This document shows positions 1-32,000 of a stretch of 32,000 bases of DNA, piece after piece. Position 1 is the stretch's first letter. Each line of letters begins with the position of its first letter. The translations under genes and the position numbers were made by a program. The notes beneath the pieces were generated by a model. It had not been told where the DNA came from. It did not search any database and saw only the letters and a list, made by a program, of their open reading frames with translations. The stretch is from Pseudodesulfovibrio mercurii (lineage in GTDB: Bacteria; Desulfobacterota; Desulfovibrionia; Desulfovibrionales; Desulfovibrionaceae), in assembly GCF_000189295.2 (NCBI RefSeq), contig NC_016803.1, forward strand, positions 240,001 through 272,000. Reading direction: 5' to 3'.

Positions 1-437
1 AGATTCCGGATATCCGCAAGGTGGCCATCGAGGCCCTGGCCGGGTCCGGCGGCGACGATGCCGTGTGGCGGCCCCTGGTCCTGCACCGGCTGTCCGACGA
101 GAGCAAGGACGTGCGTCTGACGGTGATCGAGATCATGGGCCGACATTACGACGAGGAGATGATCCCGCACCTGCTGCACGCCCTGAACGACGAGGATGAC
201 TGGGTCAAGATCCGGGCCATGGACGCCCTGGGCGAGCACGGCACGGTCCAGGCGGCCCAGGTCATGATCGACATGCTGAAAAACCCCAACCGGTTCGTGG
301 TCATGAAGGCCATCGAGGCCCTGGGGAACATCGGCGGCAGCGCGGCCTTCGCGGCCTTGCTGGAGGTGACCAACAGCGACGAGTACGAACTGGTCAGCGC
401 CGCTGAGGAAGCCATCTCCAAGATTCAGGAAATGTAG
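1..437 (+). CDS. HEAT-repeat (PBS-lyase-like) protein, 5' end outside window
   Basis: The frame is open from the window edge (IPDIRKVAIEALAG...) to TAG at 435-437. It carries repeated D-x-x-[VI]R-x-x-[AV]-x-x-AL-G units (DVRLTVIEIMG, DWVKIRAMDALG, RFVVMKAIEALG). It lies directly upstream of cheR. Confidence 0.7.
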   Translation, partial: IPDIRKVAIEALAGSGGDDAVWRPLVLHRLSDESKDVRLTVIEIMGRHYDEEMIPHLLHALNDEDDWVKIRAMDALGEHGTVQAAQVMIDMLKNPNRFVVMKAIEALGNIGGSAAFAALLEVTNSDEYELVSAAEEAISKIQEM

Positions 438-452
438 GAGCAACCCACCGGA

Positions 453-1328
453 ATGTCGTCTCTTTTTTCGAAGACCATATCCCTCGGCAAGGAACTCAAG
501 ATCACCGATCAGGAGTTCGTCAACCTGCGGGATTTCATCTATGCCGAATGCGGCATCTATATCGCGGACAACCGCAAGTATTTGCTGGAAAACAGGCTCG
601 GCAACAGGCTCAAGAAGCTGAACCTGAAGAATTTCGACGAATACTACAACCTCCTGCGCTTCGACTCGGCCAAGGGCGCGGAGATGAAGAAGCTCTACGA
701 GGTCATCACCACCAACGAGACGAGCTTCTACCGCAACCCGCCGCAGCTCAAGGTCTTCCAGGAGGAGGTCCTGCCCGACGTGCTCGACTCCTGCCGGAAG
801 AAGGGCAGACGGCTGCGCATCTGGTCGGCGGGGTGCTCCACCGGCGAGGAGCCGTACACCATCTCGATCATCATCCACGAGATGCTCAAGGCCGAGATGC
901 CCGGCTGGGACATCCGCATCACCGCCAACGACCTGTCGGAGCGGGTCCTGGAGTCGGCCCGGCGGGGTGTGTACAACGACTACACCCTGCGGACCACTCC
1001 GGAGGAGGTCGCCGCGCGCTACTTCGACATGAACGACGGACAGAACAAGATCCGGTCCGAGGTCAAGCGGCTGGTCAGTTTCGGGCAGATCAACCTGCGC
1101 GACCGCATGCAGCTCAAGCGGGTGGAGCGTTCCCAGGTCGTTTTTTGCAGAAACGTCATCATCTATTTCGACGACGAGATGAAGAAGCGGGTCATCAACG
1201 CGTTCTACGACAACCTGCTGCCGGGGGGATACCTGATCATCGGCCACTCCGAGTCGCTGCACAACATCACCCGTGCGTTCAAGCCCATTCACTATCCGGG
1301 TGCCATCATCTATCAAAAGGAGGAGTAG
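453..1328 (+). CDS. cheR: chemotaxis protein-glutamate O-methyltransferase CheR
   Basis: 291-aa ORF with AGGAG about 12 nt upstream. CheR hallmarks are present: TNETSFYRNP, the SAM-binding RIWSAGCSTGEEPYT and FCRNVIIYFD. Confidence 0.95.
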   Translation: MSSLFSKTISLGKELKITDQEFVNLRDFIYAECGIYIADNRKYLLENRLGNRLKKLNLKNFDEYYNLLRFDSAKGAEMKKLYEVITTNETSFYRNPPQLKVFQEEVLPDVLDSCRKKGRRLRIWSAGCSTGEEPYTISIIIHEMLKAEMPGWDIRITANDLSERVLESARRGVYNDYTLRTTPEEVAARYFDMNDGQNKIRSEVKRLVSFGQINLRDRMQLKRVERSQVVFCRNVIIYFDDEMKKRVINAFYDNLLPGGYLIIGHSESLHNITRAFKPIHYPGAIIYQKEE

Positions 1329-1387
1329 GACATGTTCCGTGGCGGAATTGATCATGTGGCGCATGCCGTGCTATCCAGGGGGGAGTC

Positions 1388-1756
1388 ATGCCTAAACATA
1401 TTCTGATAGTGGACGATTCGAAGACGGTCAGGAACCTGGTGGCCTTCATCATGAAAAAGGAAGGGTTCAAGGTGACCACGGCGGAGGACGGCCTGGACGG
1501 ACTGGAAAAGCTGTACAGCCTGTCCCACGTGGATCTGATCGTATCCGACGTGAACATGCCGCGCATGGACGGCCTGACCTTCATCAAGACCGTCCGGGAG
1601 CAGGCCGCCTACCGGGACATCCCCATCGTGGTTTTGTCCACCGAGGGCCAGGACAAGGACATTCAGACGGGATTGACCGTGGGCGCGAATCTGTACATGA
1701 TCAAACCCGCCCAGCCGGAAAAGCTCGTCCGCAACGTCAAGATGCTGCTGGGTTAG
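1388..1756 (+). CDS. cheY: single-domain CheY-like response regulator
   Basis: 122-aa REC domain with a canonical acidic pair (ILIVDDS), phospho-acceptor Asp (SDVNMPRMDG), LST and IKP positions. It sits between cheR and cheA. Confidence 0.9.
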   Translation: MPKHILIVDDSKTVRNLVAFIMKKEGFKVTTAEDGLDGLEKLYSLSHVDLIVSDVNMPRMDGLTFIKTVREQAAYRDIPIVVLSTEGQDKDIQTGLTVGANLYMIKPAQPEKLVRNVKMLLG

Positions 1757-1846
1757 CCGTTCCGGCCACGGACGGCCCGTTAACGCAAATCGACGCGGCG
1801 GGACGCGGGTCCACGAAGGGACCCCGCCGCCGCATGAGGAATCTCG

Positions 1847-4750
1847 ATGAGCCAGGACTTTCTCGACTCGGAAATCTTGTCCGACTTTTTTATTGAAGCC
1901 AAGGAGCACCTGGAGACCATCGAGCCCAACCTGCTCGAACTGGAGAAGGCACCGGACAACCTCGGCCTGTTGAACGAGATCTTCAGGCCTATGCACTCCC
2001 TCAAGGGGGCCTCGGGCTTTCTCGGCCTGAACAAGATCAACGGTCTGGCCCACAAGGCGGAGAACATCCTGGACGAATTGCGCCAGGGGTCCATGCGCGT
2101 GACCGGGGCGATCATGGACCTGATCCTGTCCGCCACCGACGCCCTGCGGACCATGGTGGACAACCTGGAGACCAGCGGGGTGGAGGGGGACGTGGATACC
2201 GCGCCCATCATCGCCCGCATCGAGGCCGCCCTGGTCGGCGAACTGCCGGAGAGCCCCGCGGCCGAGGCCGTGACCGCACCGGCACCCGAGGCCGTCGCGC
2301 CCGCCGCCGAGCCCGAACCCGCCGCCGCGCCGCAACCCGCCGGGGATGCCGACATGGCCGCTTTCCACCCGCAGCCCGATCCCGATTTCGATCCCACGCC
2401 CTATGCCCTGACCACGGTGGGCGAAGGCCACCTGGCCGACTTTCTGGAGGAGGCGCAGGAGATCGTCGAGAACCTGAACCGCTGTCTCCTGGCCATGGAG
2501 GGGGACCCGGGTGGCAACGACGAGCTGATCAACGACACCTTCCGCTATTTTCACAACCTCAAGGGCAACAGCGGCATCATCGGGTTCAAGGAGCTCAACT
2601 CCCTGACCCACGAGGCCGAGACCCTGCTGAACAAGGTCCGCAAGGGCGAGATCGCCTCCAGCCAGGGGCTCATCGACCTGCTCCTGGCGGCCGTGGATCT
2701 GATCGAGGCCCTGGTGACCAGGGTGGACGTGGAGACCGGCCGCGTGGAGCCGCTGGACACCAGCGTCATGGCCCAGGTCCTCCAGAAGGTCACCGAGGAC
2801 GGCAACGTGGACGGCGTGGCCGGCGTGGTGCCCGTGGGCCGACAGGCCGCCGAGGCGGCCCCGGAACCCGCCGCGAAGCCCGCTTCGGCCGTCGTAACGC
2901 CCGCGCTCGAACCGGCCGGGTCAGACGTCGAATACGACCCCGAGGACGTGGCCCTGTTCGTCCAGACCATCGAGCAGCAGTTCGAGGCCGCGCTGGTGGC
3001 TTTCAAGCTGCTGCGCGAGGACTCGGCCCAGAAGGACATTGTCGACGGCCTGTTCCGGACCTTCCAGACCATCCAGAATTCCACGGGCTACATGGGCTTC
3101 GACGAGATCAAGGAATACGCGGGCCGGACCGTGGGACTGGTGGACCAGGCCCGCAACTCGGACATGGATTTCGGCCTGATGCTCGACATCCTCGAACAGG
3201 AATACGCCATCCTCAGGGACATGATCACGGCGGCCATCGAGAAGCTGCCCGGCGCATCCCTGTCCGAGCCAGCGCCCGAGGCCAAGCCCAAGGCGTCGGC
3301 CCCGGCCCCGGCTCCCGAACCCGCTCCGGCCCCAAGGGCCGCGCCAGAACCGGCCCCGGCTCCCGCGCCGCGCGCCGCGACCAGGCCCGCACCGGTCAAG
3401 CCCGCAGCCAAACCCGCAGCCAAGCCCGCTCCGGCGGCAAGGACGACCATGCCCACCACCGCCGCAAGGAATGGCGGCAGCCAGGCCCCGGCTCAGGCCC
3501 AGGCCAAGCCCAAGGCCTCGAGCACCATCCGCGTGGACCATCACAAGCTCGACCACCTCATGAACGTCATCGGCGAGCTGATCATCAACCGCAACCGCTA
3601 CGCCATGCTCGCCCGGGCCCTGGAAGAGGGGCAGGAGGACGTGCACGTGGTCGCCCAGCAGCTGACCGAGACCACCTACGCCATGGCCCGCATTTCCGAC
3701 GACCTTCAGGACACCATCATGAAGGTCCGCATGGTCCCGGTGCAGACCGTGTTCTCCCGCTTCCCCCGGCTGGTCCGGGACCTGAGCCGCAAGTCCGGCA
3801 AGCAGGTGGAGTTGATCATGGAAGGCGAGGAGACCGAATTCGACAAGTCCGTGGTCGAGGAGATCGGCGATCCCCTGGTGCACCTGGTGCGCAACGCCGT
3901 GGACCATGGCCTCGAGGACGAGGAGACCCGCATCGCCCAGGGCAAGAAGCCCAAGGGACACGTCTGGCTGCGCGCCTACCACAAGGGCAACTCCGTGGCC
4001 ATCGAGGTCGAGGACGACGGCCGGGGCATGGACCCGGAAAAACTCCGCCAGGTGGCCGTGCGCAAGGGCATCGTCTCCCAGGAGGAGGCCAACGCCATGG
4101 ACGACCGCGAGGCCCTGGACCTGATCTTCGCGCCGGGCTTCTCGTCCGCCGAGAAGGTCACGGACATCTCCGGGCGCGGCGTGGGCATGGACGTGGTCAA
4201 GACCAACATAAAGAACCTCAAGGGCAGCGTGAACACCCAGTCCGAGGTGGGCAAGGGGTCCAAGCTGACCCTGACCCTGCCCCTGACCCTGGCCATCATC
4301 GACGCGCTCATGGTCCAGGTAGGCGGCGACACCTTCGCCATCCCCCTGGACGCCGTGTCCGAGACCACCAAGATCGAGGTCGAGAAGCTGTCCGACATCA
4401 ACAACCGCAAGGCCGTGACCCTGCGCGGCGAGGTGCTCGGCATCGTCGAACTGGCCGAACTGCTCGACATGCCCCAGTCCATGGACGAACGCACCGTCCT
4501 GCCCATGGTCGTCATCCAGGACAACGACCGCCGCCTCGGCCTGGTGGTGGACCGCCTCCTCGAACGCCAGGAGATCGTCATCAAGCCGCTCGGCCAGTAC
4601 CTGAACAACTTCAACCTCAAGGGGTTATCCGGCGCGACCATCATGGGCGACGGCTCCGTGGTGCTTATCCTCGACCCCCACGAGATCTACAGCCTGTCCA
4701 CCCAGCTTGGCCGCAAGGAGCCCCTGGTCGTGGCCGGCGCCATCAAGTAG
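1847..4750 (+). CDS. cheA: chemotaxis histidine kinase CheA with three tandem HPt (P1-like) domains
   Basis: HPt motifs RPMHSLKGASGF and RYFHNLKGNSGI, plus a third HPt-like repeat RTFQTIQNSTGY. Also present: P3 dimerisation region STIRVDHHKLDHLMNVIGELI, HATPase N box HLVRNAVDHG, G1 DDGRGMD, G2 GRGVGMDVV and a C-terminal CheW-like P5 domain. GAGGA lies upstream of the ATG. Confidence 0.95.
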   Translation: MSQDFLDSEILSDFFIEAKEHLETIEPNLLELEKAPDNLGLLNEIFRPMHSLKGASGFLGLNKINGLAHKAENILDELRQGSMRVTGAIMDLILSATDALRTMVDNLETSGVEGDVDTAPIIARIEAALVGELPESPAAEAVTAPAPEAVAPAAEPEPAAAPQPAGDADMAAFHPQPDPDFDPTPYALTTVGEGHLADFLEEAQEIVENLNRCLLAMEGDPGGNDELINDTFRYFHNLKGNSGIIGFKELNSLTHEAETLLNKVRKGEIASSQGLIDLLLAAVDLIEALVTRVDVETGRVEPLDTSVMAQVLQKVTEDGNVDGVAGVVPVGRQAAEAAPEPAAKPASAVVTPALEPAGSDVEYDPEDVALFVQTIEQQFEAALVAFKLLREDSAQKDIVDGLFRTFQTIQNSTGYMGFDEIKEYAGRTVGLVDQARNSDMDFGLMLDILEQEYAILRDMITAAIEKLPGASLSEPAPEAKPKASAPAPAPEPAPAPRAAPEPAPAPAPRAATRPAPVKPAAKPAAKPAPAARTTMPTTAARNGGSQAPAQAQAKPKASSTIRVDHHKLDHLMNVIGELIINRNRYAMLARALEEGQEDVHVVAQQLTETTYAMARISDDLQDTIMKVRMVPVQTVFSRFPRLVRDLSRKSGKQVELIMEGEETEFDKSVVEEIGDPLVHLVRNAVDHGLEDEETRIAQGKKPKGHVWLRAYHKGNSVAIEVEDDGRGMDPEKLRQVAVRKGIVSQEEANAMDDREALDLIFAPGFSSAEKVTDISGRGVGMDVVKTNIKNLKGSVNTQSEVGKGSKLTLTLPLTLAIIDALMVQVGGDTFAIPLDAVSETTKIEVEKLSDINNRKAVTLRGEVLGIVELAELLDMPQSMDERTVLPMVVIQDNDRRLGLVVDRLLERQEIVIKPLGQYLNNFNLKGLSGATIMGDGSVVLILDPHEIYSLSTQLGRKEPLVVAGAIK
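3265..3445 (+). repeat. Pro/Ala/Lys-rich low-complexity linker coding repeat inside cheA
   Basis: Encodes PAPEAKPKASAPAPAPEPAPAPRAAPEPAPAPAPRAATRPAPVKPAAKPAAKPAPAA. It contains short tandem AAGCCCGCAGCC-type units. Confidence 0.6.
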
Positions 4751-4754
4751 TCAG

Positions 4755-4812
4755 CCGAGCAGGCAAAAAAAAGGGACTCCTAAAAAGGAGTCCCTTTTTT
4801 TTGCCTGCTCGG
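4755..4812. terminator. bidirectional rho-independent terminator (extended perfect palindrome) after cheA
   Basis: CCGAGCAGGCAAAAAAAAGGGACTCC pairs perfectly with GGAGTCCCTTTTTTTTGCCTGCTCGG around a 4-6 nt loop. It starts 5 nt after the cheA stop. The GC core is flanked by A8 and T8, so it reads as a terminator on both strands. Confidence 0.8.
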
Positions 4813-4813
4813 G

Positions 4814-5090
4814 CGCGGCTTCCGAGAGCGGCACGTCTGCACATTTTTCGGGCTACGCTCAATCCGTCAACGTAGACGGCTACGCCGCCGGTTGCGCTGC
4901 GTCCGAGAAAATGCACAGCCGCACCATTCTTGAAAGCCTGACGGCGTGCGATATCCCCCAAAAGAAAAGGCATGCAGAACCGCGCCCGCACGGCCTTGCC
5001 GAAGGCACACAAAAAGTTCTGGAGATTCTTAAGAACCTCTTTCAAGAGGTTCTTGAGCGGGTCCAGGGCAGAGCCCTGGCCGCCGGAGGC
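4814..5090 (+). repeat. structured intergenic repeat element, copy A (candidate ncRNA or MITE-like palindromic element)
   Basis: It shares ordered boxes with 15431-15743, including a 22-nt identical box TGCCGAAGGCACACAAAAAGTT (4997-5018) and CTGGCCGCCGGAGGC (5076-5090). Its internal hairpins are conserved by compensatory changes. No reading frame is conserved between the copies. Confidence 0.8.
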
Positions 5091-5091
5091 G

Positions 5092-5129
5092 AAAAAAGGC
5101 CGGGAAGCAGATGCTTCCCGGCCTTTTTT
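5092..5129. terminator. bidirectional rho-independent terminator
   Basis: AAAAAAGGCCGGGAAGC-AGAT-GCTTCCCGGCCTTTTTT forms a perfect stem with flanking A6/T6. It lies 18 nt beyond the stop of the minus-strand membrane-protein gene and 1 nt after repeat copy A. Confidence 0.8.
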
Positions 5130-5147
5130 CGCCGCTGGTCGCGGCGG

Positions 5148-6074
5148 CTACATCATGGTCATGAAGTTGACGAACAGGGTGGCGTTGAGGGCGTGGAGGA
5201 GCCAGAAGAGGCCCACGGCCAGGAAGGCGAGTCCCTTGAAGCGCAGGGGGGATTCGCAGCGGTTGAGGAACAGCCAGATGAGGCCGCAGAGGCCGCCGAG
5301 GACGGTCAGGCCGACCCAGACGTAGGCCAGCGGGGTGCCGAGGATGAGGGTTTGGATGTCGGCGGGCAGCCGGGAGTAGAGCCAGAGCTGGCAGCCGAGG
5401 AAGCCGATCATGGGCAGCAGGGCCCAGCGGGAGGCCATGCGCACGGCGAAGTTGTAGTAGTCGCGCCCGTAGTCGTCCCTGTTCCGGCGCAGCAGGATGT
5501 AGGCCAGGCCCAGGGCCGCGGCGGCGGACAGGACGAGCAGGGCGTACATGGCCGACATGGGCTGGGCCAGGATGACGGTGTTGGTCATGACGTCGCCGTT
5601 GGGCTGGGTCAGGGAGAAATTGAGGGCCAGCTTGGCCGGGACCACGATGGCCAGGCCGGTGATGGCGGCGAAGGTGGCGACGAGGCCGAGGGCGATGTGG
5701 GCGGCCTTGGCGTTGCGCATCCTCTTCCAGGTGGTGAAGTAGATCAGCCCGGCGACGACGAACACGGCAAAGGCCACGGAGCCGTTGAAGAAGGCGGAGC
5801 CGGGGGTGAGGTAGGCCTGGAAGAGGTCCGGGAACCTGACCAGGGCGATGCCCAGGGAGGCCCCGTAGATGAGGATCAAGGCGATGACCAGGATCAGGCC
5901 CATGCCCGCGGTCTGCTGGCCGTACTTGTCGAAGAGGACCTTCTTGCGGGTCTTGGCGGAGATTTCGGCCAGGACCGCGATGGCCGGGCTGCCGAGGGCT
6001 GCCATGCCGAGCAGGCTGAAGAAGGCCGGCGCGAGCATGTAGGCGACGAGGGTCAGGGTTTCTTGGATGCTCAT
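5148..6074 (-). CDS. polytopic inner-membrane protein of unknown function (about 8 TM helices)
   Basis: 308-aa ORF with alternating hydrophobic helices and short K/R-rich loops (AKTRKKVLFDKYG, KRMRNAKAA, RRNRDDYGRDYY). GGAG lies upstream of the ATG and a terminator downstream. I recognise no family. Confidence 0.7.
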   Translation of the reverse strand: MSIQETLTLVAYMLAPAFFSLLGMAALGSPAIAVLAEISAKTRKKVLFDKYGQQTAGMGLILVIALILIYGASLGIALVRFPDLFQAYLTPGSAFFNGSVAFAVFVVAGLIYFTTWKRMRNAKAAHIALGLVATFAAITGLAIVVPAKLALNFSLTQPNGDVMTNTVILAQPMSAMYALLVLSAAAALGLAYILLRRNRDDYGRDYYNFAVRMASRWALLPMIGFLGCQLWLYSRLPADIQTLILGTPLAYVWVGLTVLGGLCGLIWLFLNRCESPLRFKGLAFLAVGLFWLLHALNATLFVNFMTMM

Positions 6075-6266
6075 GGTCGATGGACTCCGATGGGTTGCCG
6101 GGGCGGACCGTGCCCCGTGGGCGTTTTTTTGCCTGAAAATCGTGCGGCGCGCAAGGGCGCAGTTCCGGGGCCGGTGGCGTGTTGGCCATCAGATTCCTTG
6201 CAAAAATTCCGTCTATCGCCTATTGCCTATGAAACGCTCAAACGAGACCGCGCGGAGACCTCCCTG

Positions 6267-7223
6267 ATGAAATGCCTGAAACTTCTTCTGCTTGCCGTGA
6301 TCTGCCTGCCCCTGGTGGGCTGCGCCGCCTCGCAGAAGAGCGTTGAGACCGAATCCGCGAGCACGGAGTGGCGCATCAAGAGTCTCGAGGAGAGCTTCCT
6401 GAATTTTCGCGAGCAGCAGCGCAAGACGGCCGACGAGGACGCCAAGTCGCGCGCGGACCTGGAGAAGCGCATGCAGACGGTGGAGGCCGAGTTGGCCGCC
6501 CTGCGGGCCGGGCAGGCGCCTGCCGATGCGCCGCGCGGCGAGACCTGGTCCTCGGACCTCAAGCCGGACGAGAGTGCCTGGGTGGAGGGCGGCAAGCCCG
6601 CCGAGGGCGCTCCCATGGTCAAAAACGACGCGGAGCAGCCGTGGGCCAAGGTGCCCGAGCCGCCCGCCGCGCCCGAAGCGGGTGCCGAGGCCGAGCCGTC
6701 CGCCGCGCCCGAGCCGCCCAGGACCATTCCCGAACCCGAGGTCCTGCCGCGTTCCGAGGCCCCCAAACCGGCGGTGGCCGAGGCTGCGCCCGCGCCGAAA
6801 CCCGTTGCCAAGCCCGCAGCCAAGCCCGCGCCCAAGCCTGCGGCGGGCGGGGCCACGGCCCTGTACGAAAAGGGCTACGCCCAGTACAACGCGGGCGCGT
6901 TCCCGGCCGCGCGGCAGACCTTCGACGACTTCCTGGCCCGGTATCCGAAGAACGACCTGACCCCCAACGCCCTGTACTGGAAGGGCGAGACCTACTACTC
7001 CGAACAGGACTACGCCCAGGCCATCCTGGCCTTCAAGGAGGTCACGGGCCGGTTCCCCAAGCACGACAAGGCCGCCGCGGCCCTGCTCAAGATCGGCATG
7101 TCCTACGACCGGGTGGGCGACCCGGACAACGCGATTTTCTATCTGCGCGCCCTGGTGGAGGATTTCCCCAAGTCATCCCCCGCCGGGCTCGGCCGCAAGG
7201 AATTGGCCCGGCTGGGCGGCTAG
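6267..7223 (+). CDS. ybgF: YbgF/CpoB-type TPR protein, lipoprotein form
   Basis: The in-frame ATG at 6267 gives MKCLKLLLLAVICLPLVGCAAS, a signal peptide with lipobox LVGC. This is followed by a coiled-coil segment (RIKSLEESFLNFREQQRK...LEKRMQTVEAELAALR) and a P/A-rich linker. The C-terminal TPR block is YbgF-like: YEKGYAQYNAGAFPAARQTFDDFLARYPKNDLTPNALYWKGETYY...FPKHDKAAAALLKIG. Confidence 0.85.
   Translation: MKCLKLLLLAVICLPLVGCAASQKSVETESASTEWRIKSLEESFLNFREQQRKTADEDAKSRADLEKRMQTVEAELAALRAGQAPADAPRGETWSSDLKPDESAWVEGGKPAEGAPMVKNDAEQPWAKVPEPPAAPEAGAEAEPSAAPEPPRTIPEPEVLPRSEAPKPAVAEAAPAPKPVAKPAAKPAPKPAAGGATALYEKGYAQYNAGAFPAARQTFDDFLARYPKNDLTPNALYWKGETYYSEQDYAQAILAFKEVTGRFPKHDKAAAALLKIGMSYDRVGDPDNAIFYLRALVEDFPKSSPAGLGRKELARLGG
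6655..6850 (+). repeat. Pro/Ala/Lys-rich low-complexity linker coding repeat inside ybgF
   Basis: Encodes PEPPAAPEAGAEAEPSAAPEPP...APAPKPVAKPAAKPAPKPAAGG. It shares an AAGCCCGCAGCCAA(A/G)CCCGC stretch with the cheA linker. Confidence 0.6.
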
Positions 7224-7302
7224 CCCGCCGTCCCGCCCACGAGTTTGCAGAGGCCGGTCTCCCGTCGTGTCCGGGGTCCGGCCCTGTCGTTTCCGACGAG
7301 GT

Positions 7303-8571
7303 ATGGCGGGCGCAATGGACCTGCAACGAGAAATCTTCGCCTGTCTGGCCTTGAAGCACACCCCCGGCCTGGGGCCGAAGGTGTGGCGGGAGCTGTTCGC
7401 CGCGTACCCGAGCGCCTTCGACGCGGTGCGCGACGCGCCCGCCTGGCACGACCGGGGGCTGTCGGCCAGGAAGCTGGCCAGGGCCTGCGCCCGCGAGGAC
7501 TGGCGGGGAAAGGCCGAGGCCGAGTACAAGGAGGCCCGGCGGCTGTCCATGGACGCGGTCACCTGGTTCGATCCCCGGTTCCCCGACTCCCTGCGCCAGA
7601 TTCCCGATCCCCCGGCCCTGTTCTATGTGCGCGGGGACACGTCCCTGCTCGGCAATCCCGGCGTGGCCGTGGTCGGGGCCAGGGAGTGCACCCGGCTGGG
7701 GCTGGAGACCGCCGGACGCATCAGCGCCCAGCTCTCGAAGATCGGCATCACCGTGATCTCGGGGCTGGCCCTGGGCATCGACCGGCAGGCCCACCTGGGC
7801 GGGCTCAAGGGGATCGGCTCTTCCATCGCGGTGCTCGGCTGCGGCCTGGACGTGGACTATCCCCCGGGCAACGGCGACGTGCGCCGGGCGCTCTACGACA
7901 AGGGACTGGTCGTCACCGAGTATGGGCCGGGCGTCCGGCCCAGGGGCGGGAATTTCCCGGTGCGCAACCGGCTCATCAGCGGGTTGTCCTTGGGGGTGCT
8001 GGTGGCCGAGGCCGCCCACAACAGCGGCAGCCTGATCACCGCCCGGCTGGCCGGGGAGCAGGGCAAGGACGTGTTCGCCGTGCCCGGTCCCATCGGGCAG
8101 CCGACCTTCACCGGATGCCACCGCCTGATCAAGCAGGGGGCCGCCCTGGTGGAGTCCGCCTCGGACATCGTCGAGATATTGCGTTATGATTTCGCCCGCG
8201 AACTGGCCCACGTGCCCGACCCGGCCCCGTCCGAGGAGGAGATCGGGGTTGACGTGGACCGGGCCGTGGTCAAAAAGAAGAGGGCGCTTGCCGTACCCGA
8301 AGAGGGGGGAGGGCGCCCGAGGCGGCGGGTCTCCCTGGTGGACCGCGAGGCCCTGGACCTGAACGGGGACGAGAAGCGCGTCCTGGACCTGCTCGACGGT
8401 GCGGACAAGATGCACATCGACGCCCTGGGCCGGGAACTGGGCTGGGACTCGCCCACGGTCAGCCGCGTGCTGCTCCTGCTGGAGATGCGCGGCGCGGTGC
8501 GCCAGTTGCCCGGCATGTGGTACCTGGCCAGGGAAGACGAACCCGCCGACGGCGGATCATTTGAAGACTAA
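7303..8571 (+). CDS. dprA: DNA-processing protein DprA (Smf)
   Basis: N-terminal helix-hairpin-helix-like segment LKHTPGLGPKVWRELF. DprA Rossmann core: GVAVVGARECTRLG, VISGLALGIDRQAH, GGNFPVRNRLISGLS, SLITARLAGEQGKDVFAVPG. The C-terminal winged-helix tail is VLDLLDG...VSRVLLLLEMRGAV. The start is uncertain (GTG 7267, ATG 7303 or ATG 7315). Confidence 0.9.
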   Translation: MAGAMDLQREIFACLALKHTPGLGPKVWRELFAAYPSAFDAVRDAPAWHDRGLSARKLARACAREDWRGKAEAEYKEARRLSMDAVTWFDPRFPDSLRQIPDPPALFYVRGDTSLLGNPGVAVVGARECTRLGLETAGRISAQLSKIGITVISGLALGIDRQAHLGGLKGIGSSIAVLGCGLDVDYPPGNGDVRRALYDKGLVVTEYGPGVRPRGGNFPVRNRLISGLSLGVLVAEAAHNSGSLITARLAGEQGKDVFAVPGPIGQPTFTGCHRLIKQGAALVESASDIVEILRYDFARELAHVPDPAPSEEEIGVDVDRAVVKKKRALAVPEEGGGRPRRRVSLVDREALDLNGDEKRVLDLLDGADKMHIDALGRELGWDSPTVSRVLLLLEMRGAVRQLPGMWYLAREDEPADGGSFED

Positions 8572-8586
8572 CCATTTGAGGATATT

Positions 8587-8859
8587 ATGGATTGGAAATT
8601 GCTCGCAACCACCTTCGGTACGCTGTTCGTGGCCGAACTCGGGGACAAGACGCAGCTGGCCTGCATGCTCATGACGGCCAAGACCCAGAAGCCCTGGACC
8701 GTGTTTCTGGGCTCGTCCCTGGCCCTGGTCCTGGTCAGCTTCCTGGGGGTCATGTTCGCCCAGTTCATCTGCCAGTACGTGCCCACGGACATCATCAAGA
8801 AGATCGCCGCCGTGGCCTTCGTGGTCATGGGCTGTCTGATCTTCTTTGATAAGATTTGA
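8587..8859 (+). CDS. single-domain UPF0016 (GDT1/TMEM165/MneA-like) cation transporter subunit
   Basis: 90-aa protein with 3 predicted TM helices and the family signature E-x-G-D-K-T (AELGDKTQL) in the first helix. GAGGA lies 5 nt upstream of the ATG. Confidence 0.85.
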   Translation: MDWKLLATTFGTLFVAELGDKTQLACMLMTAKTQKPWTVFLGSSLALVLVSFLGVMFAQFICQYVPTDIIKKIAAVAFVVMGCLIFFDKI

Positions 8860-8933
8860 TAAGCGGGGTTGTGGGAAGGGCGGCCGCAGTGTATCTACGG
8901 TTTGAACTCCCGATCCCGCAGCCCGAGACCGCC

Positions 8934-9326
8934 ATGCAGAAGATACCCATCAACCTCGCCGCTCCCGGCATGAAGCTGGCCAAGGCCGTGACCAAGGAAA
9001 ACGGCATGACCATCATGGCCGAGGGCATGGAATTGACCGAAAGCCTGATCTCGCGGCTGGAGGGCATGAACATCGAGCGCATCACCGTGCAGGGCCACCC
9101 CGTGGAGATGGGCGGGACCGGAGCCGGCACGCATTGGGGCGAGCGGCTGGACCGGCTGGACCACCTGTTCCGGCAGTATGCCGAGGACAAGTGGATGCTG
9201 CGGGTCAAGGAGCGCATGCGCCAGTATTTCCAGATCAAGGCCGCGGCCCAGGAAGCCCGGATGCAGGCCATGAAACAGGCGGAGGGCGGCGACGCCCCTG
9301 CGGAAAACGGCGGAGAGGACGCATGA
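8934..9326 (+). CDS. small soluble protein of unknown function, translationally coupled to the HDOD gene
   Basis: The ORF is open from 8856, but the most plausible start is ATG 8934 (MQKIPINLAAPGMKLAKAV...). A beta-rich N-terminal module is followed by a helical K/R/E/Q-rich tail. The stop overlaps the next start (ATGA at 9323-9326). The start is uncertain because there is no clear SD. Confidence 0.6.
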   Translation: MQKIPINLAAPGMKLAKAVTKENGMTIMAEGMELTESLISRLEGMNIERITVQGHPVEMGGTGAGTHWGERLDRLDHLFRQYAEDKWMLRVKERMRQYFQIKAAAQEARMQAMKQAEGGDAPAENGGEDA

Positions 9327-10162
9327 ACGGCGACGATCTGAAGACCCAGGTCAAGGGCGAGATCCTCCAGGTCAAGGACCTGCCGACCCTGCCCCACGTC
9401 CTGGACAAGATCACCCAGCTGGTGGAGGACCCCGAGGCCTCCACCGAGGCCATCGCCAAGGTCATCTCCACGGATCAGGTCCTGTCGGCCAAGGTCCTCA
9501 AGATGGTCAACTCGCCCATCTACGGCTTTCCCGGCCGGATCAGCTCCATCCAGCACGCCCTGGTCCTGCTCGGCTTCAACGTGGTGCGCGGCATCATCAT
9601 CTCCACCTCGGTCTTCGACATGATGGTTCAGGCCATGAAGGGGCTGTGGGAGCACTCGCTGGGCTGCGCCACGGCCTGCAACATCATCGCCCGCCGGGCC
9701 GGGTTCGAGGACCCCGAGGAATACGCCGTGGCCGGGCTGCTTCACGACCTGGGCAAGGTGGTCACCGCGGTCCAGCTCCCGGACACCCACGCGGCCATCC
9801 TCGACACGGTCAGGACCAGGGACCTGACGTATTTCCAGGCCGAGAAGGCCGTGCTCGGCTTCGGCCACGACCGCATCAACGCCTGGCTGGCCCGCCACTG
9901 GGGGCTGCCGCCGAACATCCGCGAGGCCATGACCCGGCATCACGCCCCGCAGCTGGCCGAGTTCTACAAGCCCATGTCCTGCGTGGTCCACCTCGGCGAC
10001 TTCCTGGTCCGGCTCCTGGAGTTCGGCAACTCCGGCGACGACCAGACCGCCTACCTCCGGCCCGAGGCCCTCATCGAGCTCAAGTTCCGCATGAGCGACC
10101 TGGACAAGGTCATGGACGAGATGGCCGGACAGCTCCTCGAGGTCTCGGACCTGACCCTCTGA
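9323..10162 (+). CDS. HDOD domain-containing signalling protein
   Basis: HDOD pattern LPTLPHVLDKITQLVEDPEASTEAIAKVISTDQVLSAKVLKMVNSPIYG...IQHALVLLG...WEHSLGCA...AGLLHDLGKVV...HDRINAWLARHWGLP. The start ATG overlaps the upstream stop. Confidence 0.85.
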   Translation: MNGDDLKTQVKGEILQVKDLPTLPHVLDKITQLVEDPEASTEAIAKVISTDQVLSAKVLKMVNSPIYGFPGRISSIQHALVLLGFNVVRGIIISTSVFDMMVQAMKGLWEHSLGCATACNIIARRAGFEDPEEYAVAGLLHDLGKVVTAVQLPDTHAAILDTVRTRDLTYFQAEKAVLGFGHDRINAWLARHWGLPPNIREAMTRHHAPQLAEFYKPMSCVVHLGDFLVRLLEFGNSGDDQTAYLRPEALIELKFRMSDLDKVMDEMAGQLLEVSDLTL

Positions 10163-10220
10163 TTATCCTTTTTTTGTCAATTTTTTCACTGCGGTTTGGT
10201 GTTTTATGTCCGTTGTGAAA

Positions 10221-10247
10221 TAATTGTGTAATTTTTTTGTCCGATAA
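10221..10247 (+). promoter_or_regulatory. possible sigma-28 (FliA)-type promoter upstream of the chemoreceptor gene
   Basis: TAATTGTG-N11-TCCGATAA compared with the enterobacterial consensus TAAAGTTT-N11-GCCGATAA: -10 element 7/8, -35 element 4/8, correct spacing. It lies in an AT-rich 335-bp intergenic region, about 250 nt upstream of the ATG. Confidence 0.3.
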
Positions 10248-10497
10248 TCACGTCGGTTAGGCTCGTCCGATGCGTTGTTGGGATTCATTATCCCATGCGT
10301 CGATTGACCGATCAATGTGGTTAAGTTATCAGATTCCATAGATATTCACGCCGCAAGGTGCCGGGTGCCGTATATAGGTAGTACGTTGCTCCGCCTGCGC
10401 GGGGCGGTTGTAATCATCGTGATTATAGACCATCCGCTCCCCGGGCGCATCCGTGACGCGGCGGCGTCATCCATCCACAGCATGGCGAGGCGGTGTT

Positions 10498-12924
10498 ATG
10501 CTCTCATTCGTTCGGCGACGGCTTTCCCTCAAGTTGCTCATCCCCCTGTGTCTGGTCATCGTGGCCGGCATCGGCGGCCTGGTCTGGTACGTGACCCAAT
10601 CGACCTTCGGCATGGCCTATGACGAGGCCGTGCATTCGGCCCAGGAGCAGGCGGTCTCCGCCGCGCGCTCCCTGGGCATCTTCGTCAAGGATCAGCGGGC
10701 CATGGCCCGGATGCTCTCGCGCAATCCGGACATGCTCGCCGCGGTGCAGGGCGCGCCCGAGGCGGCCCAGGACGCCTGCGCGACCATCGTCGGGGCCAAC
10801 CCCACCCTGTGGGGCGTGGAGGTCTTCGACGCCGAGGGCCAGGTCAAGGCCGGGGCCAACTCGAGCGACGTCAAGATGGTCGGCCTGTTCGTCGCCTCCC
10901 GGCGGTTCGCCAAGGAGGTCCTCAAGGGCAACGACACCGGGGTCATGGACAAGACCATCGTCTCGGACCGCAAGTCCGGGGCGCACATCTTCAGCATCAG
11001 CTATCCCATCCGCGACCCCGAGGGACAGGTGCTGGGCGGGGTGGTCCTGTTCTGCTCCTGGGACGCCTACGTGGAGCAGTTCGTGGCCCCGGTGACCATC
11101 GGCAAGGCTGGCTACGGCTTTGTCCTGGACGGGGACGGGCGCTTCATCCGCCATCCGGACGAGACCCAGTTCCGCAAGGACGCCAGCGGGTTCGAATTCG
11201 TCAAGCGGGCCATGGACATGAAGCAGGGAGTCGTCGAATACGACTGGGAGGGCGACCGCAAGGTCATGGCCGTGGCCACGGAACCCGTGACCGGCTGGCT
11301 CGTGTGCATGAGCGACTCGGTGGACGACATCGCCTCGGTGGCCGTCCGCCAGGGCGAGGTCATGAAACTGACCGGCGCCGGGCTGATCCTGGTGGTCATG
11401 GTCCTGGTGCACCTCCTGCTGACCATGTTTGTCTTCCGTCCGGTGAAGAAGACCGTGGCCATGGCCGAGGCCACGGCCCACGGTGACCTCGCCCAGACCT
11501 ACGACAAGAACGAGAACGGCGACGAGATCGCGGGCATGCAGTCCGCGCTCATCGACATCCGCCGCACCGTGCGGGCCATGACCCAGGACTTCGCCGAGGT
11601 GGCCAAGCGCATAGAGCGCGGCCACTTCACGGCGCGGGGCGACGCCGATGGGTTCGAGGGGGAATTTTCCAGGCTCATCAAGGGCACCAACTACATGCTC
11701 GACGACATGGTCAACCTGCTCGACGAACTGCCCCTGCCGCTCATGGCCATCTCCAGGGACCACTCCATCCTGTTCATGAACAAGGCGGGCACGGCCCTGG
11801 GCGGCGTGGAGCGGGAGGAACTCGTCGGGACCACCTGTTCCGACTACTTCCTGACCGGCGACTGCAACCCGGACAAATGCGCCTGCGACCGGGCCATGCG
11901 CGGCCGGGAGATGGTCTTCTCCAACACCGAGGCCCATCCCGGCGCCCGGTCCTTGGAGATCGACTATTTCGGCATGCCGCTGCTGGCCGAGGACGGCGAG
12001 GTGCTCGGCGCGGTCAAGATCATCATGGACCAGACCGAGATCCGCCGGGTCCAGCGCGAGATGTACGAGACCGCCACCCAGGCCGATTCCGTGGCCTCCA
12101 TGCTGTCCGCCGCCTCCCAGGAGCTGGCCGCCCAGGTGGAGCAGACCACCCGTGGCGCGGAGCGGCAGCAGGCCATGTCCGCCGACGTGGCCTCGGCCAT
12201 GGAGGAGATGAACGCCACGGTGATCGAGATCGCGCGCAACGCCGCCAACGCCGCCCGGAACGCCGAGCAGATGCGGGCCAACGCCGTGCGCGGGGGCGAG
12301 GCGGTCACGGCCGTGGTGGATTCCATCGAGCTGCTGCGCGGCCGGGCCGGGCTGGTGGACCAGAACATCCGCGAACTCGGCTCCGAGGTCCAGGCCATCG
12401 GCGCGATCATGACCGTCATTTCCGACATCGCGGATCAGACCAACCTGCTGGCCCTTAACGCGGCCATTGAGGCCGCACGGGCCGGGGACGCCGGGCGCGG
12501 CTTCGCCGTGGTGGCCGACGAGGTCCGCAAGCTGGCCGAGAAGACCATGAACGCCACCCAGGAGGTGGGCGGGGCCATCAAGTCCATCCAGGACGGTACC
12601 CGCCGCAACCTGGCCGCCTTCGAGAACGCCACCGAGGCCATCGACCAGTCCACGGAACTGGCCTCCAAGGCCGGGGAGGCCCTGGAGGACATCCTCAAGG
12701 TGGTCAAGGTGGCGGACGACCAGATCCGGGGCATTGCCACCGCCTCCGAAGAGCAGGCCGCGGCCACCTCCGAGGTCGGCCGGAGCGTTGAGGAGGTCAA
12801 CACGGTCTCCAGCGAGATCGCCGGGGCCATGACCGAGTCCTCCTCCGCCGTGGGCGACCTGGCCCGGCTGGCCGAGGAACTCAAGCAGATCACCACGCGC
12901 GTGGGCGGCGAGGACGGAGTCTAG
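10498..12924 (+). CDS. methyl-accepting chemotaxis protein (TM - double Cache-like periplasmic domain - TM - HAMP - PAS - MCP signalling domain)
   Basis: Start ATG 10498 ([24 protein letters not shown] = TM1). A periplasmic region of about 270 aa is followed by TM2 ([19 protein letters not shown]), a HAMP domain and a PAS-like module ([18 protein letters not shown]...). The signalling hairpin core is highly conserved: [41 protein letters not shown]. Confidence 0.92.
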
Positions 12925-12951
12925 GCCCGACCGCCGCGATCACGACCTTTC

Positions 12952-12990
12952 GAACCCTCCCGCCGACCCAGGCGGGAGGGTTCTTGCTTT
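12952..12990 (+). terminator. rho-independent terminator of the chemoreceptor gene
   Basis: GAACCCTCCCGCC-GACCCA-GGCGGGAGGGTTC forms a perfect 13-bp stem followed by TTGCTTT. It begins 28 nt after the stop codon. Confidence 0.8.
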
Positions 12991-13017
12991 GACGTCCCCC
13001 CGGACCGGTGCTAGATT
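12989..13017 (+). promoter_or_regulatory. possible sigma-70-type promoter giving a leaderless or near-leaderless mRNA
   Basis: TTGACG, a 17-nt spacer, then TAGATT. The -10 element ends 6 nt before the ATG at 13024, and there is no convincing SD in between. Confidence 0.25.
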
Positions 13018-13023
13018 CCGGAA

Positions 13024-13986
13024 ATGAACCAGACCCTTGAAGAATCGCTGTTCCAGCGCAAGCAGACCGGCTTCCTGCTCTCCCCGGACAAGTCCCTGGC
13101 GGAGATGCTGCGCAGGCTGTGGTCCCCGGAAGTCCTGGAGTTCCGGGTCTTCAACAAGGGGGCGCGGGCCATCGAGCTGATGTTCACCGACCCGCCCGAC
13201 CTGCTGGTGGTGGACAACCGGCTGACCGACATCGCCGGCCGCGAGGTGGCCAACCTGGTCAAGAGCGAGAACGTCTACCGCCAGCTGCCGGTGGTCATGT
13301 GCGTGGACCCCATCGACGTGGAGGAGCCCTGGAACTGGAACCAGGTGGAGGTGGACGACTTCCTGGTCCGGCCCTTCAACCCGTCCGAGGTGCGCGACCG
13401 CATCAACCTGACCCTGTGCCGGGCCATGCGCGCCCTGGACGCCAACCCCCTGTCCAAGCTGCCGGGCAACACCTCCATCATCCAGCGCATCCAGCAACTC
13501 ATCGACAACGGCGACGACTTCGCCCTGGCCTACTGCGACCTCGACTACTTCAAGTCCTACAACGACAAGTACGGGTTCTCGCGCGGCGACGAGGTGCTCA
13601 TGATGGCCGCGCGGGTCATCGTCAACACCATCCGCAGCTACCAGGGGGTGTCGAGCTTTGTGGGCCACGTGGGCGGCGACGACTTCGTCTTCATCCTGCC
13701 GCCGGACAAGGTCGAGGACGCCTGCAAGCGGATCATCAAGGCCTTCGACGAGATCGTGCCCCATTTCTACGACCCCGAGGACCGCAAGCGCGGCAACATC
13801 ACCTCCATCGACCGCGAGGGCAACACCAAGGTCTTCCCGCTCATGGCCATCTCCCTGGCCGTGGTGGTCAACACCGACCGGCGCATCGAGCACTACGGCG
13901 AGGTCTCGTCCATCGCCATGGAGCTGAAGAAGAAGGCCAAGGCGGACCCCAAGAGCAGCTATGTCATCGACCAGCGCAAAGCGTGA
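13024..13986 (+). CDS. response-regulator-like protein with degenerate REC domain and GGDEF-family domain carrying GGDDF
   Basis: The REC-like N-terminus has an Asp in LLVVDNRLTD, but SPD replaces the acidic pair, PVVMCV replaces the Thr/Ser position and VRPF replaces KPF. The C-terminal nucleotide cyclase fold has CDLDYFKSYNDKYGFSRGDEVL and HVGGDDFVFIL. Confidence 0.85.
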   Translation: MNQTLEESLFQRKQTGFLLSPDKSLAEMLRRLWSPEVLEFRVFNKGARAIELMFTDPPDLLVVDNRLTDIAGREVANLVKSENVYRQLPVVMCVDPIDVEEPWNWNQVEVDDFLVRPFNPSEVRDRINLTLCRAMRALDANPLSKLPGNTSIIQRIQQLIDNGDDFALAYCDLDYFKSYNDKYGFSRGDEVLMMAARVIVNTIRSYQGVSSFVGHVGGDDFVFILPPDKVEDACKRIIKAFDEIVPHFYDPEDRKRGNITSIDREGNTKVFPLMAISLAVVVNTDRRIEHYGEVSSIAMELKKKAKADPKSSYVIDQRKA

Positions 13987-14911
13987 CGGCCAGGGCGAGT
14001 TCGTCCGGGGCTTCCTCGCCTTCCTCGAGGTGGAGAAGGGCTATTCCCCGGCCACCATCCGTTCCTACGGCACCGATCTCGAACAGTTCGAGGAATTTCT
14101 CCGGGGGCGCAAGGCCAGCCTGGAGCGTCCGGCCCGCCTGAACCGCGACCACGTGCGCGGCTTCCTGGCCGAGCTGCACCGCCGGCAGATGACCAAGACC
14201 TCCATGGGCCGCAAGCTGTCCAGCCTGCGCGCCTATTTCAAGTACCTCCTGCGTCACAAGGTCATCACCAAGGACCCGGTCGCGGGCATCCGCAACCCCA
14301 AGCAGGAGAAGCACCATCCCCAGGTGCTCAACGTGGACCAGGCCGTGTCCCTCATGGAGGCGCGGGTTGAGCCGGACCCGGAAGGACTGCGCGACGTGGC
14401 CCTGGCAGAGGTTCTGTACGGCTCCGGGCTGCGCATCAGCGAGGCCATCGGCCTGGACCTGAACGACGTGGATTCGGACGTCATCCGCGTGACCGGCAAG
14501 GGCAGCAAGGAGCGCATCGTGCCCCTGTCCGACGCGGCGGTGGCGCGTATCCGCCGCTACCTGGGCCAGCGCCATGCCTTTCTCAAGGGCAACTACGCCG
14601 AGCAGGCGCTGTTCCTCAGCTCCCGGGCGGGCAAGCGGCTGGACCGGCGGCAGGCCAACCGCATCGTGGCCAGGCTGGGCAAGCTCGCCGGGCTGCCCCT
14701 GGACGTGCATCCGCACACCCTGCGCCACAGCTTCGCCACCCACATGCTTGAGGCCGGGGCCGACCTGCGTTCCGTACAGGAACTCCTGGGCCACGAGAAC
14801 CTGACCACGACCCAGCGCTACACGCATCTGGACATGCAGCGCATCATGCAGGTATACGACCACGCGCACCCGCTGGCGCACGCCGGCGATACCGACACCA
14901 ACGAAGACTGA
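13961..14911 (+). CDS. xerC: tyrosine site-specific recombinase, XerC/XerD family
   Basis: SAM-like N-domain FLAFLEVEKGYSPATIRSYGTDLEQF. Catalytic residues are in GLRISEAIGL (Arg), HPHTLRHSFATH (HxxR) and LLGHENLTTTQRYTH (His, Tyr). I cannot assign XerC versus XerD from sequence alone. The ATG overlaps the upstream gene by 26 nt. Confidence 0.85.
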   Translation: MSSTSAKRDGQGEFVRGFLAFLEVEKGYSPATIRSYGTDLEQFEEFLRGRKASLERPARLNRDHVRGFLAELHRRQMTKTSMGRKLSSLRAYFKYLLRHKVITKDPVAGIRNPKQEKHHPQVLNVDQAVSLMEARVEPDPEGLRDVALAEVLYGSGLRISEAIGLDLNDVDSDVIRVTGKGSKERIVPLSDAAVARIRRYLGQRHAFLKGNYAEQALFLSSRAGKRLDRRQANRIVARLGKLAGLPLDVHPHTLRHSFATHMLEAGADLRSVQELLGHENLTTTQRYTHLDMQRIMQVYDHAHPLAHAGDTDTNED

Positions 14912-14923
14912 CGGAGATCCCAC

Positions 14924-15430
14924 ATGGAAAATCCCCTGGTCCTTCTGGAGACCCCGGAAGGCGAAATCCTCATCGAACTGTTCCCGGACAAGGCCCCCAA
15001 GACCGTGGAAAACTTTCTCAAATACGTGGACGACGAGTTCTACGACGGCACCCTGTTCCACCGGGTCATCAAGGGCTTCATGATCCAGACCGGCGGCCTG
15101 ACCTTCTCCATGCAGGAAAAGGAGACCCGCGAGCCCATCGAGAACGAGGCGACCAACGGCCTGAAGAATCTCAAGGGCACCGTGGCCATGGGCCGCCTGC
15201 CCGAGCCGCACAGCGCCACCTCCCAGTTCTACATCAACGTGGCCGACAACCCGGACCTGGACCACACCGGCACGGACGACGCCGACTTCGGCTACTGCGT
15301 GTTCGGCGAGGTCGTGGACGGCATGAACGTGGCCGAAAAGATCAGCAAGACCCGCACCCACTCCTACCAGGGCTTCGACGACGTCCCCAAGGACCCGGTC
15401 TCCATTATCACCGCCCGGCGGTTCGAGTAA
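14924..15430 (+). CDS. ppiB: cytoplasmic cyclophilin-type peptidyl-prolyl cis-trans isomerase
   Basis: 168 aa with no signal peptide. Cyclophilin motifs FHRVIKGFMIQTGG, KGTVAMGR and SQFYINV are present. GGAG lies upstream of the ATG. Confidence 0.92.
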   Translation: MENPLVLLETPEGEILIELFPDKAPKTVENFLKYVDDEFYDGTLFHRVIKGFMIQTGGLTFSMQEKETREPIENEATNGLKNLKGTVAMGRLPEPHSATSQFYINVADNPDLDHTGTDDADFGYCVFGEVVDGMNVAEKISKTRTHSYQGFDDVPKDPVSIITARRFE

Positions 15431-15743
15431 CGCGGCTTCCGATAGCGGGCCATCTGCACATTTTTTCCGGCCGCGCCAATCCTCACGTAGACGGCTATCG
15501 CTGCTGTCGTCATCTCTAAGACCGAGCAAGCTCGGCCTAAGAGTTGAGGCTCGCTGCGGTTGTCGCGGCCGGAAGAAAATGCACAGCTGACCCACTCTCG
15601 AAAGCCTTACCCCCTGCGGCAGCCGAAGAGAAAAGACTCGCCACCCCGCGACCGTACACACCTGCCGAAGGCACACAAAAAGTTTGGAAGGGGAGTCCAG
15701 AGGGGAAACTTTTTCAAAAGTTTCCCCTCTGGCCGCCGGAGGC
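15431..15743 (+). repeat. structured intergenic repeat element, copy B
   Basis: It begins at the first nucleotide after the ppiB stop. It has the same ordered boxes as copy A: CGCGGCTTCCGA, TCTGCACATTTTT, ACGTAGACGGCTA, GAAAATGCACAGC, TGCCGAAGGCACACAAAAAGTT at 15663-15684 and CTGGCCGCCGGAGGC at 15729-15743. A perfect 16-bp TTCA-loop hairpin spans 15697-15732. Confidence 0.8.
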
Positions 15744-15750
15744 ATTCTTG

Positions 15751-15794
15751 AATCAAAAAAGGGCCGCCCCAATCGGGGCGGCCCTTTTTTGATT
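15751..15794. terminator. bidirectional rho-independent terminator shared by ppiB and the NMO-like gene
   Basis: AATCAAAAAAGGGCCGCCCC-AATC-GGGGCGGCCCTTTTTTGATT forms a perfect 20-bp stem with A6/T6 tracts. It lies 17 nt beyond the minus-strand stop at 15812. Confidence 0.85.
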
Positions 15795-15811
15795 CGAAGT
15801 GATGCGCCGAG

Positions 15812-16981
15812 CTACTTGTTCAGGACGTCCTTGATGCACTGGGCGGCCTGTTCCTTGGTGTCGGCGATCTTCTGGCCGACTTCCTGGTATTTGCGTTCCG
15901 CCTCTTCGCTCAGGGTGGCCATCAGTTCCTTGACGGTGATGATCTTGTCCACCAGGTAAGCGTTGGCGCCGCAGAAGGCGAAGCCGTTCTTGAGCTTGCC
16001 CCGGTAGGCGTTCACCAGGGCCTGGGCGATGCAGTAGGGGGACTTGTCCTCGGCGCAGGAGTGCAGACACTTGTGGACGCACTTCTTGGGGTGCTTGAGT
16101 CCGGCGGACACGGCGTCGAGGAAGGCGTTCTTCAGGGCCCGGCCGGGCATGCCCACGGGGCTCTTGATGATGGTCACGTCCTCGGCCCTGGCGTTGACGT
16201 AGGCCTGTTTGAAGGCGATGTCGGCGTCGCATTCCTCGGTGGCCACGAATCGGGTGCCCATCTGCACGCCGGAGGCGCCCATCTCGAGGAAGCGGGCGAT
16301 GTCCGCGCCGGTGTACACGCCGCCCGCGGCGATGACCGGGATCGGCTTTTCGTGCTTGTCGCGGTAGGGCTGCACGGCCTCGACGACCTGGGCGAGGATG
16401 TTTTCGAGCTGGTACTCGGGGTCGTCGATCTGTTCGGCCTTGAAGCCGAGATGGCCGCCCGCCTTGGGGCCTTCGACCACGAAGCCGTCGGGCAGGTAGT
16501 TGAAATGGCTGGCCCACTTGCGGCACAGGATGGAGGCCGCGCGGCCCGAGGAGACGATGGGCACGAGCTTGGTGCGCAGGTCCTCCTTCATTTCGTCGGA
16601 GACCTCGCGCAGGTACTTGGGCAGGTCCAGGGGCAGCCCGGCGCCGGAGATGATCAGGTCCACCTTTTCGCGGATGGAGGTGCGGACCATGTCGCCGTAG
16701 TTGGTCAGGGCGCACATGATGTTCACGCCGAGCAGGCCGTCGGTCATCTTGGCCCGCGCCTTGCGGATTTCGTCTATGAGGCTGCGGCGGTCGGCCCCTT
16801 CGGGGTCCGTGGCGCGCTGGGGATCGCGCATGCCGATCATGGAGGTGGCGATGACGCCCACGCCGCCCTCGTTGGCCACGGCGCTGGCCAGCCCGGAAAG
16901 GGAGATGCCCACGCCCATGCCGCCCTGGATGATGGGCAGCCTGGCCGTGAGATCACCGAAATTAAGACTGGGGAGTTTCAT
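15812..16981 (-). CDS. NAD(P)H-dependent flavin oxidoreductase, nitronate monooxygenase / FabK-like family
   Basis: The N-terminus PIIQGGMGVGISLSGLASAVANEGGVGVI and the segments AAGGVYTGADIARFLEMGASGVQMGTRF are typical of the FMN TIM-barrel NMO family. The C-terminal extension is Cys-rich. GAGGT SD lies upstream. Confidence 0.85.
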   Translation of the reverse strand: MKLPSLNFGDLTARLPIIQGGMGVGISLSGLASAVANEGGVGVIATSMIGMRDPQRATDPEGADRRSLIDEIRKARAKMTDGLLGVNIMCALTNYGDMVRTSIREKVDLIISGAGLPLDLPKYLREVSDEMKEDLRTKLVPIVSSGRAASILCRKWASHFNYLPDGFVVEGPKAGGHLGFKAEQIDDPEYQLENILAQVVEAVQPYRDKHEKPIPVIAAGGVYTGADIARFLEMGASGVQMGTRFVATEECDADIAFKQAYVNARAEDVTIIKSPVGMPGRALKNAFLDAVSAGLKHPKKCVHKCLHSCAEDKSPYCIAQALVNAYRGKLKNGFAFCGANAYLVDKIITVKELMATLSEEAERKYQEVGQKIADTKEQAAQCIKDVLNK

Positions 16982-17071
16982 TTATAGATACCTCGCGTAG
17001 AGCTGATGATTAGGAGTCCCTTGCGACGAATTTCCGACCAAGTCAAGACAAACCGATGTTTCAATCGGGTG

Positions 17072-18268
17072 TTACACGGCCGTGACGTGCTCTTTGACCA
17101 CCAACTCCGCGAAATACATGGAACTGGTAAAGGCCGGGGAAATGGAATTGAGGATATGGATGCTGTCCCGTGCCTCTTCGATGACGAAATCCATGACCAA
17201 TTGGCTGGTCCTGACGTTCACGAGCTGGGGCCGGATGCCCGCCTTGGCCGAGGGCAGCAGGTCCTCGGGGTTGAGCTCCCTGACCAGCCTGGCCGCGTCG
17301 TCGAAGAAGTGTTTGAAGAAATATTTGCGCGGCTCCTCCAGGGCGATGGTCCGGAACTTGGGGTTGTTCAGGAACAGGCGCATGTCGCGGAAGAGGATGG
17401 CCGGGAGTTCGCCGTCCACGCCCTTGAAGAGGCCGTAGTTCTCTCGCCCGAAGGCCGGGATGGCCGTGGGCCCGACGTAGACGTCGCCGTGCACGCTACG
17501 GGTGAAGTGCACTCCGAGGAACGGATTTTTGATGTTCGGCACCGGGTAGATGGACCCCCGGATGCGGTCGGCGGCGGGCTTGGCGAGCACATGGTAGATG
17601 CCCTTGAAGGGCAGCAGGCGGTAGTCCTCCGCGATGCCGAAGGCCTGGGCCACTTGATCGCTGTAGGCCCCGGCCGCGTTGATGAACAGCGCGTACCCGA
17701 TGCGGCCCTGGGTGGTGTCGACCGCGTTCGGCCCGGCCGTGCCGAGGAACCGGGTGTCGAAGAAGAAGCGGACCTTGCCGCTGGTCTCCAGCTCTTCGCG
17801 CATGGCCGAGAGGATGCGCTTGGGATCGACCACGCTGGTCAGGGGCGAGTACAGGGCGCGGTCCACGGTGCGGGCGTTGGGTTCGATCTCGGCCAGCCGC
17901 TTCTCGTCGATCATCTCGACCACGCCACCGTTGGCCGTGGCCCGGCGCTCGAGTTCATCCAGGGTGGCCAACTCGTCCTCGGTGCGGGCCACGATGACCT
18001 TGCCCGACTTGAACAGGGGCAGGCCGCGCTCCTCGCAGTAGGCCTGCATGCGCCGGTTGCCCTCCAGGCACATCCTGGCCTTGAGGGTGCCGGGGTCATA
18101 GTAGATGCCCGCGTGGAGCACGCCGCTGTTGCGGCCCGAGGCGTGTTTGCCCGGCGCGGCTTCCTTGTCGAAGATGATGACGTCGTCGCACCCGGTCCTG
18201 AGCAGTTCGCGGGCGATGGTCAGGCCGAGGATGCCCGCCCCGCAGATGACGGTGTGAGCGCGGTACAT
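17072..18268 (-). CDS. FAD-dependent oxidoreductase, L-2-hydroxyglutarate oxidase (LhgO)-like
   Basis: Dinucleotide-binding N-terminus VICGAGILGLTIARELL, followed by GRNSGVLHAGIYY and the DAO-family layout. 398 aa. Confidence 0.8.
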   Translation of the reverse strand: MYRAHTVICGAGILGLTIARELLRTGCDDVIIFDKEAAPGKHASGRNSGVLHAGIYYDPGTLKARMCLEGNRRMQAYCEERGLPLFKSGKVIVARTEDELATLDELERRATANGGVVEMIDEKRLAEIEPNARTVDRALYSPLTSVVDPKRILSAMREELETSGKVRFFFDTRFLGTAGPNAVDTTQGRIGYALFINAAGAYSDQVAQAFGIAEDYRLLPFKGIYHVLAKPAADRIRGSIYPVPNIKNPFLGVHFTRSVHGDVYVGPTAIPAFGRENYGLFKGVDGELPAILFRDMRLFLNNPKFRTIALEEPRKYFFKHFFDDAARLVRELNPEDLLPSAKAGIRPQLVNVRTSQLVMDFVIEEARDSIHILNSISPAFTSSMYFAELVVKEHVTAV

Positions 18269-18272
18269 GGAT

Positions 18273-18716
18273 CTACGCCCTGGTCAGCAGCGTGGCGCCG
18301 CTCTCGTTGTCCTTCTTGCGCAGGAAGTCCGAGCCTTCGATCTCCACGACGACCACTTCGCCCACCAGCCAGACGTCCAGGCCGGGGCGGATGCAGCCCG
18401 CCAGGGTCTCGCCCGCGCGGCCCAGGGCGGCGTGCATGTGCAGGACCGGGTCGCCGTTTTCGTCCGGGAACAGGGTGCCCAGGCCGAGGACCTCATGGGC
18501 CCCGCGCACCGGGCAGAGGATGGGATCGATGACCCTGGCCGCGCCGTCCTTGGGGCCGGAGACCACGTTGCCGTTGTCCGCACCGCCGATGAGGGTGCAC
18601 AGGGCGGTCCTGATGTCATGTTCCCGGGCGAACTGTTCGAGACAGTCCGGGAGGCGTTCGCCGTTTTCCAGGCGCAGGGTGAAGACTCTGCCCACATTGC
18701 CTTGGCTGTACTGCAT
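18273..18716 (-). CDS. PPC (DUF296) domain protein
   Basis: 147-aa ORF (MQYSQGNVGRVFTLRLENGERLPDCLEQFAREHDI...) in the C-terminal frame of a spurious 1795-aa ORF. The pattern G-R-x-F-x-L-R-L-x-x-G-E...I...G.G...V...H.H and the size match the plants-and-prokaryotes-conserved domain. It starts 8 nt after the addB-like stop. Confidence 0.7.
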   Translation of the reverse strand: MQYSQGNVGRVFTLRLENGERLPDCLEQFAREHDIRTALCTLIGGADNGNVVSGPKDGAARVIDPILCPVRGAHEVLGLGTLFPDENGDPVLHMHAALGRAGETLAGCIRPGLDVWLVGEVVVVEIEGSDFLRKKDNESGATLLTRA

Positions 18717-18724
18717 GGGGATAC

Positions 18725-21649
18725 CTATTTGTCCTTGGGCGGGGTCTGCCCGCACGGTTTGCAGAAGTCGCACCACTTGCAGCGGTCGCCGGGCCGGGGA
18801 TCGAACCGTGGGGCCGTGAGCATATGGCGGACCAATGTTCGTACCAGGAGCGGGGCGATCTCGTCCACTGCCTCGTCCACTTCCTCCTCGGTCCACTTGG
18901 CCGGGAAGAGCAGCTGTTCGCGGCCGTTCCGGCCCAGCAGGACCAGGCCCGCGTTGACCGGGGATTCCCCGGTGGCCTCGGCGTAGAGGTGCAGGTAGGC
19001 CGGGAGCTGGACCGAGCGCACGGCGTCGGCCAGGTCGGCCGCGAGGTCCGGGTCCACGTCGCCCTCGAGGAACCCGGCCATGCGGTCCTGAAGTTCCATG
19101 TCCCCCCAGAAGCGGGCCTTGGGCAGCTGCGCGCCGCCGGTCTTGTAGTCCAGGATGAAGACGCCGTTTTCGCGTCGCTCCACGCGGTCCATGCGTCCCT
19201 TGAACGGGATGTCCAGTCCGTCCTGGGCGAGGACCCCTTCCAGGGGCTGTTCCAGACCGAGCAGGGTGGCCGGTTGCTGGGCGGCCACGAACTGTTCCAG
19301 GCGGTAGCGCCCGGCCTCCATGAGGGCAGTGCGGGTGTCCAGCGGCAGCCGGGCGAAGAGCGGTCCGGCCCGGAAGGTCTCGCTGAAGGCCGTCAGCAGC
19401 GGGGCGGGGTCCAGCCCGGCCAGGTCCTCGCCCGTGCCCACGTGGGGCAGGAGGAATTTCTTGAGCACGTCGTGGACCAGGGAGCCGAACTCGCTGCGGT
19501 CCCCTTCCTCGTCCACGCTGTCCACCGGGCGCACCCCGGAAAGATACTGGTAGAAGAATCGCTTGGGGCAGTTCATGTAGGTGTCCAGGGCGGACGGGGA
19601 CAGCCCCTTGGCGGTCAGGAACGCGGTCAGGGCCCGGCGCCCCCCCTCGGTGGCGGGCACGGGCTCCGGCCCGGCGGGCAGGGCCCCGGCCGGGAAGGTC
19701 ACGGTGCGGACGATCCCGTCCTCCGGGGTCAGGAGGCGGCCCGCGCTCAGCTCGCGCTCCCACAGGAGCTGCTCCACGAACCGGCTGCGCACGGACTTCT
19801 GGTCGAGCAGGCCGGGCTGGACGCCGTTCTGGTAGTAGATGACCGCCTCCCGCGCGCCCATGAGCAGGCGGTAGAAGTTGTAGCCCGAGACGTTGTCGCG
19901 CTCGTGGGCGTCGGGCAGGCCCAGGAGTCTGCGCAGGGGGTCGGGCAGGAGCGGGTCGAAGGGGTTGGTGCCGGGCAGCCGCTCCTCCACGGCGTCGAGG
20001 ATGAAGAGCTTGTCGAAGTGCAGCAGCCGGGTTTCGAGCACGCCCAGGACCTGGAGCCCGGTCAGGGGATCGGGCTCGAAGGAGACGCGCTCCTGGTCGA
20101 GCATGCGCCGCAGCATGGCGTGCAGGGTGGATTGGTCCAGGGGCTCGAAGCATATTTCGGCCCCCTTGAGCTGCGGGATGACCGAGTTGGTCAGCCGGAA
20201 CAGGCATTCGGCGTCCAGGAGATAGGTGTGCCACAGCTTTTCGCCGCGCGCGTGGAGCATGGCCGCCAGCCCGGCCAGGGCCTCGCCCAGCTGGGCCAGG
20301 GTGGTGGCGGAGGCGAACCCGGTCAGGCAGCGGTCCAGGACCTCCGCGAGCAGCGGCCCGGCCTCGGCGCGGTCCACGTCCTTGAGCGCGTCGTCGTCCC
20401 AGTCCGGCTCCCAGGCCAGGGGATCGAGGAACTTGTCGCCCCGGCGGATGATCGCCTCCCAGAACTGGAACACGGGCCGCAGCGGCCGGTTTTCGGACCC
20501 GAGCAGCCGGAGGTAGGGGTGGCGGATGAGGGCCACGACGTCCTTCCAGTAACAGCGGCTGTTTTCGCGGTTCTCCCGGAGGACCAGCAGGGTCTCGATG
20601 AGCCGGGCCAGGGAGGTGCGGGCCAGGGGATAGCCCATGGAAATGTTCGGTTCGAGCTCCGGGTCCACCTCGGGGAGCAGGTGCAGCACGGGCAGGAGCG
20701 CGCCCTCGTCGGGCAGGACCACGGCGGTGCGCTCCAGGGTGTCGCGCGCGAGCAGTTCGCCCATGTCCCCGGTCAGCCCGGCCAGCTGCGAGTGGCGGTC
20801 GAACCCCTCGCAGAAACGGATGTCCGGGGCGCGGGGCGTGGTGTCGAGGCCCGGCACGAGCTCCGGGCGCACCCCCCAGCGGGCGAGCCAGGCCGTGTGT
20901 TCGGCCGTGGCCCAGTGGGCGCGGCCGCCTTCGGCCAGGGCCGGGTCCGAGTGCAGCAGCGGGGTCAGGATACCGCGTTCCCAGAGGTCGCGGAACAGCC
21001 GGTCCTCGGTTCCGCTCAGGGCGTAGAACCCGGCGGCCAGCAGGGTCCGGCCCCTGAGCGTTTCGGCCGCCTCGTCCAGGTGGTCGAGGACGAAGCGGGC
21101 GGACAGGCCTGGCGTGGTCCAGCCACGGGCGTCCAGCCGGGCCAGGTACTCGGTGTGGATGGCGCGCAGCTGTTCGAGCAGGGCGGCGGCGTAGGCCGAG
21201 ACCTCGCCCTCCATGTATTCCAGGTCCTGGGGTTCCAGGTCCTGGCGCAGCAGGTCGTCCATGAGCCGGGCCAGGAGCATGCCCCAGGGCAGGAAGGGTT
21301 CGCGGTCCAGCTCGGGCAGCCGGGCGAGGAGTCCCTTTCTGCGGCCGCGCAGGTCCGCGACGATGCGCCGGAGCATCTCCACCAGGTCCAGCTGGTTGGC
21401 CCGGACCGGCGGCGCGGGCGCGAGGTCCCGGTGCAGCCCGGCCACGAAATCCGCGATGGAGGTCATCTCGGGCATGAACGCGGGCCGCTGCATGGCCGGG
21501 TGGGCGGCGAGCAGCCCCTTGAGGTGGCGGCGCGGGCGGTTGTGCGGGAACAGGACCGTGAGCTTGCCGGGGGCGTCGGAGGCGGCGACCTTGTCGGCCA
21601 GCACGGGCATGAAATCCGTCTGCCAGGGGATCAGGAGCACGGGGTTCAT
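18725..21649 (-). CDS. AddB-like PD-(D/E)XK nuclease subunit (inactive-helicase-like N-region, C-terminal nuclease with Cys cluster)
   Basis: 974 aa. The C-terminal nuclease module has MNCPKRFFYQYL, GRMDRVERRENGVFILDYKTG and QLPAYLHLY, ending with CKWCDFCKPC, which is consistent with an AddB-type iron-staple. There is no N-terminal Walker A. It immediately follows the helicase gene with a 0-nt gap. Confidence 0.8.
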   Translation of the reverse strand: MNPVLLIPWQTDFMPVLADKVAASDAPGKLTVLFPHNRPRRHLKGLLAAHPAMQRPAFMPEMTSIADFVAGLHRDLAPAPPVRANQLDLVEMLRRIVADLRGRRKGLLARLPELDREPFLPWGMLLARLMDDLLRQDLEPQDLEYMEGEVSAYAAALLEQLRAIHTEYLARLDARGWTTPGLSARFVLDHLDEAAETLRGRTLLAAGFYALSGTEDRLFRDLWERGILTPLLHSDPALAEGGRAHWATAEHTAWLARWGVRPELVPGLDTTPRAPDIRFCEGFDRHSQLAGLTGDMGELLARDTLERTAVVLPDEGALLPVLHLLPEVDPELEPNISMGYPLARTSLARLIETLLVLRENRENSRCYWKDVVALIRHPYLRLLGSENRPLRPVFQFWEAIIRRGDKFLDPLAWEPDWDDDALKDVDRAEAGPLLAEVLDRCLTGFASATTLAQLGEALAGLAAMLHARGEKLWHTYLLDAECLFRLTNSVIPQLKGAEICFEPLDQSTLHAMLRRMLDQERVSFEPDPLTGLQVLGVLETRLLHFDKLFILDAVEERLPGTNPFDPLLPDPLRRLLGLPDAHERDNVSGYNFYRLLMGAREAVIYYQNGVQPGLLDQKSVRSRFVEQLLWERELSAGRLLTPEDGIVRTVTFPAGALPAGPEPVPATEGGRRALTAFLTAKGLSPSALDTYMNCPKRFFYQYLSGVRPVDSVDEEGDRSEFGSLVHDVLKKFLLPHVGTGEDLAGLDPAPLLTAFSETFRAGPLFARLPLDTRTALMEAGRYRLEQFVAAQQPATLLGLEQPLEGVLAQDGLDIPFKGRMDRVERRENGVFILDYKTGGAQLPKARFWGDMELQDRMAGFLEGDVDPDLAADLADAVRSVQLPAYLHLYAEATGESPVNAGLVLLGRNGREQLLFPAKWTEEEVDEAVDEIAPLLVRTLVRHMLTAPRFDPRPGDRCKWCDFCKPCGQTPPKDK

Positions 21650-24600
21650 CTACGCCTTCCTCCCCACTTCGCGGATCTCGCGCAGGTCCAGGTAGATCAG
21701 GAAGCCGCGCGGCTCGCCGTACCCGCCCATGGCCGCGAGGATGCCCATGTAGTCGCGCACCTGGACCTCGTTGTGCGGGTCCGGGCGGCCGGTCTTGAAA
21801 TCCACGACCACGGCGTCCGGCCCGGCGACCAGGAGGTCGAACCGCTTGAAGCCGCCGTCTTGGTCCAGAACCTCGGGCTCGCGCGCGCCCGTGGCCAGCC
21901 AGCCGCGCAGGCGGTCGTCGTTCAGGGCCCAGGCGGCCATGGCGCGAAGGTCCGCATCGAGTTGCGCCCGGTCCGCCTCGGCCAGCCCGCCCAGTTCGGG
22001 GAAGTCCTGGACCGCCAGGGCGACGGCCCGGTCCGCGTCGGCCGCGTTGTCGCCCGTGACGCGCATATGCTCCATGACCCGGTGGGCCACCTCGCCGCGC
22101 ATGCGCTCGTTGAAGAAGTAGTCGTCCAGGTTGTGGCGGTAGACGCGCAGCCGGGGCAGCCAGCCCATGAGGTCCGCCGTGGTCTCGGCCGGGGGGATGT
22201 CGCGCGGTTCGGGCCGGGGCGCGGCCTCGGAGGGGCGCGTCTCGGCCGGGGTGCGGCCCAGCTCGAACACGCCGTCGTCGTCCAGTTCCAGGAACTGGTC
22301 CATGGCCTTGAGGACCACGGGGTTGGCGATCTTGAGGGCCTTTTCCGGGAAGAAGCCGTACAGCTCCTCGCGCGCCCTGGTCCAGGCCACGTACAGGAGG
22401 TTGAGCTGTTCGCGCACGGCCCGGCCCAGGCTCTCCTGGTAGGGGCGGCCCAGGTCCTTCTTCAGGGGCACGAGCAGATTGCGCCCCCGGTATGCCTGGA
22501 CCGTGAAATGGCGGTCCGTGTCGGTCTTCCAGTGGTGGAAGGGCACGATGGCCACGGGAAATTCCAGCCCCTTGGCCTTGTGCACGGTCATGATGCGCAC
22601 GGCGTCGATGTTTTCGGGCAGGGGGACCTTTTCCTGGTCGGACTTCTCCTCCCAGTATTCCAGGAAGGCGGACAGGGAGCCGTAGCCGTTCTCCTCGGCC
22701 AGGTGGACCACCTCCAGGAAGCGGCGTACGTACAGCTCGGCCTCGGGGTGGCGTTCGAGCACCCGGAAGACGCGCACGGCCTCCATGGTCAGGTCGTATG
22801 GGGTCATCAGGCCGGACTGGTTGTAGAAGGGCTCGATGAGCCGTCGCCACGGGCCCGGGAAGTCCTCGCGGAACTGCACGCCGAGCGGCCGTTTGCGGGG
22901 GCGGATGAGCCAGTCCAGCAGCTCGGCCTCGGCCAGGCCGGATTCGGCCAGGAAGAGCTCCTTGCCGCCGACGAAGGTCAGGAACGCGGCGTCGTCGCGG
23001 GGGAAGTCCAGGAAGGCCAGGAACCCGGCCAGCTGCCGGACCACGGGGTGGCGGTCCAGTTGCAGGGAGTTCTCGGTGATGACCGGGATGTTCTTGCGCA
23101 CCAGCAGGTCGCAGACCAGGGCGGCGTGGAAGTGGGAGCGGACCAGGATGCCGATGTCCCGGTAGGCGCGCCGGGCGGTCAGGTCGTCCATGAGAGCGTC
23201 GAGCCGCTCCAGGGTCTGCTCCACGATCTCGGCGGCGGTCCCGCCCTCGAGCCGGACCATGCGCACGTAGCCCGCGGTGTCGCGGTGCCTGTCCGGCAGG
23301 GACTGGGCGCAGTCCCGGAAGGTCCGCATCAGCTGTCCGGCGAACTCGGCGCGGAAGGCCGGGTCCGCGTCGGGCAGGACGCGGTCGGCCAGGTCCCCGG
23401 CCTGGTCCGGGTCCTCCATGTTGGCGAAGAAGCGGTTGTTGAATTCGACCACGTTGCGGTGGCTGCGCCAGTTGTCCGGCAGGGTCTCGGCCTCGGCGTC
23501 CTCGGCCAGCCCGGCCACGTCGGGCTGGGACATGACCTCGTCGAACAGGGCGGAGTCCCCGCCGCGCCAGCCGTAGATGGCCTGCTTGACGTCGCCCACG
23601 AAGAACAGGCTGCCGCCCTTGGCCAGGCACTCCCCGGCCAGGGGGGTGATGGCCCGCCACTGGTCGCGGTTGGTGTCCTGAAATTCGTCCACCAGCAGGT
23701 GGTGCAACCGGCAGCCCAGGCGGCAGTATGCCTCGGACACGGCCCCGCCGTCGGCCAGGAGTTCGATGACGTGCCCGGCCACTGCCGCGTTGAGGACCGT
23801 GCCCCGCCTACGCTGCAAGTCCTCCAGCCCCTGTTCCAGGCGCAGGGCGATCTCGATGGCCGGGGCCAGGAAATAGGCCCCCGCCAGGGTGGCGTGGTGC
23901 AGGCGGTACTCGGCCCACTTGCCTTGCAGCCGGGCGTAGAAGGATTCGGTGCGCTCGTCCACCAGTCCCTTGCCCTTGGCCAGGACGCAATCCGCCGCAC
24001 TCGTCTTCTTGATGTACGCCGAGTCCGGGATCGGGTCGAACAGCTCCATGTTCAGGCAGTTGTCCAGGAAGTCGCGGAAATATTTGTTCAGGGGCAGGCC
24101 GACGGCCCCGGCGTGGTCGGCCATGGCCTCGACGGACTGCCGGAAGGCCGCGTGTTCCCCGGTGAGCAGTCCCAGGATGGCCGCCTGGTCCGTGACCAGG
24201 TCTCCCGCCCGGGTCTCGACGCAGCCGGTCAGCTCGCGCAGCCGGTCGCGGACCGTGTCCTGGACCCAGAAGCCGTTCTTGCCCTCCTGGCGGATGAGGG
24301 TGCGCACCGCGCCGTCCAGCAGGGCGGCGGCGGACTCGTCGGTCTCGCACTGACCGAGGAAGTGGTCGAAGACGGCGTCGAACAGCTCGCGCTCGTCGAA
24401 GACGATCTCGAAGTCCGGGCGCACCCCGAACTCCAGGGCGAAGAGGCGCAGGAGCAGGACCAGCAGGGAGTCGATGGTCCGGATGTTCAGCCGGTGATAG
24501 CGGCGCAGGATCGCGCCCACCGTGGCCCGGGCGGTCTCCGGGGAACAGGCCGGGTCCTTGTCCAGGCCCAGCGCCCCGGCCTTGAGCCCGGTGACCACGC

Positions 24601-24799
24601 GCTCCTTCATCTCGGCGGCGGCCTTGTTGGTGAAGGTCACGGCCATGATCTCGGGCCAGGAGAACCCCCGGCCCGGCCGGTTGGTGCAGACGAAGGGGGT
24701 ATCCTCGCCCGCCCGGTCGAGCAGGGCCAGGAAGCGGCGGGTCAGCTGGTACGTCTTGCCCGAACCCGCCGAGGCCTTGACCTGTCGAAGCTCGGACAT
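21650..24799 (-). CDS. AddA/RecB-like UvrD-family helicase-nuclease
   Basis: 1049 aa. Walker A ASAGSGKTY, motif II HLLVDEFQDTN, motif III FFVGDVKQAIYGWRGG, motifs V/VI IMTVHKAKGLEFPV and LLYVAWTRAREEL. The C-terminal RecB-type nuclease is VVVDFKTGRP...QVRDYM. Confidence 0.88.
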   Translation of the reverse strand: MSELRQVKASAGSGKTYQLTRRFLALLDRAGEDTPFVCTNRPGRGFSWPEIMAVTFTNKAAAEMKERVVTGLKAGALGLDKDPACSPETARATVGAILRRYHRLNIRTIDSLLVLLLRLFALEFGVRPDFEIVFDERELFDAVFDHFLGQCETDESAAALLDGAVRTLIRQEGKNGFWVQDTVRDRLRELTGCVETRAGDLVTDQAAILGLLTGEHAAFRQSVEAMADHAGAVGLPLNKYFRDFLDNCLNMELFDPIPDSAYIKKTSAADCVLAKGKGLVDERTESFYARLQGKWAEYRLHHATLAGAYFLAPAIEIALRLEQGLEDLQRRRGTVLNAAVAGHVIELLADGGAVSEAYCRLGCRLHHLLVDEFQDTNRDQWRAITPLAGECLAKGGSLFFVGDVKQAIYGWRGGDSALFDEVMSQPDVAGLAEDAEAETLPDNWRSHRNVVEFNNRFFANMEDPDQAGDLADRVLPDADPAFRAEFAGQLMRTFRDCAQSLPDRHRDTAGYVRMVRLEGGTAAEIVEQTLERLDALMDDLTARRAYRDIGILVRSHFHAALVCDLLVRKNIPVITENSLQLDRHPVVRQLAGFLAFLDFPRDDAAFLTFVGGKELFLAESGLAEAELLDWLIRPRKRPLGVQFREDFPGPWRRLIEPFYNQSGLMTPYDLTMEAVRVFRVLERHPEAELYVRRFLEVVHLAEENGYGSLSAFLEYWEEKSDQEKVPLPENIDAVRIMTVHKAKGLEFPVAIVPFHHWKTDTDRHFTVQAYRGRNLLVPLKKDLGRPYQESLGRAVREQLNLLYVAWTRAREELYGFFPEKALKIANPVVLKAMDQFLELDDDGVFELGRTPAETRPSEAAPRPEPRDIPPAETTADLMGWLPRLRVYRHNLDDYFFNERMRGEVAHRVMEHMRVTGDNAADADRAVALAVQDFPELGGLAEADRAQLDADLRAMAAWALNDDRLRGWLATGAREPEVLDQDGGFKRFDLLVAGPDAVVVDFKTGRPDPHNEVQVRDYMGILAAMGGYGEPRGFLIYLDLREIREVGRKA

Positions 24800-24802
24800 G
24801 GC

Positions 24803-25687
24803 CTAGGCCCCGCTTTGCGCGGTCTTGCGCGGGCGCGAGCCGGACAGCACGACCAGGAGCACGGCGGCGATGATCAGGGAGGAGCCCGCGTAGCCGAGCA
24901 GGGAGAACTGCTCGCCGAAGAGCAGGTAGGCCAGGACCGCCGCCACCAGCGGTTCGAAGGTGGCGATGACCGAGGCGTGGGTGGCATCCAGCCGCTTGAG
25001 GCCCGCGTAGTAGACCGAGAACGCGCCGTAGGAGGTGACCAGGGCCATGCCGATCATGAGCAGCCACGCCGTGGGAGACTTGTGCACGAAGTCGATGAAC
25101 GGCAGCAGCAGGATCGCGCCGAAGGGCAGGGCGTAGACGAAGATGGTCGGCGTGGGATAGCGGTACAGGAATTTTTTCCCGAAGATGTAATAGAGGGCGT
25201 AGGTGAAGCCGGAGAGCAGCCCGGCGGCCAGGCCGAAGAGGTTCAGCTGGATGGCCGCCCCGCTCATGAGCTTGGGCCCGAGGCTGATGCAGGCCACGCC
25301 GAGGATGGTCATGGCCACGCAGGCCGCCTTGACGACCGTCATCTCCTCCTTGAGGACCAGCTTCGAGAGCAGGGCCACCCAGGCCGGGGCCGTGTACAGG
25401 AGCACGGCGGCCATGGCCATGCCCACGTCGCGGATGGCGATCTGATAGGCCCCGTAGAACAGGGTCACGCAGATGACCCCGAAACCGAGCAGGGCGGGCA
25501 GGTCCTTGCGCTGGGCCTTGAGCTGGCCCGCCACGGTGGCGTGGATCATGAAGAAGACCCAACCGAACATGGCCCGCCAGAAGGCGATCTCCAGGGCGCT
25601 GACGCCCTCGGCCAGGACGAACTTGGTGAACACGCCGATGACGCCCCACATGAAGGCCGCGGCCAGTACGTAGAGGAATCCGGCCAT
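24803..25687 (-). CDS. EamA/DMT-family transporter (10 TM)
   Basis: 294-aa hydrophobic ORF starting at ATG 25687 (MAGFLYVLAAAFMWGVIGVFTKF...). It has two EamA-like halves, each ending in a Gly/Ala-rich helix and LLGE-type motif (AYLLFGEQFS). The longer 789-aa ORF in the track is a high-GC artefact upstream of this start. Confidence 0.85.
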   Translation of the reverse strand: MAGFLYVLAAAFMWGVIGVFTKFVLAEGVSALEIAFWRAMFGWVFFMIHATVAGQLKAQRKDLPALLGFGVICVTLFYGAYQIAIRDVGMAMAAVLLYTAPAWVALLSKLVLKEEMTVVKAACVAMTILGVACISLGPKLMSGAAIQLNLFGLAAGLLSGFTYALYYIFGKKFLYRYPTPTIFVYALPFGAILLLPFIDFVHKSPTAWLLMIGMALVTSYGAFSVYYAGLKRLDATHASVIATFEPLVAAVLAYLLFGEQFSLLGYAGSSLIIAAVLLVVLSGSRPRKTAQSGA

Positions 25688-25689
25688 GG

Positions 25690-26676
25690 CTACAGCTCGA
25701 CCAGGGTGCCGAGCCCGGCTGCGGCGGCGCGTTCGTACACCAGGGCGGCGGTCATGACGTCGTGGGCCGCGATGCCCATGAGCACGGCCCCGCGCCGTCC
25801 CTTGCGCGGGCCGCTTTTTTCGCCCGCGCAGACCTCGCACAGGTCCGCGTCGATGTCGTCGGGGCCGGGATAGCCGTTTCCGAAATAGGTGCCCGACTCC
25901 CGCGTGCGCACGTACTGGTTGCGGTTGTCGCAGGTGAAGTGCGCGTCCCGGAAGACGTCCGCGCCCACGCAGGCGTCGTAGTCCACGGCGATGACCAGGC
26001 AGTCGTCCTTGAGCCATTCCCGGCGCAGGGGCCGGGTCGGATGCTCGACGATGGGTGTGCAGGTGATGACCACGTCCGCGCCCCGGACCGCGGTTTCGAG
26101 GTCCGCGTGTTTGGCGAAGACCGCCTCGGGCAGCCTTGGGGCCATGTCGTCGATGAACCGCTGGACCGAGGCGTCGCGGGGGCCGAAGCAGCGGACCTCG
26201 CGCAGGTCCGGGAAGACCTCCTTCATGGCCAGGAGGTTGGTCCGCCCCTGCACGCCGGTGCCGATCACGGCCACGGAGGTCGTCTTCGGGTCGCCGAAGT
26301 GGCGGGCGTAGACGCCGGAGGCCGCGCCCGTGCGCCAGGCCGTGATCTGGGCCGCGTCCATGATCGCCAGGGGCAGGCCGGTGTCCGGGTCGTTCAGGAT
26401 CATGACCCCTGTGATGTACGGCAGCCCCCTGGCCGGGTTGCCTGGGTAGGCGGCGATGCACTTGACCCCGGCGCGGTCGATGCCGCCGCCGAGGTAGCAG
26501 GGCATGGCGTGGATGAAGCAGTCCTCGCGCGGGTGCACGCCGATCTTGGCGGGCATCTCGCCCAGCCCCTTGCCCAGGGCCGCGAAGCCGGTCTCCACCG
26601 CGTCCATGACCTCGGCCATGGCGATGCCCAGCCGGTCCGTTTCCCCTGCCGATATAAAGCGAATCTCGGAACCCAT
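25690..26676 (-). CDS. ornithine cyclodeaminase / mu-crystallin family protein
   Basis: Rossmann motif VAVIGTGVQGRTNL and the family-typical ITAWRTGAASGV. The likely start is ATG 26676 (MGSEIRFISAGE) with AGGGAAG upstream. An alternative upstream ATG is at 26733. Confidence 0.85.
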   Translation of the reverse strand: MGSEIRFISAGETDRLGIAMAEVMDAVETGFAALGKGLGEMPAKIGVHPREDCFIHAMPCYLGGGIDRAGVKCIAAYPGNPARGLPYITGVMILNDPDTGLPLAIMDAAQITAWRTGAASGVYARHFGDPKTTSVAVIGTGVQGRTNLLAMKEVFPDLREVRCFGPRDASVQRFIDDMAPRLPEAVFAKHADLETAVRGADVVITCTPIVEHPTRPLRREWLKDDCLVIAVDYDACVGADVFRDAHFTCDNRNQYVRTRESGTYFGNGYPGPDDIDADLCEVCAGEKSGPRKGRRGAVLMGIAAHDVMTAALVYERAAAAGLGTLVEL

Positions 26677-26795
26677 TCCGCTTCCCTTGCAATACGATCC
26701 GTTGAGTTGAAACTTCGCGCCAGGATGCTTCAAAATCCTCGCCAGCGCAACCGGAAACCCTTGCCGGGGAAGGTGGTTGCGCGTATGGTCGGCCC

Positions 26796-27623
26796 ATGCT
26801 TTTCGAGGGGACGTTCAGCATCGACGCGTCCGGCGACGGCCTTCGCCTGGACCGGGCCCTCGAGGCGGTCATGCCCGGCTCCGGGTTGCGCCTCAGGCGT
26901 CGGCTGTGCGACGAAGGGCGTATATTGGTGGATGGCCGGGCCAGGAAGCCCGGATACAGGGTTCGAACCGGACAATTGGTGGAAGTGAAGGAAGGGCGGG
27001 AAATGACGACACCCGGTGAATTGGGCGTGAGAATCGTCAAGTGGGAAGACGGATTCGCCGCCGTGAACAAGCCCGGCGGCGTGCATTCGGCGATCATTTC
27101 GGGCAGGGACGAACCCTGCGTCGAGGCGGTGCTGCCCGCCCTGTTCCCGGGCATGGAGCCGGTGCTTCTCAACCGGCTGGATCGCCTGACCTCCGGGCTG
27201 CTGCTGGTGGCCCTGACCCCCGAGGCCCGCGATGCCTACCTCGAGTACGAGGACCAGGGGGCCATCAAGAAATTTTATCTGGCCCGCGTCCGGGGGCGGC
27301 TCGACGGCATCGTCTCCGTCCGCAACCGCCTGGACACGGACGATCGCAAGACCACCCGCGTTCTGGCCGAGCCGGACGAGGACGCCCGCCGCTGGACCGG
27401 GGTCACGGCCCTGTCCCACGACAACGCGGCCGACACCTCCCTGGTGCGCTGCCTGATCACCAAGGGCGCGCGCCATCAGATCCGCGCTCACCTGGCCTCC
27501 ATCGGGCACCCCATCGTCGGCGATCCCCTGTACGGCGGGGGCGAGAGTCCGCGCGGTCTCATGCTCCAGCACCAGCGGTTGGAGATGCCCGGCTTCCAGG
27601 CCGAGGCCATCCCGCTCTTCTGA
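26796..27623 (+). CDS. RluA-family pseudouridine synthase with N-terminal S4-like domain
   Basis: S4-like segment LRLDRALE...RRRLCDEGRILVDGRARKPGYRVRTGQLVEV. The catalytic motif is LNRLDRLTSGLLLVA, with a conserved KGARHQIRAHLASIGHPIVGDPLYG. Confidence 0.88.
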   Translation: MLFEGTFSIDASGDGLRLDRALEAVMPGSGLRLRRRLCDEGRILVDGRARKPGYRVRTGQLVEVKEGREMTTPGELGVRIVKWEDGFAAVNKPGGVHSAIISGRDEPCVEAVLPALFPGMEPVLLNRLDRLTSGLLLVALTPEARDAYLEYEDQGAIKKFYLARVRGRLDGIVSVRNRLDTDDRKTTRVLAEPDEDARRWTGVTALSHDNAADTSLVRCLITKGARHQIRAHLASIGHPIVGDPLYGGGESPRGLMLQHQRLEMPGFQAEAIPLF

Positions 27624-27646
27624 TCGCGCTTCCGGGCCTTTCCCCG

Positions 27647-28420
27647 CTAGGGGCTGAACCCGTAGTGGTCGAAGATGGCCCGCAGCTCCCCGGAGGCCCG
27701 CATCTCGCGGATCTTCCGCTCCACCATGTCGCGCAGCCCGGTCCCATTGGGGCAATAGGGCGAGAAGGCGATCCGGTTGTAGAACATGGCCACCGGTTCG
27801 GGGTCCACCCGGACGCGGTCGGCCACGCCTTCCTCGTGGGTGATGTAGCGGAAGGCCAGGGAGCCGACGAGCATGGCGTCCACGCGGTCGTTGAGCAGGC
27901 ATTCGAGATTGGCGCATTGGGCCATGGTCGGGTTGTCGCAGGAGTTCATGCGGATGCGCGACGGGTCCCCCTCGTAGCGGTCCAGGTAGTCGTCCACCTC
28001 GGGATTGCCGGTCCGGAACCCCTTGGGGATGGACAGGCGGATGGCGCCCAGGGAGGCCGCGTTTCGGTAGTGCCAGGCGCTGTCGGCGCGGGTGGCGAAC
28101 TGGACCACGTTGATCATGTCCAGGTTGCGCACGAAGATGAAGTCCTCGGCCTGGACCGAGCCCACGTAGGTGACCGCGTCGTAGAGCCCGTCCAGGGTGT
28201 CGCGCACGGCCCGGACATAGGGCATGTGGTGGAAGACCAGCCGGTACTCGGTGCCTTCGAAGGTCCGGCGCAGGACCTCGTGCATGATGCCGTCGTGCGG
28301 GGCCTGGTCCAGTTCGCAGGCCAGGGGACAGTATGTGGACGTGGCCACATGGATGTCTGCCGCATAGGCGTAAACCGGGAGCAGCAGGAGGAACAGGGCA
28401 AGGCGGAATCTCCAACGCAT
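27647..28420 (-). CDS. periplasmic solute-binding protein (family 3 / amino-acid ABC-type fold), orphan
   Basis: Signal peptide MRWRFRLALFLLLLPVYAYA. It has the size and pattern of bacterial extracellular solute-binding proteins. No permease or ATPase gene is adjacent. Confidence 0.65.
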   Translation of the reverse strand: MRWRFRLALFLLLLPVYAYAADIHVATSTYCPLACELDQAPHDGIMHEVLRRTFEGTEYRLVFHHMPYVRAVRDTLDGLYDAVTYVGSVQAEDFIFVRNLDMINVVQFATRADSAWHYRNAASLGAIRLSIPKGFRTGNPEVDDYLDRYEGDPSRIRMNSCDNPTMAQCANLECLLNDRVDAMLVGSLAFRYITHEEGVADRVRVDPEPVAMFYNRIAFSPYCPNGTGLRDMVERKIREMRASGELRAIFDHYGFSP

Positions 28421-28480
28421 GGCACAATCCTCAGCTTATCTCCATGCTACCCCAAAAGCGCGAAAAGCGGAACGGCCGAA

Positions 28481-28520
28481 AACGAAAAAGACCCGGCGTC
28501 CAGGGGAGGCCGGGTCATTT
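28481..28520 (-). terminator. rho-independent terminator downstream of the S1 gene
   Basis: On the minus strand, GACCCGGC-(11-nt loop)-GCCGGGTC is followed by CTTTTTCGTTTTCG. It lies 22-60 nt after the S1 stop. Confidence 0.7.
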
Positions 28521-28541
28521 TCGTCTGGCGGTCGGACCGCG

Positions 28542-30002
28542 TTATTTCTTCTTGTCCAGGGCTTCCTGGAGCTTGGCGCCGAGCAGCCCCATGGAGCCGG
28601 TGTCGGCCTTGCGCTTGGGCGCGAACTCCTTCCAGTCGCCGTCGTCGCGGACGTCGCCCGTGCTCAGGGATATCTTGCGCTCCCCGGTCTTGACCTCGCC
28701 GATGACCACCTCCACGGTGTCCCCGGCGCGCAGCTTCTCGAAGGCGGCGGGCTTCTCGGAGCGGGCGATGACGGACTTGGGCAGCAGGCCGGTGATGCCC
28801 GGCTCCAGCTGCACGAAGATGCCGAACTGCTCCTGCTTCTCGACCACGCCCTCGACCTTCTGGCCCGCCTGGTAGCGATCGGCCACGCCGGCCCACGGGT
28901 CGCCCTCGGCGTCCTTCATGGACAGGCCGATGCGGCGCTTGTCCAGGTCGATGGACTTGATCTTGACCGTGACCGCGTCGCCTTCCTTGACCATGTCGGC
29001 GGGCTTGTTCACGCGCTTGGTGTAGCTCATCTCGGAGACGTGGACCAATCCGTCCACGCCCGGGGCGATCTCCACGAACGCGCCGAAGTCGGCCAGCCGG
29101 ACGACCTTGCCGGAGACGATGTCGCCCACGGCGAAGGTGGCGGACAGGGTGTCCCAGGGGTTCTGGGCCAGTTCCTTCATGGACAGGGAAATCTTGAGCC
29201 GTCCCTTGTCGTCCTTGTCCAGCTTGGTGATCTTGGCCCGGACCTTCTGGCCCACGGAGACAACCTCCTCGGGGTGGCTCACGCGGCCGTAGCCGAGCTG
29301 GGAGATGTGCACCAGCCCTTCCAGGCCGGGCATGATCTCGACGAAGGCCCCGAAGGCGGCCAGCCGGGTGACGGTGCCCTCGACCTCGTCGCCGACCTTG
29401 GTCTCGTCCACGAAGGTCTGGGCGGACTCGGCGGCCTCGCGCTCGACCAGGGCGCGGCGGGAGACCACGATGTTCCGGCCGTGGTTCTCGAGCTTGGTGA
29501 TAAGAAATTCCAGGGTCTGACCCACGTACTCCTCGGGGTTCTCCACGAAGCGGGCGTCGATCTGGCTCACCGGGCAGAAGGCCCGGCGCTGGAGGATGGT
29601 CACGTTGAAGCCGCCCTTGCAGGTGGATTCGACCTTGCCCTCCACGGGCAGGGCGCCCGCCTTGGCCTCCTCGAGCATGGCCATGCCGCCGATGCCGGAG
29701 ATGGCGCGGGACAGCTTGATGCCGCCGGAGTCCTTGCCGACCACGTACAGCTCCACCTTGTCGCCTTCGGCCACGGTGCAGTTGCCGTCCTCGTCCAGCA
29801 GTTCCTCGCGCTCGACGATGCCGTCCAGCTTGGTGCCGGTGTCCACGAAGACGGTGTTCTCGCCCACCTGGATGACGGTGCCGGTCACCTTGTCGCCCAC
29901 GGACAGGTCGTCTCCGCCGCCTTCGCTGTACTGTTCGAACAGTTCGGCGAAGGACTCTTCGCCTTCTTCCACGCCATTACGCTCTTTGAATTCTTCGGAC
30001 AC
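28542..30002 (-). CDS. rpsA: 30S ribosomal protein S1-like protein with five S1 domains
   Basis: 486 aa with repeated S1/OB units: VGDKVTGTVIQV, VGDEVEGTVTRLAAFGAFVEI, VGDIVSGKVVRLADFGAFVEI, AGQKVEGVVEKQEQFGIFVQL. Each is followed by a K-I-x-x-[IL]D signature. Confidence 0.85.
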   Translation of the reverse strand: MSEEFKERNGVEEGEESFAELFEQYSEGGGDDLSVGDKVTGTVIQVGENTVFVDTGTKLDGIVEREELLDEDGNCTVAEGDKVELYVVGKDSGGIKLSRAISGIGGMAMLEEAKAGALPVEGKVESTCKGGFNVTILQRRAFCPVSQIDARFVENPEEYVGQTLEFLITKLENHGRNIVVSRRALVEREAAESAQTFVDETKVGDEVEGTVTRLAAFGAFVEIMPGLEGLVHISQLGYGRVSHPEEVVSVGQKVRAKITKLDKDDKGRLKISLSMKELAQNPWDTLSATFAVGDIVSGKVVRLADFGAFVEIAPGVDGLVHVSEMSYTKRVNKPADMVKEGDAVTVKIKSIDLDKRRIGLSMKDAEGDPWAGVADRYQAGQKVEGVVEKQEQFGIFVQLEPGITGLLPKSVIARSEKPAAFEKLRAGDTVEVVIGEVKTGERKISLSTGDVRDDGDWKEFAPKRKADTGSMGLLGAKLQEALDKKK

Positions 30003-30028
30003 GTCGTCTCTACCGTTGGGTAAAAGGG

Positions 30029-31420
30029 TTAAGTGAGCAGGGCCTTGGCGAAGTCCTTGCCGTCGAAGGGACGGAGGTCCTCCATCTTCTCGCCGAGCCC
30101 CACGAAAGTGATCGGCAATTTGTTCTGCAGGGTCACGGCGACCACCACGCCGCCCTTGGCCGTGCCGTCCAGCTTGGTCAGAATGATCTCGTCCACGCCC
30201 ACGGCCTGGTTGAACAGCTTGGTCTGGCTGAGCGCGTTCTGGCCGGTGGTGGCGTCGATGACCAGAACGTTGCGGTGGGGCGCACCTTCGTGCTTCTTGC
30301 CCACCACGCGCTTGATCTTGGTCAGCTCGTCCATGAGGTTGGACTTGGTGTGCAGCCGGCCCGCGGTGTCAAGGAGGAGCAGGTCGTACCCCTCGCTTAC
30401 GGCCTTGTCCATGGCCTCGAAGGCCACGGCCGCCGGGTCGGACCCCTCGGCCTTGGCGTAGAAGCCGGTGCCCAGGCGGTCGGCCCAGACGCGCAGCTGG
30501 TCGATGGCCGCGGCCCGGAAGGTGTCGCCCGCGGCGATGAGCACCTTGCGGCCCTGCATCTGGGCGCGGTAGGCCAGCTTGGCGATGGTCGTGGTCTTGC
30601 CCACGCCGTTGACGCCGATCATCATCAGCACCTCGGGCGGGTTGACGGCCTTGATGCGTTTGGGGACCTTGAAGATGTCCTCCAGCTCCGCGCGCAGGAT
30701 ATCCTTGAAATCGTCGGGGTTGTCGGTCCCGGCCTTGCGGGCGCGGGCCTTGAGGTTGGCCATGAGCTGGCCCGCCGCCTCCATGCCCACGTCGGCCATG
30801 ATCAAGATCTCCTCGAACTCCTCCCAGAAGTCGTCGTTGAGGGAGGAATGGGCGGAGAGCAGCCCGTCGATGCGCTTGGTGATCTGCTCGCGGGTCTTGG
30901 AAATGCCTTCGGAGAGCTTGAGGAAGAGCCGGTCGCGCTCGTCCTCCTCGTCCTCCAGTTCCAGGGCCAGGGCCAGGCGGAACTGGAGTTCGGACTTGAA
31001 GTCGGCCACGGCGTCGTAGCCCATGTCGTCCAGCCAGGCCTCGAACTTGGCGATGAAGTCCCTGGCCTCGGCGTCGGGCGCGCCCAGGGCCTTGAACAGA
31101 AAGGCCAACCGGTCCCACAGGGCCGGTCCCTTGCGGTCCACGCCCGCGACGATGATGTTCAGCCATTGGGAGAGCTTGGGCTCGGCCTGGCGCAGGGCCA
31201 GGGTCAGCCCGGCCTGCCAGTCCTCGGAGGGCGTGGGCGCGGCTTCAGACGGCTTGTCGCCCTGAACGGGCGCGGCGGTTTCCGGGACAGCGGGCGCGGG
31301 TGCGGACACGGCCGGTTCGTCGAGATCCAGCCCCTTTTCCCGCTTGTATTCGTCCAGGGCCCGCTGGGCCGCCTCCTCCGGGCTTGCCCAGGCCTTTTTC
31401 AGTCTGCTAAAAAATCCCAT
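30029..31420 (-). CDS. ftsY: signal recognition particle receptor FtsY
   Basis: Acidic N-terminal A domain followed by an NG domain with GVNGVGKTTTIAKLA (G1), DTAGR (G3), TKLDGTAKGG (G4) and the ALLT C-terminus. Confidence 0.95.
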   Translation of the reverse strand: MGFFSRLKKAWASPEEAAQRALDEYKREKGLDLDEPAVSAPAPAVPETAAPVQGDKPSEAAPTPSEDWQAGLTLALRQAEPKLSQWLNIIVAGVDRKGPALWDRLAFLFKALGAPDAEARDFIAKFEAWLDDMGYDAVADFKSELQFRLALALELEDEEDERDRLFLKLSEGISKTREQITKRIDGLLSAHSSLNDDFWEEFEEILIMADVGMEAAGQLMANLKARARKAGTDNPDDFKDILRAELEDIFKVPKRIKAVNPPEVLMMIGVNGVGKTTTIAKLAYRAQMQGRKVLIAAGDTFRAAAIDQLRVWADRLGTGFYAKAEGSDPAAVAFEAMDKAVSEGYDLLLLDTAGRLHTKSNLMDELTKIKRVVGKKHEGAPHRNVLVIDATTGQNALSQTKLFNQAVGVDEIILTKLDGTAKGGVVVAVTLQNKLPITFVGLGEKMEDLRPFDGKDFAKALLT

Positions 31421-31572
31421 CAGGGCCTCTTATAAGGATTACGTTTTCAGTTCGGGCGTAGTTAATAGCCTACCTCGTGGGTGGTGGCAATAGAGGATAT
31501 TGCGCCCCGCGTATTGCCATTGTACGGCCGAGCGGCTAAGAGCGTGTAAAAAATTCACCCAAAGGATGAATA

Positions 31573-32000
31573 TATGAAACGAACCAAGATACTCGACGCA
31601 TTGAACGCCTCGGCCCCGGCCGAGGACATCCGCATCATGGGCTGGGTCCGCTCCAAGCGCGACAACAAGGGCTTCTCCTTCCTGGCCCTGAACGACGGCT
31701 CCTGCCTGGGGACCATCCAGGTGGTCGTGGACCACACCCCGGAGATCGAGGAGGCCCTGGCCCGCATCGGCACGGGCGCATCCGTGGCCGTGACCGGCTC
31801 GCTGGTGGAGTCGCCGGGCCAGGGGCAGAAGTGGGAGGTGCGCGGCCGGACCCTTGAGGTCATCGGCGAGGCGGACCAGGAGACCTTCCCCCTCCAGAAG
31901 AAGCGCCACTCGGACGAGTTCCTGCGCTCCATCGCCCACCTGCGCCCGAGGACCAACAAGTTCGGGGCCATGTTCCGCATGCGTTCCCATCTGGCTCAGG
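31573..32000 (+). CDS. asnS: asparagine--tRNA ligase, 3' end outside window
   Basis: Not in the ORF track because it has no stop in the window. ATG 31573 is preceded by AAGGA. The translation MKRTKILDAL...IRIMGWVRSKRDNKGFSFLALNDGSCLGTIQVVVD...GQGQKWEV...KKRHSDEFLRSIAHLRPRTNKFGAMFRMRS closely parallels the N-terminal OB-fold region of bacterial AsnS. Confidence 0.9.

Follow-up and report, generated by a model that had tools for sequence, protein, structure and literature searches.

Composite intergenic repeats at two convergent gene junctions of Pseudodesulfovibrio mercurii ND132 and the cross-phylum family of their 5' hairpin module

The window analysed here is a 32,000-nt stretch of contig NC_016803.1 (positions 240,001 to 272,000) of Pseudodesulfovibrio mercurii ND132. 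It holds two related non-coding segments, copy A (4814-5090) and copy B (15431-15743), both of which lie at junctions of convergent genes with a terminator beside the segment end, as the first-pass annotation of this DNA had described. Copy A is bounded on its left by a terminator-like hairpin (T1) that follows cheA (stop codon at 4748-4750) and lies outside the repeat; T1 has arms that are 100% complementary and an orthologous hairpin in a P. indicus-like locus (L051). The hairpin on its right (T2) is orthologous in five species, and the R arm of the repeat adjoins the T2 A-tract. Copy B follows a cyclophilin-type PPIase gene (14924-15430, Pfam PF00160), its X module beginning 3 nt past the TAA at 15428-15430, and the hairpin behind it is common to the PPIase transcript and a convergent NMO-family gene (15812-16981, minus strand). 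At both copies the terminators have an A-tract/GC-hairpin/T-tract layout. They were taken from a repeat finder and the sequence, and a consensus terminator scan missed them because their A/T tracts lengthen the stems. The parts of the two copies are as follows.

4755-4812, bidirectional: terminator-like hairpin T1, a perfect palindrome with 27-nt arms, A8-GGGACTCC-loop-GGAGTCCC-T8
4817-4938, plus strand (family sense): X module of copy A, a hairpin of ~120 nt
4837-4847 and 4908-4917: invariant boxes CTGCACATTTT and AAAATGCACA of X copy A
4939-4979, plus strand: linker of copy A, a degenerate Y region (..CCCCCAAAAGAAAAGG..)
4980-5090, plus strand: R arm of copy A, solo, its inverted partner absent from the window
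4987-5024 and 5028-5057: core CGCACGGCCTTGCCGAAGGCACACAAAAAGTTCTGGAG and palindromic hairpin H1 of R arm A
5059-5081 and 5078-5090: GC hairpin H2 GGGTCCAGGGCAGAGCCCTGGCC and terminus GGCCGCCGGAGGC of R arm A
5092-5129, bidirectional: terminator-like hairpin T2, serving the convergent gene DND132_0219 (5148-6074, minus strand)
15434-15606, plus strand: X module of copy B, carrying a nested 54-nt insertion in its apical region
15498-15551, plus strand: N module, a mini-hairpin of 54 nt (TCGCTGCTGTCGTCATCTCTAAGACCGAGCAAGCTCGGCCTAAGAGTTGAGGCT) within the apex of X copy B
15607-15636, plus strand: linker of copy B, a degenerate Y region
15637-15743, plus strand: R arm of copy B, with its core at 15653-15690 and its terminus ending at 15743
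15697-15732: H1 hairpin of R arm B, of type GGGGAAACTTTTTCAAAAGTTTCCCC, without H2
15755-15790, bidirectional: terminator-like hairpin behind copy B, A6-GGGCCGCCCC-loop-GGGGCGGCCC-T6

Six shared boxes had been reported for the two segments, and each occurs once per copy on the plus strand at the positions given (copy A/copy B starts at 4814/15431, 4836/15453, 4870/15485, 4907/15575, 4997/15663 and 5076/15729). The 22-nt box gave 2 matches against 0.00 expected in shuffles, with up to 3 mismatches permitted, and the alignment of the copies has a mean column identity of 75%. Indels of 42, 11, 7, 6, 19 and 2 nt leave the copies without a common frame, in agreement with the earlier judgement that a protein gene is unlikely. 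The long CATTTTT/AAAATG helix proposed for both copies is found in the minimum-free-energy folds of both (z = -2.6 in copy A, -6.2 in copy B). The ends GCTTCCG and CGGAGGC, described as mutually complementary, can form 7 pairs, one of them G-U, but this pairing is absent from every fold; in all folds the 5' end pairs instead with CT(C/T)TCGAAAGCC within the 5' module. Likewise, the gap of 1-7 nt claimed between segment and terminator holds for copy A, which ends at 5090 before the hairpin at 5092-5129, but amounts to 11 nt for copy B (end 15743, terminator 15755-15790).

Further copies, whose existence had been put forward for checking, were found for both modules, the R arms by blast and nhmmer and X with a covariance model. 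Their distribution shows that each segment is not the single element it had been taken for but a composite: most relatives have the last ~110 nt only, and the 5' module is also found alone. Thus, ~46 relatives were retrieved with the 20-nt box, most of them aligning to copy A positions 167-277 only, and blast coverage reaches 42 related loci across 4978-5091 and 52 matches across R arm B (a depth of 42-52 for the arms), as against 4-11 for X. The nhmmer match in copy A spans 4981-5026 (E = 2.7e-13).

The R arm forms one end of a mosaic repeat that is specific to the genus Pseudodesulfovibrio. Complete R-type members are 270-700 nt long, have inverted termini of the form (AAGA)ATGCCTCCGGCGGCC...GGCCGCCGGAGGCAT(TCTT), and are assembled from optional perfect hairpins; an arm usually has an inverted partner arm, and the usual motif order is T(-)..R(+)T(+). 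The terminus motif has 87 matches in ~330 kb, and 89 arm cores were found by nhmmer. Modules of a K-type 570-nt element are present in some members and absent in others. The N module of copy B is missing in copy A, L006, L030 and L035 and recurs elsewhere in repeat members in both orientations, namely in the K-type element (L017 and L041), near the terminus (L002, L018, L026 and L033) and reversed (L046). The suggestion of a REP/MITE-like palindromic repeat at terminators therefore holds for the 3' third of the segment, which is multi-copy, found in both orientations and usually provided with an inverted partner.

The hairpin with a TTCA loop lies in this third. In copy A it reads AAGAACCTCT-TTCA-AGAGGTTCTT (5031-5054), its counterpart in copy B is CCAGAGGGGAAACTTTTTCAAAAGTTTCCCCTCTGG (15697-15732), and the arm differences between them are compensated as described. 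The compensatory changes are real, but they are switches between discrete, highly conserved hairpin types, and the type of H1 differs even between orthologous loci. Among 81 arms there are 69 different hairpins, and 45 distinct R-arm hairpins (708 bp) contain 11 mismatches only, 6 G:T vs 5 A:C, with no preference for G-U over A-C. This hairpin-only count is a cleaner strand test than an earlier G-U count on arms from minimum-free-energy folds (60 vs 34), which was confounded by purine runs. A coding reading of the arm was rejected: the ATG in ATGCCTCCGG opens MPPAA.. peptides whose frame and length vary with hairpin type.

R-type arms adjoin stop codons, terminators or start codons. At ~30 R-type termini a convergent stop codon lies 4-28 nt off, and at seven the terminal GGAGGC is followed 4-16 nt on by the ATG of the next gene (pheT, a family-3 glycosyltransferase, a class-I tRNA synthetase, a tetrapyrrole methylase, an impB/IMS polymerase, the macB permease and purE). 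The Pfam matches of these seven genes start at profile position 1-3 of the first domain, six of them at 1-2, and in the gene behind the terminus at L034:42 the match starts at residue 19. The element in the macB operon, between the ATPase and permease genes, occurs in five Pseudodesulfovibrio species and is missing in P. profundus. Target-site duplications, which the first-pass annotation had named, along with terminal inverted repeats and a lack of covariation, as marks of a plain MITE, were not seen at six complete R-type elements, whose flanks are inverted, not direct, and share no consistent direct repeat, and no clean empty site with exact repeat boundaries was obtained among the compared loci. 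Nearby IS5-like, IS1595-like and ISL3 copies have unrelated ends and interrupt the repeats. Arms that flank a low-GC ORF (L011) and a PEP-CTERM gene (L002) suggested a cargo cassette, an idea we rejected: because orthologs of L011 have the same arms around a ~90-nt centre, the ORF is a later insertion and gives no evidence for gene mobilisation by the arms. Foreign genes can lie between the arms.

Both window loci show turnover of the modules between species. The cheA spacer is filled in ND132, a P. indicus-like species, Huiquan2017 and P. karagichevae, and empty in Desulfovibrio sp. Fe33. The four filled spacers differ in their module sets, with the R arm adjoining the A-tract of the orthologous terminator: in P. 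indicus X has collapsed to GGCT-CTCAAAAGCC and H1 is of another type, and in Huiquan2017 and P. karagichevae an inverted left arm stands in place of X. The ortholog of copy B (87% identical) has the R arm only, its left half being missing. R arm B and the orthologous arm of 'D. caledoniensis' share 102 of 109 positions, every substitution falling in the first ~20 nt; the last ~89 nt are the same save for a 1-nt loop indel, and codon third positions of the genes flanking copy B are 78-88% identical between the two organisms. Insertion polymorphism of the kind expected of MITEs is seen at the cheA spacer, the left half of copy B and the macB spacer.

The 5' module has a very different distribution. 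X is a ~118-nt hairpin of a family present in at least two phyla, and the covariance model built from it found ~95 copies in metagenome contigs, mostly from low-GC Bacillota. In uncultured low-GC gut bacteria X lies in the str and spc ribosomal-protein operons, 0-5 nt after the stops of rpsL, rpsG, rpsQ, rpsN and rplF. It has the sense orientation in 79 of 80 copies and stands within ~10 nt of a stop codon in 68 of 79; of 27 listed low-GC copies, 25 have a gap of -5 to 5 nt between stop and model, and the remaining two stand in tandem arrays. Genes on both sides are on the same strand in 60 of 89 cases. The proposal of a 3'-UTR element stands as far as position is concerned, the 5' module lying family-wide 0-5 nt after the stop of a co-oriented gene. 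X is found without R arms at L035, L044, L032 and L036 and in tandem duplication at L123, L096 and L119. Desulfovibrionaceae copies outside the window have a conserved two-hairpin Y domain downstream (GAGCCGCTGTCGGGTG..CACCCGAATCGCTCC), which was derived from the downstream flanks of L006, L016, L030, L035, L044, L074, L082, L094 and L116.

Within X, the boxes UGCACAUUUU and AAAAUGCACA do not vary between Thermodesulfobacteriota and gut Bacillota. The outer stem is a ~16-20-nt inverted repeat, and conservation peaks in internal boxes ~20 nt from each end and at the apex, not at the tips. Low-GC copies often have TA on both sides, which is not significant in AT-rich DNA, and no flanking direct repeat was found at high-GC copies. 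A 41-codon open frame through one low-GC copy is not conserved and stops differ among copies, and a coding reading of X was dropped. Model R1 scores the family at 55-120 bits in the sense and 28-56 bits in the antisense direction; it matches X copy A, whose apical hairpin is CGTAG-ACGG-CTACG, at 4818-4936 (75.1 bits on the plus vs 28.2 bits on the minus strand) and X copy B at 15435-15604 (plus strand, 55.5 bits).

Covariation, which the first-pass annotation had advised checking, is strong in X by counts set against shuffled and slid controls. Pairing cells make up 93.2% vs 77.4% in shuffles, and double-change cells number 159 vs 43.6 in shuffles and 25-46 in slid controls. X follows rpsL, rpsG, rpsN and rplF in several low-GC species, with the differences compensated. 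These observations bear on the possibility that X acts in cis within the sense transcript as an RNA element selected by the host, a stop-proximal 3'-UTR or intercistronic hairpin that might block exonucleases, provide a site for RNase processing or be coupled to translation termination. In the last case a terminating ribosome would have to open the X outer stem, and the CA/CA internal loop together with the apical CCUC..CUUCGG would be contacts for a protein or the ribosome. The near-uniform sense orientation and tight spacing from the stop, the retention at orthologous ribosomal-protein operon junctions, the covariation well above both controls, a sense model score about twice the antisense score, and the start of copy B 3 nt after the PPIase stop are all in its favour. 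But X is multi-copy and includes tandem duplications, closely related Pseudodesulfovibrio species differ by its gain or loss, a strong terminator precedes copy A, and the hairpin is weak on the sense strand. Overall, we regard this possibility as unlikely.

The strand asymmetry of X is pronounced. In 70 of 70 copies, and likewise in the two of the window, the complementary (antisense) strand folds more stably than the sense strand, with fold energies of -27 (sense) vs -54 kcal/mol (antisense) in the family, -50.2 (plus) vs -62.3 kcal/mol (minus) for X copy A and -82.8 vs -99.8 kcal/mol for X copy B. G-U pairs number 510 on the antisense vs 41 on the sense strand. In the sense-strand consensus helices, A-C mismatches exceed G-U pairs by ~3:1, which is the reverse of the usual signature of a transcribed strand, and where the sense strand has the invariant CA/CA loop, its complement has a 5'-UG-3'/3'-GU-5' tandem wobble. 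In low-GC X copies, the stop codon and A-run read as a U-tract right after the antisense hairpin.

It is conceivable from this asymmetry that the functional strand is antisense to the upstream gene (the minus strand of the window), where X would form a near-continuous helix with tandem U-G/G-U pairs and, depending on its orientation, would terminate antisense transcription or insulate against it, or would belong to a cis-antisense RNA. The greater stability of the antisense fold in every copy compared, the conversion of the CA/CA loop into tandem wobbles and the U-tract gained by low-GC copies would all follow. However, high-GC copies, including both in the window, lack a minus-strand U-tract, no antisense promoter was identified, and a simple terminator needs no invariant boxes. 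Furthermore, most low-GC copies lie in co-directional operons (the 60 of 89 above), where a convergent transcript is not expected. We consider a function on this strand quite unlikely. In the window copies, no T-run follows H1 or X on either strand, as one would in an intrinsic terminator, and the terminators proper are the separate flanking hairpins; judging from sequence, low-GC X copies framed by an A-run and a T-run may have terminator-like activity.

A strand-specific, imperfect hairpin with conserved mismatches might also be the recognition structure of an HUH-type transposase (RAYT or IS200/IS605-like), X and/or the arms being single-stranded DNA substrates in the manner of REPIN- or PATE-like elements. 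The lack of terminal duplications, the strong orientation bias relative to genes, the multi-copy, intergenic occurrence and a GTAG in the apical stem of Desulfovibrionaceae copies are consistent with such substrates. On the other hand, a non-systematic look through ~1.2 Mb of loci found no RAYT or TnpA beside any copy, and the GTAG of REP sequences is normally 5' of the hairpin, whereas in X it is inside. In IS200/IS605 elements the active strand is that of the lagging-strand template, and for leading-strand genes this is the sense strand; the better X hairpin, unlike that strand, is antisense. Taken together, HUH substrates seem a very unlikely explanation.

The first-pass annotation had leaned towards a terminator-ended small RNA on the plus strand, and the whole 277-313-nt segment might in principle be an independent gene for a trans-acting sRNA, for both copies end just before an intrinsic-terminator-like hairpin and copy B folds far better on the plus strand than its shuffled controls (z = -6.2). 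This reading is disfavoured on several grounds. Copy A, with a terminator on either side, is probably silent for the most part, copy B begins directly behind a stop codon, and no plus-strand promoter-like site was found at the window copies. The minus strand folds better, and there is no Rfam match. Moreover, the segment consists of two modules with separate distributions, its left half is swapped for other modules in orthologs, and the unit is not conserved whole. Judged by sequence, neither copy is a stand-alone sRNA gene, and the chance that the segments are one after all is very slight.

None of the 4227 models of Rfam release 15 reached its gathering score in the window or in the repeats of 18 related loci, in which only RNase P and one tRNA were detected, away from the repeats; the first-pass annotation, too, had recognised no named RNA family in the element. 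Permissive Rfam searches of both window copies (E <= 10) and of a low-GC X copy (E <= 1) returned generic hairpin or terminator-like matches well below gathering (microRNA precursors, small RNAs and leader elements, with microRNA-like matches only for the low-GC X copy). Plasmid, phage and viral collections held no relatives of X or the arms, apart from one 64-nt GC-rich plasmid match that was taken as chance, and literature searches by organism, repeat type and box sequences found no description of these repeats. In the retrieved loci, no transposase with the same ends and no other partner protein was identified.

Several other classes were considered. Terminal inverted repeats of MITE type (~4-30 bp) are present in complete R-type elements, of which the window copies have the right-hand arm only, and target-site duplications are seen for neither R-type elements nor X. 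The arms (70-110 nt, with perfect hairpins) do not resemble the imperfect palindromes of 20-40 nt with a 5' GTAG that define REP, BIME and REPIN sequences, and GTAG occurs only inside the apical stem of Desulfovibrionaceae X copies. Integron attC sites were rejected, as the CCTAAAC/GTTTGGG-like strings are off consensus by one extra base and the copies are dispersed beside housekeeping genes instead of forming arrays. By-eye resemblances to a sigma-54 promoter, an IHF site, group II intron ends, boxA and a K-turn were each a poor fit. A small protein-coding gene was likewise discarded, the frame not being conserved between copies and the hairpin types giving unrelated translations.

On balance, we think it somewhat more probable than not that the two unrelated modules making up each copy are non-autonomous palindromic repeats that spread as DNA and are co-transcribed as 3'-UTR or intercistronic hairpins. 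How they spread, and what they may do to RNA, is inferred: the X and R modules likely spread through a trans-acting enzyme and/or gene conversion between copies, accumulating in the spacers between convergent genes of ND132. Hairpins would be gained or lost precisely at their bases, and the palindromes would be kept perfect either by a requirement for the hairpin in propagation or by intra-strand template switching that restores it. Copies would survive only at harmless sites, right after a stop codon or terminator and ahead of the next ribosome-binding site, and X would be retained only in the orientation that gives the weaker, A-C-mismatched hairpin in mRNA. Fixed copies would then be co-transcribed, copy B as a ~310-nt structured 3' UTR of the PPIase mRNA that ends at the 15755-15790 terminator, where it would most plausibly serve as a 3'-end barrier or processing hairpin. 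Besides the missing target-site duplications and partner protein, other observations count against this reading: many copies are old and at orthologous positions (the macB element, and X after rpsL, rpsG, rpsN and rplF), and R arm B is free of substitutions for ~89 nt where synonymous-type sites are only ~80% identical.

Tolerated selfish DNA alone would not predict the invariant boxes and orientation rule of X. The invariant 10-nt boxes across phyla and the near-absolute orientation instead point, at the sequence level, to sequence-specific recognition and possibly a host function. X may, though we would not put this as high as an even chance or near it, represent an uncatalogued cross-phylum class of element with a dedicated conserved partner. 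It would then be an RNA device coupled to translation termination, or else a mobile element that is strand-specific and mechanistically new, and in both cases more than tolerated junk. ND132 is genetically manipulable, and X is experimentally tractable in that reporters in either orientation are simple to build. For annotation, the modules explain contig breaks in Pseudodesulfovibrio assemblies, and GGAGGC termini serve as ribosome-binding sites of several housekeeping genes.

Among known systems, the BIMEs and REP sequences of Enterobacteria are likewise intergenic, multi-copy mosaics of palindromic units that alternate in orientation and combine with other short motifs, found at gene 3' ends, between convergent genes and within operons without target duplication. 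The macB-operon element parallels the classical malE-malF REP. However, the R arms are 70-110 nt long vs 20-40 nt, their terminus GGCCGCCGGAGGC is unrelated to REP, they have no 5' GTAG, and the non-systematic look through the retrieved loci showed no RAYT; their hairpins are perfect and come in discrete sequence types, and their termini double as Shine-Dalgarno sequences of downstream genes.

Prokaryotic MITEs, including Correia/NEMIS, ERIC, Chunjie and QMITE, have been reviewed (PMC10969869). They share with the present repeats a size below ~500-700 bp, terminal inverted repeats, many copies, an intergenic and often 3'-UTR location, predicted stable stem-loop transcripts, and truncated and REP-like derivatives (PMC10969869). 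In contrast to MITEs, no direct-repeat target duplication was detected here and no parental IS is known, the Pseudodesulfovibrio elements are GC-rich rather than AT-rich, and X is conserved internally rather than at its tips and follows an orientation rule (79 of 80) that DDE-type MITEs do not show. The pneumococcal BOX, RUP and SPRITE repeats are modular in a comparable way (boxA-boxB(n)-boxC vs optional hairpin modules); they insert into one another and cluster, some are terminator-like, and they are co-transcribed with their neighbours (PMC10969869). They have no sequence similarity to the present repeats and are species-restricted, while X spans Thermodesulfobacteriota and Bacillota.

X resembles the cis-regulatory and repeat motifs in Rfam in being a ~118-nt hairpin whose helices covary and whose internal loops are conserved. 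Structured intergenic repeats are usually restricted to a species or genus, which is true of the R-arm family but not of X, whose architecture and 10-nt boxes are the same in a sulfate-reducing mercury methylator and in low-GC gut bacteria. X is stop-proximal and has nearly a single orientation, yet its best fold is on the opposite strand, a combination that no matched repeat class explains, and it would add a new family to the RNA and repeat catalogues.

The two look-alike intergenic segments in the window, copy A (4814-5090) and copy B (15431-15743), are each a composite of a 5' hairpin module of about 118 nt, here called X (4817-4938 and 15434-15606), and a 3' third, here called the R arm (4980-5090 and 15637-15743). 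Much of the first-pass annotation was borne out: the six shared boxes it named are all there, one time in each copy, on the plus strand and exactly where it placed them, the 22-nt box has two matches in the window against 0.00 expected (even at three mismatches), and in the TTCA-loop hairpin (5031-5054; partner inside 15697-15732) all four differences per arm are compensated. Both copies lie at convergent-gene junctions, as it described, with a terminator of A-tract, hairpin and T-tract adjoining the end of each (5092-5129 for A, hereafter T2; 15755-15790 for B). The copies align with a mean column identity of 75% and indels of 42, 11, 7, 6, 19 and 2 nt, and both fold more stably on the plus strand than shuffled controls do (z = -2.6 and -6.2). 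Copy A is flanked by the following features.

4755-4812, T1, a palindrome with perfect 27-nt arms and 8-nt A and T tracts, directly 3' of cheA and preceding copy A
5148-6074, minus strand, gene for a 308-aa protein 100% identical to DND132_0219 of Pseudodesulfovibrio mercurii

T1 is an unusually long symmetric bidirectional terminator. It is kept in the P. indicus-like ortholog and absent in Desulfovibrio sp. Huiquan2017, where a repeat arm adjoins the cheA stop codon. Elsewhere in the window, three direct copies of a 108-nt unit (29022-29900; 61-73% identity) in a predicted minus-strand coding region are probably an internal protein repeat, unrelated to X and the R arms.

The composite nature became visible in the distribution of relatives. 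Scanning one genome per species with 20 nt of a conserved box gave 46 loci (~24 in P. karagichevae, ~17 in 'Desulfovibrio caledoniensis', one in a Desulfovibrionaceae MAG), with five unrelated loci counted as chance matches; the matches lie on both strands, many at contig ends, which fits a dispersed repeat. The majority of relatives align to copy A positions 167-277 alone. Blast depth in the window is 42-52 over 4978-5091 and 15637-15749 and only 4-11 over 4815-4939 and 15432-15607, and X is found without an R arm in L035/L044, L032 and L036 (L-numbers denote fetched related loci). The proposal that each copy is one sRNA gene, read from the plus strand and closed by a terminator, can be ruled out with reasonable confidence: the segment is composite, a search for plus-strand promoter-like sites at the window copies found none, orthologs have other modules in place of the left half, terminators stand on either side of copy A, and copy B begins 3 nt 3' of a stop codon.

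The R arms form a family. With nhmmer we found 89 arm cores, only the two known ones in the window; ~330 kb of sequence holds 87 terminus motifs, among them a few chance occurrences within genes. The conserved core of each arm reads CGCACGCCCC-TGCCGAAGGCACACAAAAAGTTTGGGAG; to it are added the palindromic hairpin H1, in some arms a GC hairpin H2, and the terminus GGCCGCCGGAGGC. Among 81 arms H1 takes 69 different sequences, its stem measuring 14 bp in the median; the 708 bp of 45 distinct hairpins contain only 11 mismatches, 6 G:T and 5 A:C, so the palindrome is kept almost perfect and RNA-compatible wobble is not preferred on either strand. Most loci also carry an inverted arm 100-600 nt further left, starting with (AAGA)ATGCCTCCGGCGGCC, continuing as a long GA-rich perfect hairpin and ending in CCTAAACTTTTTGTGCCGCTTCGCGG; such loci are complete R-type elements bounded by 15-19-nt inverted termini, in which the terminal GGAGG can pair with CCTCC of the opposite terminus. 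A version of ~570 nt (K-type) is a mosaic of hairpin modules whose presence varies by copy. At six complete R-type elements no target-site duplication was visible, the flanks being inverted, not direct.

Smaller and foreign units are also associated with these repeats. A mini-module of 54-57 nt (ATCGCTGCTGTCG..TCTAAGACCGAGCAAGCTCGGCCTAAGA..) is nested in X of copy B at 15498-15551 and recurs in L017, L041, L028, L046, L002, L018, L026, L033 and L032, in at least three different positions (X apex, beside H2, near the arm terminus) and both orientations, and has the appearance of a third mobile hairpin unit, a very small one. Insertion sequences break H1 at L036:~5355-6190 and L038:~2290-3000, namely an IS5-like one, flanked by a TA duplication at CTTA|TAAG, and an IS1595-like remnant; in L050 an ISL3 copy adjoins the repeat. 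R-arm palindromes appear to attract IS insertions.

Read outward, about 30 R-arm termini are followed at 4-28 nt by a convergent gene's stop codon, across a pyrimidine-rich stretch (ATTCTTCC..CTA), and others, including both window copies, adjoin a terminator A-tract. Seven termini place GGAGGC 4-16 nt ahead of the ATG of a genuine gene; their positions are listed below.

L021:56-75, upstream of a start codon
L010:52-72, upstream of a start codon
L034:24-45, upstream of a start codon
L034:2836-2857, upstream of a start codon
L036:3614-3636, upstream of a start codon
L011:3284-3306, upstream of a start codon
L016:64-95, upstream of a start codon

The genes encode PheT, a family-3 glycosyltransferase, a class-I tRNA synthetase, a tetrapyrrole methylase, an impB/IMS polymerase, a macB-type permease and PurE. 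In six of the seven the first Pfam domain runs from protein residue 3-7 at profile position 1-2, and in the synthetase (L034:42) from residue 19. The repeat's GGAGG is thereby placed, by position, as a Shine-Dalgarno ribosome-binding site.

Comparison of orthologous spacers revealed turnover of whole modules. Between cheA and DND132_0219, P. indicus-like contigs keep T1, the linker, the R arm and T2, with X collapsed to GGCT|CTCAAAAGCC and an H1 of another type, lacking H2. In Huiquan2017 and P. karagichevae the inverted left arm replaces T1 plus X, and in Desulfovibrio sp. Fe33 unrelated sequence precedes T2, so the site is empty. The R arm adjoins the A-tract of the orthologous T2 directly in three of the filled loci and lies ~30 nt off in P. 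karagichevae. Around copy B, 7.3 kb of the window match 'D. caledoniensis' at 87.3% identity, with a break at 15430 and resumption at 15646, and the ortholog has a left arm and a different centre where X stands. The final ~89 nt of R arm B show zero substitutions and one loop indel against this ortholog, and third codon positions of the four upstream genes are 78-88% identical; this would point to selection on the sequence or to homogenisation by conversion. A similar element occupies the macB-type ATPase/permease spacer of five Pseudodesulfovibrio species and is absent there in P. profundus. Its left CCTCC terminus lies ~10 nt 3' of the ATPase stop codon, and a GGAGGC terminus precedes the permease ATG by 7-10 nt in four species, having decayed in the fifth, P. 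nedwellii. The P. karagichevae element has a low-GC ORF of 253 aa, lacking any Pfam match, inserted in its centre. Foreign-looking low-GC genes lie between arms at L011:2317-3295 (the 253-aa ORF) and L002:3144-4700 (a PEP-CTERM protein); orthologous loci of other species hold arms with a centre of only ~90-300 nt, which suggests that insertions favour the AT-rich centre as a hotspot.

Ten Pseudodesulfovibrio copies of X give a consensus hairpin of 42 pairs in which 93.5% of cells pair, with 16 pairs changed on both sides against 8.1 +/- 1.6 in shuffled alignments (0/500) and 2-6 in slid controls. X starts a few nt after the stop codon of a co-oriented gene in six of the ten (copy B 3 nt after TAA) and behind a terminator hairpin in three, copy A among them. 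A two-hairpin 'Y' region usually lies 3' of X and is degenerate in the window copies.

Outside the genus, scanning metagenomes for CTGCACATTTT-N(45-75)-AAAATGCACA yielded at least 120 loci; among the matches listed, ~18 were high-GC and Desulfovibrionaceae-like and ~70 low-GC (23-35% GC). The low-GC copies share the architecture: an outer stem (CGATTAAAAGC../..GCTTTTAATCG-like), then AATCTGCACATTTT, a hypervariable compensated middle stem, CCTCGACGTAC-NNNN-GTACGaCTTCGG and AAAAATGCACATCT. In a 40-sequence alignment with 26 consensus pairs, 93.2% of cells pair against 77.4% when shuffled, with 159 double-change cells against 43.6 (0/500) and 25-46 in slid controls. R1, a covariance model of X whose E-values are approximate owing to shortened calibration, gives the window copies plus-strand scores of 75.1 and 55.5 bits; in 99 metagenome loci it finds ~95 sense-strand copies at 58-120 bits, whose antisense strands score only 28-56 bits. 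One low-GC host shares an identical ribosomal protein L6 with 'Clostridium sp. CAG:470'; in its contig X lies behind rpsQ, rpsN and rplF within 3 kb of the spc operon, and in other contigs behind rpsL and rpsG. Where a low-GC copy has an upstream ORF, its orientation is sense in 79 of 80 cases, starting within ~10 nt of the stop codon in 68 of the 79; the gap to the R1 start is typically 0-5 nt. X has no match in Rfam, is absent from plasmid, phage and viral collections, and its boxes were not found in the searchable literature.

Two copies of X stand head to tail after the same gene in some low-GC contigs, at L123:2245-2495, L096:3216-3462 and L119:2672-2998. A hairpin element 3' of rplE in another (L069:8365-8480) has the X apical motif (AATCCTCATTGTAC-AAAAA-GTACAATTCCGG), basal stems unlike X and no TGCACA boxes, which suggests a wider superfamily around a CCUC..hairpin..UCCGG apex. 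Divergent X-like copies in activated-sludge contigs of ~52% GC (L085:1440-1555, 38.8 bits, and L173) share the TGCACATTTTT/AAAATGCACA boxes and a CGTAC..GTACG apex, differ in the outer stems, and may come from a third host lineage.

The strands of X differ markedly. In each of 70 copies, the more stable RNA fold is that of the strand antisense to the upstream gene (means of -54.2 vs -27.3 kcal/mol in low-GC and -73.6 vs -55.3 in high-GC copies; -62.3 vs -50.2 for copy A and -99.8 vs -82.8 kcal/mol for copy B), with 510 G-U pairs against 41 on the sense strand. The invariant sense 2x2 loop CA/CA is a tandem UG/GU on the opposite strand, and in the sense consensus helices A-C mismatches outnumber G-U ~3:1. 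R arms lack such asymmetry. Placement and orientation of X point to the sense transcript, whereas fold energies point to the complementary strand.

On the most economical view, X and the R arm are both non-autonomous palindromic repeats: they spread as DNA, and copies last only at sites where they are harmless. An inherently asymmetric hairpin strand in X, together with selection against strong mRNA hairpins, could produce the orientation rule, the sense-strand A-C enrichment and the placement between a stop codon and the next ribosome-binding site. Against such spread stand the lack of a target duplication and of any mobilising enzyme in our searches, the many ancient, orthologous copies, the X boxes invariant across phyla, and the conservation of R arm B beyond synonymous sites. 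These four points keep function in RNA, function on the antisense strand and a single-stranded-DNA transposition mechanism as live rivals to the DNA-repeat reading.

Among known systems, the R arms work like BIME/REP, MITE or BOX-type mosaic repeats, and the REP/MITE-like alternative in the first-pass annotation is right for them as to the general kind; the target duplication of MITEs and the size and GTAG motif of REPs were not found. We file them as a new genus-level family of the mosaic-repeat kind. X resembles structured repeats of the ERIC and Correia types, which sit close to gene ends and are co-transcribed (PMC10969869). It differs from them in four respects: it spans phyla, its conserved sequence is internal, not terminal, its orientation is near-absolute, and its two strands are asymmetric.
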